Assembly: GCA_001785865.1 (NCBI GenBank)
Contig: MFUZ01000009.1
Span: 15,309 to 79,308, forward strand
Length of the DNA stretch: 64,000 nt
Origin: Candidatus Nomurabacteria bacterium RIFCSPLOWO2_01_FULL_41_18
GTDB taxonomy: Bacteria > Patescibacteriota > Minisyncoccia > Phycocordibacterales > UBA9973
Reading direction: 5' to 3'
Shown one piece after another: positions 1-64,000 of this stretch (its first letter is position 1; the number at the start of each line of letters is the position of its first letter). A program made the position numbers and the translations under genes. The notes beneath the pieces were generated by a model. That model had not been told where the DNA came from. It made no database searches and worked only from the letters and a program-made list of their open reading frames with translations.

Positions 1-939
1 TTGGTGAATGCCCACAACATTGATGTCACCCCTCTTGATCCCAACAAGATCACTACTCTCAAGTTCCATTCATCCGCTTCGGGTGAATTTGAACCCTGCA
101 CAAAAACAGTTACATCGCATAATTGGCCATTGGACTTCTTTATGAACACAATTACAGGCAATGGTGTAACATCGGACTATGAAGGATTTGGGTTTGCATT
201 AAGTGAAGATGGCAACTGGCCCTATCCTCTTGTTCCTTATACGCCAGGAAATGATCCAGCTCAAATCTTGGGCACCCCCGACCCTACATGTGTCACGGAA
301 GTTCAGCTGACTCCTGCGACATGGAATAATACGTTGATTGATTTTACTCAATCGCCGACAGTCCAAAGCGATACCGGCACAATTCTAAAACGTTCTGACT
401 CCTCAATCAAACTGTCAAGTGGATCACCAGTGTGGCTCGCTACGCTTGTTTCCAGCACTAATCCATTAAATGTGATTTCCTTTGATACTGAATTCATCAG
501 TTTAAGTGGAGCTCAAGGATTATTGACGGTTGTCTGGGACGACCAAGTCATCGGTTCAATTGACGAACGTATTGTCAGTAATAATCATTACACGTTCAGG
601 TACCCAAATTCAATCGCGAACAGCAGTCATACTCTGGGACTCCGTCTCGATTCGTTCACGAATATTCAGTCAATCGTAGCGATTACAAACATTGTTCTTA
701 ATCAGGTTGGTGTTAGCCAGCCATTCTCGCTATCTATAGGAAGCGAGATAACAAATGGCGTGCGAATCTATCAGTTAACAGGAGAGGCGGGGTTTGAATA
801 TAACGTTCAGTCCTCTGTCAATCTCGTTGACTGGAATGACATCGCTGTCCTTAAAAACACGAACGGAGCTGTCCGATTCTTCGATCAAAGCTCAACGAAC
901 TACCCGATGAGATTCTACAGGGCAGTTGCACCGTATTAA
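1..939 (+). CDS. C-terminal fragment of a hypothetical (probably secreted) protein; 5' end lies outside the window
   Basis: Open frame from base 1 to the stop at 939; no recognisable motif. Confidence 0.35.
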   Translation: MVNAHNIDVTPLDPNKITTLKFHSSASGEFEPCTKTVTSHNWPLDFFMNTITGNGVTSDYEGFGFALSEDGNWPYPLVPYTPGNDPAQILGTPDPTCVTEVQLTPATWNNTLIDFTQSPTVQSDTGTILKRSDSSIKLSSGSPVWLATLVSSTNPLNVISFDTEFISLSGAQGLLTVVWDDQVIGSIDERIVSNNHYTFRYPNSIANSSHTLGLRLDSFTNIQSIVAITNIVLNQVGVSQPFSLSIGSEITNGVRIYQLTGEAGFEYNVQSSVNLVDWNDIAVLKNTNGAVRFFDQSSTNYPMRFYRAVAPY

Positions 940-984
940 GTAATTAGTTAGTCACAACACAGAGCTTGCTTCGGTAAGCTCTTT

Positions 985-1323
985 TTATTTACTATTTCTA
1001 AGTTTTATAAATTTTATAATCGAACCTACTAGAGAACCAAAAACAAACCACACGGCAGTTCCGGCTATTGTATATTCAATTACGGACAAGGAAATTATAT
1101 TTTTAAAAGACCAGAAAGGAATCCATGGAATAGCAAAAGGCAAACATTCAAATCCTAAGCCCGTATAGCCTGGTACCATAATTATATATTCACAAAAACT
1201 TGTTAGAAAAGTAGAAACAAGAGAAATTCCACCTCCGATCACCCCTCCTCGTAGCCAGTAAGGCATTTTTTTCCAAAAGCTCATAAAGCTAATTCTAGCA
1301 TATGGAAAGCTAGGATTTTTCAC
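985..1323 (-). CDS. Small hypothetical membrane protein (112 aa)
   Basis: ORF with 2-3 hydrophobic helices; convergent with the previous gene. Confidence 0.35.
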   Translation of the reverse strand: MKNPSFPYARISFMSFWKKMPYWLRGGVIGGGISLVSTFLTSFCEYIIMVPGYTGLGFECLPFAIPWIPFWSFKNIISLSVIEYTIAGTAVWFVFGSLVGSIIKFIKLRNSK

Positions 1324-1353
1324 AAGAATGTTTATAAATGCTACAATACCGCT

Positions 1354-1983
1354 ATGGTATTTAATTTTGATTTCGGGGACATAAAAGTTGTTTTAGGAAT
1401 AATTGCTGGGGTAATCGCCTTTTTAGCCTATATTGTTTATATTATTTCAATATTCAGGGGTGGTTCGAAACCCAACCGAGCGACGTGGTGGATTTGGTCT
1501 TTCATGGGTTTGGTAATCGGAATAAGTTATTATGCCTCCGGCGCTGTTAATACAATATGGGTCCCCTTTGTTGAATTTATCGGACCTTTTTCTATAGCAC
1601 TATTATCTATTAAATATGGAGAAGGAGGATTAAATAACAAAACTGATTTAATTTGTCTATTTGGCGCAATTTTTAGTATTATTCTATGGGTTATATTCAA
1701 TAATCCAGTAGTCGCCCTTGTAACTAATTTATTGATTGACTCTTTTGCAATAGTGCCCACTATTAAAAAATCATACTTGCGACCAGAAGGAGAAGACTTT
1801 TGGGCATGGTTCGGTACGGGAGTCGCAGATAGCTTGAATATGTTTGCTGTGGAAAGATTTACTTTCGCAATTTTATTATACCCTATATATATGCTTGTTT
1901 CTGATCTCATAATAATTTTTATACTTCTTTTAAGAAAGAAGGGTATAATGAAAGATATAAGTTTTCTTACGAAGCATAATTAA
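1354..1983 (+). CDS. Hypothetical polytopic membrane protein (209 aa)
   Basis: ORF with several hydrophobic segments; followed immediately by the SET-domain gene. Confidence 0.45.
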   Translation: MVFNFDFGDIKVVLGIIAGVIAFLAYIVYIISIFRGGSKPNRATWWIWSFMGLVIGISYYASGAVNTIWVPFVEFIGPFSIALLSIKYGEGGLNNKTDLICLFGAIFSIILWVIFNNPVVALVTNLLIDSFAIVPTIKKSYLRPEGEDFWAWFGTGVADSLNMFAVERFTFAILLYPIYMLVSDLIIIFILLLRKKGIMKDISFLTKHN

Positions 1984-1986
1984 ACC

Positions 1987-2529
1987 ATGAAAATCTACAT
2001 CGGGGAGAGTAAATTGCACGGGAAAGGAATTTTTGCAAAAAAAGATATAAAAAAAGGTGATATCGTTTTTATTATCAAAGGAGAGAAAGTTAATTTTTTA
2101 ATACACAACAAAAAGCAAGCAAAAATTGCTGGTTTTAACTGGATTGGAATAAGAAAAAATACTTGGATTAACCCTATAAACCACGGTTTGTACATAAATC
2201 ATTCCTGTGAACCAAATTGTGCCATTAAAGGAAGAGTTACGGCTGCAGCAATCCGTGATATTAAAAAAAATGAAGAAATAACTTTCGATTATTCATTGAA
2301 TGAGGCAGATATTTTTTGGTACATCAAATGCTATTGCGGTTCGAAAAATTGCAGAAAAACAATTAGGTCAATTCAGTTTTTGCATCCAAAAAAATTTTCC
2401 GGGCATGAATCACATATCCCAAAAGATTTTAGAAAAATTTACAAAAAGTTTAATGCATTTAAATTCAAAAATCAGAAAAAATTACAAACTGAATGGGTAA
2501 ATTTTATTAAAAAGGATTTTAATGTATAA
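1987..2529 (+). CDS. SET-domain protein (putative protein-lysine methyltransferase)
   Basis: SET motifs NHSCEPNC and ITFDY plus a post-SET Cys cluster CYCGSKNC. Confidence 0.75.
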   Translation: MKIYIGESKLHGKGIFAKKDIKKGDIVFIIKGEKVNFLIHNKKQAKIAGFNWIGIRKNTWINPINHGLYINHSCEPNCAIKGRVTAAAIRDIKKNEEITFDYSLNEADIFWYIKCYCGSKNCRKTIRSIQFLHPKKFSGHESHIPKDFRKIYKKFNAFKFKNQKKLQTEWVNFIKKDFNV

Positions 2530-2689
2530 TAAATACATGGTAGATAAAAAATCAAAAATATTTTTCCTTATATTTATTTCACTTGCAATTGTGTCAATTA
2601 TAATTACTTATAACAAATATGTAATTAATAATGATTTCGAAGTATTCCAAGATGAGGAGGCATTTAACGAATCTTTATTAGAGGAATAA
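2522..2689 (+). CDS. Possible small membrane protein (about 55 aa, MYNKYMVDKKSKIFFLIFISLAIVSIII...)
   Basis: Short ORF overlapping the SET stop codon and ending 4 nt before the kinase start; single TM helix; below the ORF-track cutoff. Confidence 0.2.
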   Translation: MYNKYMVDKKSKIFFLIFISLAIVSIIITYNKYVINNDFEVFQDEEAFNESLLEE

Positions 2690-2693
2690 TCAT

Positions 2694-4349
2694 ATGGATA
2701 TGATAACTCAAACATTTATAGAATTGTGCGAATGGGATTCATCAAGATTTTTGATTTTTTCTGACAATGTATTTGGAACTTTGATTTATTATTCGCATTT
2801 TCTTGCAATGATTTTGGCCTTGGTGGTTGGTTTCTTTGTATTTTCTCAAAATAAAAAAGGTTTAGTAAATAAATTATTATTTTTTATAATGCTTTTTTTC
2901 GCGACATGGACATTCCTCGACCTTGTCCTTTGGGCAAATGAAAGGCCTGATTTTATAATGTTTTTTTGGTCGTTAATTCTTTTAGTGGAACCCCTTGTGT
3001 ATGCTCTATGTGTGTACTTTATTTATGTTTTCATTGAAAAAAAGGATATAAGCTTTAAAAAAAAGATTGGAATATTTTCGTTGTTATTACCAATCATAGT
3101 TTTATTACCAACACAGCTTGCACTTGTTTCATTCGATCTATCAAACTGTTTTAGAGAACCAATTGAAGGACCCATAGCTACATATTATATATATATAACA
3201 GAAACCATATATTTATTCTGGATACTCCTATACGCTTTTAAGGCGTACTACAAAGCCACCGAAATAATGCGAAAGCAAATCATTCTTGTTACTTTTGGTA
3301 TAATACTTTTTCTTTTAAGCTTTGTTTCAGGAAATATAATCGGAAGTATAACTGAGGATTGGACTCTTGCACAAATCGGTCTTTTCTGTATGCCTCTGTT
3401 TGCACTATTTTTAGGGTACATGATTGTAAAGTTTAAAACATTTAATGCAAAATTGATTGGGACACAAGCTCTTGTTGCTGCTCTTGGATTTTCAGTCCTA
3501 GGAATTATTTTCATTCGAAGTATAGACAATGTTAGAGCAGTTGCAATAGCAACACTTCTACTTATTATAATTATGGGTGACCTCTTGATAAGAAGTGTTA
3601 AAAGAGAAATAAAGCAGAAAGAAGAGCTAGCCAAACTTAATGTTGAACTTGAAAAATTGATCAAACAACGTGAAAGCTTGATGCATCTCATCAACCACAA
3701 AGTGAAAGGTTCGTTTACTCATTCCAAATATGTCTTTGCGGGCATATTGGATGGAACTTTTGGAGACATAAATGAAGAAGTCAGGAGGAGATCCGAACAG
3801 GGCCTCGAGGCAAACGACAACGGCATCAAGACCATTGATCTGATTTTGAACGCTGCGAACTTGCAACAAGGTCTCATCAAATACGAAATGAAAAAGGTAG
3901 ACTTTAAAGATGTAGTCTCAAAATCATTCTCTGAAAAAAAGATCCCCGCGGAAAAGAAGGGCCTGAAAATAGAAAAGGAAGTTGGGGAAAGTGATTATAC
4001 CGTACCAGGAGATGCTTTCTGGCTACAAGAAGCGGTAAATAATCTTATCGACAATTCCGTCAAATACACCAAGGAAGGAGGGATATTCATCTCGCTCAAG
4101 CGGAATGCTGGAAAAATATTGCTGTCAGTCAGAGATACCGGCATGGGCATCACCCCGGAAGACAAGAAGAACTTGTTTACCGAAGGCGGCCGCGGCAAGG
4201 ACTCGATCAGGGTAAACGTGGACTCGACCGGCTATGGCCTCTATTCGGTCAAACTCATCATCGAAGCGCATAAGGGCAAAGTCTGGGTAGAATCTGAAGG
4301 CGAAGGCAAGGGCTCCACTTTCTATATCGAATTGCCAGCGGTAGAATAA
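2694..4349 (+). CDS. Sensor histidine kinase with about 8 N-terminal TM helices (orphan, no adjacent response regulator)
   Basis: C-terminal HATPase_c motifs (NLIDNSVKYT, DTGMGI, GYGLYSVKLIIEAHKG); coiled-coil linker; hydrophobic N-terminal half. Confidence 0.8.
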   Translation: MDMITQTFIELCEWDSSRFLIFSDNVFGTLIYYSHFLAMILALVVGFFVFSQNKKGLVNKLLFFIMLFFATWTFLDLVLWANERPDFIMFFWSLILLVEPLVYALCVYFIYVFIEKKDISFKKKIGIFSLLLPIIVLLPTQLALVSFDLSNCFREPIEGPIATYYIYITETIYLFWILLYAFKAYYKATEIMRKQIILVTFGIILFLLSFVSGNIIGSITEDWTLAQIGLFCMPLFALFLGYMIVKFKTFNAKLIGTQALVAALGFSVLGIIFIRSIDNVRAVAIATLLLIIIMGDLLIRSVKREIKQKEELAKLNVELEKLIKQRESLMHLINHKVKGSFTHSKYVFAGILDGTFGDINEEVRRRSEQGLEANDNGIKTIDLILNAANLQQGLIKYEMKKVDFKDVVSKSFSEKKIPAEKKGLKIEKEVGESDYTVPGDAFWLQEAVNNLIDNSVKYTKEGGIFISLKRNAGKILLSVRDTGMGITPEDKKNLFTEGGRGKDSIRVNVDSTGYGLYSVKLIIEAHKGKVWVESEGEGKGSTFYIELPAVE

Positions 4350-4387
4350 AGAACAACCAAACTCGTTGCAGGTCATTCGACTCTGAG

Positions 4388-4425
4388 AGTCTCAGACTCG
4401 ATGAGCGCACTTTTTGAGAGGCCTT
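4388..4425 (+). terminator. Palindromic hairpin (tcgactctgagagtctcagactcga) plus T-run downstream of the kinase gene
   Basis: 12-bp near-perfect palindrome followed by ttttt at 4421-4425; sits in a locally GC-rich patch. Confidence 0.4.
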
Positions 4426-4560
4426 TCGCAGCGCGACGGCGCGAGAAGTTCGCTCCGCGAGCACGCGGAGATAGATTGCCTATCAAAAAGTGTGCCAAGA
4501 AAGAGTTTGGTTACATTTGCAATAATAAAATTAGTTTGCTATTCTTTATTTACAAGTAAA

Positions 4561-4761
4561 TATATCAAGAGTGGCGACGATCCTCCTTCGTAAAACTACG
4601 GACGGAGAGCGAGAATTGGCTTGATGACTCGCCCGGCAACCTAGCTATACGTTTTAGGCAAAGGTGCTAAATCCAACCAAATGCTGATAAGACAGCATGA
4701 GGAGAGATAAGTATGCCTAGTCGACATAAAATTCTTTCCTCATTAGTTTGAGGATTTTTTT
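4561..4761 (+). promoter_or_regulatory. SAM-I (S-box) riboswitch with intrinsic terminator expression platform, upstream of metK
   Basis: Conserved S-box blocks ATCAAGAG.GG, CCCGGCAACC, AAGGTGCTAAATCC and a GATAAG P1 3' strand; terminator tcctca-ttagtt-tgagga+T7 at 4737-4761; tgagga at 4698-4703 can alternatively pair with the terminator 5' arm (antiterminator). Confidence 0.75.
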
Positions 4762-4777
4762 ATTCAAAAAATTATTT

Positions 4778-5890
4778 ATGTTTTACAAGCACAATGGCAG
4801 TTATACAGTCGAGAGCGTTACTTCTGGGCATCCGGACAAAGTCTGCGACCAGATTTCCGACTCAATTTTAGACGCTTACTTGAAAGCCGACCCCAAAAGC
4901 CGGGTCGCAGTCGAAACTTTTGGCGGGCATGGCAAGCTAGTGATCGGCGGAGAAGTAACTTCCAAAGGAAAAGTGGATTACGCCAAAATAGCGCAGGATG
5001 TCTATAAGAAAATCGGCTATAACAACAAGCTCGATATCTCCGCGCGTATCGTCACTCAGTCCCCTGACATAGCGATGGGGGTGGACACCGGCGGGGCGGG
5101 AGATCAAGGCATAATGTATGGCTACGCCACCAATGAAACTCCGGAATTTCTGCCGAAAGGGGTAGTCCTAGCGCACAAGCTCGCAAGCCGCCTCGAAGAG
5201 ATGCGAAAAAGAGGCAAAATAAAATGGCTCAAGCCGGACGGCAAGACGCAAGTCACTTACAGAGACGGCAAGCTTCACACTGTCCTCGTGAGCACCCAGC
5301 ACGCCAAAAATGTGAGCCAGGAAGAAATCAAAAAAGAGATCACTAAAAAAATAATCCACCCTCTCCTCACTCCTCTCGAAAGAAAAACAGCGAAAATATT
5401 GGTAAACCCGACTGGACACTTCGTCTCCGGAGGATTCGAAGCGGACACCGGTCTCACTGGGCGCAAACTGATGGTGGACACTTATGGAGGCCTAGTCCCC
5501 CATGGCGGAGGCTGTTTCTCCGGCAAAGATGCCACCAAGGTAGACCGCTCCGGCGCCTATATGTGCCGATATGCGGCCAAAAGCTTGGTCGCCGGCGGTT
5601 ATGGCAAAGAAGTATTGGTATCGGTCGCCTATGCGATCGGGGTAGCGGAACCGCTCATGGTAGAAGCTATCAACGAAAAAGGAGAAGATTTGTCGCAAAT
5701 CGTCCGCGAAAATTTTGATTTTCGTCCGCTCGCCATCATTGAGAGCCTCGGTTTGCGCAATCCCATCTTTAAGGGAACTGCTGCATACGGGCATTTCGGC
5801 AAGGGAAACCTGCCTTGGGAAAAGATCAAAAAAATAAATAAAAAACACCAGAATCCTAATGTTTTTTACGAGCTTAGCAAGCAATTATAA
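4778..5890 (+). CDS. metK: S-adenosylmethionine synthetase
   Basis: GHPDKVCDQISD signature and GGGCFSGKD P-loop; start placed at MFYKHNGS after the riboswitch terminator (the ORF-track start at 4748 lies inside the terminator). Confidence 0.9.
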   Translation: MFYKHNGSYTVESVTSGHPDKVCDQISDSILDAYLKADPKSRVAVETFGGHGKLVIGGEVTSKGKVDYAKIAQDVYKKIGYNNKLDISARIVTQSPDIAMGVDTGGAGDQGIMYGYATNETPEFLPKGVVLAHKLASRLEEMRKRGKIKWLKPDGKTQVTYRDGKLHTVLVSTQHAKNVSQEEIKKEITKKIIHPLLTPLERKTAKILVNPTGHFVSGGFEADTGLTGRKLMVDTYGGLVPHGGGCFSGKDATKVDRSGAYMCRYAAKSLVAGGYGKEVLVSVAYAIGVAEPLMVEAINEKGEDLSQIVRENFDFRPLAIIESLGLRNPIFKGTAAYGHFGKGNLPWEKIKKINKKHQNPNVFYELSKQL

Positions 5891-6093
5891 TTTTATAACC
5901 AAGAGTACGCCGATTACGATTGCTGCGACTGCGCTGATGACCCGGGAATACTTGAACGGATAAAAATGGCTGATGCCAAACACAAGAAAGAAAACGACTT
6001 GCGCTAGAGTTAGTACTGACATAAAAAAATGGTAAAAGAAATTAATAAGCGACCTGTGTTTATTGTAACACGTTTACAACCCAAATAGCACCA

Positions 6094-7008
6094 TTATTTC
6101 TTGATCTGGCCTGCAGCCAGGCGAGTCATTATTTCCCGCACAGCCTTTTCAGTGTTGGTGATAATGACAGAATTATCATCTGCAAAGACGTACATTAGAG
6201 CTATCTTCCTGTCCTCTATGCTGTCTTTTTCATATAAAATGCGCGCATTTTTGTTACCCACAATACCGTCCTCAAAATCAGCAGTGAGAAGATAATTATT
6301 TTCAGTCGTTACCGTTTGGCCCAAAAATTTGTATAAGTCGAGAAACATCTTGTCTTCCCAGAGGCGGAGCGTATCAAAGACATCTGCGATGGAACGGACT
6401 TTAAGCAAAATAAAAAAGTCGTCTGTTTGATTTTTTACTGCCCCCATCAGGAAACTATCGCTCACAAAGCTGACGGTTCCGGAACCATCCGTGAGGGGCT
6501 GATCCGGCTTCGGCTCGAAATTTGCTTTGATAAGGGTGAAGAATTCCCGGAGCCCTATGATCTTGTTCTTGTCGTAAGTAAGATAAATGCCTTCCACGCC
6601 TCCGTTTTTGACTTCTGTTGCATTGACGGCGTTCACTACCGCCTGCATTATTTTTTCTTTTTTGAGATCTTTCACCTCGATAAAAGTGCTCTGGTCAAGG
6701 AAGATAATAGGCGAAAACTGCTGCCCTACCGGCACAGTCGGAACTTTAGTCTTGGAAAAGAAGTACACCAGAGTCACAACACCGAGTATTATGAACAATC
6801 CGCCCACCATCATAAAGAATTGGTTCTTTTTTGATTCTGGAGAGAGATTCCTCTTTTCTTTTTCATGCTGTTCTTCTCCATGGATTATTTTTTTTACGAG
6901 GCCAGTCTTGTCATCTTCAATCACCTTCACCATGTCATCGGCGTAAGTTTGAACGATCTTGTTGCCAATTTCGGCCCCTTGGAGATTATTTTTATTTTCT
7001 TTTTCCAT
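6094..7008 (-). CDS. Hypothetical single-pass membrane protein with a large extracytoplasmic domain
   Basis: 304-aa ORF; charged N-terminus, one TM (FFMMVGGLFIILGVVTLVYFF). Confidence 0.45.
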   Translation of the reverse strand: MEKENKNNLQGAEIGNKIVQTYADDMVKVIEDDKTGLVKKIIHGEEQHEKEKRNLSPESKKNQFFMMVGGLFIILGVVTLVYFFSKTKVPTVPVGQQFSPIIFLDQSTFIEVKDLKKEKIMQAVVNAVNATEVKNGGVEGIYLTYDKNKIIGLREFFTLIKANFEPKPDQPLTDGSGTVSFVSDSFLMGAVKNQTDDFFILLKVRSIADVFDTLRLWEDKMFLDLYKFLGQTVTTENNYLLTADFEDGIVGNKNARILYEKDSIEDRKIALMYVFADDNSVIITNTEKAVREIMTRLAAGQIKK

Positions 7009-7030
7009 ATATTTGCTTAAACAAACAAGT

Positions 7031-9196
7031 TTAAGGCTTCTTAAAGAAATCTTTATCTGCTTCCTTGATAGACAGGCCGATCCTGCCTTTTTCTCTGTCG
7101 ATAGAAATGACCTTGACCGGCACGATCATCCCTTCCTTTATTATATCGCTAACTCGTTCCACGCGAAATGGCGCCAATTCTGAGATGTGAACCATGCCGT
7201 CGGTAAATGCATTCAGCCCCACAAAAGCCCCGAAGTCGGCTATTTTTACGACTTCACCTTTCAATATTTCGCCTACGGTAAATTCATGGGTCATGTCGAG
7301 AACTATGGTCTTCGCTTTCTCTGCGCTATCCCCTTTACCGGTAAAATAAACCGTGCCATCGTCCTCGATAGTTATTTCCGCTCCGGTCTTTTCCTTGATC
7401 TCTTTAATAGTTTTTCCTCCCCCGCCGATCACCATACCAATCATCTCCGGATTGATCTTGATGATCAATATTTTCGGCGCGCTCGGCGATATATCGGGGC
7501 GAGGGGCGCTTATCTCTTTTTCAATCACATCCAAGATCGCCATGCGGGCACTCTTTGCTTGCTCCATGGCTTCACTCAATATTTTTATCGGCACTCCTTC
7601 CACTTTCACATCTAGTTGTATTGCCGTGACTCCAGTCCTCGTACCGGCCACTTTGAAATCCATGTCACCATGATGATCTTCGGGGCCTTGGATATCAGTC
7701 AAAATTTTGTACTCAAAATTTTGACCCTGAGCGGAGCCGAAGGGTAATCCCTCGACAGAAACTCGGGACTTTGCTTCGCGCAGCATCAGCCCCATCGCGA
7801 TGCCGGCGACAGGCGCCTTGATCGGCACTCCGCCGTCCATGAGAGCAAGTGAGGAAGCACAGATCGAAGCTTGAGAAGTCGAACCGTTCGAAGCCATTGA
7901 TTCCGAGACCAAACGCATCGTGTAGGGAAAATCCGCCACAGCAGGCAATACCATGGCGAGAGCTTTTTCAGCGAGTGCTCCATGGCCGACTTCGCGACGG
8001 TTGGTAAACCCTGCCCTTCCTGTTTCGCCGGCAGAGTACGGAGGAAAGTTGTAATGATGCATAAATCTTTTTTCAACTTTGAGCTGAAGACCATCCACTA
8101 GATTCCTGTCTTCTGGTCCGCCCAAAGTGAGCACCGAAAGAACATGCGTGCCTCCGCGATAAAAGATCCCCGAGCCATGCAGTATCGTCGAGAGCCCTCC
8201 AGCTTGCGCAAAAAGATCTCGAACTTCATCCATTTTTCTGCCATCAGCACGTTTATTTTCTTCAATTGCTTTTTTGTGGAGAATGTCGTTTTCTGTATCG
8301 TCAAATAAATTATCTTCTAGACTGAAATCTTCTCTGTCTGTATACTTTTCGGCCACCATCTTGTTCCAAACGTTGTGGAGCGCATCTATTTTGGCTTTGC
8401 CTGCTCCGGAAAAGATAGCTTCCTCCATTTTTGGTAATATTTCCGCGTTGAATAATTTTACTGACTCGGGGTCGATCGTCTCTTTTGGGATGACTCTCTT
8501 TTCTTTCCCGATTTCAGCCACGATGCTCTTCTGAAAATTTTCCAATTTAGTGATCTCCTCGCTCGCTTTAAGCAGAGCTTCGGTGAGCTCCGCTTCTGCC
8601 GTCTGGTGGGCGGATGCCTCAATCATATTGATATGGGTATTTCTCCCGCACACCGTGAGATCAAACTGATATTTCGTATCATCTTGGCGCAAACTCTGGG
8701 AAGGATTTATTTTCAAGCTCTCATCATCGTACTTTCCGATACGTACACAACCGATAGGCCCGTTCCACGGGATATTCGACACTGCAAGCGCGAGCGAAGC
8801 GGCATTCACCGCTAGAATAGTCGGGTCGTTATCGTCGACAGAGATCACCGTCACTATCACCTGCACCGCATGCCGGATAGACTGGTCAAACAGCGGTCGC
8901 AAAGTCCGGTCGATGACTCGGCTCGCGAGGATGGCATCTTCGGATGGCTTGCCTTCTCTCCTTACAAAACGTGAACCTAAAATTTTTCCGGCCGCATAAA
9001 ACTTTTCTGCATAATCCACCGTCAGATTGAAATAGCCCAGACCCTTTTGGCTGTCGTGCGACATACAGACAGTGGCGAGGACTATCGTCTCGCCGTATTT
9101 GAGCATCACTGATCCGTGAGCTTGTTCCGCTAAATCGGTAAAAACAGCTGTCATTTTTTTACCTCCGATCTCCACACTATATTCTTTTTTTTGCAT
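7031..9196 (-). CDS. pnp: Polyribonucleotide nucleotidyltransferase (PNPase)
   Basis: Two RNase PH-like cores plus C-terminal KH and S1 (GEILKGEVVKIADFGAFV); 721 aa. Confidence 0.92.
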   Translation of the reverse strand: MQKKEYSVEIGGKKMTAVFTDLAEQAHGSVMLKYGETIVLATVCMSHDSQKGLGYFNLTVDYAEKFYAAGKILGSRFVRREGKPSEDAILASRVIDRTLRPLFDQSIRHAVQVIVTVISVDDNDPTILAVNAASLALAVSNIPWNGPIGCVRIGKYDDESLKINPSQSLRQDDTKYQFDLTVCGRNTHINMIEASAHQTAEAELTEALLKASEEITKLENFQKSIVAEIGKEKRVIPKETIDPESVKLFNAEILPKMEEAIFSGAGKAKIDALHNVWNKMVAEKYTDREDFSLEDNLFDDTENDILHKKAIEENKRADGRKMDEVRDLFAQAGGLSTILHGSGIFYRGGTHVLSVLTLGGPEDRNLVDGLQLKVEKRFMHHYNFPPYSAGETGRAGFTNRREVGHGALAEKALAMVLPAVADFPYTMRLVSESMASNGSTSQASICASSLALMDGGVPIKAPVAGIAMGLMLREAKSRVSVEGLPFGSAQGQNFEYKILTDIQGPEDHHGDMDFKVAGTRTGVTAIQLDVKVEGVPIKILSEAMEQAKSARMAILDVIEKEISAPRPDISPSAPKILIIKINPEMIGMVIGGGGKTIKEIKEKTGAEITIEDDGTVYFTGKGDSAEKAKTIVLDMTHEFTVGEILKGEVVKIADFGAFVGLNAFTDGMVHISELAPFRVERVSDIIKEGMIVPVKVISIDREKGRIGLSIKEADKDFFKKP

Positions 9197-9419
9197 ATGA
9201 TTCCCGCTCTAGACGGGCGATCCGCCAAAGGCGGACAGGGTTCGTGTCCAGACTACAGTGTTGTTTCATTTTTATTTTCCGTTTTATGGGCGGATTGAAA
9301 CACTACTTTGTGTCTAGACGCGAACTGATTAACTAATAAAGTCTAATGAACTATTGATTATATTAGCATTTTGAGGTAAAAAAGCAACGGATCTTATATT
9401 ACACTAAATGTTTCAACAG

Positions 9420-10286
9420 TCATCTCTTCAATAAAAAAGGAAGATCTCCGATCGAAGAGAGTTTGGACTTGTTTAGCCTTGGGGAAAGGACATCAATAAA
9501 TTTCTTGATTCTCGCGACTTCCGCATCGAGGCTCGCGAAATTGTTAAATTTTTTCCTTGTGTAAATGACCAGTTCCCCTTCTACCCATTCCATGTCGTGA
9601 TCCCATTTTGAATCAAGGAGCTCGGCAAAAATTTCCGGAGTAAAAATTTCCAGAGTTTCTATTTCGTATTCCTTTGGTGAGTATAGTTTGAACTTATCTG
9701 CAAATTGGGGCGGGACGGAAATATTGGCCAGAGAAGAAAACATCGAGGGAGGGTTTGCATGCCAGTCACCTTTATAATTCAAATAAAGATGCGGAAATGT
9801 TCCGGAAAATTTTATTTCGAAAACCGTAAATGAATAAGTTGTTTTGTGCTTGCCGTAGCCTACAGTGTACTGATATTCAAAGATGTGGAAGGGCTGGCCG
9901 TTGTAGGTGCCACTGATGCCATGATGCGATTTTGGAGAGTGGCCGATTTTGAATAAAAGTGCTTTTTCATCCAAAGTATTTTTGGTGGCTATATAATCCC
10001 ATTTATATTTCAAAGCGAGCTGCATCCAGAAGGCCTCGCGCACTTTGGAGTAAAGCATCGCCAGGTAAACGCCGAATAAGACCCACGGGGTGATAAGAAT
10101 ATAAAAACCGAGATCCGATAAGGTAATTTCCTTAGGCAAAAATATGAAGAAGCATACGCTCCAAGCTGTCGATATGAAAACAGCAAGAAAAATATTTTTG
10201 GATTTCTTTTTGAGAACAGCAAAAAATGCCTGTTTCGTGTCCAGCACCTCACCGTATTCTTTGAGAATAGGCGCAGTATTGCTCAT
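9420..10286 (-). CDS. Hypothetical membrane protein (2 N-terminal TM helices)
   Basis: 288-aa ORF sitting between the NYN gene and pnp within the rpsO-pnp transcription unit. Confidence 0.45.
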   Translation of the reverse strand: MSNTAPILKEYGEVLDTKQAFFAVLKKKSKNIFLAVFISTAWSVCFFIFLPKEITLSDLGFYILITPWVLFGVYLAMLYSKVREAFWMQLALKYKWDYIATKNTLDEKALLFKIGHSPKSHHGISGTYNGQPFHIFEYQYTVGYGKHKTTYSFTVFEIKFSGTFPHLYLNYKGDWHANPPSMFSSLANISVPPQFADKFKLYSPKEYEIETLEIFTPEIFAELLDSKWDHDMEWVEGELVIYTRKKFNNFASLDAEVARIKKFIDVLSPRLNKSKLSSIGDLPFLLKR

Positions 10287-10289
10287 GTC

Positions 10290-10799
10290 TTATCTCACCC
10301 CGATTAGATATTTTTTAGGATTTTCAGAGAGATCCACAAAGTCGTCCACCGCTTCGCGGAGCTTGCCGGAGGTCGATTGACCGAAGGATACGACTTCTAC
10401 TTGCACGCCCATGGTCTGCAGATATTCCACTAGCGGAACAAAGTCGCCGTCGCCGGAGACTATGACTGCAGAGTCGAGGCGAGGAGACATTTTGATCGCG
10501 TCGACCGCGAGCCCAACATCCCAATCAGCTTTCTTTGATCCGCCTGAAAATATCTGTAAGTCCTTGGTCTTGGTTTCGATGCCTAGCTTCTGCAGAGCCT
10601 CAAAGAAATTTTTCTCGTCGCCCGCCTCGGTGGTGATGACATAGGCCACCGCCCGCACCAGCTTCCTGCCGGAGACCGCGTCTTTCAAGACTGCGCCAAA
10701 ATTGACTCTCGCTTTGTATAAATTGCGGGCCGAGTGATATAAATTTTGAGTATCGATAAAAACTCCGACTCTTTGCTCTTTGTGCTTAATGACTACCAT
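10290..10799 (-). CDS. NYN/LabA-like (PIN-like) domain protein
   Basis: VGVFIDTQNLYHSARNL ... VIVSGDGDFVPLVEYLQ, typical of NYN/DUF88. Confidence 0.7.
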   Translation of the reverse strand: MVVIKHKEQRVGVFIDTQNLYHSARNLYKARVNFGAVLKDAVSGRKLVRAVAYVITTEAGDEKNFFEALQKLGIETKTKDLQIFSGGSKKADWDVGLAVDAIKMSPRLDSAVIVSGDGDFVPLVEYLQTMGVQVEVVSFGQSTSGKLREAVDDFVDLSENPKKYLIGVR

Positions 10800-10871
10800 A
10801 TATAAAAAAAATTATTAAAAATATTAAAAGTTCAACCTGAAGTAATTATACCAGATTATAAAAAATTAATA

Positions 10872-10936
10872 TATGAGAAATTTTTGCGGATTTCTCCATC
10901 TGGTGATGGAACCTTCCCCGCCAAAATTTCTCATAT
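10872..10936 (-). terminator. Long stem-loop (18-bp arms) just downstream of rpsO: probable rpsO terminator or processing hairpin
   Basis: tatgagaaatttttgcgg / ccgccaaaatttctcata inverted repeat with a 29-nt loop; U-rich tract follows on the minus-strand RNA. Confidence 0.5.
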
Positions 10937-10953
10937 TTTAATTTTGAGTTTAA

Positions 10954-11226
10954 CTAGACGAGCTCAATCTTCTTCATCAAAGCGTTGTAGCGAGCTTTGT
11001 TTGTTCGCTCCAAGTATTTCAAATGAGTGCGCCTGTCGGCAACCATTTTGATGAGTCCCCTCCTAGAATGATTATCCTTTTTATGCTTCTTTAAATGTTT
11101 CGCCAATTCATCAATAGCCGCAGAAATCACAGCCACCTGTACTTCCGGAGAGCCCGTATCTTTATCGTGAATCTGATTTTTCTTTATAATTGCTTGCTTT
11201 TTCTTGGTTGCTAACATACCCCGCAT
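10954..11226 (-). CDS. rpsO: 30S ribosomal protein S15
   Basis: GSPEVQVAVISAAIDEL...HKKDNHSRRGLIKMVADRR, conserved S15 sequence. Confidence 0.9.
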   Translation of the reverse strand: MRGMLATKKKQAIIKKNQIHDKDTGSPEVQVAVISAAIDELAKHLKKHKKDNHSRRGLIKMVADRRTHLKYLERTNKARYNALMKKIELV

Positions 11227-11269
11227 ATTAGCATAAAGTAGCTAAAATTGCAACCTTCCCCTGTACCCC

Positions 11270-12259
11270 GTGATTATGTGTGAGCAAGCACTTTCTCATT
11301 ATAAAATATATTGTGCGACATGGTATAATTGGCAAATGGCATCACTAAAGGAGCTAAAAAATCAATTCTTGGAATATGTGGAGATAGAAAAAGGCCGTGC
11401 TATCAGAACTGTAGAAAATTACGACCACTATCTGACTGTATTTCTCGAGCAAACAAAAATTACCGACCCAAAAAATATTACGGATGAAAAAGTTCGAGAT
11501 TTCCGTATTTGGCTCAATCGCCAGACGACTGGGAACAACCGCGCCACCGGAGACACGATAAAAAAGAAAACCCAGAATTATTATATGATTGCTCTGCGAA
11601 GTTTTCTCAAATTCCTAGCAAAAAGAAGCATCGCTTCTCTTCCCGCTGACCATATAGAACTTGCAAAAGTCGGTGAAAGACAAATCGACGTAATTTCGCA
11701 AGAGGAATTGAAAAGACTTTTGGATGCTCCTAACAAAGAAAAAAACTTGGAAAGGTGTGCGCGTGATAAAGCGATCATGGAAATGCTTTTCTCTACGGGT
11801 CTGCGTGTTTCAGAACTTTGTTCACTAAAAAATGACTTAGACTTGCATCTAGATGAATTCTCTATTAGGGGGAAGGGTGGCAAAGTGCGAGTTGTTTTCC
11901 TATCCGACGAGGCAAAAAAATCTGTTAAAGAATATTTATCGATTCGCAAAGATATATCAGACGCTCTTTTTGTGAAACTAAGCGATGAAATTTCAAAAAA
12001 AGAAACAACTGAAGGGCTCACTCGCCGTTCAATAGAAAGAATCGTAAAGAGGTATGCCACTATCGCCGGAATATCTAAAAAGGTAACCCCGCACGTGATT
12101 CGTCACGTTTTTGCCACCGACCTCCTATCAAATGGCGCAGATATCCGCTCCGTACAAGCCATGCTCGGCCATGCCAACATCGGCACCACACAGATATATA
12201 CGCACGTTACAGACAAACATTTGCGGGATATACATAAGAAGTTTCATAATAAAAATTAA
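11270..12259 (+). CDS. xerD: Tyrosine site-specific recombinase, XerC/XerD family
   Basis: C-terminal catalytic box RHVFATDLLSNGADIRSVQAMLGHANIGTTQIYTHV; true start may be MASLKEL near 11336. Confidence 0.8.
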   Translation: MIMCEQALSHYKIYCATWYNWQMASLKELKNQFLEYVEIEKGRAIRTVENYDHYLTVFLEQTKITDPKNITDEKVRDFRIWLNRQTTGNNRATGDTIKKKTQNYYMIALRSFLKFLAKRSIASLPADHIELAKVGERQIDVISQEELKRLLDAPNKEKNLERCARDKAIMEMLFSTGLRVSELCSLKNDLDLHLDEFSIRGKGGKVRVVFLSDEAKKSVKEYLSIRKDISDALFVKLSDEISKKETTEGLTRRSIERIVKRYATIAGISKKVTPHVIRHVFATDLLSNGADIRSVQAMLGHANIGTTQIYTHVTDKHLRDIHKKFHNKN

Positions 12260-12389
12260 AAAGACAACTTGGCATATTTACGCTATAGCGTATATATGTC
12301 GCATACTATGAAATCCCACGATCGTGAAGTTTTATAGAACAAATAGAAAAACCGCCCTCCAAACGGTTTCCCTTTGTTGAGCGGTTTGA

Positions 12390-12737
12390 TTAGTCTCTAA
12401 ATAACTCCCTGATTTCCTTAAAAAAGGAATAAAGGCTATCAAAGTCTTGGAGGCTGGGCAACCCTTCTGCTCTCAAAACTTTGTCTATCTCCGCGATATT
12501 TTCTTCTCCGACACAAGACTCGAGTTGATCTTGTCCGGATAGATTGGTATTCTCCTTGTACAACTCCCAAAAATATCGCACCCTTCTGTCCGCCAGTTCA
12601 GCAACAATGCCCGCGTTTTTAGGATTGTGAAGAATCTGTTTTTGGAAGTTTCCAGATTGGGAATACCATATCTGTTCTTCCAACTTTTCCCTAATTTTTT
12701 CCGGCTCCCACAAGAGTTCTTGTTTTTCTTTCTTCAT
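12390..12737 (-). CDS. Hypothetical protein (115 aa)
   Basis: ORF; second gene of a two-gene minus-strand pair convergent with xerD. Confidence 0.4.
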   Translation of the reverse strand: MKKEKQELLWEPEKIREKLEEQIWYSQSGNFQKQILHNPKNAGIVAELADRRVRYFWELYKENTNLSGQDQLESCVGEENIAEIDKVLRAEGLPSLQDFDSLYSFFKEIRELFRD

Positions 12738-12763
12738 TCTTGTTTCCTTTCGTTTTGTTGTTG

Positions 12764-13009
12764 TTATTTTCTGTTTAATTCTTTCTCAATGCGGTTGTGG
12801 CAAAAACTCCTTAGTATCTCGAGTTTTTTACGCTCTTCTTCTAAATCAGGAGGCCCATCATCAAAAAACTCAAGGGCGCAAAACCTGGCAATACTATCAC
12901 GACAACTATGATAACGCTCTTCAGTATAAAGCAACAATTCTACAAATTCTTTTCCCGACAAGGAATCGACGTCACTTTCACTGTAATCAAATAAACTCTT
13001 TTTTTTCAT
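12764..13009 (-). CDS. Hypothetical small acidic protein (81 aa)
   Basis: ORF; divergent from the Lrp-like gene. Confidence 0.35.
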   Translation of the reverse strand: MKKKSLFDYSESDVDSLSGKEFVELLLYTEERYHSCRDSIARFCALEFFDDGPPDLEEERKKLEILRSFCHNRIEKELNRK

Positions 13010-13206
13010 TTTTTTGCATTTCCGCTATATTATTTCGGGACAGCGAGGCTTCCTTTCAAGAGCCAACCCATTTATTAAGTTTTCAAACAACTTCTTTCAT
13101 CATTTTGACATATTTTTAGTATTTGTCAATAATTAAAGACATATTTGACAATAAAAGAGAAATAGACTATACTATTTGTATTTAGTAGTAATATATTGCC
13201 AATAAA

Positions 13207-14220
13207 ATGAATAATAAGGGACTGGATTTAATAGACCAAAAGATACTTTACGAGCTTGATTTGAATAGCGGGCAGTCTTTTTTGGATTTGGCGCAAAAAG
13301 TTGATATTCCAAATGAAACTGTCGCCTTTCGGGTCAAACGCTTGCAGAAAAATGGCTATATTAAGAATTTCATAACCAGTATAAACACTTCAAATTTAAA
13401 TAGTTTCTATTACAAATTCTTTTTTAAGTTTCAGAAAACAATTCCCAAAATAGAAAGAGATATTATTGATTATCTCCGCGCCTATCATGGGATAGCGTAT
13501 TTGGCTAGGCTCGAAGGCAGGTTTGATTGTACTTTTTTGGTTCTAGCGCAAGATATTTCTAATTTATATGCTTTTCTAGTTCCCTTCAAGGAAAAATTTG
13601 GAGAATATGTTTTGGAACAGGAAATTTTGACTATGACTTCAGTGCATAGATTTAATTTTCGCTTTTTTTATGAAGGCGGAAAATTACTCCATTCGCACTA
13701 CCCAGAAGAATTAAAAAGGCCTGACATAGATGACCTAGATTATGGGATTATCACTACCCTAGCGAAAAACTCGCGCGCAAGTTTGAGTGAAATGGCTAAA
13801 ACAAACAAAGTTCATCCGAATGTTATAAGATACAGAATCCAAAAACTTAAAAAGGGTGGATTTCTAGGAAATTCGGTCTTAGATATTAATTTTAAAAAGT
13901 TCGGAGTGGAACAATATCAAGTAGATTTCACTTTAAAAAACCAAAATGATGTGCAAAAAATTATAGATGCTGTGGCGCTACTACCCGAATCCACTTTTGC
14001 CACTGTGACTTTGGGTAAATACGATCTCGCCGTAGAATTCGCCGTAAAAAATAAAGATTCATTGAAAAGAATTTTGGATAGAATCAAAACTGAATTCAGC
14101 GACACGATCATCAGTCAAGATGTTTTTGAGATGGAAGAATATACCGTCAACTGGTTCCCATATAGTTTGAAGAAAAATGGCAAAGCAGAGACTCCGCTCC
14201 AAAATCAAACAGTGGTATAA
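13207..14220 (+). CDS. Tandem Lrp/AsnC-type HTH transcriptional regulator
   Basis: Two HTH_AsnC-like modules (LDLIDQKILYELDLNSGQSFLDLAQKV... and LDYGIITTLAKNSRASLSEMAKTNKV...). Confidence 0.65.
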   Translation: MNNKGLDLIDQKILYELDLNSGQSFLDLAQKVDIPNETVAFRVKRLQKNGYIKNFITSINTSNLNSFYYKFFFKFQKTIPKIERDIIDYLRAYHGIAYLARLEGRFDCTFLVLAQDISNLYAFLVPFKEKFGEYVLEQEILTMTSVHRFNFRFFYEGGKLLHSHYPEELKRPDIDDLDYGIITTLAKNSRASLSEMAKTNKVHPNVIRYRIQKLKKGGFLGNSVLDINFKKFGVEQYQVDFTLKNQNDVQKIIDAVALLPESTFATVTLGKYDLAVEFAVKNKDSLKRILDRIKTEFSDTIISQDVFEMEEYTVNWFPYSLKKNGKAETPLQNQTVV

Positions 14221-14227
14221 TTTACAA

Positions 14228-14884
14228 ATGGATTATCAGGCGCATAAAACATATTTCGAAACAGCTTACAAGACCGGCACCGACGTCTGGACACACAAGC
14301 CCACTAACAAACAAGTGGCGAAACTCACGAGCAAGCTCAAAAAAGGAGACATCATTTTAGAGCTCGGATCCGGTCGCGGGCTTTTTGCTAAACATCTTGC
14401 GGAAATAGGTTTCCGAGTGATTGGGCTCGATTTCGAAAGTGCCATAGTCAGAAAAGCGAACGAAGCCATCAAAGACTGGAAACTGGAAGGTAAAGTAGGC
14501 TTCTTGGAAGGAGACGCGCTCAATATTCCCCTGGTAAATGAGAACTTCGACGGAGCATGCGACTTTGGGCTTTTCGAAAATTTGTATAAAGAAGACTGGC
14601 CACAGTATGTAAAAGAAATACATCGTATCTTGAAGCCGGGAGGTCTCTACTTGAACGTATCCCTCTCCTCCAAGACATCCGGCTTTTTTGAATTTCATCC
14701 TTCCGCCTCGTCCACAAGAGAATTTGAGAAATACGGCGTGCATTATTATTTCTTTGAAGGTGGAGAGATAAAAAATATATTTAAAACCCACTTCGAGGTT
14801 GTCTCGCAGGAAGTGAAGCCAACCGAAGTCCAAAGAGGAATGAATAAGCTAACTTTGATCGAAACTCTTTTCAAAAAAATCTGA
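14228..14884 (+). CDS. Class I SAM-dependent methyltransferase
   Basis: Motif I ILELGSGRGLFA, motif II VIGLDF and post-I acidic residue; start taken at MDYQAHK to avoid overlap with the upstream gene. Confidence 0.7.
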   Translation: MDYQAHKTYFETAYKTGTDVWTHKPTNKQVAKLTSKLKKGDIILELGSGRGLFAKHLAEIGFRVIGLDFESAIVRKANEAIKDWKLEGKVGFLEGDALNIPLVNENFDGACDFGLFENLYKEDWPQYVKEIHRILKPGGLYLNVSLSSKTSGFFEFHPSASSTREFEKYGVHYYFFEGGEIKNIFKTHFEVVSQEVKPTEVQRGMNKLTLIETLFKKI

Positions 14885-15708
14885 TGAAAATTATGTCTTG
14901 GAACGTGAACGGAATACGAGCAGTCCATAAAAAAGGGCTCTTTGTGCCATTCATAGAAAAATACCAGCCGGATATATTGTGCCTACAAGAAACCAAGGCA
15001 GAGCAGCACCAATCTGAAGTAAACCTGCCCGAGTACGAGGAATACTGGAATTCAGCAATTAAAAAAGGATACTCAGGCACTGCTATTTTCGTAAAAATAA
15101 AATCAGTCGGGAAACCACTTTCTGTAATAAATAATTTTCCTGAAAACATTGCAAAAAAATATAAATTAAAAGATACTTACGGCGATACGGAAACTGAAGG
15201 TAGAATAATCACCGCAGAATTTAAAGACTTTTACCTCGTGAGCGTCTATACTCCAAACGCCAAGGACGACCTCTCTCGCATTCCTTTGCGCTATAAGCAA
15301 TGGGATCCCGCTTTCCTCGAATATTGCAAAAGGCTGGAAATCAATGGTTCGGCAAGCTCACCACACGGAAAACCGGTAATCTTCTGCGGAGACCTGAATG
15401 TAGCGCACACACCGGACGACCTCGCCCGCCCCGGGGCCAACGAGGGGCTGAAAGGATTTACCAAAGAAGAGCGCGAAGGGATTCAAAAAATTGTAGACAA
15501 TGGCTTCGTAGATACTTTTCGCATTTTCACCAAAGGGCCAGGGCACTACTCCTGGTGGAGCCATTTCGCTAATGCGAGAGCGCGGAACGTGGGCTGGAGG
15601 ATAGATTATATTTTCGCAAGCAGCAAGCTCGCAAAGAAAATAAAAAGCGCTGAGATTTTTCCAGAAGTCTTGGGCTCCGACCACTGCCCTGTTTCAATAA
15701 AAACTTAA
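14884..15708 (+). CDS. xth: Exodeoxyribonuclease III / AP endonuclease
   Basis: MKIMSWNVNGIRA...LCLQETK...GSDHCPV, ExoIII/APE1 family motifs. Confidence 0.88.
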   Translation: MKIMSWNVNGIRAVHKKGLFVPFIEKYQPDILCLQETKAEQHQSEVNLPEYEEYWNSAIKKGYSGTAIFVKIKSVGKPLSVINNFPENIAKKYKLKDTYGDTETEGRIITAEFKDFYLVSVYTPNAKDDLSRIPLRYKQWDPAFLEYCKRLEINGSASSPHGKPVIFCGDLNVAHTPDDLARPGANEGLKGFTKEEREGIQKIVDNGFVDTFRIFTKGPGHYSWWSHFANARARNVGWRIDYIFASSKLAKKIKSAEIFPEVLGSDHCPVSIKT

Positions 15709-16253
15709 TAGGATTTGAAATATATGTGTTTATGGGAATTGAACATTTTGCGATAAAAATTCAGATCCCTATTCATGTTCTTGGAATTAAATATTATCTG
15801 ATCCATCCCCTCCCAGAGCAGAAACCACGCCGCGGGCTCCAAAAAGACGACTAGGAAAGACAAGAACAAGCTTTCCGAAGGATCTTTGAAAACAATAAAG
15901 GTAGCAGCCACCATAAAAATAATACCCATGATCACCATGCTTCGCCCGAGCTTGAGCACGCGATGCTTCTCTGCTGATAGTAGATGAAAATGCTTCTTGA
16001 AATGCACCGCTAGACGCTCCTTGATGACTTCTTCTTCGGATTCATTCCGATCTTTTTCAGGAATATGCAGCATGAGCTCTATCCCGCCCTGGTCTGCATC
16101 TGTCGCTGCTCGCTTGAGCTCTTCTAGAAAGTCTATCGAGAGCGCCCTCCTTCCAAACGGCCTCATGTCGAAATCCGAAAAGATATCGCTATACTGTTCC
16201 AGCCGGAGATAAATCTCCGCTCTTTCCTCGGCTAATGAAGATTGTTCTTTCAT
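15705..16253 (-). CDS. Hypothetical protein with C-terminal TM helices
   Basis: 182-aa ORF. Confidence 0.4.
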   Translation of the reverse strand: MKEQSSLAEERAEIYLRLEQYSDIFSDFDMRPFGRRALSIDFLEELKRAATDADQGGIELMLHIPEKDRNESEEEVIKERLAVHFKKHFHLLSAEKHRVLKLGRSMVIMGIIFMVAATFIVFKDPSESLFLSFLVVFLEPAAWFLLWEGMDQIIFNSKNMNRDLNFYRKMFNSHKHIYFKSY

Positions 16254-16324
16254 GTCTTAATATTACAATATTTTAGTAAAAACCGAAAGTTTATATTTAA
16301 TTATTTTTATGCTATATTAAAAAC

Positions 16325-16966
16325 ATGAATCATGCCAGATTGGACCAGCTTTCGGACGGAATTTTTGCAATCGTCATGACGATTCTGGTTTTTCAGATTG
16401 ACCTTCCTGACCTATGGGGCCCCGTGACCAACATGGAGCTTTGGTCTGAAATCCAAAGATTAATCCCGGTATTCTTGAGCTACATTTTGAGCTTTGCTCT
16501 ACTCTTCACCTATTGGCGTGCGCATCATTTTTTCATCTCCGTTTACGCAAAAAATATAGATTCCACGCTCATAAATATCAACGCCGTGTTCCTCATGTTG
16601 ATAAGCTTGGTTCCATTTTCGACTAGCCTGCTTGGCACCTTCAGCCACAATGAGCTTTCCGTCATAGTTTTCGGCATTCATATAATTCTTATCGGCCTTT
16701 GCCTGTACTGGATGCGAAAATACGTGCTCTACTCTCCGCACATCCAAAACCCGGAGATAACCAGGCACGAGATCCGCGGGAGTACTGTCCGCACCCTCGC
16801 TCCTGTAATCTTCGCCATAATAGCCATTCCTCTTTCCTTTTTCAGTATCTCTCTTTCGCTCGTCTTGTTTACGCTCGCTGTGATTTTCAATCTATCTTCC
16901 TACAGTACAAGACTTTTCGAGAATTTCACCAAAGAGATCTATGGAGAAAATTTGTCAAAACTGTAG
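16325..16966 (+). CDS. TMEM175/DUF1211-family putative K+ channel
   Basis: N-terminal signature RLDQLSDGIFAIVMTILVFQI and 6 TM helices. Confidence 0.65.
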   Translation: MNHARLDQLSDGIFAIVMTILVFQIDLPDLWGPVTNMELWSEIQRLIPVFLSYILSFALLFTYWRAHHFFISVYAKNIDSTLININAVFLMLISLVPFSTSLLGTFSHNELSVIVFGIHIILIGLCLYWMRKYVLYSPHIQNPEITRHEIRGSTVRTLAPVIFAIIAIPLSFFSISLSLVLFTLAVIFNLSSYSTRLFENFTKEIYGENLSKL

Positions 16967-17001
16967 TAGTTTACACATTTACGCCATGGCGTAAATGTGT
17001 T

Positions 17002-17784
17002 TTATATATTTTTATCTAATCTTTTGGCTTCCGCCCAAGCGAGCTCGTAAATTTTTTTCATTGCATCGGCGATTTCTGAACTTTCAATGATGATGCCGAG
17101 CTTTTCTCTCCAAGAGGCAATCATAATTTTGTTGTCATAAATGTTTATTTCAGGAGAAAAAAGAAAAGTGTCTTTTGGCACCAGAGCAGTCTCTCGCATT
17201 TCTGCCTTATCGAAACTTCTGCGCTCTAGCCCTGTCTCGGTATTTGGGATGATTGCTCGTATGGCGATGCCCTTCCCCGCTCTTCTTTTGTAGTAATCAG
17301 GAAAATACCCCGGCAAACCTTCGTGCATATCCCCGACGCTCGCATAAGCCCGTATCGGCTCAGAGCTCGTGAGCGTATCTTCGTATACATGCTTGAGACC
17401 TTCTTTGCCTTCATAAAATCTGATTCGAGGGCGATTTTGTTTCACGTGAAGGCGCTCGAGCTCAGGAATAATAGTTTCGGATCTTTTTATATTCTCTGCC
17501 ATTTCTTCCGCTCTTTTTTTTAAATATGCGGTGATTGCTTCCGGCGACTCCACTGCATATTCTGATTTTGGCTCTTTGCCGGAAACAGAAACCAACCCTT
17601 TATTGGAAAGCGAACCCAAGATATCGTAGCTCGTGGTACGATTTATTCCTGCCTTACCGCTGATTTGTCTTACTGTTCCTTTTCCTAATTCCAAGAGGGC
17701 GACATACACGATCGTCTCTTTTTCGCTGAATCCAAAAGATTGAAGATTTAGTTTAAGTTGTTCATTTGTATCTTTCATATCCAA
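17002..17784 (-). CDS. TrmB-family transcriptional regulator
   Basis: N-terminal wHTH (FGFSEKETIVYVALLELGKGTVRQISGKAGINRTTSYDILGSLSNKGLV) plus a C-terminal sensor-like domain. Confidence 0.65.
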   Translation of the reverse strand: MDMKDTNEQLKLNLQSFGFSEKETIVYVALLELGKGTVRQISGKAGINRTTSYDILGSLSNKGLVSVSGKEPKSEYAVESPEAITAYLKKRAEEMAENIKRSETIIPELERLHVKQNRPRIRFYEGKEGLKHVYEDTLTSSEPIRAYASVGDMHEGLPGYFPDYYKRRAGKGIAIRAIIPNTETGLERRSFDKAEMRETALVPKDTFLFSPEINIYDNKIMIASWREKLGIIIESSEIADAMKKIYELAWAEAKRLDKNI

Positions 17785-17929
17785 ATTCTAATCTAGAAAA
17801 TATTCTGTGTCAATCTTTTTCCACAATAATATGTTGATAACTATAAATAGATTGTCGTCTATGGCTTATTTGATTATTTAATTGACGAAATCTATTGACA
17901 ATGACATATTATATTTATAAGATGATTGT

Positions 17930-18208
17930 ATGATAAAACACATAGAAAGTGGAATATCTGGAAAGGGCTTAGGACTTCATTATCTTCAATCAATAAGAAG
18001 TCTGGCTATTATGTGTCAAATCAAGGGTATAGTATTTACAAAGCCAGATGGTAGTATTAAGGTGGTGGCAAAGGGAGAGGAAAGAGATTTGCTAGAGTTC
18101 GCAAGCAAACTAGAAAGAGAAAGCAGCTCCCGGGAAATAGAGAACTTTTATACAAAATGGAGTGAACCAAATAAGGATTTAGAAAGTTTTCACGTAGTAA
18201 CTGGTTAA
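17930..18208 (+). CDS. Acylphosphatase-like fold protein (degenerate active-site loop)
   Basis: GxGLG..Y......A....IKG.V.N..DGSVKVVA.G pattern; 92 aa. Confidence 0.45.
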   Translation: MIKHIESGISGKGLGLHYLQSIRSLAIMCQIKGIVFTKPDGSIKVVAKGEERDLLEFASKLERESSSREIENFYTKWSEPNKDLESFHVVTG

Positions 18209-18214
18209 ATATAT

Positions 18215-19894
18215 ATGCAAAAAAATTGCCAAACATGTAACAAAGAGTTCGAAATAAGAAAGGATGATTTGATTTTTTACGATCAAGTAAAAACCGCTCC
18301 CCCAGAGGACTGCCCCGACTGCCGAGCGATGCGTCGCCTTGCTTTCCGCAATGAGCGAACTTTCTACAAAAGGCCTTGCGATCTTTGCAAGAAGGATATG
18401 ATTTCTCTCTATACGACCAATTCTCCTTACACGGTGTATTGCCACGAATGCTGGTGGAGCGATAAATGGGATCCTAAAAATTTCGCCCAAGATTACGATC
18501 CCAATAAAACATTTTTTGAACAATATGGAGAATTGCAAAAGAAAGTCCCAAGATTGTCTTTGATGATGATCAACTCCGTACGGAGCGAATATACAAACGG
18601 TGCAGCCGACAATAAAGATTGCTATCTCATCTTTGCAGCAGATGGCAACCAAGATTGCCTATACGGGAGATTGGTCCAAAGATCAAAAAACTGCGTCGAT
18701 TGTGCTTTTATCTACGATTCAGAATTATGCTACGAGTGCATCGATACTCATGAATCCTTTAAATGTATGTATTCCGAACAATGCACCGCCTCGAGCGATC
18801 TCTTATTCTGCTACAACATGCGCAACTCAAATAATTGTATTTTTTGCGTCAATGGAAGAAATATTTCTAACGCGATTTTAAATGTAAAATATTCAAGAGA
18901 AGAGTTTGAGAAAAAGAAAAAAGAACTCCTGTCCAGCTATGAAAACATCGAAAAAGCAAAGAAAGAATTTACAGAATTAAAAAACAAGACAATCGTTAAA
19001 TACTCTGCGCAAGTAAAATGTCACAACATTACGGGCGACCATCTATACAATTGCTATGACGGGATACGAGCATTCGATAGTTCGAGCGCAAAAAATTCTT
19101 CCTACATCGCTGACGCCGAGGACTCTATCGATTGCATGGATTTGAACAATTGTTATTACAAGCCCGAACTTTGTTACAACATGATGGGTGTCTTGCAAAG
19201 CAGTAAATGTAAAAACGGTGCTTTCGTATTTTATTGCAATGAAGTTGAATATTCTGAAAATTGCCACAATGTGACGAGTGCCATCGGGTGCAACGCTATA
19301 CGCAAGGGTCAGTATATGATTTTCAATAAAGAGTATTCAAAAGAAGATTTTTACAAAATCAAAGAACAAATCGATGCACAGATGAAAAAAGATGGAACTT
19401 ACGGACAATTTTTCCCGCCAGAGCTCGCCCCTTTTGGCTTTAATGAAACTCTGGGAAATGATTATTATCCACTTACCAAAAAGGAAGCAGAAGAAAAAGG
19501 TTTCAAATGGCAAGATCAAACTACTGGCACATACGGAAAAGAAACAATCAAAGAAAATGAAATTCCGGAGACCATTACTGAGGTCACAGAAGATATTTTA
19601 AATGAAATTTTGGTTTGCAAGGACTGCAAAAAGAATTTCCGTATCACTCAATCAGAGTTGGATTTCTACAAGAGGATGAACATTCCTCTCCCGCACAAAG
19701 ACTTTGAATGCCGACACCGTGACAGAATGAAGAAGCGCAATCCTCGCAAGCTTTGGCCTCGTTTCTGTATGTGTAAACTAAAAACTCATCAACACGGCAC
19801 AGAAAAATGTGAAAACGAATTCGAAACCTCCTACTCCCCCGACAGACCCGAGATAGTTTACTGCGAAAAGTGTTATCAACAGGAAGTTTCCTAG
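18215..19894 (+). CDS. Large Cys-rich protein with a repeated N- and C-terminal zinc-ribbon-like module and a central array of Cys pairs
   Basis: N-terminus CQTC..FEI....LIFYDQ....PEDCPDCRAMRR...RNER mirrored at the C-terminus as CKDC..FRI...ELDFYKRM..PLP..CRHRDR; about 45 Cys overall. Confidence 0.6.
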   Translation: MQKNCQTCNKEFEIRKDDLIFYDQVKTAPPEDCPDCRAMRRLAFRNERTFYKRPCDLCKKDMISLYTTNSPYTVYCHECWWSDKWDPKNFAQDYDPNKTFFEQYGELQKKVPRLSLMMINSVRSEYTNGAADNKDCYLIFAADGNQDCLYGRLVQRSKNCVDCAFIYDSELCYECIDTHESFKCMYSEQCTASSDLLFCYNMRNSNNCIFCVNGRNISNAILNVKYSREEFEKKKKELLSSYENIEKAKKEFTELKNKTIVKYSAQVKCHNITGDHLYNCYDGIRAFDSSSAKNSSYIADAEDSIDCMDLNNCYYKPELCYNMMGVLQSSKCKNGAFVFYCNEVEYSENCHNVTSAIGCNAIRKGQYMIFNKEYSKEDFYKIKEQIDAQMKKDGTYGQFFPPELAPFGFNETLGNDYYPLTKKEAEEKGFKWQDQTTGTYGKETIKENEIPETITEVTEDILNEILVCKDCKKNFRITQSELDFYKRMNIPLPHKDFECRHRDRMKKRNPRKLWPRFCMCKLKTHQHGTEKCENEFETSYSPDRPEIVYCEKCYQQEVS

Positions 19895-21657
19895 TTATTT
19901 TTTCGTACTCCGTGTTTAGTGTGCAATTTTTCTATTTCTTTTTCTTCAAGTTCTTCTTTTTTTTCTTTTCCTTTATCTCCAAGCGCCTTTAGTTCTTTAT
20001 CATCAAGTTTATCCATAGATTTTACCAACTCTGACAACTTTTCTACAGTATTTTTCTTTGGATCTTCTAAAACTTCTTCCAATAACGCACTTAAAATCCA
20101 CCCCATGCGGGGTCCAGGCTTGATTCCGAGCTTGTGTATCATAAATTCTCCGTTTATTTTTAATTGGCCGACGGAAATAGGGTCTCGCAGTGCCTCTTCT
20201 ATCATGGCAAAATACTTCCGCAGTCGATACGGAGCTTCTTTTTTCTTCATCCCTACCCTATCACATTCCCTTACTTTCATTAAATCCCAAATTGGATGAT
20301 CTTTATTTTCTTTTTTATCCGCCAAAGCTTTAGCGTCGGCGGGGCCAACTTTTGTAATGATTCTACGCACTGCAGAAAGTGTAATTAGCTCCGTATCAGA
20401 GAAAAACATATGATTGCGGACGAGTTTTTCCACAAGATCAGTTTCCTTTTTTGGAAATCTCAGCCTCTCCATTATTTTTTTTGCCATCCGCGCCCCAATA
20501 ACTTCATGGCCGTAAAAAGTGTATTTCTTTTTGCTTCTCGCTGGAAATAAATTCTTTGACATTCCTCCAGTCTCCGACTGGAACCTTCCGTCTGCAGAAT
20601 TTTTTTTCCGCTCCGAAGCAGGTTTAGGGAGATTCTTCACGCGGAAGGTTCCGCCCGAAGGGTGGAGGAAAGCGGAAGAATTTTCCTGAACCTGCGAAAC
20701 ATCTCTGCGACTTTTTGGCTTTCCAATATCGTGGAAAAGCGCAGAAAGCCTTATTTCTAAAGGCCAGTTTTTGTCGGCAGCGTGCTGGAGAGCATGCAAT
20801 AAATGTTCCCAAACATCATAAATGTGCTCCCCTAATTGTTCGCACTTTATCCCCTCCTCTAATTCTGGAATAATATTTTTTAGCAATCCGAATTTTTGCA
20901 GCATCACGATTCCGCTCGCAGGATTTTTCGACAAAATTATTTTTATAAACTCGTCGCGAATTCTTTCCGGAGAAATATTTTTTATCAAGTCCGCATTTTT
21001 AAAAATGCTTTCTGCAGTTTCTGATGAAATAGAAAAATTTAATTGTATCGCAAACCTCACCGCCCGCAACATTCGGAGTGCATCTTCTTTAAAACGATCA
21101 CCTCCTTCCCCTACTGTCCTCAATGTCTTGTCCTTTATGTCCTTTATACCATTAAACATATCTACGAGATGTCCTTTAGAATTTAAAGCGAGGGCGTTGA
21201 CCGTAAAGTCACGTCTTTTAAGATCATCTTCTAGCTTATCACTAAATTTCACCTCATCAGGATGTCTAAAATCGCTATATTTTGCTTCAATTCTATATGG
21301 GGTGACTTCCACAATGGTGGTTGTTTCTCCTACCAACACTGAAGCTTTTGTGGACAAGTGTGAAACACTATCAATTGTGGTTTCACGGGAAACTACCACT
21401 CCCACTGTGCCAAAAGTATTCTCATACACAGTCTTCTTGAAAAGTTTAATGATTTCTTCTGGTTTAGCATTGGTTGTGACATCCCAATCTTTAGGTTCCC
21501 TTCCTCCTTCGGCTCCGCTCAGGATCTGCGACATCATAAGATCTCTTACACATCCACCCACCAAATATGCTTCAAAACCAGCTTGCTCAAGGGCATCTGT
21601 TACATGTGAAACAGTTTTTGGTATTTTTTCTATTAAGTTTTTATATTGACTGTTCAA
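19891..21657 (-). CDS. cca: CCA-adding tRNA nucleotidyltransferase / poly(A) polymerase family with HD domain
   Basis: GGCVRDLMM head motif; HD motif LFHDIGKP; about 50-aa Arg/Ser/Lys-rich insertion inside the HD domain; Glu/Lys-rich C-terminal tail. Confidence 0.8.
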   Translation of the reverse strand: MNSQYKNLIEKIPKTVSHVTDALEQAGFEAYLVGGCVRDLMMSQILSGAEGGREPKDWDVTTNAKPEEIIKLFKKTVYENTFGTVGVVVSRETTIDSVSHLSTKASVLVGETTTIVEVTPYRIEAKYSDFRHPDEVKFSDKLEDDLKRRDFTVNALALNSKGHLVDMFNGIKDIKDKTLRTVGEGGDRFKEDALRMLRAVRFAIQLNFSISSETAESIFKNADLIKNISPERIRDEFIKIILSKNPASGIVMLQKFGLLKNIIPELEEGIKCEQLGEHIYDVWEHLLHALQHAADKNWPLEIRLSALFHDIGKPKSRRDVSQVQENSSAFLHPSGGTFRVKNLPKPASERKKNSADGRFQSETGGMSKNLFPARSKKKYTFYGHEVIGARMAKKIMERLRFPKKETDLVEKLVRNHMFFSDTELITLSAVRRIITKVGPADAKALADKKENKDHPIWDLMKVRECDRVGMKKKEAPYRLRKYFAMIEEALRDPISVGQLKINGEFMIHKLGIKPGPRMGWILSALLEEVLEDPKKNTVEKLSELVKSMDKLDDKELKALGDKGKEKKEELEEKEIEKLHTKHGVRKNN

Positions 21658-21668
21658 GATTTACTTTG

Positions 21669-21740
21669 TGCACCCGGCAAGACTCGAACTTGCAATAATA
21701 GTTCCGAAGACTATTGTGATATCCGTTTCACTACGGGTGC
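21669..21740 (-). tRNA. tRNA-Arg (anticodon TCG)
   Basis: Reverse complement GCACCCGTAGTGAAACGGATATCACAATAGTCTTCGGAACTATTATTGCAAGTTCGAGTCTTGCCGGGTGCA folds as a cloverleaf; anticodon loop CTTCGGA. Confidence 0.8.
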
Positions 21741-21894
21741 AAATTATTTTTTAATATGATAATTTTACACTATTTTTTATATAATGGCAAATAATGCTTA
21801 TTCTATAAGGAAATTTTGACCCAAAGTGGCAATTGCATTAGATGCTACAAAATACTATAATGTTTGCAACATTAATTTGGAATAAAAAAAAATT

Positions 21895-21965
21895 GCGGTC
21901 ATGGTTTAGTGGTAGAACACGTCCTTGCCAAGGATGAGACGGGAGTTCGATTCTCCCTGGCCGCA
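21895..21965 (+). tRNA. tRNA-Gly (anticodon GCC)
   Basis: GCGGTCA acceptor, T-arm GGGAGTTCGATTCTCCC, anticodon loop TTGCCAA. Confidence 0.85.
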
Positions 21966-22190
21966 CAAATATAAGCAATTTCAATGTCCTTTATTAATAA
22001 CTTTAACACATAAGGGTTTTACTAAAACTGGGGATAACTGTGTTGGTAATGTTCATAAAGGACATAACAAAAGTTTGTCTTTTATGGTCGTTTTTAGCTA
22101 AATACGTTATAAAATAAGGGTTTTAGTATAAAAGACATTAAATTATACATGTACGTTTCACGTGAAACGTGTTACATATGAAACAACTAA

Positions 22191-22616
22191 ATGCCTAAAG
22201 TATTCACCTCAGAAAAACAAAAAATAGGGGAAATAGGTGAAAATATAGCAGTGAAGTTTCTCATGAAACATAATTTCTCGATTTTAGACCGAAATTACAC
22301 AAAAAAATGGGGTGAAATAGACATAGTAGCTGAAAAACAAAATAAACTTTATTTTATAGAAGTGAAAAGCGTTTCTCGTGAAACACTGAATACTTTTATA
22401 CCAAAATCGTACAATGACTCCGACGAGAGATACGAACACAGACCAGAAGACAATATGCATCCTTGGAAATTAAAACGTCTCTCGCGCACAATTCAAACTT
22501 ATATTTTATCTAAAAATCTGGACGAAAAAGAATGGCAAGTAGATTTGCTTGTGGTTTATTTATGTCAGAAAGAAAAGAAGGCAAGGGTAAAGGTAGTAAG
22601 TGATATTATTTTGTGA
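22191..22616 (+). CDS. yraN: YraN/UPF0102-family endonuclease
   Basis: IGEIGENIAVKFLMKHNFSILDRNY....GEIDIVAEK..KLYFIEVKS, family signature. Confidence 0.7.
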   Translation: MPKVFTSEKQKIGEIGENIAVKFLMKHNFSILDRNYTKKWGEIDIVAEKQNKLYFIEVKSVSRETLNTFIPKSYNDSDERYEHRPEDNMHPWKLKRLSRTIQTYILSKNLDEKEWQVDLLVVYLCQKEKKARVKVVSDIIL

Positions 22617-22706
22617 CCCTTCGATAAACTCGGGCCTTCGCTCTGAGACTCAGGCTCGAAGAGGTCATGGTGAATTTAATAGAACCATGATATACTCGTT
22701 TTTATT

Positions 22707-22777
22707 CGGGCCGTAGTATACCGGTAGTACAAGTGCTTTGGGAGCATTTAGACTGGGTTCAATTCCCAGCGGCCCGA
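22707..22777 (+). tRNA. tRNA-Pro (anticodon TGG)
   Basis: CGGGCCG acceptor, anticodon stem AGTGC/GCATT with loop TTTGGGA, T-arm CTGGGTTCAATTCCCAG. Confidence 0.8.
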
Positions 22778-22781
22778 CATT

Positions 22782-23192
22782 ATGACTTCATTTGCTTTGC
22801 TTTTTACACTCTCAACGATTGGAATCAGTGAAACTGTTTATCTTATTCGCAAGAGAATCGCTTTAGAAAAACCTATCTGTCCGATCGGAGGGGGCTGTGA
22901 AAAAGTGCTAGAAAGTAAATACAATAAGATTTTTTTCATCCACAATGATGTTGTGGGCCTTTTATCTTACATAATAATTTCTGTCATAGCGGCATTTTTG
23001 GTAATTGAGGTCCCGCCGGCCACTTTGTGGAGCTTGCTAATTAAAATTCTCGTTGTGACAGCTTCGCTCGCATCTTTGTTTTTCACATATCTGCAATGGC
23101 GTGTCCTCCGAGCTTGGTGCTTTTGGTGTCTGATGTCGGCATTTACAATCTGGCTGATGGCGATTATAATATTGGTAAGTGCAGTAATTTAA
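22782..23192 (+). CDS. Vitamin K epoxide reductase (VKOR)-family thiol oxidoreductase
   Basis: Loop Cys pair CPIGGGC and TM-embedded CFWC active-site motif; 4 TM helices. Confidence 0.7.
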   Translation: MTSFALLFTLSTIGISETVYLIRKRIALEKPICPIGGGCEKVLESKYNKIFFIHNDVVGLLSYIIISVIAAFLVIEVPPATLWSLLIKILVVTASLASLFFTYLQWRVLRAWCFWCLMSAFTIWLMAIIILVSAVI

Positions 23193-23194
23193 TT

Positions 23195-23608
23195 ATGAAC
23201 AAAACTTCATTTCATATTTTAAGAGTCGGGCTCGCCATAACTTTTTTATGGATTGGTGTTTTAATTTTTAAACAACCTGAAGCTTGGGGAGGGTATCTGG
23301 CGCCATGGGCCGCCAACCTATTGCCCGTACCCATTGAGCAGGCCATGATGGGAACCGCATTCGTAGATATTTTAATCGGAGTTTTCTTATTGATTGATTC
23401 GTTTGTATGGATTGCAGCACTGGTGGGAGCACTACATTTGATAGCTGTCCTAGTAGTGAGCGGTATTACTGACATAACAGTCAGAGATATTGGAATTTTG
23501 GCAGGAATGGTCGCATTGATGGCGGATTCTCTTCCGAAAACTTTGATCGACAAAATACAATCATGGACAAAAAGGGGAAATGGGTCAGAACAAACAAATC
23601 AAAGTTAG
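23195..23608 (+). CDS. DoxX-like membrane protein
   Basis: 4 TM helices with a DoxX-like N-terminal helix (ILRVGLAITFLWIGVLIF); start taken at MNKTSFH, 3 nt after the VKOR stop. Confidence 0.5.
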   Translation: MNKTSFHILRVGLAITFLWIGVLIFKQPEAWGGYLAPWAANLLPVPIEQAMMGTAFVDILIGVFLLIDSFVWIAALVGALHLIAVLVVSGITDITVRDIGILAGMVALMADSLPKTLIDKIQSWTKRGNGSEQTNQS

Positions 23609-23645
23609 TCACTTTGCAGATTATTATTAATTTTATTTACAAATT

Positions 23646-24107
23646 ATGAATAAAACAATATCTTTCGTTTTAATTTTAATAGTTGTCGCCTTAGGGGGTT
23701 ACTTTTTATTTAAAAGTCCGAAAGTTCAAGCGCCAGTTTCTCCATCAGGAATAACCAACAATGAAAATGAAACTGAGACAACAGATCAGACCACGAATGA
23801 CAGCAACATAGCCAGCCCTGTAATAATTTATAGCAATACGGGCTATGCACCCAGCACGATAACCATAAAAGCCGGGACTATTGTAACGTTCAAAAACGAA
23901 AGCTCTTTATCAATGTGGACAGCTTCCGCATCTCACCCTACACATGGAGTCTATCCTACGACTGGTGGTTGCCTTGGTAGCACTTTCGATTCCTGCAAAG
24001 GTATTTTGCCTGGAGAATCCTGGTCATTTAAATTTGACGAGGTTGGAAATTGGAAATATCACGATCATTTGAAACCCAGCTTCTTTGGAACTATTGTCGT
24101 AGAATAA
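23646..24107 (+). CDS. Secreted or anchored cupredoxin-like beta-sandwich protein with a Cys pair (no canonical type-1 Cu ligand set)
   Basis: N-terminal TM or signal anchor; TITIKAGTIVTFKN...; C-terminal GNWKYHDH; CxxxxxxxxC pair. Confidence 0.4.
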   Translation: MNKTISFVLILIVVALGGYFLFKSPKVQAPVSPSGITNNENETETTDQTTNDSNIASPVIIYSNTGYAPSTITIKAGTIVTFKNESSLSMWTASASHPTHGVYPTTGGCLGSTFDSCKGILPGESWSFKFDEVGNWKYHDHLKPSFFGTIVVE

Positions 24108-24201
24108 ATTTTAGTTCAAAAATTTTGTAACTCGAGAACAATACTAGTAGATACCCAGTATTGTTTTTGGTGTTTTTTTAGGGTATAAATAATGAGCGAA
24201 G

Positions 24202-24272
24202 GCGGGATTAGTTTAATGGTAAAATAACAGTTTTCCAAACTGTGGACAGGAGTTCGATTCTCCTATCCCGCA
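24202..24272 (+). tRNA. tRNA-Gly (anticodon TCC)
   Basis: GCGGGAT acceptor, anticodon stem ACAGT/ACTGT with loop TTTCCAA, T-arm GGAGTTCGATTCTCC. Confidence 0.85.
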
Positions 24273-24273
24273 C

Positions 24274-25017
24274 ATGTCAACATATATTTTTGCATTGGCC
24301 AGCGTGGTGGTAGTGAGCCTAGTTTCATTAGTTGGAATATTAGGGCTTTCTTTTAGAAAAGATCTGCTCGAAAAATATATTTTTATCTTCATCAGTCTCG
24401 CAGTAGGCGCGCTCCTGGGAGATGCATTCATCCACCTCATCCCCGAAGCTTTCGAATCGGCCAATCCGCTCCTTGTGAGTATTCTCATCGTCGCAGGGAT
24501 CTTGCTTTTTTTTGTACTGGAGAAATTCCTACACTGGCACCACCACGGAGACGATACAGAGAAGAATCACGTCCACCCCATGGGAAAATTGATCCTGATT
24601 TCGGACGGAGTCCACAACTTCATCGACGGAGTAATCATAGGCACAAGCTTCATGATAAGCATTCCGATCGGCTTAGCGACCACGCTCGCAGTCATTTTGC
24701 ATGAGATTCCTCAAGAAATAGGGGATTTTGCCGTGTTGTTACACGCCGGCTACCACAAGACCCGTGCACTCTTTCTAAATTTTCTATCGGCACTTTTGGC
24801 TATTGTGGGAGTCATAGTGGCCCTGCTTTTAGGGGAAGTGGTACAGAGCTTCGTCACCTATTTTTTACCGATCGCCGCCGGAGGATTTATTTACGTGGCA
24901 ATAGCAGACCTAATGCCTGAACTTCATAAAACAAAAAATATCAAATATTCCATGCTGCAATTGACCGCAGTCATCGTCGGTATTTTGGCTATGATTTTTC
25001 TCACTCTCCTCGAATAG
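24274..25017 (+). CDS. zupT: ZIP-family divalent metal transporter (ZupT-like)
   Basis: HEIPQEIGDFAVLLHAGY signature, His-rich loop HWHHHGDD, 8 TM helices. Confidence 0.8.
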   Translation: MSTYIFALASVVVVSLVSLVGILGLSFRKDLLEKYIFIFISLAVGALLGDAFIHLIPEAFESANPLLVSILIVAGILLFFVLEKFLHWHHHGDDTEKNHVHPMGKLILISDGVHNFIDGVIIGTSFMISIPIGLATTLAVILHEIPQEIGDFAVLLHAGYHKTRALFLNFLSALLAIVGVIVALLLGEVVQSFVTYFLPIAAGGFIYVAIADLMPELHKTKNIKYSMLQLTAVIVGILAMIFLTLLE

Positions 25018-26130
25018 TTAGAAAGGATTTTTACCTCCTAGGACTTCGAAATGCAAATGAGGTCCGGTCGAGCGTCCGGTAGATCCCACATAACCGATCA
25101 CACTAGACTGTTCGACTTGTGCGCCGGTAGATGTCCCCAATCGGGACATATGAGCATACAAGGTTTTTGTTCCGTTCGGATGCTGGATCACAACATAATT
25201 TCCAAAACCGCCATTGTAGCCATTTCGCGCGATCAAAACCTTTCCCGCAGCCGCAGCGTGAATCTGTGTGCCGGTAGGAGCCGCCAAGTCTACGCCTTTA
25301 TGTCCAGGCACTAGACCTCGAGTCTTTCGCGCCCCCGGAAGTGGGTTTACAAAAGATCCGGCCACACTAGGAGAAGGTGAGCCACCACTTGCGACCTGGC
25401 CACCAGTGCCAGTGCCAGTGCCAGTGCCAGTGCCAGTGCCAGTGCTTTTTGGTTTAATGTCTGCTAACAAACCTGCTCCGGGAATAATCAACTTCTGTCC
25501 AATCGTGAGCTTTGAATCTTTGTCTATATCGTTTGCATCCAGCATATCGTCCAAGCTTACTTTATGACGATTGGCTATGCCTTGAGGCGTGTCACCGCTT
25601 ATTACAGTATATTCCACTCCGGAAAATGGGAGAATGAGCAGAACATCATCGATTTGGAGTTTGTCGCCTTTTTTCATATTGTTAGCAGACAAGACGGTGT
25701 CTTCGGTAACATTAAACATTTCAGCTATTTGAGATAAGCTATCGCCACTTCTGACCACATAAAAACTCACTTGATCCAAGGAAAAATCTTCCAATTCGGC
25801 ATTCGCCTCCGAAGAGACACCCATCGGGCCCGTTACCGGCAAAAGAGCACTATCAGAAACTATATTTACCTCGGCATTCGCGACGATATCTTCGTCATTT
25901 TTCGCTTCATTTTTGGTGTTTTTGTCTCCATATGAAAAAGAGGAAGTATTGGCCTCTAGAAGCGCCATGGTCCCAGAAGTCTCCGGAAGAGTTGAATTTA
26001 TGGCTTGTGCCGACCCGATCGTTACCCGAGTGTCGGCATGGGCATCGTCGCCTAAAAGCAACGATAAAAGGCCAGCCTCCGCCTGGAGAGGGGTAGACGC
26101 GAATAACAACACAAAAGCGACCCTAATCAA
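25018..26130 (-). CDS. Secreted LysM-domain M23 (lysostaphin-like) peptidoglycan endopeptidase
   Basis: Two LysM modules (YVVRSGDSLSQIAEMF; YTVISGDTPQGIANRH); M23 motifs HKGVDL, GNYVVIQH, GSTGRSTGPHLHFEV; (Gly-Thr)7 linker. Confidence 0.85.
   Translation of the reverse strand: MIRVAFVLLFASTPLQAEAGLLSLLLGDDAHADTRVTIGSAQAINSTLPETSGTMALLEANTSSFSYGDKNTKNEAKNDEDIVANAEVNIVSDSALLPVTGPMGVSSEANAELEDFSLDQVSFYVVRSGDSLSQIAEMFNVTEDTVLSANNMKKGDKLQIDDVLLILPFSGVEYTVISGDTPQGIANRHKVSLDDMLDANDIDKDSKLTIGQKLIIPGAGLLADIKPKSTGTGTGTGTGTGTGGQVASGGSPSPSVAGSFVNPLPGARKTRGLVPGHKGVDLAAPTGTQIHAAAAGKVLIARNGYNGGFGNYVVIQHPNGTKTLYAHMSRLGTSTGAQVEQSSVIGYVGSTGRSTGPHLHFEVLGGKNPF
25405..25446. repeat. Perfect hexanucleotide tandem repeat (AGTGCC)x7 inside the LysM/M23 gene, encoding a (Thr-Gly)n linker
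   Basis: ccagtgccagtgccagtgccagtgccagtgccagtgccagtgc read directly. Confidence 0.9.
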
Positions 26131-26503
26131 CAGAGAAATAGCGAAAAGGGAGCTGAATATTTTAAATAGTGGTTTTATAAAACAAACAAAATATCGTAAG
26201 ATTCCTTTCTAACCCTTACAAAATAAGGGTAGAATTACAGGACGACCAAATAGTACTGCAAACAAAGGGTCTCACGATGGTTACTATCATCTCTAGCATT
26301 CGGTTAGCTCAGGTCATACCTCTACTCCGAAACTATAAGGTAAGAGTACCCTAAACAGGGAGAGAAATCAAACCTTCAAGACCTCCGATGTGGATAACTA
26401 ATTTGACCTAAAAACTGGACAAAAAGATAAGAAGGCGGTATAATTAATAGATATTTTAATAGAAAACTGGTATTGCAAGGCCTAAAAATATATAATACAA
26501 AAG

Positions 26504-27826
26504 ATGTCAGAGCCAAACCCACAACCACCAAAAAACTCAACCGCAAAGCTTGAGGCAAGACCGTTTGATACGGTTTCTAATTTTACCGAGTTGTATGCTC
26601 TTTTAGATAAAACAGCAATTGGAAAATCTATTTCTCATAGAATCATGACTATTATTATTGACTCAAAAAAATTTAACCCACAAAGACGATTTATTGCATA
26701 TACAAGATTCATGACAACATTAGTCGACCCTGCAATAAGAGATGCTGTGAATAGACTCCTTATAACACAAGACCCAGTCTTGTCCGAAATACAACACAAA
26801 GAAACAGAAAAGGCCGAAAGGGAAACCAGTGAGACTTTTATAAGAGAGACTACAACTCAACATATTAAGAATCTAGAAGGAAAAAAAGCAGACAAATGGG
26901 GAGAATACATGGACCAAACTCTAAATGATGCAAATAAGATCGACTCAGATCATCCGGGATTCCTCGCAGCACTTAGTACGGCTTATGAGGAACTTTTAAA
27001 AACTACAGGAAAATCAGTCCTGGAGACAAAACCAGTTAAGAGACCTAAAAAAAATGAAAACGAGTCTCCTGAACCTAAAGCAACATCTGAAATAAAAACA
27101 GAAAAAGGAGAAGAGGAAGTAATCGCAAGACTGGAGAAGGTGATAGCAAATGTGACAAAAGCACTGGAAGAGAGCCGGATCGCAAGAAAACTCGAAAATC
27201 ACTTATTGGCTGACCTAGAAAAAGAGCTGGTAAAATTACAGGAAGCGGAAAAAGAGGAAATAAATAAACAAAAGAAAGAACCTGAAGTGCAAAAAGAGGA
27301 TGCGGGCACAGAAGAAATATTGACTGATTGGAAAGAAACAATAGCAGTAGACACTACAAAAGTGGTAGAACCAAACACACCTGAAGCTGGAGACAAAAAT
27401 GAAGAAAGTAGCAAAAGTACAGAAGAAATGTCGACCCCTGAAAAAATAGGAAATTGTTTTGTGGAATATTGTAAAAATGCCGACAATCTTGCCGAATTTA
27501 ATGTCAAATCTTTTGGTAGGTCAGTGGCTAAGATTCTGTCGGAAGTGAACGTCAAAACGATTTATCGTCCAATCAATGCTCAAGAAACATATTTTGGAGG
27601 AAGAAAATCTGAAGCTTCTGACATGAAAGCCATATTGGTGAGTATTGGTGGGGAAAACTATTTATTACCTTACCCGTTAAGCGTAAAAGAATTTGATACA
27701 CTGGAAGATTTATTTAAATTTGGAGCAGATTCAAGTAGTCCGGACAAGATCCAGAAAATTATTCCTGCGGAAATGGCTAAAAAAGGCAAAAGATGGGAAG
27801 TGAAGACCATGGGTCAGCTTAATTAA
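26504..27826 (+). CDS. Hypothetical charged/coiled-coil protein (440 aa)
   Basis: ORF; Glu/Lys-rich middle, small globular C-terminal domain; no recognised motif. Confidence 0.45.
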   Translation: MSEPNPQPPKNSTAKLEARPFDTVSNFTELYALLDKTAIGKSISHRIMTIIIDSKKFNPQRRFIAYTRFMTTLVDPAIRDAVNRLLITQDPVLSEIQHKETEKAERETSETFIRETTTQHIKNLEGKKADKWGEYMDQTLNDANKIDSDHPGFLAALSTAYEELLKTTGKSVLETKPVKRPKKNENESPEPKATSEIKTEKGEEEVIARLEKVIANVTKALEESRIARKLENHLLADLEKELVKLQEAEKEEINKQKKEPEVQKEDAGTEEILTDWKETIAVDTTKVVEPNTPEAGDKNEESSKSTEEMSTPEKIGNCFVEYCKNADNLAEFNVKSFGRSVAKILSEVNVKTIYRPINAQETYFGGRKSEASDMKAILVSIGGENYLLPYPLSVKEFDTLEDLFKFGADSSSPDKIQKIIPAEMAKKGKRWEVKTMGQLN

Positions 27827-27845
27827 TAATTTAATTAAAGCATTT

Positions 27846-29723
27846 ATGGATAATATACCACAAAACAAAAAAACCAGAGAACAGATAGAAGCTGAAATAG
27901 GAGCAATGCAAAAAAAGGGAGCAGAAAGAGATTTAGCTGATGCAAAAATGAGAGAAGATTTACAAAGAGCCACAGAAGCTTTGGGGGCGATCAGAAAAGC
28001 AAGGGAGCAAAAACCAGATCCGACAGTAGAAGCAGACGCGGAAGAACAGAGAAAAGAAGCCCAGGCTATAGCGGAAATGGAACGAGCGAGAGCTGAAGCA
28101 GCAGCACGGGAGGAAGCTAGAGTGGCGGCAGAAAAAAAAGCTGCAATGGAAAACCCTCCGGTGAAATTGCCGCCAGAACCAACAAAAGTAGAAGAAACAA
28201 TTCCCTCGGAAGAAATTCCTACGAAAACATTTTCTCCCCAATATATAGGAGAAAGAATTACTTCACTACTTAGAGAGGTAGTGACTGTGGTCAGAGACCC
28301 GGAGGTTACAGGAGAGGACAAAGAAATGACTGTAAAGACGACGATAGAAAAATGGGGAGGGACTGTGGGCATACAAGCTATTTTAGAAAACAAACAAGAC
28401 GGTATCGGCGTAAAGAGATATAAAATTGAAGCGACATGGATGGTCAAAAAACTGGCAGAAGCATTTATTGGGACAGAACTTGATAAAGTTTCAAAACTGT
28501 TGAAATCTTATATCGAAAAAGAAGAAAAAAAAGAGGTAGCAAAAATGGAAATCGTGAACGGCGAGCTTCAAGTCACTTTTGGTGCAACTAAACCAGAAAA
28601 AGAAACGTTGCCGACGACACCTCCGCTGACCGAGGACACGTCCGAAGCTTTGGCATCCATCCAAGACCCATCTGAAAGTAAACCAGGGTGGTGGAAAAAT
28701 TTGAAAAGAAAAGCATTACCTATTGGATTGGCTGGACTGGCAGCTGGGGCAAGTTTTGTCGGTATAAAAGCCTTGAATAAAGAAGGAAAACAGGATACGA
28801 AAGAGCTAGCACCTATCAAAGAAGCCGTCAAAAATACTGCGACCAATGAAACGACAAAAGTTTACACAATGCCGGAAACAAATCTGACCGCCCGTGCCGA
28901 GCAGAAACAATTGGATCAACAAAAAGAAATAGAAAAGCTTAGAAAAGAATTCGAATCAAAATTCGCAGAACAAAACACAGCGTTTAGCAACCAAGTGGCT
29001 GAAATCAAAGCAAAAGTAGAAAAGCCCGCCCCACAAACTCATTCAGAAAAAATCGCCGACATACAAAGACGACTGGAAGAAGGAAAAAAAAGAAAAAACA
29101 AGGGGGAACCAGTACCCAAAGAATATCGAGTCACTGCCGATGAGGCCCTCTTGTACAATATAGAAGGAATGAAACAGCCGACAGTGGTGACGGGATGGAC
29201 GATAGAAACAGGTGGCACGACAACAACGAAAAAAACCAAACCAAAGACTCCAGAATCAACCTGGGTGCCTCCTCTTGGGGCAAAAGTGACTGGAGGGAGC
29301 GTGGATGCCGGCGGATTCAATTACAGTTATGATACTACCGGTGACAATTTTGAGAATCCTAACAAAATACCTAAAGCACCGGAAAAAACAAAAATAAATT
29401 CCAAGCTTTCGGAGCAGGCCCTAGAACAGGTAGCAGATACTTTTGAGGACAATATAGAAAAAATATTTCCGAAGGACACTTTGGAAAAATGGAACAAGCA
29501 AAAAGGCGAAGGCGCCTACGAACTCATGAGCAAAGCAGAGAAAAAGGTTCCAAAAGCAGAGAGAGCTTTATTTTCATACCTAGAAAAGCTGAAGGAAACC
29601 ACTGGATTAGAACCGGGGAGCGGGGTACGTGGTGGAAAACCTGAAACCATAGAACACTACATGCAAAGAGCTCTAGAAAAAGCAGCCGAGGAAGGAAAGC
29701 TGGAAGAATTGAAATTAAAATAA
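27846..29723 (+). CDS. Hypothetical Glu/Lys/Ala-rich protein with one central TM helix (625 aa)
   Basis: ORF; low-complexity EKA-rich; TM ALPIGLAGLAAGASFVGIKAL. Confidence 0.45.
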   Translation: MDNIPQNKKTREQIEAEIGAMQKKGAERDLADAKMREDLQRATEALGAIRKAREQKPDPTVEADAEEQRKEAQAIAEMERARAEAAAREEARVAAEKKAAMENPPVKLPPEPTKVEETIPSEEIPTKTFSPQYIGERITSLLREVVTVVRDPEVTGEDKEMTVKTTIEKWGGTVGIQAILENKQDGIGVKRYKIEATWMVKKLAEAFIGTELDKVSKLLKSYIEKEEKKEVAKMEIVNGELQVTFGATKPEKETLPTTPPLTEDTSEALASIQDPSESKPGWWKNLKRKALPIGLAGLAAGASFVGIKALNKEGKQDTKELAPIKEAVKNTATNETTKVYTMPETNLTARAEQKQLDQQKEIEKLRKEFESKFAEQNTAFSNQVAEIKAKVEKPAPQTHSEKIADIQRRLEEGKKRKNKGEPVPKEYRVTADEALLYNIEGMKQPTVVTGWTIETGGTTTTKKTKPKTPESTWVPPLGAKVTGGSVDAGGFNYSYDTTGDNFENPNKIPKAPEKTKINSKLSEQALEQVADTFEDNIEKIFPKDTLEKWNKQKGEGAYELMSKAEKKVPKAERALFSYLEKLKETTGLEPGSGVRGGKPETIEHYMQRALEKAAEEGKLEELKLK

Positions 29724-29732
29724 GAGAAAAGT

Positions 29733-31817
29733 TTGTGGTATATTTCAAGAGTGACTACCGAGGGAGAGCATCTAGAAGGACTAAATAGCGAACAGAGAGA
29801 AGCGGCAATTCATACGAATGGTCCGCTTCTTATCATCGCGGGGGCAGGCGCCGGAAAAACAAAGACGATAACGCACCGGATCGTGAATCTGATAAAAAAT
29901 GGTGTTTTACCGGAGCGGATTTTGGCTGTCACCTTCACCAACAAAGCGGCTAAAGAAATGCGGGAACGGATCATTGCAGAAATCAAAAAAAATACCAATG
30001 GGATTCACGGGCAAGATGGGGTTCCTTTCGTTTCTACATTTCACTCTTTAGGAGTTTACATAATAAAAGAGCATGCGAAGCTGCTCGGACTGACTAGGTA
30101 TTTCACTATCTTGGACGAAGGAGATGCAACCTCACTCATAAAAACAATACTCAAAGATATCGGCATAGACCCAAAACAATACGATCCGAAGAAAATAAAA
30201 AACATTATTTCGAGAGAGAAGGGCAAATTTGTACAGATTGCGAACTATACCGAGAGGGAAGGAGCCAATTCTCTTGCAAAAATAGTGGCACAAGTTTGGA
30301 GCCTGTATGAAAAGCAAAAAATGAAAGAAAACTCACTCGATTTTGATGATTTACTTTTGAAAGCGACAAGATTATTGAAAGAAAATCCTGAAATCAGAAA
30401 AATATATCAAGAAAAATGGGAATACATCCACGTTGATGAGTATCAAGACACAAATGAAGTACAGTATTTAATGTGCCAAATGCTTGCAGATAATAACAAA
30501 AATATTTGTGTCGTGGGGGACGCGGATCAGAACATTTATTCATGGCGCGGGGCAAATTTAAAAAATATCTTGAGTTTTGAGAAAGATTATCCGGATGCAA
30601 AGATAGTTTTATTGGAGCAAAATTACCGATCGACCCAGAATATCCTCGAGGCCGCCAATGTGGTGATCAAGAAAAATAAATTCCGGCCGGACAAGAACCT
30701 CTTCACCAAGAATGAGAAAGGGGAGAAGATCGGATTGTATGAAGCATTGGATGAAAACGATGAGGCAGAATTTGTGGTGACAAAAATTTTAGAAATCCTG
30801 GACGGTAAAGCGAATGTACCTCGGCAGGGTCTCTCGCAGGCCGACGGGCCGAGAGGGAGCGCTCTGTCAGCAGACAGAGACAGCGACCCTGTCGAGGTAA
30901 CATACGCTTTAAAGTCCGAGAATATCTTGTCCGAAGTCGCAGTACTCTACCGCGCCAATTTCCAATCTCGCGCACTGGAAGAAACAATGCTCAAATACAA
31001 CATTCCATATCAAGTTCTTGGGGTTAAATTTTTCGAACGAAAGGAAATAAAAGACACCCTCGCCTATTTGAGAGCAGCTTTGAACAAAGATAGCTTGTCC
31101 GATATTAAAAGGGTCATCAACTTTCCGGCGCGGGGAATCGGCAAAGTCACTTTGCTTAAAATTTTTGCCAACGAGACAGAAACCCTGCCGATAAAAGTGA
31201 AAATAAAGATAAATAATTTTTATCAGACCCTAGAAGATATCAAGGAAAAGATTGCAAGCCTGAAAACCAGTGAAGTAATAAAATTTGTATTGAAAAAGTC
31301 CGGCATAGAAAACGAACTTTCTTCCGGCACAGAGGAAGATGCGGAAAGGCTCGAAAACATAAAAGAGCTTGCGACGCTGGCGCTCAAATACGACAGTCTC
31401 GAAGCCGGCCGGGGGGTAGAAAAGCTTCTCGAAGACGCGTCCCTGGCCTCCGACCAGGACAGCATTATGATCAATGAAAGCCACAAGGAAGAAAAGATAA
31501 ATGGTGTAAAACTCATGACTGTACACGCTGCCAAAGGGCTCGAGTTCAAGTATGTCTTCATCACTGGACTCGAAGACGGCCTTTTTCCTCACGAGCGGCA
31601 CGGCGAAGGGGAGAGCATCGACCATGAAGAAGAACGCCGGCTTTTCTATGTGGCAGTCACTCGCGCCCGGAGCAAACTTTTTCTCTCCTTTGCAAATTTC
31701 CGCACCATCTTTGGATCACGCAATATGAATGCTCCATCAGAATTCATAGCTGATGTGCCCACAGACCTGCTTGAAAAAGAAGGCGAAGATAGTAGAATAA
31801 AAACCATCTATATATGA
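29733..31817 (+). CDS. pcrA: ATP-dependent DNA helicase PcrA/UvrD
   Basis: LNSEQREAAIH, Walker A AGAGAGKTKTITHRI, helicase motifs DEYQDTN, VGDADQNIYSWRGA, YRS, TVHAAKGLEF; probable TTG start. Confidence 0.9.
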   Translation: MWYISRVTTEGEHLEGLNSEQREAAIHTNGPLLIIAGAGAGKTKTITHRIVNLIKNGVLPERILAVTFTNKAAKEMRERIIAEIKKNTNGIHGQDGVPFVSTFHSLGVYIIKEHAKLLGLTRYFTILDEGDATSLIKTILKDIGIDPKQYDPKKIKNIISREKGKFVQIANYTEREGANSLAKIVAQVWSLYEKQKMKENSLDFDDLLLKATRLLKENPEIRKIYQEKWEYIHVDEYQDTNEVQYLMCQMLADNNKNICVVGDADQNIYSWRGANLKNILSFEKDYPDAKIVLLEQNYRSTQNILEAANVVIKKNKFRPDKNLFTKNEKGEKIGLYEALDENDEAEFVVTKILEILDGKANVPRQGLSQADGPRGSALSADRDSDPVEVTYALKSENILSEVAVLYRANFQSRALEETMLKYNIPYQVLGVKFFERKEIKDTLAYLRAALNKDSLSDIKRVINFPARGIGKVTLLKIFANETETLPIKVKIKINNFYQTLEDIKEKIASLKTSEVIKFVLKKSGIENELSSGTEEDAERLENIKELATLALKYDSLEAGRGVEKLLEDASLASDQDSIMINESHKEEKINGVKLMTVHAAKGLEFKYVFITGLEDGLFPHERHGEGESIDHEEERRLFYVAVTRARSKLFLSFANFRTIFGSRNMNAPSEFIADVPTDLLEKEGEDSRIKTIYI

Positions 31818-31864
31818 TCCCGAACGAAATCGCGGACGCATAAAAGAAATAAACTATAATTTTC

Positions 31865-32707
31865 ATGAAAAATAAAATCACAAAATTAGAAATAAGACAT
31901 CAGCGTACGCGTCCTATTTCGTACGGGATGATCTATAAAGCTAAAAAATCACTAGGACAGAACTTCTTGAAATCGGAAATAGCCCTCCGACAAATTATCG
32001 AAGCGGGAGAGATAAGATCCGATGATATAATTCTAGAAATAGGGCCGGGTAAGGGAGCGCTCACATCCAAGCTTCTAGCTTCTAGCTCTAAGTTGATAGC
32101 TGTAGAAAAAGACAGAGAACTTCTTGAATTTCTTAAAACAAAATTTGAAAAAGAAATCGCATCTGGGCAATTGGAATTAGTACAGGGAGACATTTTAGAA
32201 TTTAATGCTAGTGCCTACAGCCTAAAGCCCAGCGCCTATAAAATCATAGCCAATATTCCCTACAATATCACCGGTGCAATATTGAAAAAATTTTTAACTG
32301 AAAAAAAACAGCCAGAAGCGATGGTGCTCATGGTTCAACACGAAGTGGCCACCAGGATTCTCGCGAGAGACGGCAAAGAGAGCATCTTGTCGGTATCGGT
32401 CAAGGCTTACGGCAATCCAAAGATGGTGGCGAAGGTTGATAAAAGATATTTTTCACCGGCGCCAAAAGTAAATTCAGCAATCATTTCCATAAAAAAAATA
32501 TCTCGCCAAACTTTTCAGGAAAATAACGTGAACGAAGAAAAATTTTGGGAAATAGTAAAAGCCGGCTTTGCCCACAAGAGAAAAAAGCTCTCTTCTAACC
32601 TAAAAGCTGTGTGTCAAAGGGACACTTTAACATCTTTAGGAAATAAAAGGGCTGAAGATTTGACGCTTTCGGACTGGATAGAGCTTTGCACTGAAAATAC
32701 TAGATGA
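31865..32707 (+). CDS. rsmA: 16S rRNA (adenine1518/1519-N6)-dimethyltransferase
   Basis: KKSLGQNFL head motif and SAM motif ILEIGPGKGALT; start may be the internal Met near 31928. Confidence 0.85.
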   Translation: MKNKITKLEIRHQRTRPISYGMIYKAKKSLGQNFLKSEIALRQIIEAGEIRSDDIILEIGPGKGALTSKLLASSSKLIAVEKDRELLEFLKTKFEKEIASGQLELVQGDILEFNASAYSLKPSAYKIIANIPYNITGAILKKFLTEKKQPEAMVLMVQHEVATRILARDGKESILSVSVKAYGNPKMVAKVDKRYFSPAPKVNSAIISIKKISRQTFQENNVNEEKFWEIVKAGFAHKRKKLSSNLKAVCQRDTLTSLGNKRAEDLTLSDWIELCTENTR

Positions 32708-32718
32708 GATCTTCTTTT

Positions 32719-34041
32719 TTATTTAGGCGCTTCGCCCCATACAGGACTTGCAACATTGGCCGTGACGTCACCACAGTAAGGTCTGACTCCAATTGAACAT
32801 GTACCAGCATTTTTAGTAAAAAAACCGAGCTGAGGCCCAGCAATTCTTGGGTCCCCAACAATAGGTTTATATCCAGAGGACCACCAATAAAAACCTGACC
32901 CTTGGTTACTAGAAAAATCTGTCATAATTGTCAAATACCCGTCTCCGCAAGTGCACCTCGTAACAATACCAGTATTGGTGCCCCCTTCTGGTGTCTGTGC
33001 GTAAGCTTTTTGAGGTGTGAAAACATCAAAAATAGAATGAAGCATTGCAAGAAAATTTTTATTCTCTGAACTTGTTAAGTCGGAACCAAATGATAGTTTT
33101 CTCAAGCCAGATAAAATTGGTGCCTGGGAAGATCCACTACCATACCCGTTTTCAATTGTCACCCAAAACTTTTCGTATAATTCATCAAAATTATGCCCAT
33201 TATCATTTAACATTTTTCGTAGATCATCTTCGTTTTTCATATCTCGATACGGAGCCACAATATCGTCAATAGAACCACCGACTGCCTGCACTGGATCTAA
33301 GATTTGATTTAAAAGCGTAGACGGTAAATTTAACAACTCTTCTTTATTCATGGTTTTTACTTCCGGAGGTTGAAACACGAAAGAGATAACTTTGCCATCA
33401 CTGGATGGTAGATCTTCAAATCTAGCTTCGATTTGCCCATATTGGAGAAGCACAGTATTACGATTGAAAGAAAAATTTTCACCGTAAATTTTTACGGTAT
33501 TCCCAGATCTCACTTTTTCTGGGTAAACACTAAAAACCTTCGGGGGCTGAACTTGAGAAACAGGGACGTAATCTGGAGACGGAATACTAAGTGAGGCCTG
33601 ATCAGTTTGAGGTTTTGGACTACCGTCACATTTGGCACCAGTTATGGGACTATATCCAATACTTGAAACACAACCTGTGGGGTAAATACTACCATTAGCC
33701 AAAACACCATGGAGCACAAAACGAGAGAGAGGGCCAACTATTCCATCAGCCACCAAGCTATTATTTAACTGAAAAATTATAACCGCATTTTTGGTCAAAG
33801 GGCCAAAACTACCATCTGCGACGACTCCCACCTTTTCTTGGAGACATTGGACCTGTAAGCCTTTAGAACCCACTCTAAGTGTGTCGACAATGGTACAGTC
33901 GCCGGAAACTTCTGTTACAAAGACAGTTTGTAAAAAAAACAAAGAGAAAAAAAGAATAAAAAAGTGAAATAATCTCATAAGTATAATTATACACAAAGGA
34001 AGCCCGAAAAAGCTAGTTTGCTTTATAAAAAGGTGATACAA
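32719..34041 (-). CDS. Secreted protein with two peptidoglycan-binding (PG_binding_1-like) modules and an uncharacterised C-terminal domain
   Basis: LQVQCLQEKVGVVADGSFGPLTKNAV and LVADGIVGPLSRF modules; N-terminal signal anchor. Confidence 0.5.
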   Translation of the reverse strand: MYHLFIKQTSFFGLPLCIIILMRLFHFFILFFSLFFLQTVFVTEVSGDCTIVDTLRVGSKGLQVQCLQEKVGVVADGSFGPLTKNAVIIFQLNNSLVADGIVGPLSRFVLHGVLANGSIYPTGCVSSIGYSPITGAKCDGSPKPQTDQASLSIPSPDYVPVSQVQPPKVFSVYPEKVRSGNTVKIYGENFSFNRNTVLLQYGQIEARFEDLPSSDGKVISFVFQPPEVKTMNKEELLNLPSTLLNQILDPVQAVGGSIDDIVAPYRDMKNEDDLRKMLNDNGHNFDELYEKFWVTIENGYGSGSSQAPILSGLRKLSFGSDLTSSENKNFLAMLHSIFDVFTPQKAYAQTPEGGTNTGIVTRCTCGDGYLTIMTDFSSNQGSGFYWWSSGYKPIVGDPRIAGPQLGFFTKNAGTCSIGVRPYCGDVTANVASPVWGEAPK

Positions 34042-34102
34042 TTAACCTATAATTAAAGATATTTGGTTAAAACACAAGAGGATACTTCTAATCATTTTTG
34101 CG

Positions 34103-34978
34103 GTGCTTTTTTTGGTTGTCCTATTTCTCATAAAGAACACATCAACATTTAAAAATACTGAGACATTTCTAAAGGGAAATAAGCAAGACAGCAGTTTGGT
34201 CTACGGAGATATGACTTTTGAGGATCTGGTGAATGAAGATACCGATGGTGACGGGGTGCTGGATTGGCAAGAGGGCTTATACGATCTTGACCCGACCAAA
34301 AGTGAAACCACCCCGGGAGTTTTAGATAGTGTAGCAATACAGAAGCTAAAAAGTGAGCAGGAGGGATCGTTGCTTGAAAGTGATAATACACAAAATGTAG
34401 AAAACTTAACACAGACAGATAAATTTTCTAGAGAACTTTTTGCCATAGTGGCCGCGACAAGTCAAAATGGAGTAATTGACCAAACTACCATAGATACCTT
34501 AGGCAGTTCGCTTGCAGAAAAAATACAAAATTCTGTTCCGAGAAAAATATACGTAATTTCCGATATAAAGATAATAGAAAGTGATATAAAAGAGGCTATA
34601 CAAAAATACAGTAACGAATTAGCTAATATCTACACAAAATATAATATTAAAAAAGGAGTAATGAATATATTGGAAGAATTCATAGCCGATGAAACTAATA
34701 CAAGTATCTTATTAGAACTTGATCCCATAATAAATCAGCTCAACGAAGTGATAAATGAGTCAGTAAAAATGCAAGTCCCAAAATCTCTATCACTTATACA
34801 TCTAGATTTAATAAATAGTTTTCAAAGAGTGCTAGAAAATATAAACGATATCAAACTTTTTGATAGTGATATCGTAGTAGCGATGGGTGCCATAATACAG
34901 TACCAACAAAATACCATAGCCCTGGAATCATCTCTGAATAGACTTACGGAAGCAGTCAGGCAAAAATTGAACAATTAA
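34103..34978 (+). CDS. Hypothetical membrane-anchored protein (291 aa)
   Basis: ORF (probable GTG start) with an N-terminal hydrophobic anchor. Confidence 0.4.
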   Translation: MLFLVVLFLIKNTSTFKNTETFLKGNKQDSSLVYGDMTFEDLVNEDTDGDGVLDWQEGLYDLDPTKSETTPGVLDSVAIQKLKSEQEGSLLESDNTQNVENLTQTDKFSRELFAIVAATSQNGVIDQTTIDTLGSSLAEKIQNSVPRKIYVISDIKIIESDIKEAIQKYSNELANIYTKYNIKKGVMNILEEFIADETNTSILLELDPIINQLNEVINESVKMQVPKSLSLIHLDLINSFQRVLENINDIKLFDSDIVVAMGAIIQYQQNTIALESSLNRLTEAVRQKLNN

Positions 34979-35005
34979 TTTAGAAAATGTATAATAAATA
35001 ACAAA

Positions 35006-37222
35006 ATGATAGCTAAAAATAAAATAACAAAACTCATTTCCGCTTTCTTAATTATTTCAATATTGTTGCCTAATGTTTTATTTTCTAAACCACAACCAGT
35101 AGAAGCTCAAGGACAAGTACCAGTTTTGGACGCTGCCGCTGCAAAGATTCTCGGTACAATTGCAGGCAACGCTAGCTCCCTCAATCTTACGAGCTTAAAA
35201 GATTGGGCAGTATATATCGGTAAAGAGTTACTCAAAGTAGCTGCAAAAAGACTGTTGGCAAAAATGACCCAAGCCACGATCAACTGGATAAACTCGGACT
35301 TCCACGGCGCTCCGCTCTTCTTGGAAAATCCAGAATCTTTCTTTAGAGACATAGCAAAATCAGAAATCAGAAACTTGGTGGACATGATCGGTTATGATAC
35401 TTTCAGGTTCCCATTCGGCAAACAGACGGCGCTCAACGTGATAAGCAGCTATAAGAGCCAGCTCGAAACCAACGCTCAATATTCTTTGAGCAAGGTGATA
35501 AATGATCCGGACCTCTTAGTGCGTTACAGAAATGATTTCAATTATGGAGGATGGAATGGATTTCTCATAAATACCCAGTATCCGCAAAATAATTACCTCG
35601 GATTCCAAATGATAATACAGCAAAACTTGGCTAGCAGGCTACAGGGGACACTGCAAGCTCCAGCGGAAAAAGTCCAAAGCTTGCTCCAGCAGGGAATGGG
35701 CTTTTTGTCTCCGCAATCTTGCCCTTCAAATCCTGCATACAACAATGGTACAAATGAATTTCAACGACCGAGCTATAAATCAATACCTTACACAAACTAT
35801 GAAGTAGAACCCACTTATAATCCGAATGTAGGTAGCGAAGAATACATCGCAGAACACGGCGATGGGCGTCCCACTCCGACCAATCAAGCAGAAATAGATA
35901 TGGCTCGCGAGCGATGGAATGCAGACAACGCGTTGTATAAAGCAGACTGGGAAAGGACAAATACTTGCCCCGGTGGTTTGCAGGCCACTACCCCCGGCTC
36001 GGTGGCAGCAAATCAAATATTTAACGCGCTTGATACTCCTAGAGAATCAACAACACTCGCTGGAGCATTGGGTAATAGTGTGGTAGATAGTGTAGGCGCT
36101 ATTTTTGACGCTCTGATAAACCACTTTTTAGACAAAGGCTTGACTGCACTCGCGAGCACAGTAAGTTCATCATCAGGAGGAGACAATTGGAGTTATAACG
36201 GTCAGACTCTTGATGGCTCGACGCCATCCGGCACGCCTACGGCTTTGAACATACCGCAAAATGTTTCAGTTACAGTAGGACAGACGGCTAGTACCACTAT
36301 ATCTGGTGGAACTGCGCCTTACAGTATTCAGACACAACCCAATATAAGTGTAGCCACTGCCCGAATTGACTTTACCGGCTCTGGGAATCCTACCCTTACA
36401 GTCACTGGTATTACGCCGGGTCAAACTTTTGTGACAGTTCAAGATTCTTCAACACCTTCTAAAACTGTTGCGGTTCAGATTGCAATAAATGCAATTGGAG
36501 CTTTAGTGATAAACCCACACAATATTTTGACAAATACGAACGACACAGTTGTAGCGACAATATCCGGTGGCCAAGAACCCTATTTCATACAAACACCCCC
36601 AAATCAAGCAGTAGCGATAGTTTCCTTGTCGAGCACAGGATTGATTGTATCTGGCATTGGAGCAGGTCAGACTTCTGTGGTGGTGAGAGATTCATCAACA
36701 CCAGTAAAAACTACGATCGCTCAAATCACGACAAATGGCACAGTTAATTTAGTTGTTCCAGATGTTTCAGTTGCAGTGGGACAAACGACCAACACAACTA
36801 TATCTGGTGGTGTGGCCCCTTATAGTGTTGAAACTCAAAATTTTACATCGGCAAATGTCAGAATTGAAGGTTCGACTCTTATAGTTACTGGTATCACGCC
36901 AGGACAAATAGTCCTGGTGGTAGAAGATTCATCTACAAAACTTACTACAACCAATGTTACAATAAGTGACAACAGATTTTTGACGGTTAATCCTGAAGAC
37001 GTTTCACTGACTATGGGTCACACAACGAACGCAACTATATCTGGTGGTGTGGCCCCTTATAGTATCAAGACAGCGCCGAGAGCAGACAGAGCAACTGCGC
37101 AAATTACTAATAGTAGCCTAAAAATAACAGCTGGCACAAATGATGGTAGAACTTATCTTATAATACAAGATTCATCCACGCCAAATCCTCAGACTTTCAG
37201 AGTTAATATTACATTGCGGTAA
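35006..37222 (+). CDS. Large surface protein with 4-5 tandem Ig-like (Big-like) repeats
   Basis: N-terminal signal/TM; repeated about 85-aa units each containing TISGG(T/V)APYS(I/V)(Q/E/K)T; near-identical DNA between repeat copies. Confidence 0.6.
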   Translation: MIAKNKITKLISAFLIISILLPNVLFSKPQPVEAQGQVPVLDAAAAKILGTIAGNASSLNLTSLKDWAVYIGKELLKVAAKRLLAKMTQATINWINSDFHGAPLFLENPESFFRDIAKSEIRNLVDMIGYDTFRFPFGKQTALNVISSYKSQLETNAQYSLSKVINDPDLLVRYRNDFNYGGWNGFLINTQYPQNNYLGFQMIIQQNLASRLQGTLQAPAEKVQSLLQQGMGFLSPQSCPSNPAYNNGTNEFQRPSYKSIPYTNYEVEPTYNPNVGSEEYIAEHGDGRPTPTNQAEIDMARERWNADNALYKADWERTNTCPGGLQATTPGSVAANQIFNALDTPRESTTLAGALGNSVVDSVGAIFDALINHFLDKGLTALASTVSSSSGGDNWSYNGQTLDGSTPSGTPTALNIPQNVSVTVGQTASTTISGGTAPYSIQTQPNISVATARIDFTGSGNPTLTVTGITPGQTFVTVQDSSTPSKTVAVQIAINAIGALVINPHNILTNTNDTVVATISGGQEPYFIQTPPNQAVAIVSLSSTGLIVSGIGAGQTSVVVRDSSTPVKTTIAQITTNGTVNLVVPDVSVAVGQTTNTTISGGVAPYSVETQNFTSANVRIEGSTLIVTGITPGQIVLVVEDSSTKLTTTNVTISDNRFLTVNPEDVSLTMGHTTNATISGGVAPYSIKTAPRADRATAQITNSSLKITAGTNDGRTYLIIQDSSTPNPQTFRVNITLR

Positions 37223-37276
37223 ATGAGATAGTAAAAAAAGTGAGAATTGTAAAGTTTTTAAAGTTAAAAATTAAAA

Positions 37277-39844
37277 ATGTCTGATAAAATTAAAAAAATA
37301 ATCCCCTATTTTCTGGTACTGATAATACTAGTCGGAGTTTTTAGTTCGGTGGAAGAGGTGAAAGCTTCCACTGCTAATCCAACAGAACCCTGTGTGATTC
37401 AATATGGAACTCCCATAAACAGACCTTGTGTTCTGCCTGAGACAACTCAACCACCAGCAGGAACACCGCAGGGACAGCCACAACCGGAAGGACCTCTGCC
37501 GGTTTGCGTTTACAACATGGGGACCGCCACAAACAGACCTTGTACTGATCCTGCCACGACAGCAGCAGCTACAACGCCAGACCCAAATAAAACACCATTT
37601 GAAAACGCTCTGGACGATCACTGTTTATCCATCGCTGACGGAAGTGTCGGCGGCTGTCTGGCGCAATTATTTTATTTTTTATTCCAGACAATACCGGCAT
37701 TTTTACTTTCTTTAGCTGGAAAACTTTTCGATGTTGTCATCGCTCTTTCTTTAGACAGTACTACATACAAGACGGGCTTTATTGAACAAGCATGGATAAT
37801 CGTACGAGATTTCTCAAACATTTTCTTCATCCTTATTTTGCTTTATGTAGCTATTCAAACAATCTTAGGAATAGGTCACGAAACTAAAAAAATAATTGTT
37901 CAGGTAATCATAATGGCTCTTCTCATAAATTTCAGTATGTTCTTTACAAAAGTGGTAATTGATTCATCAAACATCTTAGCGCTAGTTTTTTACAATAAAA
38001 TAAGCGCACCTCAAGGAGATACGCCCGCAAATATAGAAACCTTGGACGCAAAAAAGAAAAGCGTTCGAGAAAAGGGAGTAAGCCAGAGACTGGTTCAAGG
38101 CTTTGACATTACAAGATTAATTGGAGCAGAATTTTTTGAACAAGCAAAAAGCCGCTCAGGTTTTACTCTAGTATCCGTGGGAACTGGAGCCTCTGCGGCA
38201 GGTGGAGCAGTGGCCGGGGCAGCTTTGACTGCTTGGCTCGGGCCAGGAGCGGCGATCGGAGCAGTGGCCGGGGCAGGCATTGGAGCATTTTTAGCATGGG
38301 TTAATTCTGATAAAGTACCACCATCTTTACTCATGAGCATACTGATACCAGGAGGTATTATTATGTACTATGCTATATATACTTTTTTTACAGCAGGGGT
38401 TGCTTTTTTGTCTAGAATAATTGAACTCTGGATTTTAATTATCTTTTCTCCCTTTGCTTTTATGTCTTCAGCATTACCAATCTTGAAAAAAGTTTCAAGT
38501 ATTGGCTGGGATGAATGGGTCAAAAAACTCGTGGCGATAGCTTTCATGGCTCCTATTTTTATATTTTTCCTGTTCTTGATTTTTAAAATAATAGAATCCG
38601 ACATAACCAAAGATCTGCTTTCACCCACAAGAGCATTGGGAGAACAATGGCTCCTCGAAACAATTGTGCTTATTTCAATCGCTGCATTTATAATTCTGGC
38701 TCTTCTTAATAAAGCAACCAAATACGCCAAGAAGGCAGCTGGAGAAATAGGAGAAGTGATAACAAAGGGCATCATGCTAACAGCAGGGATGGCAGTGGGT
38801 GGAACTGCTCTAGGTGGAGCTTTTGTTGGAAGAGCTGCAATTGGCGGATTTATGAAAGCAGCTTCGACTGGTGACACGGCAGCAAGCAGAATGCAAGGAA
38901 GTGCTGGTAGAATAGCGAACCTCAAGACAAGTTTGGCCGCCCCTAATACAACTATTGTAGAAAAAGCAAGAATTAGAAAAGAAATATGGAGAGAATATAA
39001 AGATCAAATATCAGGAAGCATACAACAAAGAATTCCAGGGCTACAGACTGCACAAACTTGGATGGGTACAAGGTTAAACCAAGATCAACACAATATTGAA
39101 CATGCGGCTCATGCAAGACATGATCTAGACCAAGCGGCAAATGCTGTGGCCCCTGGTAAAAAATGGGAGGAGCTAAATGGAGAAAAGAGATATGAGGCAA
39201 GAAGGCAAATAGCTAGAGAAAAGGTCATAAGAGACAATGCAGCTTCGGGTACTTCTATAAAAGATTCTGCAGGAAATGTGGTGACACGCTCTGTAACTAA
39301 TCCAGATACAGGAGCAGTCACAAATGTTCCAATTGGAGCTTTTGGTACTAGAGGATGGGATAAATTAGGAACCGAAGAAAGAGCGGCCATTGATCGATCA
39401 GCAGAAGTGGGAAATGATCCTATTACCAACCATGTAATTGCTGGAAGCGCCCTAGACACAAATAAGCCAGGAGGAGGTACGACGGAAGCTGATACACTAA
39501 TTGTAGCTGCCCGGTACAAGCAAGGTATTGTCAGCAATGTTGTTCAATCTGGAGTTACCGGAAGCTACGACGTTAGAAATCTTGCCAACGTCATAGCCAA
39601 AGAACAAAGTACTGGATTCGCCAAAATGGCAATGGGTATAACGGGGGCTCTCTCAATAGGCATGCGGGGCGGATTTAAACAAATGGGAGTAAGCTACGGT
39701 GAAAGTCAGAGAAGCTTCTTCAAGGATCTTGGAAATACCATTTCTGAATCTCTAAAGAGTGCTAAAATAAATGTTGACCTTTCACATGTGGGTGAGGTTC
39801 AAAAAGAAGACAAGAAAGGAGGAGGCGGTGGAGGACATCATTAA
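37277..39844 (+). CDS. VirB6/TrbL-like polytopic membrane protein with a Pro/Thr-rich Cys-containing N-terminal region and a long hydrophilic C-terminus
   Basis: 855 aa; about 7 TM helices in the middle; repeated N-terminal motif (Y/M)GT..NRPC; C-terminal Gly run; sits beside a VirB4 ATPase. Confidence 0.5.
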   Translation: MSDKIKKIIPYFLVLIILVGVFSSVEEVKASTANPTEPCVIQYGTPINRPCVLPETTQPPAGTPQGQPQPEGPLPVCVYNMGTATNRPCTDPATTAAATTPDPNKTPFENALDDHCLSIADGSVGGCLAQLFYFLFQTIPAFLLSLAGKLFDVVIALSLDSTTYKTGFIEQAWIIVRDFSNIFFILILLYVAIQTILGIGHETKKIIVQVIIMALLINFSMFFTKVVIDSSNILALVFYNKISAPQGDTPANIETLDAKKKSVREKGVSQRLVQGFDITRLIGAEFFEQAKSRSGFTLVSVGTGASAAGGAVAGAALTAWLGPGAAIGAVAGAGIGAFLAWVNSDKVPPSLLMSILIPGGIIMYYAIYTFFTAGVAFLSRIIELWILIIFSPFAFMSSALPILKKVSSIGWDEWVKKLVAIAFMAPIFIFFLFLIFKIIESDITKDLLSPTRALGEQWLLETIVLISIAAFIILALLNKATKYAKKAAGEIGEVITKGIMLTAGMAVGGTALGGAFVGRAAIGGFMKAASTGDTAASRMQGSAGRIANLKTSLAAPNTTIVEKARIRKEIWREYKDQISGSIQQRIPGLQTAQTWMGTRLNQDQHNIEHAAHARHDLDQAANAVAPGKKWEELNGEKRYEARRQIAREKVIRDNAASGTSIKDSAGNVVTRSVTNPDTGAVTNVPIGAFGTRGWDKLGTEERAAIDRSAEVGNDPITNHVIAGSALDTNKPGGGTTEADTLIVAARYKQGIVSNVVQSGVTGSYDVRNLANVIAKEQSTGFAKMAMGITGALSIGMRGGFKQMGVSYGESQRSFFKDLGNTISESLKSAKINVDLSHVGEVQKEDKKGGGGGGHH

Positions 39845-39850
39845 AATTTC

Positions 39851-40948
39851 ATGGACCAAAAAGAATTACAAAAACAAATAGCTCTCTTTTATTCCAGGCT
39901 CCCGCCAAACGCGCAGGCACTGTTCTCCAGCATGGAGTGGCTGGAAACTCTTAAAAAAATCAGCCAGAAATATAAGCTGACCGACGAGCAGATAGAAACT
40001 CTCGGCACCGAGACCACTCTTGCGCTCCTCGGCATCATTCATTTGGTGGAGTACGAAGAAGCTCTCACGAATGAGCTTCGCTTGCCAAGAAATTTAATGG
40101 ATAAAATGATGTTAGAAATAGAAGAAACCATCATCAAGACCATCCGCCCGCAATTAGTCGAAGCTTTCGAAGCCAATAAAAATTCCGAAACAGGGGAGAG
40201 CCCTGACATTGAATCAAAGTTGGATGAACGATTTGAAAGACTGCCGAAAGAAACTCAAAATATCGTCCTAGAGTCGAAATATCGAACCATTCTTTACAAC
40301 ATCGCAAGATCGTACAACCTGAATGTGGAGCAAACAGGCATCCTCGAGTCAGCTGCAACCAGTTTGGTTACTGGAGCAATTCGTCCAGAGGAATTCGAAA
40401 ATTCTCTAAATAAAAATCTAAGATTGCCGTCTGAAACGATAAAAAAAATAGTAAGTGAAATCAGCGAGAAGATCTTTAAAAAAATAAGGGAAGAGTTGGT
40501 CAAGAACACAGGGAAAAAACCTCCTAGTCTTGATTACCCCGCAGAAGACATCGTACCAGTAGCCCCACCTACAACTTCAACTGCTTCGGAAAAAGCTACA
40601 AAAGAAGATTCTTCCATCCTGACTTCGGCTGGGATAGAAATCGTGCCGGAAAAATTAGAATTAGAGCCCGCAGAAAAGCCGTTAGAAAAAAGAGAGGAAA
40701 TGCTCCAAAAAATAGAGAAGCCCGAACCTCCTCTACCTCCTTTGGCAAAGATGCCCACAATAGAACATACGGAAAATGCTCCTACAACTCCCGTGATTCA
40801 TCCGATCTTGGCGCAAAAGTTGTCTGGCCCATTAAAGATCCCGATGACGAAAACAGAGCATTCTTTAGACAACATCACCAAAACCAACACTCCACCGCCC
40901 CAAGATACAGCCAAAAAAATAGATCCATACCGAGAAATACCGGAGTAG
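39851..40948 (+). CDS. Hypothetical acidic protein with two internal ~60-aa repeats
   Basis: ORF; repeats ...EQ..TL......L.GII...E....NELRLP...; Pro-rich C-terminus. Confidence 0.45.
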   Translation: MDQKELQKQIALFYSRLPPNAQALFSSMEWLETLKKISQKYKLTDEQIETLGTETTLALLGIIHLVEYEEALTNELRLPRNLMDKMMLEIEETIIKTIRPQLVEAFEANKNSETGESPDIESKLDERFERLPKETQNIVLESKYRTILYNIARSYNLNVEQTGILESAATSLVTGAIRPEEFENSLNKNLRLPSETIKKIVSEISEKIFKKIREELVKNTGKKPPSLDYPAEDIVPVAPPTTSTASEKATKEDSSILTSAGIEIVPEKLELEPAEKPLEKREEMLQKIEKPEPPLPPLAKMPTIEHTENAPTTPVIHPILAQKLSGPLKIPMTKTEHSLDNITKTNTPPPQDTAKKIDPYREIPE

Positions 40949-40954
40949 CTGTCA

Positions 40955-41082
40955 TGCAATCCCGTTAGAGATCAGATAGTTTATTGTTTTAGTTAATGTT
41001 AAAATTATTATTGTGGTTAATGTAATTAATAGTCTTTAATCTAGGTACGGAAATCTTAAGATTTCCTATCTCTAACGGGATG
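40955..41082. promoter_or_regulatory. 17-nt inverted repeat pair flanking a 93-bp AT-rich spacer that contains a perfect 18-bp palindrome, overlapping the start of the PrgI-like gene
   Basis: tgcaatcccgttagagat (40955-40972) and atctctaacgggatgca (41066-41082); ggaaatcttaagatttcc at 41046-41063. Confidence 0.5.
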
Positions 41083-41511
41083 CAGTTTAAAGTACCACAA
41101 TTCTTAGACATAGAGGACAAGATATTTGGCCCATTTACTTTTAAAGAGTTTGTGTATTTGGCAGGCGGGGCGGGCTTGTGTTTTGTGCTTTATAAATTAT
41201 TGGGGTTAATCCTCGGAGCTATACCTATCTTGGCAGTAGCCACCCTCGCCGTAGCCCTCGCCCGCTATAAGCCAAACAACAAGCCTTTTATCAATATGAT
41301 CGAATCGGCTTTCAATTATTTTCTTACAAGCAAGCTCTACATCTGGAAAAGGCGTAAGAATACGGCCAAGAATGACAAATTAGAAAAGGAAAATGACACC
41401 AAAAAGAGAGAAGATATGAGAGATTCTGTCCGGCTGGGGAGAAATAAATTGCGAGACCTGGCTTGGAGCCTTGATGTATTAGACCTAAGCAAACACGGAG
41501 AAAATAAATAA
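41080..41511 (+). CDS. PrgI/VirB3-like small membrane protein (2 TM helices)
   Basis: 143 aa; two hydrophobic helices at the N-terminus, basic C-terminal tail; position upstream of the VirB4 ATPase. Confidence 0.45.
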   Translation: MQFKVPQFLDIEDKIFGPFTFKEFVYLAGGAGLCFVLYKLLGLILGAIPILAVATLAVALARYKPNNKPFINMIESAFNYFLTSKLYIWKRRKNTAKNDKLEKENDTKKREDMRDSVRLGRNKLRDLAWSLDVLDLSKHGENK

Positions 41512-41512
41512 T

Positions 41513-42151
41513 ATGGCATTAAAAGCAAAAGCAACTCAAGAGTTTGTACCGATCAAGGAAATCCGTGACGGAGTGATCGTGCTAAAAGACGGAGGCTTGC
41601 GGGCAATAGTGCTCGCCAACTCAGTCAACCTGTCTCTCAAATCCGACGACGAACAAAAGGCGACGATAATGCAATTCCAAAGTTTTCTAAACACTTTGGA
41701 CTTTGCCATCCAGATATCCGTACAATCGAGAAGGCTCGACATTCGCCCCTACCTTTTGCTTTTGGAAAATAGAGTAAAAGTACAGAACGAACCTCTACTA
41801 AAACTGCAAACCAAAGAATACATAGAGTTCATTAGGAACTTCACAGATAGTGTGAGTATAATGACAAAAAGCTTTTTCGTGGTGGTTCCTTACACCCATA
41901 CCACCCTGAAGTCTGACTCAAACATTTTGAAAAGATTTTTTTCAAAAAGAAACAAAGAGGAAGCCAACATCGCCAAACAGGAAGATTTCGAGGAAAAGAG
42001 GTCTCAACTGGAAGAAAGAGTCGGCGTCATCCAGCAAGGACTCAGCCGCTGCGGCATAAAATCAGTCCAATTGGACACGGAGGCTGCGGTAGAAGTGTTT
42101 TATAAAGTTTTCAACCCCGGAGAAGTGGAAGGAAAAATTAGACTGGAATAA
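41513..42151 (+). CDS. Hypothetical soluble protein, possibly a detached VirB4 N-terminal domain
   Basis: 212 aa, ends 4 nt before the VirB4-like ATPase start; no TM; no motif. Confidence 0.35.
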   Translation: MALKAKATQEFVPIKEIRDGVIVLKDGGLRAIVLANSVNLSLKSDDEQKATIMQFQSFLNTLDFAIQISVQSRRLDIRPYLLLLENRVKVQNEPLLKLQTKEYIEFIRNFTDSVSIMTKSFFVVVPYTHTTLKSDSNILKRFFSKRNKEEANIAKQEDFEEKRSQLEERVGVIQQGLSRCGIKSVQLDTEAAVEVFYKVFNPGEVEGKIRLE

Positions 42152-42155
42152 AATT

Positions 42156-44030
42156 ATGTCAATTTTTGAAAAATTATTTAAAAAGAAAAATGTTACTCCA
42201 ACCATAGGCAACACCTATTCGAATGAAATGCAGACTTCGGTCCTGCCGGTATTGCCAGAGCAGATCTACGAATCGGCCAGTCTGGAGCTTCAGGATATCA
42301 TTGCTCCTTCGGCGCTCAAAATAGAGCCGAAGTCGATCAACTTGGGTGATAAAACCGCCCGCACCTTTTTCATAATATCCTATCCGAGATTTTTGACAGA
42401 TAACTGGTTTTCTCCGGTAATAAATTTGGACAAAATCTTCGATATTTCTATCTTTATCCACCCGATAGACACATCGCTCATGCTTCGCCAGTTCCAGAAA
42501 AAAGTCGCCGAAGTACAGAGCCAGATAAGCGTGCGCGAAAAAAAGGGAATGGTGCGAGACCCGATGCTCGATACCGCCTATCAGGACCTGGAAGGCCTCC
42601 GCGACAACCTGATCCAGGCACAAGAAAAAATGTTTGATGTGAGTATATACATCACCATTTATGCCGACAATGACATGGAGTTGTTTAAGATTGAAAACGA
42701 AATAAAATCCATTCTCGAATCAAAATTGATATACATCAAGCCAGCACTCTTCCAGCAAGAAGCCGGGTTCAAGAGCGTCATTCCCACCAATACCGACTTA
42801 CTCAATATCCACCAAAAGCTTAACTCCGGGCCGCTTTCAAGTGTTTTTCCTTTTATATCTTTCGACCTGACTGACAATAAAGGCATCCTCTACGGCATCA
42901 ACCGGCACAACTCGTCCCTCGTTATCTTCGACAGATTCAGCTTAGAAAACTATAATTCGGTGACTTTTGCCAAATCAGGTTCGGGAAAATCTTATGCCAC
43001 CAAACTGGAGATCCTGCGATCTTTGATGTTTGACGTGGACGTCATCGTCATCGACCCGGAGAGGGAATATGAATTCCTGGCGGAAGCAGTCGGCGGACGA
43101 TATTTCAACATTGCTCTTTCTTCCGACCATCACATGAACCCTTTTGACCTGCCGATACCCCGCGAAGACGAGACAGCTGAAGACGTCTTACGGTCAAATA
43201 TTATAAATTTGGTCGGGCTTTTCCGCCTGATGTTAGGCGGGCTCACCCCCGAAGAAGATTCGATGGTGGATCGGGCGATTTCGGAAACTTATGCCATGAA
43301 AGACATCACTCCGGAATCAGATTTCTCTAATATCGAGCCCCCACTTCTTTCAGATTTTGAAATGGTACTCTCCGGCATGGACGGCAGCGACTCCATCGTC
43401 GCTCGCTTGGCAAAATACACCAAAGGCTCCTGGGCCACTTTCTTGAATCGCCCTTCGAATGTAGACATAGATAAAAAATTCGTTGTCTTTTCGGTTCGCG
43501 ACATGGAAGACGAGCTCAAACCAGTAGCCATGTATATCATCATGCACTTCATCTGGAACGCAATCCGCAAAAACCTCAAGAAGAGACTCTTGGTTATAGA
43601 CGAAGCCTGGTGGATGATGAAGTCCGAGGATACTGCCTCGTTCCTCTATTCCATTGCTAAAAGAGGCCGAAAATATTATCTGGGCCTTTCCACCATCACT
43701 CAAGATGCCGCCGACTTTATGAAGTCCCCATATGGTGTACCGATCATCACCAACTCTTCCATCCAGCTCTTGCTCAAACAATCTCCAACCACCATAGATA
43801 TATTGCAGAAAACTTTCAATCTTACCGACGAAGAAAAATACCTACTTTTGGAGTCGAGCGTGGGCGAGGGGATATTCTTTGCCGGATTAAAACATGTTGC
43901 CATAAAGATCATCTCGTCCTATACCGAAGACCAGATCATAACTTCCGATCCCTCGCAAATATTATCCAATAGAAAAGCTAAAGAAGAACAAGATGCGGCA
44001 GAACTCTCTTCAAAGACCAAGCAGGTTTAA
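42156..44030 (+). CDS. virB4: VirB4/TraC/CagE-family type IV secretion ATPase (PrgJ/TcpF-like)
   Basis: Walker A FAKSGSGKSY, Walker B LLVIDEAWWMM, DUF87/AAA_10-like layout; 624 aa. Confidence 0.8.
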   Translation: MSIFEKLFKKKNVTPTIGNTYSNEMQTSVLPVLPEQIYESASLELQDIIAPSALKIEPKSINLGDKTARTFFIISYPRFLTDNWFSPVINLDKIFDISIFIHPIDTSLMLRQFQKKVAEVQSQISVREKKGMVRDPMLDTAYQDLEGLRDNLIQAQEKMFDVSIYITIYADNDMELFKIENEIKSILESKLIYIKPALFQQEAGFKSVIPTNTDLLNIHQKLNSGPLSSVFPFISFDLTDNKGILYGINRHNSSLVIFDRFSLENYNSVTFAKSGSGKSYATKLEILRSLMFDVDVIVIDPEREYEFLAEAVGGRYFNIALSSDHHMNPFDLPIPREDETAEDVLRSNIINLVGLFRLMLGGLTPEEDSMVDRAISETYAMKDITPESDFSNIEPPLLSDFEMVLSGMDGSDSIVARLAKYTKGSWATFLNRPSNVDIDKKFVVFSVRDMEDELKPVAMYIIMHFIWNAIRKNLKKRLLVIDEAWWMMKSEDTASFLYSIAKRGRKYYLGLSTITQDAADFMKSPYGVPIITNSSIQLLLKQSPTTIDILQKTFNLTDEEKYLLLESSVGEGIFFAGLKHVAIKIISSYTEDQIITSDPSQILSNRKAKEEQDAAELSSKTKQV

Positions 44031-44069
44031 AACCATCCATTTTAAGGCAGACAATGTTATAATTAACTT

Positions 44070-45053
44070 ATGAAGTTCAGACTTTTATCTTTATACTTGA
44101 TTGCCACGCTTCTCTTGTTTGGAAGTTTGGCATTGCGAGCAAATGCGGCTCCATCTACCGATATCTTAGTTGACATCACCCCTCCCAACCCTGCCCCTTA
44201 TGAAAACACGACCATAACTTTAAAAAGTTACGTTTATAATTTGGACAGTGTAATGATATCCTGGTCTCTAAACAGCAAAACCGCCGCCTCGGGGGTCGGG
44301 AAAAAATCATTTTCTGCCACTGCCCCGGCGGCAGGAGGGGAGACATCCATCGTGGCCACCATATCGCTCCCCGACGGCACCATAGAATCAAAAATCACAC
44401 TGAAGCCTTCGGTCATGGTCCTTCTTTGGCAGGCAAACGACTCTTATGTGCCGCCTTTCTATAGGGGCAAAGCCTTGCCGACAGCGGACAGCGAAGTGAA
44501 AGTGGTGGCAATGCCTGAAGTACGGACCGGCTCGGGGCTAGTATCTCCCAAAAACATGACTTATTATTGGAAAAAGGACTACACCAACAACACCGAAGGG
44601 TCTGGTTATGGAAAGAATTTTTTTCTTTTCGTAAATGATTACCTAGAAAATTCAAACAACATCTCGGTAACCGCTTCCACTATCGATCAGCAGTCTTCGA
44701 CTGCAGCAAATATAAACATAGGCATAACAGAGCCAAAAATATTATTTTATAGAAGTGACCAGTCGTTCGGAACAATTTGGCAAAATTCACTGGGTAACCC
44801 GCACAAAATAGAAGGCAACGAAATGGTGGAGGCAGTTCCTTATTTTATCTCACCCAAGCTTATCAATCATCCTTATCTAGTCTGGAGTTGGTTTATAAAC
44901 GATACGAGAGTAAGCCTGGCAGGATATAAAAAAAATATAATGCCACTACAAGTAGAGAAAGGGATGCACGGGACATCTAAATTAAGACTTGAGATCGAAA
45001 ATACCGACAAGATATTCCAAGCAACGACAAAAGAAATAAATATCGAATTTTAA
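44070..45053 (+). CDS. Secreted hypothetical protein
   Basis: N-terminal signal peptide MKFRLLSLYLIATLLLFGSLALRANA; beta-rich sequence. Confidence 0.45.
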   Translation: MKFRLLSLYLIATLLLFGSLALRANAAPSTDILVDITPPNPAPYENTTITLKSYVYNLDSVMISWSLNSKTAASGVGKKSFSATAPAAGGETSIVATISLPDGTIESKITLKPSVMVLLWQANDSYVPPFYRGKALPTADSEVKVVAMPEVRTGSGLVSPKNMTYYWKKDYTNNTEGSGYGKNFFLFVNDYLENSNNISVTASTIDQQSSTAANINIGITEPKILFYRSDQSFGTIWQNSLGNPHKIEGNEMVEAVPYFISPKLINHPYLVWSWFINDTRVSLAGYKKNIMPLQVEKGMHGTSKLRLEIENTDKIFQATTKEINIEF

Positions 45054-45054
45054 A

Positions 45055-46185
45055 ATGCAAAAATACTTGCCTTACATTTTAATACTGATGATACTGGTGG
45101 GAACACTCTTGCCGCTTGGGCAGGTGAGTGCTCAGACAGAACCGCTCGGTACTTGCACCATAACCAACAGAACCCAGCCTCGAAACATTAGCTATACTAT
45201 TGTCAAAGACCTGTCAGAAGATAGCTGTCAGGCCAGGGAATCTCCGCCTAATTTTACCGTAGCCTGGACGCAGAATCCCCCCGCACCAGTTGCTCCGACC
45301 TCTCCGCCACCGCCTGCAGCCACCACGGCTCCGGCAACAACTCCTCCCGCAGGGTACCAGCTTTTAGCTCCGCTCCCTTGTGAAAATAGCACGCCTGGAT
45401 GCGAGGGGGGAGAGCTTAGAACTTTTAACTCTGACCAGCCGAATAATCTGGGTACATACCTCAACTTGATGATAAAAATATTCATCGGAATATGCGCGGT
45501 CTTGTCAGTGGTAATGATTGTCGTGGGCGGACTCGAATACATGACAAGCGAGCTCGTACACAACAAAGAAGCAGGAAAGGAAAAAATACTAGGCGCGATT
45601 TTTGGCTTGATTTTAGCCTTGGGCGCGTACACTCTTCTTTTCACGATCAATCCCGATTTACTTGAGTCAGATGTCAGGCCGACGACGCTAGAAACTGCAA
45701 GCACAGGCGCCCCAGGCCTCTCCGGGGGAGCACCAGCAGTCAGGCCGGGAACACCGTCGTCTGCTACATGCTCAATCCAATCAGCCACATTTAACCCATC
45801 TGGTAATCAGAGCGATTCATGGTTTAATGACGACACTCCGCCCACAGTCAGGCTTCAGGTAGTTGGCAGTGCCGGCTGTGCTGGTAAAATAGCTGAAGTC
45901 AGCATCGTGGAAGATGATACTGTCTTAGTGGATGACGATGTGGCTGGAATAGATGATTTCAATGTTTTATTCACGGATAGCAACCGTTTCACTATCGACC
46001 TCATAGCTGGGGAAACTGATTGCGAACAATGGCTGGGAAATGATTGCGAATATTTTATAAAAATAGATCTGACGGGAGCTTCAAACTTTTCGACCGAAGA
46101 CCAAGGGGGAGGAGGAAACTTGGAATATGACTGCGATGGTTTATGTGATGAAGGCTGGCGCATGAGTACCATAACCCCACAATAA
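45055..46185 (+). CDS. Secreted Pro/Thr-rich protein with a central two-helix hydrophobic hairpin (VirB2/TrbC pilin-like) and a C-terminal extension
   Basis: Signal peptide; LNLMIKIFIGICAVLSVVMIVVGGLEYM ... ILGAIFGLILALGAYTLLFTINP two-helix module. Confidence 0.4.
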   Translation: MQKYLPYILILMILVGTLLPLGQVSAQTEPLGTCTITNRTQPRNISYTIVKDLSEDSCQARESPPNFTVAWTQNPPAPVAPTSPPPPAATTAPATTPPAGYQLLAPLPCENSTPGCEGGELRTFNSDQPNNLGTYLNLMIKIFIGICAVLSVVMIVVGGLEYMTSELVHNKEAGKEKILGAIFGLILALGAYTLLFTINPDLLESDVRPTTLETASTGAPGLSGGAPAVRPGTPSSATCSIQSATFNPSGNQSDSWFNDDTPPTVRLQVVGSAGCAGKIAEVSIVEDDTVLVDDDVAGIDDFNVLFTDSNRFTIDLIAGETDCEQWLGNDCEYFIKIDLTGASNFSTEDQGGGGNLEYDCDGLCDEGWRMSTITPQ

Positions 46186-46189
46186 TAAG

Positions 46190-47740
46190 ATGACAAAAAG
46201 AAATTTCATACTTTTAATAGTAATCTTGGCCCTCACTGTAATTTCGGTTTTCGTGTTTCTGGTTTTGCGCGAGCCGGGAACGGAACCATCCGGAGAAGAG
46301 ACAGGGAAGGGTACGAATTTTATTTCGCAATTTAATCCGTTCGCAACCAAGCCAAAACCTCCGGCCGAGAACCCACCGGCCGAGACTACCCCGGATGAGC
46401 TTCCAGTAGAAACTGAAAAATTAAAATTCACTAAAGTTTCAAGCATGCCCATAGCCGGATTCGCAGTCTTCACAAAAGAAAGATTGAAGGATGTTCCTGC
46501 AATCATACCGGCAATAACAGAAGAAACCCCCTATGATTTCGGCTCCGCCACTATTAAAAATGGAAGCACTGGTGAAGCAGTAAAAGAAGTTCAGAGATTT
46601 TTGAATAAAACACTAAATCTTAGCCTAGAACTTGATGGCACACTAAATGCAGAAACAATTGCCGCTATCAAGAAGTGGCAGGGAGATCATGGATTGGTCA
46701 CTGATGGTGTCGTCGGTGCAAAAACAAAAGTGTTGATGTATTCTTCTGTAAACCAAAATATGGGAACCTCAAATCCCACCTCACCGCCGACGGAATTCAT
46801 GTCTGCCTTGAGATATGTGGACAAGGCGACCGGAAATATTTACCAGACTTTCGCGGATAAGATCGAAGAAAGGAAATTCACCACCACGATAATACCGAGG
46901 GTGCACGAAGCATATTTCGGGAACCACGGAGGATCGGTAATCATGCGATATCTGAAGGCAGATGCGAGAACCATCGAGACTTTTGTCGGCTCCTTGCCGA
47001 AAGAGGTACTCGGAGGGGATACGACAGGAAATAATGAGATCAAAGGATCCTTCTTGCCTAGCAACGTCAAAGACGTGAGCCTGTCGCCGGACACTCTAAA
47101 AGTATTTTACTTGTTTGAAAGCGGTGAAAATATCATCGGCACAATTTTAAACCTGACCACTAATCAAAAAACTCAAATCTTTGATTCTCCTTTCACCGAG
47201 TGGCTACCCGAGTGGCCAAATCAAAACACTATTACGCTCTCGACCAAGCCTTCTTTCGGCGTCCCCGGATATATTTATTCGATGAACTCGGCTGGCAAAA
47301 ATTTTAGCAAGACTTTGGGTGATATAAATGGACTCACTGCGCTCACAAGTCCAGATGGGAAACTTATTCTTTTCAGCAACAACAATTTATCCCTGAACGT
47401 TTATCACACAGATACCAGAAATTCTGACACCCTCGGCATAAAGACCCTCTCGGAAAAATGCGTCTGGGGCAAAATGAGCGACGCTATATACTGTGCTGTG
47501 CCGAAGTTAATTGGTGTGGGGGCATTCCCAGACTCTTGGTACCAAGGAGAAGTTTCTTTTTCAGATCAGATTTGGAAAATAAATGTGAAAAATGGGAATG
47601 GGGCCCTGTTGCTCGACCCGGTGGCGGTAAGAGGAGGGGAGGAAATCGATGGCATGAGACTTGCCCTAGATGAGAACGAGAACTATTTATTCTTCATGAA
47701 CAAAAAAAATTCTTTCCTGTGGGAATTGGAATTGAAGTAA
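46190..47740 (+). CDS. Membrane-anchored protein with a peptidoglycan-binding module and a predicted beta-propeller (TolB-like) domain
   Basis: PG_binding_1-like GEAVKEVQRFLNKTLNLSLELDGTLNAETIAAIKKWQGDHGLVTDGVVGAKT; N-terminal TM; repetitive beta-strand C-terminal region. Confidence 0.5.
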   Translation: MTKRNFILLIVILALTVISVFVFLVLREPGTEPSGEETGKGTNFISQFNPFATKPKPPAENPPAETTPDELPVETEKLKFTKVSSMPIAGFAVFTKERLKDVPAIIPAITEETPYDFGSATIKNGSTGEAVKEVQRFLNKTLNLSLELDGTLNAETIAAIKKWQGDHGLVTDGVVGAKTKVLMYSSVNQNMGTSNPTSPPTEFMSALRYVDKATGNIYQTFADKIEERKFTTTIIPRVHEAYFGNHGGSVIMRYLKADARTIETFVGSLPKEVLGGDTTGNNEIKGSFLPSNVKDVSLSPDTLKVFYLFESGENIIGTILNLTTNQKTQIFDSPFTEWLPEWPNQNTITLSTKPSFGVPGYIYSMNSAGKNFSKTLGDINGLTALTSPDGKLILFSNNNLSLNVYHTDTRNSDTLGIKTLSEKCVWGKMSDAIYCAVPKLIGVGAFPDSWYQGEVSFSDQIWKINVKNGNGALLLDPVAVRGGEEIDGMRLALDENENYLFFMNKKNSFLWELELK

Positions 47741-47750
47741 GAATTTCTTT

Positions 47751-48218
47751 CTAAAGAAGTTTCAATTCTCTAATTTTCTCTTGAAAATCTTTTTCACCGG
47801 TAAACAAAAAAGCTTGTATACCGACGCTCTGGCTAGCTGCTACGTGTTTTTCTTGATCGTCAAAATATACACACTCTTCAGGCTTCAAATCGTTTTCAGA
47901 TAAAATATTCTCCCAAGCCCTTGTGTCCGGCTTTTTTAGGCCTGTTTCAAAAGAAAAATACACTTTGTCTGCAATTTCGTCTATCCAAGGATATTGTTCT
48001 CGATAGTATCGGGCCACCTCTTCTAAGGAATTGGAAAGAAAAAATACTTTGATCCCTCTTTTTTTAAACTCTCTCGCAAAACCGATCATCTCTTCGGAAA
48101 CTTTTTCTTTTCTTCGAAGCATTGCGATAAATTCTTTGATAGAAAGCCTGAACCCCTCTTCTAAACCAGGGCTTTGTAAAAAGATTCCATTCAAATCAAA
48201 AATTGCCGCTTTTATCAT
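47751..48218 (-). CDS. Small HAD-superfamily hydrolase-like protein
   Basis: Motif I FDLNG (Asn in place of the second Asp), motif II SNS, motif III KKPD, motif IV FDDQ. Confidence 0.55.
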   Translation of the reverse strand: MIKAAIFDLNGIFLQSPGLEEGFRLSIKEFIAMLRRKEKVSEEMIGFAREFKKRGIKVFFLSNSLEEVARYYREQYPWIDEIADKVYFSFETGLKKPDTRAWENILSENDLKPEECVYFDDQEKHVAASQSVGIQAFLFTGEKDFQEKIRELKLL

Positions 48219-48419
48219 ATGCGAAGTATAACAAAACGATTAAAAAATATGAAGTTTTTCAATTCATGAATTGACATTAAGTTCTAGAAATGATATAATA
48301 TAAAGAATTAGTTACGTGTACATTGGAAAACAAAAGTCGTTGAGCAACCGACACAAAACAGCTCTAAAATAGAAAGAGAGGTAGCTCTGAAAACAAAATC
48401 AGTAGGTATAGTCTTCGTC

Positions 48420-48917
48420 GTGGCCTTAAGAGCAGCGGGAAAATGGTACGTTGCTTTGCAAGTCCGCCCGTACTGGAACACAGAAAAAAACAAGCGGGAA
48501 TCGTGGCCTGGCGGACACCAAGTCACAGCTCATGGCAAATTAAAAGATGACGAAGATTTCATCCAGAGCCTCGTTCGCGAAACGGAAGAAGAGATTGGCT
48601 ATGAAGCTGCTTCCGTGGTACAACGGCTCGCTGCAAGCGGCGAACTGATCAAATTGGTTGACCACGACGGTGAAAAGGAACACGCAATCACCTTCGGGGC
48701 CGTAATCGGAAACCCGGCTGACGTAGAAGCGGTCTTGGCGGGAACAAACAGAACCACCAAAAAACAAGTCACCACCCTCATCAGACTCGTAAACGAAGAC
48801 GTGGAAATTGTCGACTTGCGCCAATTCGACAAGGAAGCGGGGGTCACAAACGACAGCATTGCGATGTTTCCGGACGAGAAGGAAGCCGTCCGGCTTGCCT
48901 TCGAAAAACTCGGTTGA
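48420..48917 (+). CDS. NUDIX hydrolase
   Basis: Nudix box GKLKDDEDFIQSLVRETEEEIGY (Gx5Ex7REUxEExGU). Confidence 0.75.
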   Translation: MALRAAGKWYVALQVRPYWNTEKNKRESWPGGHQVTAHGKLKDDEDFIQSLVRETEEEIGYEAASVVQRLAASGELIKLVDHDGEKEHAITFGAVIGNPADVEAVLAGTNRTTKKQVTTLIRLVNEDVEIVDLRQFDKEAGVTNDSIAMFPDEKEAVRLAFEKLG

Positions 48918-49027
48918 AATTGAACCATCACAAAATTTTCCCCATGTCGCTAGGGTGTAGCGACAAAACAAACAAAACCGCAAGGGCTCGACTCTTGCGG
49001 TTTGTTAATTTAAGAGAGAAATTTTAT

Positions 49028-49519
49028 TTATATGCCCCCGATGTATTTAATTACCACTCGGCGAGTCGGGCCAAAACCCGTCGATTCGGTCTTGAGGTCT
49101 GTCGCATTAGATAAAAATTCGTGGACTATCCTGCGGTCGAAGGCTGTCATGGGGTCGACTTCGATGCTGGATTTGAAATATCTGGCCCTCTCTCCCATCA
49201 TGTGAGCTATGGCTCGGATATTTTCCACTCTTTTTTTTTGAAAACCGTTCACGTCAATGATAAGACCGATTCCATTTTGCTGTTTCTCGTCCGGGAGGAG
49301 AGCAGTTTTCGGAGTTTTAGCCTCGATGATCCGGTGCACAAGGTGGTTAAGCGCGTGCAACCCCTCGCCGTCGGAAGAAATGAAAAAATGTGGCTCTTTG
49401 ACCTCTATCGAGACCCAGGTGCTTTTCGGCTCGTCAACAGTGATAGAAATAGTGTTCAAAGTAACTCCGGTTTTCTCGATTATCCTTTCTATTAAATTTT
49501 TAATCTCCGCTTTTTCCAT
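49028..49519 (-). CDS. jag: Jag/KhpB-like RNA-binding protein (Jag_N + KH + R3H)
   Basis: Conserved position downstream of yidC; C-terminal R3H (RRIVHEFL...TESTGFGPTRRVVI). Confidence 0.75.
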   Translation of the reverse strand: MEKAEIKNLIERIIEKTGVTLNTISITVDEPKSTWVSIEVKEPHFFISSDGEGLHALNHLVHRIIEAKTPKTALLPDEKQQNGIGLIIDVNGFQKKRVENIRAIAHMMGERARYFKSSIEVDPMTAFDRRIVHEFLSNATDLKTESTGFGPTRRVVIKYIGGI

Positions 49520-49549
49520 CTATTTTTGCTTTATGAACTTTTTAACTTT

Positions 49550-50284
49550 CTACTTTATGACTGTTTTAAAATTTTTTTCTCTTTTAACATAGATCTGCTG
49601 GCCAACCATGAACAGATTGCTGGTGATCCAGTACAGGGCCACTGCTCCAGATATGCTGTAGGCGATGAAAGCAACCACAAATGGGAAGATGTATTTCATC
49701 TGGGTATGCATGCTTTTAGTAAAGCTTTCCGAGAATGAAGGGGTCGATCCCTTTGGACTCTCCGAAAAGGCTGGCTTCGGCATAAAATGGGCTTGTAGAT
49801 ACTGAGATACTCCAGCCAAAATCGCGAGTGGTAAACTCTTCGCACTAATGTCTAGGATGCCCAGAAATACCATGTTTACGCTTTCAGGAATATGGACAAA
49901 GGAATAAAGATGCCCACCTTCGAAGTTGATGCCTTTATAGAAAACATAATACAAGGCAAAAATGATCGGAATCTGGATCAGGACCAAGAGGCATCCGGAA
50001 AATGGATTGACTTTGTGCTGTTTGTAGAGCTCGAAGGTCTGCTTGGCTTGTTCCTCCTTGCTTGCTCCGCCTTCCTTTATTTTTTTGAGCTGTGGCGCAA
50101 GAATATTCATCTCGGCTTGGCTCTCGATAGACTTTTGAGATAAGGGAAACAACAAGATTTTAACCAAAAGAGTCAGAATTATTACTGCCAGACCGACATC
50201 CCCGCCTGGAATGACTGACACCAAAAAAGCCAAGGCGTTCAGTAATGGCTGGTATAGGACCGTATCCCATATATTTATAAGCAT
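49550..50284 (-). CDS. yidC: Membrane protein insertase YidC/Oxa1 (short Gram-positive type)
   Basis: 5-TM core with conserved PLLNALAFL...LQ.PLS; synteny with rnpA, yidD and jag. Confidence 0.88.
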   Translation of the reverse strand: MLINIWDTVLYQPLLNALAFLVSVIPGGDVGLAVIILTLLVKILLFPLSQKSIESQAEMNILAPQLKKIKEGGASKEEQAKQTFELYKQHKVNPFSGCLLVLIQIPIIFALYYVFYKGINFEGGHLYSFVHIPESVNMVFLGILDISAKSLPLAILAGVSQYLQAHFMPKPAFSESPKGSTPSFSESFTKSMHTQMKYIFPFVVAFIAYSISGAVALYWITSNLFMVGQQIYVKREKNFKTVIK

Positions 50285-50314
50285 TATCTCATTCTATATG
50301 AAAATAATTAAAAA

Positions 50315-50551
50315 TCAAACTAGGGGATCGAGGTGGTTTTTCTGCCATGGGTGGCAGCGGAGGATGCGCAAAAAACCTAAGCAAATTCCTTTGAGGACTC
50401 CGTATTTACCAATTGCTTGCTTAGTATATTCGGAGCAAGTCGGATAAAAAACACATCTCGGTCTGGTAAAGACCGAAATATGTTTCTGGTAAAAATTAAT
50501 TAATTTTACTAAGTGTGTTCTTAATCTCATTTTCAAGCACCAAAACATCAT
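50315..50551 (-). CDS. yidD: Membrane protein insertion efficiency factor YidD
   Basis: LINFYQKHIS....C.FYPTCSEY signature; overlaps the rnpA 3' end. Confidence 0.8.
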   Translation of the reverse strand: MMFWCLKMRLRTHLVKLINFYQKHISVFTRPRCVFYPTCSEYTKQAIGKYGVLKGICLGFLRILRCHPWQKNHLDPLV

Positions 50552-50840
50552 CTTGATATCTTTTGAAGATAAAAACCCCTCTGACCCCGGCAGGGAACTG
50601 GTCTATAGTTTTTTGTAGGGCTAAATATCCACGTCTTCTGAGAAAATTCCTCTGGACGGCCAGTTTAGCTACGTTTTTCGGAGCCAGAAAGGAAATTTTC
50701 TTTTCTCGATCGTCGTTTTTAAAATATTTAAAGGTCAAGTTGGGGGAAACGACAAACTTGCCTTCTTCCCCATTCGGCGGGCAGACTTTGAAGATCTTTT
50801 CAACTTCCTTGGTGGTTACCCTGTTCTTTTTTGGGAGCAT
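50496..50840 (-). CDS. rnpA: Ribonuclease P protein component
   Basis: Basic protein with RNR-like RNFLRRRGY motif; between rpmH and yidD. Confidence 0.85.
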   Translation of the reverse strand: MLPKKNRVTTKEVEKIFKVCPPNGEEGKFVVSPNLTFKYFKNDDREKKISFLAPKNVAKLAVQRNFLRRRGYLALQKTIDQFPAGVRGVFIFKRYQDDVLVLENEIKNTLSKIN

Positions 50841-50849
50841 GCCAAAAAA

Positions 50850-50984
50850 TTATACGGATAGCTTTTTCCTACCTTTCTGACGCCTTCTTTTCAAAACAGC
50901 TTTGCCGGTCTTGACCCTAGACCTGACTAGAAACCCATGACTTCGGGCTCTTTTTCTCTTTTTGGGTTTGTATGTAAATGACAT
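50850..50984 (-). CDS. rpmH: 50S ribosomal protein L34
   Basis: Hand-translated 44-aa [47 protein letters not shown], a clear L34 match; below the ORF-track cutoff. Confidence 0.9.
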
Positions 50985-51095
50985 ATTTCCAATACTATAA
51001 CAAAACTGGGCTTTAGGCAACTAGGCCTTAGTCATTAGCATTAGAATCTTATTTTTTTGCTAGAGCCTAGCACCTAACAGCTAGTGCCTATTTTT

Positions 51096-51104
51096 TTATC
51101 CACA
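51096..51104 (+). promoter_or_regulatory. Consensus DnaA box TTATCCACA in the rpmH-dnaA spacer
   Basis: Perfect 9-mer read in sequence; AT-rich surroundings. Confidence 0.7.
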
Positions 51105-51228
51105 CATTATCAACAACTTTAGTAACTTTTTACAAGTATGCAACATTTTCTAAATAGTATAGTATAGAGTAGTTGAAAGTTTAAAGTTCATAAAGTCATA
51201 AGTAAAAAATACTTAAAGAATTAAATTC

Positions 51229-52581
51229 ATGAATACAAAACAACTTTGGAAAGACTGCCTGACCGAAATCGAGACTGGCATCTCAAGGGCAAATTTTAGC
51301 ACCTGGTTCAAGAACACATCCATTGTAAAAGAGGATACCGGCATTATTTATATCGGCGTGCCGAACGAATTTGTGCGCGATTGGCTGATAAATAAATACC
51401 ACAAACTCATCACCAAGACAGTTGCCGACGCCTATGAGAACATGCGCGCCGTAGAATACCTGATAACTAAGATAGAATCTTCCAAGCCGGAACCTGTTCC
51501 GACGGGGGAAATAAATAAAAGCTATGCAAATAAAGAACTGCCCTTAAAAGATCTGTACGTAAATCCAGATGATAACTTAAATCCTCGTTATCACTTCAAT
51601 TCTTTCATTGTAGGATCTTTCAATGAACTTGCGTATGCCGCCTCTCTCGCCATCATAGACAGTCCGGGCACCAAATACAATCCATTTTTCATCTATGGAG
51701 GCACCGGCCTCGGGAAAACTCACCTGATCCAAGCAGTAGGGAACACAATCAAAGACAAATACCCGAACAAAAAAGTTCATTACATGACCTTGGAGAAATT
51801 CGCCACTGATTTTATAAATTCTCTTCAGAGTAATAAGGCAAATTCTTTTAAAGAGAAGTATCGTAAATATGACCTGCTCATCATAGATGACATCCAGTTC
51901 ATCGGAAAAATGGAAAAGATACAGGAAGAGCTCTTTCACACATTCAACACCTTCCATGAAAATAGCAAACAGATAATTTTTTCCTCTGATAAGCACCCAA
52001 ATTACATCCCTGAATTAGCAGATCGCCTCAAATCTCGCTTTGCCGCCGGGATGATAGTGGACATCTCGCCCCCGGATTATGAATCCCGCTTGGCTATTCT
52101 GAAGGTAAAAGTACGAGAGCTTGATATAGATCTAGATCCTGAGATTTTGGATTACGTCGCTCTTTCTGTAGATGGTAATATCCGAGAGCTTGAAGGTAGT
52201 TTAAACATCATCGTTTGCCAATATCGCTTGAAAAATAAGGCTTTAACTCTATTAGAGGTGAAAAGTCTTCTAAAGAATAACATGAAGCCAAAGAAGAATA
52301 TCGCTATAAAAGATGTGGTAAAAATAGTAAGCGAATATTATAAATTAGAAGAAGTCTCTGTCTATGAAAAAACTAGAAAAAAAGAAATTGTAAAGGCAAG
52401 ACAAGTAGTAATGTATCTCCTTCGAGAGGATTTTAATGTATCATACCCTCTTATTGGTCAAAAGCTTGGGGGAAAAGATCACACTACTGTGATTCATTCT
52501 TGTTTAAAGATTAAAAACGATCTAAAAAACGACCCACAACTTTTACAAGAATTAGAACAAATACGAATTATGTTTAAGTAA
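51229..52581 (+). CDS. dnaA: Chromosomal replication initiator protein DnaA
   Basis: AAA+ Walker A GGTGLGKTHL, Walker B LLIIDDIQF, C-terminal DnaA-box-binding domain. Confidence 0.93.
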   Translation: MNTKQLWKDCLTEIETGISRANFSTWFKNTSIVKEDTGIIYIGVPNEFVRDWLINKYHKLITKTVADAYENMRAVEYLITKIESSKPEPVPTGEINKSYANKELPLKDLYVNPDDNLNPRYHFNSFIVGSFNELAYAASLAIIDSPGTKYNPFFIYGGTGLGKTHLIQAVGNTIKDKYPNKKVHYMTLEKFATDFINSLQSNKANSFKEKYRKYDLLIIDDIQFIGKMEKIQEELFHTFNTFHENSKQIIFSSDKHPNYIPELADRLKSRFAAGMIVDISPPDYESRLAILKVKVRELDIDLDPEILDYVALSVDGNIRELEGSLNIIVCQYRLKNKALTLLEVKSLLKNNMKPKKNIAIKDVVKIVSEYYKLEEVSVYEKTRKKEIVKARQVVMYLLREDFNVSYPLIGQKLGGKDHTTVIHSCLKIKNDLKNDPQLLQELEQIRIMFK

Positions 52582-52652
52582 TTAAAAGTTATTAGACTTA
52601 AATTAAAAATAAAATAAACATAACAATATTGTAAATTATAAGTAAAAAATAG

Positions 52653-52669
52653 TTATCCACTTATCCAGT
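52653..52669 (+). promoter_or_regulatory. Two overlapping DnaA-box-like 9-mers (TTATCCACT, TTATCCAGT) in the AT-rich dnaA-dnaN spacer; candidate oriC/DUE
   Basis: Read directly in sequence; the surrounding spacer is almost pure A/T. Confidence 0.6.
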
Positions 52670-52710
52670 TACCTAATAGTATTAATAAATTAAATAAAGA
52701 AAATAAATAC

Positions 52711-53808
52711 ATGAAATTAGAATGTAAAATAGAAGAACTCCGGAATAAAGTTTCTCAAGTAGAAAGAATAACTGGTAAAAATCTTACCCTGCCTATTTTA
52801 AATTCAATTCTCCTAGTTGCTTCTGGTAAATCTTTAAAATTAAGATCTACAAATTTAAGCTTAGGAATAGAAGTTGAAATTCCTACCAAAATAGAAAAAG
52901 AAGGAATTGTAGCTATATCTGGATCAGTCTTGAATGGTGTATTTTCTAATATTTTCCAAAACGAAAATGTTTTCCTGGAAAGCACAGATGGTAATTTATC
53001 TATCCAGACCAAAAAAAACAAAATAAAGCTAAAAGGACAACCACCTGACGATTTTCCCACAATACCCAGAGTTACTGGAACTAGCTTCGAGATAGAGTCT
53101 AAAAAACTAATAGATGGTATAAAATCAGTTTATTATAGTGGAGCTATTTCAGATGTGAAACCCGAGATAGCAAGCGTTTTTATATATACACATGAAGAAA
53201 ATCTAATTTTCGTTTCTACGGATTCTTTTAGATTGGCAGAGAAAAAAATAAAAATAAAAGGGATTCCAGAGATAAGTGGGATTCTTGTTCCATATAAAAA
53301 TATTGCTGAAATACTGAGAGTTTTTGGAGAATCATCTTCCATTATTGAAGTTCATTTTAATAAGAATCAAATATCTTTTTCTACCGATAGCGTTTATCTT
53401 ACCTCTAGGGTGATTGATGGAGTTTTCCCAGATTACCGTCAGATTATTCCAAAAACCTCAAGTACTAACGCTATAGTCTTAAAACAAGACCTATTAAACG
53501 CTCTCAAGATATCCAACATCTTTTCTGATAAATTCAACCAAGTTAATTTAAGGATATCAGCCAAAGAAAAAGTTTTCGAAATTTCTTCGATGAATAATGA
53601 CATCGGAGAGAATAAGACATACTTAGATGCGACCCTCTCAGGAGAGAATATAGAATTAGGGTTTAACTATAAATATTTTCTAGACTGTTTCCAATCCATC
53701 ACTACCGACAGTTTGTCTATTAAATTCTCTGGAGCTTCTAGCCCGCTAGTAATATCTCCTGTTTCAGATCCATCTTTCCTATATCTCATTATGCCTATGA
53801 ATAGGTAG
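52711..53808 (+). CDS. dnaN: DNA polymerase III beta sliding clamp
   Basis: Three-domain about 365-aa protein immediately downstream of dnaA; N-terminal MKLECKIEEL... and C-terminal LYLIMPM typical of DnaN. Confidence 0.88.
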   Translation: MKLECKIEELRNKVSQVERITGKNLTLPILNSILLVASGKSLKLRSTNLSLGIEVEIPTKIEKEGIVAISGSVLNGVFSNIFQNENVFLESTDGNLSIQTKKNKIKLKGQPPDDFPTIPRVTGTSFEIESKKLIDGIKSVYYSGAISDVKPEIASVFIYTHEENLIFVSTDSFRLAEKKIKIKGIPEISGILVPYKNIAEILRVFGESSSIIEVHFNKNQISFSTDSVYLTSRVIDGVFPDYRQIIPKTSSTNAIVLKQDLLNALKISNIFSDKFNQVNLRISAKEKVFEISSMNNDIGENKTYLDATLSGENIELGFNYKYFLDCFQSITTDSLSIKFSGASSPLVISPVSDPSFLYLIMPMNR

Positions 53809-53812
53809 GTTT

Positions 53813-56410
53813 TTACTCTTCAATTTTGAATACTAGAGTAGCTTCGCCGGTGTTATAAACACTATCGTGAGCGATTACTTTGAGTTCATTCTCTTTTTGC
53901 AAGTCTTCTATATCTCTCGGAATAAAAGAAAAACCGGTGGCGGAATCTGAAGTCCCTAAGTATGTGTTGTTTACGAAAACATCCATCCTAATAATCGGAT
54001 ACTTCGTAGAAGTACCCACTTTTACATTTATTGTTCGGTTGGGCTGGTAGGTGGTTTTACTATTAGGCTCAATGATGGTAATGATGGTCTTTAGCTCACC
54101 AGTGTGTATATCATCTTCCATCCTTGGTTTATCAGAAGCAGTCGTGATTTGGAATCGTCCTTTGTTTTGAGCCCACCAGTTTTGGATTGGAATTTCCCAG
54201 TGTTCAAATTGTGGATTACTACTCGGGTTTTCTGGTGGAGCTCCTAAAATATCGTTTCTATCCACCCAGTAAAGGATGGAGTGGACATTGGTTATCACTT
54301 TTTCCTCCAAAGTTTCTTTCGGGGTGTATTCCGTAGCTAGTTTTCCAGAAATTCTATCTATGAAAAAACTTTCGTTTCCCATCCAGCTTCCCCGGAGCGC
54401 CGGCTTTACTATTTCTGGATCAACATCGAGATTTGGTTCTTCAAACCTTTCGTCTGGCAAATTTTCGAGAGCGGTGCTTATAAATTTATTCCAAATCGGT
54501 CCGGCGACAGCCACACCTCCTTTTTTCATTGGCTCGTTGTCGTTGTTGCCCGCCCAAACTCCGACAACGATAGAAGGCGTGTAACCGATGGTCCACGCAT
54601 CTTTGTTACTGTTGGTGGTTCCGGTCTTTACGGCGACCTCGTGCCCAGGGATAAGAAGAGCAGAGCGCGCCCCGAAGGTCGGGATGCGAGATTTTTCGTC
54701 TGACATTATGTCGGAAATGGTCAAGGCAGTGTTCTTGGGAATAACTTGTTGGGTATTGGGCTTGAACTCTTCTAATATATCCCCGTTCAAGTTTTCAATT
54801 CTTAAAATTCCAGTATAAGGGTTTCTCATTCCATCGTTCGCAAAAACTCCGTAAGCGGAAGTCATGTCGAGGAGAGAAACTTCTCCGCCTCCGATGACCA
54901 GTGTAAGTCCATAACGTCCGATATCGCCCAAAGTGCTGATACCCATGTCTTCGGCTGTCTTGAGTGACGAGGGCAGACCGGCCAAATAGAAAAGCTTTAC
55001 TGCTATCACGTTGATCGATTGCGCGAGCGCGTCACGGAGAGTCATCGGCCCGCGGGATTTTCCATCGTAATTGTCCGGCATATAGCAATCCTTCTGATTG
55101 CGTCCTGGAAGGGCCCTGCCGTAGGCGTTGCAAGTGGTTTGAAATTCGGTAGGCAGGTCAAAGAGCACTGTGCTCGGAGTAAAGCCCTTGTTGAAGGCTG
55201 TGGCGTAAATGAAGGGCTTAAAAGATGAACCTGGCTGCCTGGCCGCGGTAGCCACGTTGAAATTTCCATCTATTTCTTTATCGAAATAGTCTCGAGAACC
55301 AATCATGGTGAGGATCTGCCCGGTTTTCGGGTCGATTGCAACCAATGAAGCATTTCCTCCGTTCCAATCTTTCTCATTTTTAAGAGCACCCTCCTTCACG
55401 ATCAGTTCCCCCTTTTCTTGCAACTCATAATCGAGCGTGGTGATGATCTTCAATCCACCCCTTTCCACCATCTCTCTCCCATATTTTTCTTCTAGATAGT
55501 TCTTTATAAAGAAAACAAAGTGGGACGCCTTGATCCCGCTCGCAGACTGCGGAGAAAAAGCCACAACCTCCTTTTTTGCACTGTCGTATTCCGCCTTGGT
55601 TATAAAGCCAAGCTCCAGCATGCGTGAGAGCACCAGATTTTTCCTGGCTTCCAATTTTTCCTTATTTTTTCCGTAAGGAGACAAGACGGTCGGAGATTGC
55701 GGGATAGCCGCGAGATAAGCGGCTTCAGCTAGTGTGATGTCGAGGGCCCTTTTATTGAAATAAGTTTTGCTGGCTTCTTCTACCCCATAGATGGTTCCTC
55801 CATAAGGGGCTTCGTTCAGATAGTGCTCCAGAATTTTTTCTTTCGGCATGGTGTTTTCTAATTTTATGGCTAGGACCCATTCCTTTATTTTGCGAGATAT
55901 GGTCACCTTTTGGGTAAGTAAGGTGTTTTTTATCAATTGCTGGGTGATGGTGGATCCGCCGGTAACTCTTTTGCCGGTCAGTTTGGCCCATATCGTAGCC
56001 CGGATGATCGAAGTGATCCTGATTCCGCCATGATTGTAAAATTCTGAGTCTTCGATGGCCACTGTCGCGTTCATGATGTTCACTCCCATATCTTCGTAAG
56101 GAATATCCGTTCGCTTTGTTTCGCGATGCATATCATAGAGGAGTATTTCCCCGGTCCGGTCATATATTTTTACCGAGTTTTCGATCCTTCTTTCGTTAAA
56201 GGAATTGAAATCCGGTATTTTTAAGGAAGAAAGCCAGATGGTGACCACACTTACCATGACAATAAAGACGCCAGCGGTAAAAAGCATCAGATTCTTCAAA
56301 AATCCTTTTTTCCTATAAAATCTCATAACTACAGCGAAAATAGTGGCCTCAAATTTGTCGAGATTCTTTGCCATCTTGCTGTTTCTTATTTTTTTGTATA
56401 TTTCTTTCAT
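53813..56410 (-). CDS. mrcA: Class A penicillin-binding protein (bifunctional glycosyltransferase/transpeptidase) with a C-terminal extension
   Basis: GT51 motifs EDSEFYNHGGI, GGSTITQQL; TPase motifs SSFKP, SIN, KTGT; N-terminal TM. Confidence 0.9.
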   Translation of the reverse strand: MKEIYKKIRNSKMAKNLDKFEATIFAVVMRFYRKKGFLKNLMLFTAGVFIVMVSVVTIWLSSLKIPDFNSFNERRIENSVKIYDRTGEILLYDMHRETKRTDIPYEDMGVNIMNATVAIEDSEFYNHGGIRITSIIRATIWAKLTGKRVTGGSTITQQLIKNTLLTQKVTISRKIKEWVLAIKLENTMPKEKILEHYLNEAPYGGTIYGVEEASKTYFNKRALDITLAEAAYLAAIPQSPTVLSPYGKNKEKLEARKNLVLSRMLELGFITKAEYDSAKKEVVAFSPQSASGIKASHFVFFIKNYLEEKYGREMVERGGLKIITTLDYELQEKGELIVKEGALKNEKDWNGGNASLVAIDPKTGQILTMIGSRDYFDKEIDGNFNVATAARQPGSSFKPFIYATAFNKGFTPSTVLFDLPTEFQTTCNAYGRALPGRNQKDCYMPDNYDGKSRGPMTLRDALAQSINVIAVKLFYLAGLPSSLKTAEDMGISTLGDIGRYGLTLVIGGGEVSLLDMTSAYGVFANDGMRNPYTGILRIENLNGDILEEFKPNTQQVIPKNTALTISDIMSDEKSRIPTFGARSALLIPGHEVAVKTGTTNSNKDAWTIGYTPSIVVGVWAGNNDNEPMKKGGVAVAGPIWNKFISTALENLPDERFEEPNLDVDPEIVKPALRGSWMGNESFFIDRISGKLATEYTPKETLEEKVITNVHSILYWVDRNDILGAPPENPSSNPQFEHWEIPIQNWWAQNKGRFQITTASDKPRMEDDIHTGELKTIITIIEPNSKTTYQPNRTINVKVGTSTKYPIIRMDVFVNNTYLGTSDSATGFSFIPRDIEDLQKENELKVIAHDSVYNTGEATLVFKIEE

Positions 56411-56584
56411 TGTTCGAATTATACAACTTGATACAATATAATTACGTCTTTCGTTCGCAATAATCTAAGTACACTTAATTATTGCTCACTCATTAGTAAT
56501 TATAGCAGAGAAATCACTAAAATTATATTTTTCTGCTGTATTTTTAGTCCAAATCCTGAAGTTATTCAGGGGTATTGAGATATT

Positions 56585-56620
56585 ATGAGGGTATTGATTT
56601 TTTTCTACTTTTGTGGTTAG
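56585..56620 (+). CDS. Putative Phe/Tyr-rich leader peptide MRVLIFFYFCG (pheL-like)
   Basis: 11-codon ORF with TTT TTC TAC TTT; stop 15 nt before the antiterminator segment and 35 nt before a strong terminator; 96 nt upstream of the prephenate dehydratase gene. Confidence 0.45.
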   Translation: MRVLIFFYFCG

Positions 56621-56634
56621 GTTAGGTAAATAAA

Positions 56635-56680
56635 CCCTGGAGTAACGGAATGTCCGAGCTCCGCTGGAGCTCGTTCTTTT
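56635..56680 (+). promoter_or_regulatory. Attenuator: antiterminator segment (ccctggag) plus intrinsic terminator cgagctcc-gct-ggagctcg + TTCTTTT in the pheA-like leader
   Basis: 8-bp GC-rich stem 56655-56673 followed by a T-run; alternative pairing 56639-56648 with 56654-56662 uses the terminator 5' arm. Confidence 0.5.
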
Positions 56681-56716
56681 ACAACAGGAAAACAAAGTTT
56701 CAGGAGTTTAACAACC

Positions 56717-57616
56717 ATGAAAATCACGTTACTAGGTCCTCTCGGGGCCAATTTCTCGGATTTGGCTCGTAAGGATTTCGGTAGAATATTCGATGATCAC
56801 TTCCTTCAGACTAACGATCGATCCAGTTTTTTGTTGGTCGATCGAAATGAGGATGTTTTGCCAAGCGTCATCAAAGATGGTGGGTTGGGGGTGGTGGCGA
56901 TGAATACGGAAGCTGAAGGAGTGTACGAGGCACCTTTCAGAAAAGTGGTGGCCCTACTCGACCATTATGACAATTCCGGACGGTGTCCAGTTGCACTTAT
57001 CGCTGCTCTTGAAAAGAGAGTTCGCTTCACTCTCATGGTAAAAAAGGGGACAGAATTTCAAGAGATCCAGGAAGTATGTGCGCATCCAAAATCTCTCGGG
57101 GCGTGCAGAAATAATATCCGGGCACATGGCTGGCGACCTATCGAATGCAACAGTAACGGCAAAGCCGCGGAATATGTTGCTCGTGATCCGAGATATACCA
57201 AGACTGCAGTTCTTGGTCCACGCGAAGCCGTGGAAACTTTCAAAGAGTTGAGAGTTGTACCCGGATATGAGGCTTTGGAAGACAATCCCGCGACGACAAT
57301 TTTCCATTTGTGGGGGCCGAGGTCGAGAAAGCGCATTGCAGGGCTTCGGGAAAACAACATGATTGTTTTAGCTTGCAGGCTTTTCCACAAACCCAACGCA
57401 AAGGGAAGTGTTATGAACAGTTTTGGCAAAAGGGGGATTAACATGCTTTATGACACCCAGGTTTTCGTCGGTGCGGCCAAATATGACCACATCTTTCTTT
57501 ACGAATGTCGGAAGGATCAAGTTATTGCGCAACGGGAAGCCTTACAGGAAGTTAGCAAAAATTCTCTTGTGGAGCGTTGCCTTATGCTGGGTCCTGTCCC
57601 TATTGTTAAAGCCTAA
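56717..57616 (+). CDS. pheA: Prephenate dehydratase (PDT domain + C-terminal ACT-like regulatory domain)
   Basis: ITLLGPLGANFS, VCAHPKSLGACRNNI (compare SHPQALAQC), NPATTIFHLWG (compare N.TRF.VL), C-terminal ACT-like GSVMNSFGKRGINMLYDTQVF. Confidence 0.65.
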   Translation: MKITLLGPLGANFSDLARKDFGRIFDDHFLQTNDRSSFLLVDRNEDVLPSVIKDGGLGVVAMNTEAEGVYEAPFRKVVALLDHYDNSGRCPVALIAALEKRVRFTLMVKKGTEFQEIQEVCAHPKSLGACRNNIRAHGWRPIECNSNGKAAEYVARDPRYTKTAVLGPREAVETFKELRVVPGYEALEDNPATTIFHLWGPRSRKRIAGLRENNMIVLACRLFHKPNAKGSVMNSFGKRGINMLYDTQVFVGAAKYDHIFLYECRKDQVIAQREALQEVSKNSLVERCLMLGPVPIVKA

Positions 57617-57678
57617 CCGCTCGTCAACCGAGTAACAGGCGAAATTCCTAATCAATTAAAATAGATAGTACCAAGAGG

Positions 57679-57712
57679 GCCAGCACAACACGTTGCTGGC
57701 TTTTCCCTTTTT
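57679..57712 (+). terminator. Rho-independent terminator after the pheA-like gene
   Basis: gccagca-caacacgt-tgctggc followed by ttttcccttttt. Confidence 0.75.
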
Positions 57713-57757
57713 ATATATTAAAACTTTGTAAGTTTTAATTGGTATCTTGAATATCAT

Positions 57758-57785
57758 TTGACAAAATTACACTATTTGATATCAT
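57758..57785 (+). promoter_or_regulatory. Sigma70-like promoter (TTGACA - 16 nt - TATCAT) for the tyrS leader
   Basis: Read in sequence; predicted transcription start about 57792, at the leader ORF AUG. Confidence 0.5.
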
Positions 57786-57791
57786 ACAAGT

Positions 57792-57860
57792 ATGAGTCTT
57801 TTAATCAAATTTTCTGTTAACTATTATTACCGCCAAACGGGACGGTCTTCTTTTTGCTAA
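57792..57860 (+). CDS. Putative tyrS leader peptide MSLLIKFSVNYYYRQTGRSSFC with three consecutive Tyr codons
   Basis: 22-codon ORF with TAT TAT TAC at 57822-57830, directly overlapping attenuator segment 1 (accgcc). Confidence 0.5.
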   Translation: MSLLIKFSVNYYYRQTGRSSFC

Positions 57861-57916
57861 TTAATTTAACTTTTAAAGCACAAAAGACCGCCCCGCAAGG
57901 CGGTTTTTTGTTTTTA
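57829..57916 (+). promoter_or_regulatory. Transcription attenuator with four alternative pairing segments upstream of tyrS
   Basis: Segment 1 accgcc (57829-57834), segment 2 gacggtctt (57841-57849), segment 3 aagaccgcc (57884-57892), segment 4 ggcggt (57899-57904). Pairing 3:4 is a terminator followed by a T-run; 2:3 is an antiterminator (8 of 9 bp); 1:2 is an anti-antiterminator. Confidence 0.6.
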
Positions 57917-57967
57917 TGTTATGAAAATGAATTTTATAAATTTATCACAATATGCTAGAATCGGGAT

Positions 57968-59150
57968 TATGAAAGTTATTACCGATGAGAAGAAAATAGA
58001 CGAGCTTTTAACTCGAGGGGTGGAGAACGTCTACCCCAACAAGGAAGCTCTCAAGAAGGTTTTGATGTCCGGGCGAAAAATCAAACTCTATCTTGGGATT
58101 GACCCGACAGGTGGAATTTTACATCTTGGACACTTGGTTCAATTTCTCAAATTAAAAAAATTCCAAGACCTTGGTCATGAAGTTGTTATTCTTATTGGTG
58201 ATTTTACAGCGCAAATAGGAGATCCCACCGACAAACAAACAACCCGAAAACCGCTTACTCATAAGCAGGTCGTAGAGAATGCCAAGGGATACAAAAAGCA
58301 GATTAGTAAAATTTTGGATTTAAAGAAATTAAATATGAACTTTGTTCATAATGCCAAGTGGACTAACAAGCTTTCTCCAGAAGACATGTTGGAATTAGCC
58401 TCCAACTTTACAGTTTCCAACCTGCTTAGTCGAAGTATGTTTCAAGAAAGACTTAACACCGGTCGGGAAGTGCATGTTCATGAATTTCTATACCCAATTT
58501 TTCAAGCATATGATGCTGTGACTATGGATGTTGATCTGCAGATCGGGGGCAATGACCAAATGTTCAACATGCTAGCTGGTCGTGACTTGATGAGAAGAAA
58601 AAAACATAAAGAAATGTTTGTCCTGACTACTAAATTACTTGTTGACCCAACCGGCAAAAAAATGGGAAAAACTGAAGGGAATATGATTACCTTGAATGAT
58701 TCTGCCAACAACATTTTTGGTAAGATAATGAGCTGGCCTGACAGCATGATCGCTTCAGGTTTTGAAATATTTACTGGATGGGATTTGAACACTCTTCAAA
58801 TAGACAGCCCGCGTGATCAGAAAATGAAACTTGCCCACGAGGTCGTAAAAATTTGTCAGGGAGAACAAGCCGCAAGGGAAGCAGAAGAGAATTTTATTAA
58901 CACCTTCCAGAAAAAGGAGATTCCAGTAGAGATGGAAGAAATCAAGGGCCAAGAAGGTGAATTGGTGAGCGAAGTTTTGGTAAAAAATAAGATTTTATCT
59001 TCAAAAGGAGAGTGGCGCAGGTTATGCGAGGGGAATGGGGTGCATGACTTGGAGAAAAATGAAACAATTGCTGATCAAAATCTTAAAATTGACGGAAACC
59101 TGACACTCAAAATAGGGAAAAAGAGATTTATAAAAATCACAGCAAAATAA
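57968..59150 (+). CDS. tyrS: Tyrosine--tRNA ligase
   Basis: HIGH-class motif GIDPTGGILHLGHL, KMGKT (KMSKS), C-terminal S4-like domain; start taken at MKVITDEKK because the ORF-track ATG at 57921 abuts the attenuator T-run with no RBS. Confidence 0.9.
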
Positions 59151-59152
59151 AA

Positions 59153-59189
59153 ACACCCCAAAGATAAATTAGGGGTGTTTTTATTTTTT
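59153..59189. terminator. Bidirectional rho-independent terminator between tyrS and the convergent minus-strand gene
   Basis: acacccc-aaagataaatta-ggggtgt flanked by an A-run upstream and a T-run downstream. Confidence 0.75.
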
Positions 59190-59191
59190 AA

Positions 59192-59407
59192 CTATCTATC
59201 TTTGTCTGGGTCTTCCTCATCTAATCCAAAATCGGTTATGCCTTCTGGCGCATCCAACGGTTCACCCAGCTCATCTTCATCGGCGCCAATTTTGAAACCA
59301 TCTTCTACTTCTTCCTCTTCTTCGTAACTCATATGTTTTTTATTTTCAGCCAGAGGCTGATCCGCCTTTGGCGGAAATTTAATTTGTAATTTCCTACTTT
59401 GTATCAA
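59192..59407 (-). CDS. Small highly acidic hypothetical protein
   Basis: 71-aa ORF downstream of ruvC; Glu/Asp-rich. Confidence 0.3.
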   Translation of the reverse strand: MIQSRKLQIKFPPKADQPLAENKKHMSYEEEEEVEDGFKIGADEDELGEPLDAPEGITDFGLDEEDPDKDR

Positions 59408-59455
59408 AATATAAAAAGCTTGGCAATAGGGAAAAGACTTAAAATGTGGATAAGT

Positions 59456-59959
59456 CTAAGAACGTATGTGTGCAAAGGCGGTCAGCGCGATGGCAATGGC
59501 GTCTAGCTCGTCGTCGGATTTCTTCGAGTCGTCTACTTCTACCAGAATTTTCACCATTTTATTTATTTGTGTTTTGTCTGATCTACCATAACCGGTCGTC
59601 GCCACTTTTATTTGCAAAGGAGTCGCCTCAAAAATTTTAAGCCCCGCCAAAGATGCCTCATAAACTACTACTCCGCGCGCTTCGGCGACGCGCATCACCG
59701 TTTTTTGGTTGGTATTTAAAAATAAAGTTTCAATAGCTAAAACTTCCGGCTTGTATTTTTTTATTATATTTCTCACTTCTTCACCGATTAGTTTTAGCCG
59801 TTCCGAAAATTCTAATTTAGCAGAAGTCTTGAAACATTCTGAAAAAATCACATGCTCCCTGCCCTGAGCGTGGTCGAAGGGTTTTTTGCCGCCATTATCT
59901 TTTTCTAATATTGCAACACCCAACCTCTCAAACCCCGGATCGATTCCCAAAATTTTCAT
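59456..59959 (-). CDS. ruvC: Holliday junction resolvase RuvC
   Basis: MKILGIDPGFERLGVAIL head motif; about 30-aa insertion (KKPFDHAQGREHVIFSE...) relative to typical RuvC. Confidence 0.85.
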   Translation of the reverse strand: MKILGIDPGFERLGVAILEKDNGGKKPFDHAQGREHVIFSECFKTSAKLEFSERLKLIGEEVRNIIKKYKPEVLAIETLFLNTNQKTVMRVAEARGVVVYEASLAGLKIFEATPLQIKVATTGYGRSDKTQINKMVKILVEVDDSKKSDDELDAIAIALTAFAHIRS

Positions 59960-60000
59960 GGTTCTATTATATCACCATGACCCTGAGTTTTTCGAATGGG

Positions 60001-61044
60001 TCATAATAATTTTTTCTGATTTTCTTTCAAATCAAACCCAAGATGTTCATACGCTTTTTTTGTAGCAACTCTCCCTCGAGCAGTGCGTTCCAAAAGCCCG
60101 AGCTGAATTAAATATGGCTCTACCACTTCTTCTATTGTTGCTTCTTCTTCCGAGAGGGCCGCCGCCATGGTTTTGAGTCCTACTGGTCCGCCATTAAATT
60201 TCTCAATCAATATTTCCAAGAATTTTCTATCAGAGGAATTGAGCCCTATGTTGTCTACGGCAAGCATGTTGAGGGCATCCTTTACTATTTTTTGATCCAG
60301 ATTTTGCTTTTCGCTTTTTTTGTTCACTTGAGCAAAGTCGCGCGCTCTTTTCAAAAAATAATTTGCCGTGCGAGGAGTGAATCTACTTCTTTTGGCAATT
60401 TCTTTTAAGGCATCTTCTTCGAGGGTAATATTTAAAAGCTTACTTGACCTCTCCACAATTTTTCCAATTTCTTCATTTGAATAAAATTCCAATCTAAAAA
60501 CTCCACCAGAGAATCTGGAACGAAGGGGGGAGGAGATAAGAGCGACACGGGTGGTTGCTGCAATGAGTGTAAAAGGCGGAAGATCAAGCTGGATAGTGCG
60601 GGCCGATGGGCCTTTACCAATAATGATGTCTAGGACACCAGACTCCATGGCCGGATAGAGTATTTCCTCAACCATTTTATTTAATCTGTGGATTTCATCT
60701 ATGAAAAGAATATCACCCGAAGCAAGGTTTGTAAGTATGGAAGCCAGATCACCCACTTTTTCAATCGCGGGTCCAGAAGTTATTTTCATTTGTCTGCCAG
60801 TCTCCTTGGCGATGAGGTGGGCGAGTGTGGTCTTGCCTAGCCCGGGAGGTCCATAAAATAGGATATGTTCAGGTATGTGCCCGCGTTCTTCCGCCGCTTT
60901 CAGTAGGATTTTTACGTTGTCTTTTATGTGTTTTTGGCCGATATATTCATCCCAGCGGGTAGGGCGCAGAGTCTGATCGAGGACGACATCCTCATTCTTG
61001 CTTACCTCTTTAGAATTGGGGTCTTTTGTTTTTGGGCTTGACAT
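60001..61044 (-). CDS. ruvB: Holliday junction branch-migration helicase RuvB
   Basis: LRPTRWDEYIGQ..., Walker A GPPGLGKTTLA, Walker B ILFIDEIHR, sensor motifs. Confidence 0.92.
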   Translation of the reverse strand: MSSPKTKDPNSKEVSKNEDVVLDQTLRPTRWDEYIGQKHIKDNVKILLKAAEERGHIPEHILFYGPPGLGKTTLAHLIAKETGRQMKITSGPAIEKVGDLASILTNLASGDILFIDEIHRLNKMVEEILYPAMESGVLDIIIGKGPSARTIQLDLPPFTLIAATTRVALISSPLRSRFSGGVFRLEFYSNEEIGKIVERSSKLLNITLEEDALKEIAKRSRFTPRTANYFLKRARDFAQVNKKSEKQNLDQKIVKDALNMLAVDNIGLNSSDRKFLEILIEKFNGGPVGLKTMAAALSEEEATIEEVVEPYLIQLGLLERTARGRVATKKAYEHLGFDLKENQKKLL

Positions 61045-61201
61045 TGATTTAATAATATGCTATACTAAAAAAGTATTAAGGTTATCAACATGGTATCAAC
61101 ACAGCTATACACATTATAGCATCCGATGCGATTTTGATAATAGTATAATACAAGTAAGAGGTTTTTAACTCTCCGCCTGGGGCGGGACAAAGAAGACATT
61201 A

Positions 61202-61345
61202 ATCTCTAAGCAATCAGCCAAAAGGTTATACGAATTTGCATAGGACGTTCTGGCAAGAATTTATTTTTACTGGGTCTATCCTCTAATAATTTGTTACTCT
61301 TGGAGCCCAGCTTCAAAAGGATTGTTTAGAGATTAATGTTTTTTT
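61202..61345 (+). promoter_or_regulatory. 14-bp long-range inverted repeat (atctctaagcaatc / gattgtttagagat) enclosing about 105 nt and followed by T7, upstream of the suhB-like-dapB-dapA-dapL operon
   Basis: Pairing verified base by base (13 Watson-Crick pairs plus 1 G-U); U-tract 61339-61345. Confidence 0.4.
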
Positions 61346-61367
61346 ATTTCAGAATAAAAAGCGAACC

Positions 61368-62174
61368 ATGTTAACCATGGTGTTGATAAATAAGGTTTAT
61401 TCTGTTACTCTCTCTAATGTAATGTATCAAAAGATCATCAATAAGATAATCGAACTCGGTGATTCCCTTCCGGTGATTTCTGGCCGTGTTCCCGATATAG
61501 GAAAAAGCAAGCAGTGGCTGACCCAAAAAGAAATAGAGATAGAAACAGAGCTCGCGGAGATGATAAGCACTTTTCCAGGTAAGCATTCGGTGTACGCTGA
61601 AGAACTGCACAGTATTTTTATAAAAAACGACAACGTTTGGATCATAGATTCGATTAGCAACACGACTAATTTTCTCCGAGGGATGCCCCACTATTCCATA
61701 GTGTTGAGCCATCTTCATAAAGGAAGAATAAAATTTGCAGTCATATATGATCCAACCAACAAGGAATTATTCACGGCTGAAAAAGGTAAAGGCGCGTTTT
61801 TAAACAATAAAAGAGTCCGTGTTTCCAAACGAAAAGAAAATCTTTTCTTTCTGATCGGTCCATATTTCACTCCGCCGAGAACATATCGAAAAAAAGCGCT
61901 GAAAATAATCAAAATTATGTCGGAAAGTGGCAACACGATCCGGATCGTAGGATCTCTCGCGGTACATTATGCATATATTGCCTGCGGCCGAGCAGATGTG
62001 GCTATTTCGTTCAATGAAGATACCTTTCCAGAGTTTGCCGGAAAACTTCTAGTGGAAGAAGCGGGAGGAAAGTTCACTGATTTCAAAGGTGGTGCTTTGC
62101 GTCCGGAAACAGTGGGTGTTATTGCAAGCAATGGGCTCATTCATAAAGGGATTAAAGATATTGTCGGGGCGTAG
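61368..62174 (+). CDS. Inositol monophosphatase-fold protein with degenerate metal-binding motifs (likely non-catalytic)
   Basis: Family pattern W.IDSISNTTNF (canonical DPIDGT has become DSISNT) and loss of the WD..AG Asp. Confidence 0.55.
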   Translation: MLTMVLINKVYSVTLSNVMYQKIINKIIELGDSLPVISGRVPDIGKSKQWLTQKEIEIETELAEMISTFPGKHSVYAEELHSIFIKNDNVWIIDSISNTTNFLRGMPHYSIVLSHLHKGRIKFAVIYDPTNKELFTAEKGKGAFLNNKRVRVSKRKENLFFLIGPYFTPPRTYRKKALKIIKIMSESGNTIRIVGSLAVHYAYIACGRADVAISFNEDTFPEFAGKLLVEEAGGKFTDFKGGALRPETVGVIASNGLIHKGIKDIVGA

Positions 62175-62189
62175 TATAATAAGATCAGA

Positions 62190-62876
62190 ATGATAAAAAA
62201 AACAAACAAAATAAAAATAGCTCTGATAGGTTACGGCAAGATGGGGCAGGAGATCGATGCTCTTTGTCGCGACTCAGAAAATTTCGAAGTGGTCTCTATT
62301 AGTTATAGAAAAATTACCGATGCGATAGATATCAAGGGGATCAGTGAAGCTGATGTGGCGATAGACTTTACATCCAAAGATGTAGTTTTAAAAAACATCG
62401 AAGAAGTCGCAAAGCTTGGCAAGAATATTGTTATCGGGACAACTGGTTGGTATGGCGACACAGAGAAAGTAAAAAAAATAGTAGATAAATACAAAATTGG
62501 TTTGTTGTATAGCCCAAATTTTTCTGTTGGTGTAAACATTTATTTCAAAATAATTGATTTTACCGCGAAACTTTTTGCAAAATTGCCAGAATATGATGTT
62601 TACGGATTAGAAATTCACCATAAGGCGAAATTAGACAGTCCTTCTGGAACTGCTTTAAAAATTGCCAGTCTTATCAAAGGGCTTAATTTCAATTCTATAA
62701 GAGCTGGGAGTAATCCAGGCTTTCATGAAGTTGTGTTTGATAGTCCTGCTGACGGTATAACCCTTTCTCACCAAGCCTACAACAGAACAGGATTCGCCAA
62801 AGGTGCGCTTGTCGCAGCAGAATTTATTAAAAACAAGAAAGGCGTTCATTCTTTTGAAGACCTATTCAGCTCATAA
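62190..62876 (+). CDS. dapB: 4-hydroxy-tetrahydrodipicolinate reductase
   Basis: N-terminal Rossmann IKIALIGYGKMG; signature EIHHKAKLDSPSGTA. Confidence 0.88.
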   Translation: MIKKTNKIKIALIGYGKMGQEIDALCRDSENFEVVSISYRKITDAIDIKGISEADVAIDFTSKDVVLKNIEEVAKLGKNIVIGTTGWYGDTEKVKKIVDKYKIGLLYSPNFSVGVNIYFKIIDFTAKLFAKLPEYDVYGLEIHHKAKLDSPSGTALKIASLIKGLNFNSIRAGSNPGFHEVVFDSPADGITLSHQAYNRTGFAKGALVAAEFIKNKKGVHSFEDLFSS

Positions 62877-62888
62877 GACGATAAATAT

Positions 62889-63800
62889 ATGCGAAAAATA
62901 AATTTTTTTGGTTCCATCCCCGCCATAGTCACTCCATTCAAAAAGAATGGGGATCTCGACCTCGAAGCGCTCGACAGAATTGTGGAATATCAGCTCGCGG
63001 GAGGAGTGGATGGGATAGTGGTGGCTGGTTCGACTGGAGAAGCGGCGACATTGAATGAGGAAGAATACGCAGAGATTGTAAGAAGGGTAGTGAAAAAAGT
63101 TTCAGGGAAGGTCCCAGTGGTCGCCGGAGCGGGTTCGAATGACACTAAAAAAGCAATTCATTTTTCTAAGCTGGCGAAAGATGCCGGAGCAGACGCCCTC
63201 CTTCATGTCACCCCTTATTACAATAAGCCAACTCCAACCGGCCTCGTTCTCCACTACCAAGCAATTTCCAAAGCGGTGGATTTACCCATCATAATTTACA
63301 ACGTGCCTGGTAGAACAGGGTCCAATGTCTCGCCTCAAGTCATCGTGCGGATAGCCCGCGAAGTTCCGGCAGTCGTGGCAGTCAAAGAAGCTTCTGGTTC
63401 TCTTCCGCAGATGATGGAGATCATAAGTGAAGTGTCCCAAAACGGCTCAAAGGAACTTGAGAATTTCTCCGTATTGTCCGGAGATGATTCTCTCACTCTA
63501 CCCCTCATGGCTGTCGGCGGGCGAGGCTGTATCTCGGTAGTTGCGAACGAAGCCCCAAAGTTATTTTCCGACATGGTTCATCTGGCCCTAAGCGGAGATT
63601 GGAAGGGGGCGGCCAAGCTACACTACCTACTTCTTCCCCTCATGAATATTAATTTCATCGAATCGAACCCTATTCCCGTCAAGGCAGCAATGTCCATGAT
63701 GGGGCTCGTCGAAAATAGCTTGAGGTTACCGCTTACTAGCCTTGAAGAAAAAAACAGAGCCCAGGTTGAAAAAGCTTTGCAAGGAGCGGGACTTCTCTAA
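62889..63800 (+). CDS. dapA: 4-hydroxy-tetrahydrodipicolinate synthase
   Basis: IPAIVTPF....LD.EAL.RIVEYQLAGGVDGIVVAGSTGE; active-site Lys region AVKEASG. Confidence 0.9.
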   Translation: MRKINFFGSIPAIVTPFKKNGDLDLEALDRIVEYQLAGGVDGIVVAGSTGEAATLNEEEYAEIVRRVVKKVSGKVPVVAGAGSNDTKKAIHFSKLAKDAGADALLHVTPYYNKPTPTGLVLHYQAISKAVDLPIIIYNVPGRTGSNVSPQVIVRIAREVPAVVAVKEASGSLPQMMEIISEVSQNGSKELENFSVLSGDDSLTLPLMAVGGRGCISVVANEAPKLFSDMVHLALSGDWKGAAKLHYLLLPLMNINFIESNPIPVKAAMSMMGLVENSLRLPLTSLEEKNRAQVEKALQGAGLL

Positions 63801-63814
63801 ATTTAAGAAAAAAA

Positions 63815-64000
63815 TGGCCACTATCAACAAAAATTACAACAAATTGCAAGGGTCATATTTGTTTTTGGAAATAGCCAAACGAACGAAAGATTTTTTGGAA
63901 AAAAATAAAGGAGTAGAGCTCATGCGGCTCGGCATCGGCGATACGACCGAGCCTCTATCAAAGGCGGTGATCAGTGGATTGTCGGCGGGGGTAAAGAAGC
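63815..64000 (+). CDS. dapL: LL-diaminopimelate aminotransferase-like protein (DapL), N-terminal fragment truncated by the window end
   Basis: N-terminus KLQGSYLFLEIAKRTKDFLE, class I aminotransferase/DapL-like; downstream of dapB-dapA. Confidence 0.55.

What the first reader, a model, noticed from the sequence alone, without database searches (positions are those of the whole stretch)
57758..57970. Leader-peptide (ribosome-stalling) attenuator with three consecutive Tyr codons upstream of tyrS
A near-consensus promoter (TTGACA-16-TATCAT) sits immediately upstream of a 22-codon ORF, MSLLIKFSVN-YYY-RQTGRSSFC. The ORF overlaps four RNA segments arranged as in the trp and pheST attenuators. Segment 1 (accgcc, 57829-57834) overlaps the third Tyr codon. 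Segment 2 (gacggtctt, 57841-57849) is complementary to segment 3 (aagaccgcc, 57884-57892). Segment 3 also pairs with segment 4 (ggcggt, 57899-57904) to form a GC-rich intrinsic terminator followed by a long U tract that ends a few nucleotides before tyrS. Two in-frame ATGs follow the terminator, at 57921 (the ORF-track start, abutting the T-run with no RBS) and 57968 (MKVITDEKK, with a GGGA 6-9 nt upstream); 57968 is taken as the tyrS start. A ribosome stalled at the Tyr codons would mask segment 1 and leave 2:3 (antiterminator) to form. A ribosome that reaches the stop at 57858 would mask segment 2 and allow the 3:4 terminator. This is the classic logic for sensing charged tRNA-Tyr by translation. 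Tyrosyl-tRNA synthetase genes are normally described as T-box regulated (Firmicutes) or unregulated at this level. A Tyr-codon leader-peptide attenuator on tyrS, apparently on a leaderless transcript, is unusual and in this lineage possibly undescribed.
Basis: partly seen in the sequence, partly recalled or inferred. Interest (0 to 1): 0.85.

Follow-up and report, generated by a model that had tools for sequence, protein, structure and literature searches.

The report
Possible tyrosine-sensing attenuator before tyrS
A roughly 210-base insert just upstream of the tyrosyl-tRNA synthetase gene of one uncultivated Nomurabacteria species has every sequence part of a classical tyrosine-sensing leader-peptide attenuator, but the closest relative lacks it and the gene keeps its own promoter, so it is a plausible, unproven, species-specific add-on rather than the main control of tyrS.

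Summary
The anatomy is real. There is a near-consensus promoter P1, a 22-codon ORF starting 6 nt after the -10 (the leaderless layout this genome uses for real genes), three tandem Tyr codons, a strong terminator T2, and a 21-nt upstream segment that is 17/21 complementary to T2 (0 of 2000 shuffles; no other terminator in the window has this). Folds with a masked ribosome footprint behave as an attenuator should.

Three things weaken the reading. (1) tyrS starts at 57969, not 57968. It has no usable Shine-Dalgarno sequence. It does have its own extended -10 promoter, P2, 7 nt upstream and downstream of T2; this layout recurs in 43 of 80 relatives. (2) None of 156 related tyrS upstream regions carries the unit. 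That includes L171 (TyrS 93% identical, same PBP-PDT-tyrS order), where the PDT terminator runs straight into P2. The unit is a ~210-nt indel at an insertion hotspot. (3) All copies found come from one population and are identical, so covariation cannot be tested.

Best reading (about 0.4): a species-specific, leaderless Tyr-codon attenuator that adds inducible read-through from P1 to constitutive P2. Rivals are an unrelated small gene (0.3) and promoter/terminator debris (0.2). It would be a new member of a known kind. Interest is moderate.

The parts
57675..57704 (+). T1, the intrinsic terminator of the upstream PDT-like gene (56717-57616). It is orthologous to the terminator that directly precedes the tyrS promoter in L171.
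57706..57916 (.). Approximate extent of the species-specific indel (palindrome, P1, mini-ORF, T2). It is absent from L171 and is bounded by TTTTTAT at both edges.
   Evidence: direct reading of the two sequences
57717..57739 (.). Perfect 10+3+10 palindrome, ATTAAAACTT-tgt-AAGTTTTAAT, about 20 nt upstream of the P1 -35. It could be an operator or an insertion scar. Function unknown.
   Evidence: I3
57758..57785 (+). Promoter P1: -35 TTGACA, 16-nt spacer ending in TG, -10 TATCAT.
   Evidence: 11/12 with TG. About 50 nt are significantly similar to L003 1743-1797 (0/500 shuffles).
57792..57860 (+). Leaderless 22-codon mini-ORF, MSLLIKFSVNYYYRQTGRSSFC, plus stop. Its ATG lies 6 nt after the -10.
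57822..57830 (+). Three tandem Tyr codons, TAT TAT TAC.
57829..57834 (+). Segment 1, ACCGCC. It is identical to the core of segment 3 and can pair with segment 4.
57838..57849 (+). Segment 2, CGGGaCGGTCTT. It is the 5' arm of the antiterminator and pairs with 57884-57895.
57855..57880 (+). Central A/U-rich hairpin (TGCT..TTAA / TTAA..AGCA) that tops the long hairpin.
57880..57915 (+). Terminator T2: segment 3 (57884-57892), loop, segment 4 (57899-57904), then the tract TTTTTTGTTTTT.
   Evidence: I2
57933..57961 (+). Promoter P2 of tyrS: TTTATA, 17 nt, TGcTAGAAT. It ends 7 nt before the tyrS ATG, so the tyrS mRNA is leaderless. It is conserved in L171 and, as an extended -10 placed 6-8 nt before the ATG, in 43 of 80 relatives.
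57969..59150 (+). tyrS, 393 aa. This is the start used by gene callers and matched by homologues. The in-frame ATG at 57921 would add 16 aa, and only on read-through transcripts.

Best explanation
The unit is a species-specific, leaderless leader-peptide transcription attenuator that senses Tyr-tRNA charging. It sits on top of a tyrS gene that already has its own promoter.

Proposed mechanism (inferred):
1. P1 fires and the RNA begins at the AUG of a 22-codon ORF, which 70S ribosomes translate at once.
2. When charged tRNA-Tyr is scarce, the ribosome stalls with Tyr codon 1 or 2 in the A site and covers segment 1 (ACCGCC). Segment 2 pairs with segment 3, so segment 4 has no partner. RNA polymerase then runs through T2, over P2, and into tyrS.
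3. When tRNA-Tyr is plentiful, the ribosome reaches the stop codon at 57858 and covers segment 2. The 3:4 terminator forms and transcription stops at about 57912.
4. With no translation at all, segment 1 pairs with 4 and segment 2 with 3 in one long hairpin that abuts the U tract. This should also terminate.
5. Basal tyrS expression comes from P2 as a leaderless mRNA. The attenuator would only add inducible transcription from the stronger P1.

Shown by tools: all sequence parts, their better-than-chance statistics, and the thermodynamic consistency of the three states.

Inferred only: the transcription start site, translation of the mini-ORF, stalling, read-through, and any physiological effect.
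For: - P1 matches 11/12 with TG.
- The ATG lies 6 nt after the -10. That is the same layout as 10 real leaderless gene starts in the window: 14 motif hits against 4.5 expected. Shine-Dalgarno sequences are rare here.
- YYY is the only such run among 405 short ORFs in the window, and the background rate is 0.18%. It lies directly before tyrS.
- T2 is the strongest terminator in the window, and the only strong one that neither follows nor lies within a long ORF.
- The antiterminator arm is 17/21 complementary (0 of 2000 shuffles), and other terminators lack such an arm. The pairing extends into the T2 loop (CGGG:CCCG), which is beyond what a simple copy of the hairpin would give.
- The antiterminator alone folds at -20.1 kcal/mol, z = -3.0.
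- Folds with masked footprints give the antiterminator at Tyr1 and Tyr2, and the terminator at the stop codon or when unmasked.
- Only this unit, among about 1.2 Mb of related DNA, combines a leaderless short ORF with a strong orphan terminator.
- Precedents exist: classical attenuators on aaRS genes (pheST; Streptomyces trpS and leuS, PMC1262725; a His leader on hisS paralogues in bacilli, with a suggestion of recent capture, PMC2965389) and leaderless sensory short ORFs in mycobacteria (10.1101/834739).
Against: - P2 lies between T2 and tyrS and is conserved, so tyrS does not need read-through.
- The unit is absent from all 156 related tyrS upstream regions. That includes L171 (TyrS 93%, same synteny) and L168 (87%).
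- It is a ~210-nt indel at a junction that also collects other cassettes, namely PDT and PemK toxin-antitoxin. Its position next to tyrS is therefore not itself a coincidence that needs a functional explanation.
- All 7 assemblies that carry it are identical, so there is no covariation to test.
- With the ribosome at Tyr3, the model already favours the terminator.
- Read-through mRNA would have to start tyrS translation internally without a Shine-Dalgarno sequence.
- The YYY-tyrS match was the reason the region was flagged, so the evidence is post hoc.
- No leader-peptide attenuator was seen in any other Patescibacteria DNA sampled here.
Confidence: 0.4

Rival explanations
1. The unit is an independent accessory small gene. 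P1, a leaderless 22-aa ORF (and/or a ~120-nt sRNA) and its own terminator T2 landed in the PBP|tyrS insertion hotspot. T2 simply insulates tyrS, which is transcribed from P2. The Tyr codons are a coincidence.
For: - The unit is a discrete ~210-nt indel relative to L171.
- The junction is a hotspot that also holds a PDT cassette, and PemK toxin-antitoxin plus PDT in L178.
- P2 is intact and conserved.
- T2 is very strong and has an A tract upstream, like a constitutive terminator.
- A perfect palindrome upstream of P1 suggests the unit has its own transcription-factor control.
Against: - YYY in a given short ORF has a background of only about 0.2-0.5%.
- An ordinary small gene has no need for a 21-nt segment, inside its coding region, that is complementary to its own terminator. 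No other terminator in the window has one.
- No homologue of the unit was found in about 1.2 Mb of related loci.
- The peptide has no recognisable domain.
Confidence: 0.3
2. The unit is non-functional rearrangement debris. It is a duplicated promoter stretch plus two tandem, related terminator hairpins (ACCGCC-aaac-GGGaCGGT-CTTCTTTTT and GACCGCC-ccgcaa-GGCGGTT-TTTTGTTTTT) left by cassette insertion or turnover. The four-segment pairing is then an automatic by-product of duplicating a palindrome.
For: - About 50 nt of P1 are significantly similar to a stretch in L003 between pemK and the PDT gene. A decayed copy also lies upstream of the window's own PDT gene.
- Segments 1 and 3 are identical, and segments 2 and 4 are similar (14/21 as direct repeats, by direct reading).
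- The indel is bounded by TTTTTAT repeats.
- There is no conservation.
Against: - P1 is a near-perfect promoter with correct spacing, whereas the L003 version lacks a usable -10 (direct reading).
- Complementarity (17/21) exceeds direct-repeat identity (14/21) and reaches into the T2 loop.
- The in-frame leaderless ATG, an open frame through the Tyr codons and a stop placed just after segment 2 are unlikely together by chance (roughly 1e-4 by my estimate).
- No significant similarity was found between the rest of the unit and the tyrS 5' end or the PDT leader.
Confidence: 0.2
3. The unit is a T-box or other ligand- or tRNA-binding riboswitch controlling tyrS.
For: tyrS is the classic T-box-regulated gene in Firmicutes (established knowledge). 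A terminator/antiterminator pair is present.
Against: - No Rfam family is matched at gathering threshold in the window. T-box is not even listed at E <= 10 in 57600-58050.
- Only about 90 nt lie between the transcription start and the terminator, which is too short for a Stem I.
- The 5' third is predicted to be unstructured.
Confidence: 0.02

Closest known systems
E. coli pheST attenuator (pheM leader peptide) and the trp operon attenuator (trpL)
   Same: Both have a short ORF with tandem cognate codons. Four RNA segments give mutually exclusive antiterminator and terminator hairpins. The regulatory codons overlap segment 1 and the stop codon lies near segment 2. pheST shows that the scheme is used on an aminoacyl-tRNA synthetase gene (established knowledge; cited in PMC1262725).
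   Different: - Here the leader ORF is leaderless, with no Shine-Dalgarno sequence.
- Segment 1 duplicates segment 3, so the ground state is 1:4 plus 2:3 rather than 1:2 plus 3:4.
- A conserved promoter lies between the terminator and the gene.
- The sensed amino acid is Tyr.
- The element is not conserved beyond one species.
Predicted classical attenuators on Streptomyces trpS and leuS (PMC1262725), and the His leader peptide on hisS paralogues in bacilli (PMC2965389)
   Same: These are lineage-restricted leader-peptide attenuators on aaRS genes outside Proteobacteria. The hisS case was discussed as a recent capture or emergence.
   Different: Those were supported by conservation across at least two genomes or paralogues. 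This one is a singleton from one population.
Mycobacterial polycysteine leaderless short ORFs (10.1101/834739)
   Same: The sensory short ORF starts at the 5' end of the transcript, carries consecutive codons of one amino acid, and works by ribosome stalling that remodels downstream RNA structure.
   Different: [quoted passage not shown] The element here has an intrinsic terminator and would act on transcription.
T-box leader of Bacillus subtilis tyrS
   Same: It has the same regulatory goal: more TyrRS when tRNA-Tyr is uncharged, achieved by antitermination.
   Different: The T-box senses tRNA directly through a ~200-nt structured leader. No T-box signature is present here.

Membership tests
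Classical leader-peptide transcription attenuator | Short leader ORF with tandem codons for the amino acid cognate to the downstream gene | tested here: met
   YYY at codons 11-13 of a 22-codon ORF upstream of tyrS. YYY occurs in 1 of 405 short ORFs in the window and 0.18% overall.
Classical leader-peptide transcription attenuator | Credible transcription and translation start for the leader ORF | tested here: met
   The promoter matches 11/12 with TG. The ATG lies 6 nt after the -10, as at 10 real leaderless genes in the window. This is sequence evidence only. The start site has not been mapped.
Classical leader-peptide transcription attenuator | Intrinsic terminator between the leader ORF and the regulated gene | tested here: met
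   T2 at 57880-57911 plus a T run, 53 nt before the tyrS ATG.
Classical leader-peptide transcription attenuator | Antiterminator that is mutually exclusive with the terminator and better than chance | tested here: met
   Arms 57829-49 and 57884-904 are 17/21 complementary, with 0 of 2000 shuffles reaching this. Other terminators are at chance level. The antiterminator fold is -20.1 kcal/mol, z = -3.0.
Classical leader-peptide transcription attenuator | Geometry: a ribosome stalled at the regulatory codons permits the antiterminator, and a ribosome at the stop codon permits the terminator | tested here: inconclusive
   Constraint folds give the antiterminator at Tyr1 and Tyr2, but the terminator at Tyr3 and at the stop codon. 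The footprint size is assumed and no kinetics are modelled.
Classical leader-peptide transcription attenuator | The regulated gene depends on read-through, with no promoter between terminator and gene | tested here: not met
   P2 (57933-57961) ends 7 nt before the tyrS ATG. It is conserved in L171 and, as an extended -10 6-8 nt before the ATG, in 43 of 80 relatives.
Classical leader-peptide transcription attenuator | Conservation or covariation of the leader ORF and stems in orthologous loci | tested here: not met
   None of 156 related tyrS upstream regions has it. It is absent in L171 and L168. All 7 carriers are identical.
Classical leader-peptide transcription attenuator | Read-through responds to amino acid or tRNA charging | not testable with these tools
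   This needs in vitro or in vivo assays. The organism is uncultivated.
T-box riboswitch (RF00230) | Match to the T-box covariance model (Stem I, specifier loop, T-box sequence) | tested here: not met
   There is no hit at gathering threshold in the window. T-box is not among the 38 matches at E <= 10 in 57600-58050.
Independent sRNA or small-protein gene | Own promoter and own terminator | tested here: met
Independent sRNA or small-protein gene | Homologues elsewhere, or a match to a known RNA or protein family | tested here: not met
   No Rfam or Pfam match. No similar DNA in about 1.2 Mb of related loci, in the rest of the window, or in viral contigs.

The most novel reading that the evidence does not exclude
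This would be the first amino-acid-sensing leader-peptide attenuator reported in Patescibacteria (the Candidate Phyla Radiation). It would be Tyr-specific, act on tyrS, run from a leaderless transcript, and use a design in which the terminator's 3' arm can pair with either of two identical 5' segments, so that read-through requires both to be sequestered (one by the ribosome, one by the antiterminator). It would also have been caught within a species-level time span as a ~210-nt gain or loss layered on a constitutive promoter, giving a snapshot of how attenuators are born or captured.
Probability: 0.35. Interest if true: 0.6.

Novelty: new member of a known kind. Interest (0 to 1): 0.4.

Why it matters
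If real, it would extend ribosome-mediated attenuation to an ultra-small, host-dependent bacterial lineage that mostly uses leaderless mRNAs. It would add tyrosine/tyrS to the short list of aaRS genes controlled this way. It would also document a very young attenuator sitting upstream of an older constitutive promoter, which bears on how such switches arise (compare the capture scenario in PMC2965389).

If it is not real, it is a useful caution. A complete-looking attenuator can appear at an insertion hotspot without any comparative support.

Tried and rejected
- **Rfam:** the whole window at gathering threshold, and the region at E <= 10. Only chance-level terminator look-alikes appeared.
- **Orthologue scans:** 80 loci from GTDB genomes and 80 from JGI metagenomes, plus nearest TyrS homologues from the 5.8-billion-protein set and their contigs. 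None carries the unit.
- **Exact-protein look-ups:** these returned only the same population, with identical DNA.
- **Second attenuator on the PDT gene:** I considered a Phe-rich leader peptide upstream of the PDT gene as support for a system of attenuators. I rejected it. In L171 the T-rich block is the only -35/spacer available for the PDT promoter, so it lies upstream of the transcript.
- **Tyr codons as a shifted copy of the tyrS 5' end:** I considered this because of a shared 9-mer, TTATTACCG. The alignment is not significant (95 of 500 shuffles).
- **Unit as a truncated second copy of the PDT leader:** not significant (58 of 300 shuffles).
- **Other relatives with YYY short ORFs:** L019 and L079 have them, but they are chance ORFs with no matching leaderless start (no hit); the L079 one is a TTG-start frame lying antisense to a short minus-strand ORF (direct reading).
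- **General scan for leaderless short ORF plus terminator units:** besides this one it found four hits: L015, a false positive lying in the 3' end of a real gene; the related acidic small ORFs in L145/L149; and L050, which I did not examine.
- **Integron attC reading of the long hairpin:** rejected, because there is no GTTRRRY / RYYYAAC core (direct reading).
- **Viral contig scan with a degenerate pattern:** no matches.
- **L118:** 100% TyrS identity, but it is a chimeric contig and uninformative.
Full report
**Source and setting.** The window comes from an uncultivated Patescibacteria genome, Candidatus Nomurabacteria bacterium RIFCSPHIGHO2_01_FULL_42_15 (names attached to P0001 and P0002). 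The local gene order is dnaN, a class A penicillin-binding protein on the minus strand (53813-56410), a prephenate-dehydratase-like (PDT) gene (56717-57616, Pfam PF00800, E = 6.7e-15), tyrS, a small acidic ORF, ruvC and ruvB.

**Checking the observation.**
- Promoter P1 is TTGACA, 16 nt, TATCAT, with TG one base before the -10. It matches 11 of 12 positions and is the best site in 55000-61000.
- The ORF 57792-57860 encodes MSLLIKFSVNYYYRQTGRSSFC.
- Terminator T2 has 13 pairs followed by TTTTTTGTTTTT.
- The arms 57829-57849 and 57884-57904 are 81% complementary over 21 nt.

Three details need correcting.
- The tyrS ATG is at 57969, not 57968.
- GGGA lies only 2 nt from that ATG, so it is not a functional Shine-Dalgarno sequence.
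- The minimum-energy fold of 57792-57920 is one long hairpin in which segment 1 pairs with segment 4 and segment 2 with segment 3 (-32.2 kcal/mol, z = -4.07). It is not the trp-like 1:2 plus 3:4 state, which is about 5 kcal/mol less stable.

**Is it more than chance?** Yes, on several independent counts.
- The antiterminator-like arm matches T2 at 17 of 21 positions. None of 2000 shuffles of the upstream 97 nt reaches that. Seven other terminator-like hairpins in the window reach only 8-12 matches to a 15- to 21-nt target.
- The fold without segment 4 is still unusually stable (z = -3.03).
- YYY occurs in 1 of 405 short ATG-ORFs in the window, which is this one. It occurs in 12 of 6572 across the window plus about 1.1 Mb of related loci.
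- The motif TGnTAnnnT followed 6-7 nt later by ATG occurs 14 times in the window against 4.5 expected. Ten of those are starts of long ORFs, and the mini-ORF has the same layout.
- Shine-Dalgarno motifs are rare at gene starts here. A transcript that begins with AUG is therefore the normal way a first gene is translated in this organism.

Between T2 and tyrS lies P2: TTTATA, 17 nt, TGcTAGAAT, ending 7 nt before the ATG at 57969. An extended -10 placed 6-8 nt before the tyrS ATG is present in 43 of the 80 GTDB relatives and is plain in the closest ones. tyrS is therefore a conserved leaderless gene with a promoter downstream of the proposed attenuator.

**Comparative evidence.**
- I collected 80 tyrS loci from GTDB genomes and 80 from JGI metagenomes, and further contigs through exact-protein look-ups.
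- In almost all close relatives, tyrS diverges from the penicillin-binding-protein gene across roughly 40-50 nt that hold only the leaderless promoter.
- The window's lineage carries about 1.56 kb inserted at that junction: the PDT gene, its leader, its terminator T1, and the P1/mini-ORF/T2 unit.
- The decisive comparison is L171 (a Logan assembly of SRR22388083). It has the same PBP(-), PDT(+), tyrS(+) order. TyrS is 93% identical over 214 residues and the PBP is 78% identical. There, the orthologue of T1 (GGCCAGCA...CTGGCTTTT) is followed directly by GAATTTTATAAATTT...AATATGCTAGAATC...ATG, which is P2.
- The window differs by about 210 extra nucleotides (about 57706-57916), bounded by TTTTTAT on both sides. 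I cannot tell whether the window lineage gained the unit or L171 lost it.
- None of 156 related upstream regions carries a comparable Tyr-codon leader. The two YYY ORFs found, in L019 and L079, are chance ORFs with no matching leaderless start; the L079 one is a TTG-start frame antisense to a short minus-strand ORF.
- All seven assemblies that hold the window's PDT protein are identical across the intergenic region, so there is no variation to analyse.
- The junction is an insertion hotspot. The L003/L178 lineage holds a PemK toxin-antitoxin pair plus a PDT gene there.

**Mechanistic modelling.** I masked an assumed ribosome footprint (P site -12 to +15) and refolded.
- A site on Tyr codon 1 or 2: the minimum-energy fold is the 2:3 antiterminator plus the central hairpin, and no hairpin abuts the U tract.
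- A site on Tyr codon 3: the terminator is marginally preferred.
- A site on the stop codon: segment 2 is covered and the terminator forms.
- No ribosome: segment 4 is paired, either to segment 1 in the long hairpin or to segment 3 in the local fold, and should terminate.

The design has a twist on the textbook case. Segments 1 and 3 share ACCGCC, so read-through needs both copies hidden, one inside the ribosome and one in the antiterminator. The 2:3 helix extends into the T2 loop (CGGG:CCCG). As a result, complementarity (17/21) exceeds the direct-repeat similarity of the two hairpins (14/21 by direct reading). This argues against a simple tandem duplication of a terminator.

**Weighing the explanations.**
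- *For an attenuator:* a near-consensus promoter, a leaderless in-frame ATG, a cognate triple codon with a 0.2-0.5% background, a stop codon placed just after segment 2, and a terminator-specific complementary arm are hard to obtain together by chance.
- *Against:* the gene keeps a conserved promoter after the terminator. The unit is dispensable in the nearest relative. It lies in a hotspot, which explains its position next to tyrS without invoking function. There is no conservation or covariation. The Tyr-tyrS match is also the post hoc reason the region was flagged.
- *My estimate:* about 0.4 for an add-on Tyr-sensing attenuator, 0.3 for an unrelated small accessory gene whose terminator insulates tyrS, and 0.2 for rearrangement debris. 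About 50 nt of P1 are significantly similar to a stretch between pemK and the PDT gene in L003.
- T-box and other riboswitch readings are effectively excluded.

**Comparison with what is known.**
- Leader-peptide attenuation of aaRS genes is established for pheST. It has been predicted for Streptomyces trpS and leuS (PMC1262725) and for hisS paralogues in bacilli, where recent capture or emergence was proposed (PMC2965389).
- Leaderless sensory short ORFs are known in mycobacteria, acting on translation (10.1101/834739).
- Three full-text searches found no report of a tyrS leader-peptide attenuator and no paper combining the Candidate Phyla Radiation with attenuation or riboswitches among the top-ranked results. 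The library is incomplete.
- If real, the element is a new member of a known kind, with unusual context: leaderless, Tyr-specific, in the Candidate Phyla Radiation, and layered on a constitutive promoter.
- It fails two membership criteria: dependence of the gene on read-through, and conservation.

**Verdict.** The element is attenuator-like in every sequence feature that can be tested here, but it is a species-specific singleton placed upstream of tyrS's own promoter. Interest is moderate (0.4). The decisive data are transcript-end mapping and a Tyr-dependent read-through assay.

Noticed in passing
window 56635-56700; also L003 1863-1925, L171 2374-2435, L170 506-570, L184 about 650-715: A ~65-nt 5'-UTR motif, CCCUGGAGUAA.GGA..AAUCCGAGCUC....GGAGCUCGUUCUUUUACAACAGGAAA, is almost invariant upstream of PDT-like genes in five lineages, although the proteins are only 40-49% identical. 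It folds into a three-part stacked hairpin. It shows no compensatory changes because it is too conserved, and it has no Rfam match. It is a candidate cis-regulatory RNA of unknown ligand or partner, possibly more interesting than the flagged element.
   Followed up: partly
window 56411-57968; L168, L171, L174, L178: The junction between the penicillin-binding-protein gene and tyrS is an insertion hotspot. Most relatives have nothing there. L171 has a PDT cassette. The window has PDT plus the mini-ORF unit. L003/L178 has a PemK-family toxin-antitoxin pair plus PDT.
   Followed up: partly
window 56717-57616 compared with L171 2445-3325: The PDT-like protein is only about 43% identical between the window and L171, while the flanking TyrS (93%) and PBP (78%) are close. 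This suggests cassette replacement or very fast evolution. A lone PDT/ACT protein in a lineage expected to lack aromatic amino-acid synthesis is itself odd.
   Followed up: partly
whole window; tyrS loci L001-L080: Leaderless gene starts (TGnTAnnnT, 6-7 nt, ATG) mark at least 10 genes in the window, and tyrS in 43 of 80 relatives. Shine-Dalgarno motifs are rare.
   Followed up: yes
L084 about 2890-3000; L008 and L010 about 2900-3000: A roughly 90-110-nt insertion with ~15-nt terminal inverted repeats (AATCCCGTTAGAAGT ... ACTTCTAACGGGAT) sits exactly at the tyrS start codon, with ATGAA repeated at both ends. It looks like a miniature inverted-repeat element that targets the same spot.
   Followed up: no
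window 57758-57810; L003 1743-1797; window about 56507-56540: About 50 nt starting at P1 are significantly similar to a stretch between pemK and the PDT gene in L003 (score 45 against 24 +/- 4; 0 of 500 shuffles). The L003 copy lacks a correctly spaced -10. A decayed copy lies upstream of the window's own PDT gene.
   Followed up: partly
window 57717-57739: A perfect palindrome, ATTAAAACTT-tgt-AAGTTTTAAT, lies about 20 nt upstream of the P1 -35. It could be an operator or an insertion scar.
   Followed up: no
window 57921-57968: An in-frame ATG at 57921 is open through to the tyrS start. Read-through transcripts from P1 could therefore encode a TyrRS with 16 extra N-terminal residues. In L171 the same frame is closed by TAA 21 nt before the ATG.
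   Followed up: no
L172 about 640-790 (upstream of its PDT gene) and L184 about 1890-1971 (downstream of its PDT gene): A shared ~80-nt sequence (AGAGAGCTGAT..TTGCGCTGTAAAAA...AAACACCAGCCCTCT) flanks PDT genes on different sides in two genomes. It may be a small RNA gene or a cassette boundary.
   Followed up: no
L118 (Ga0209323_10100062) 1-740: This contig is 100% identical to the window's tyrS from codon 7 onward, but is joined upstream to unrelated GC-rich DNA at a short shared word. It is probably an assembly chimera.
   Followed up: no
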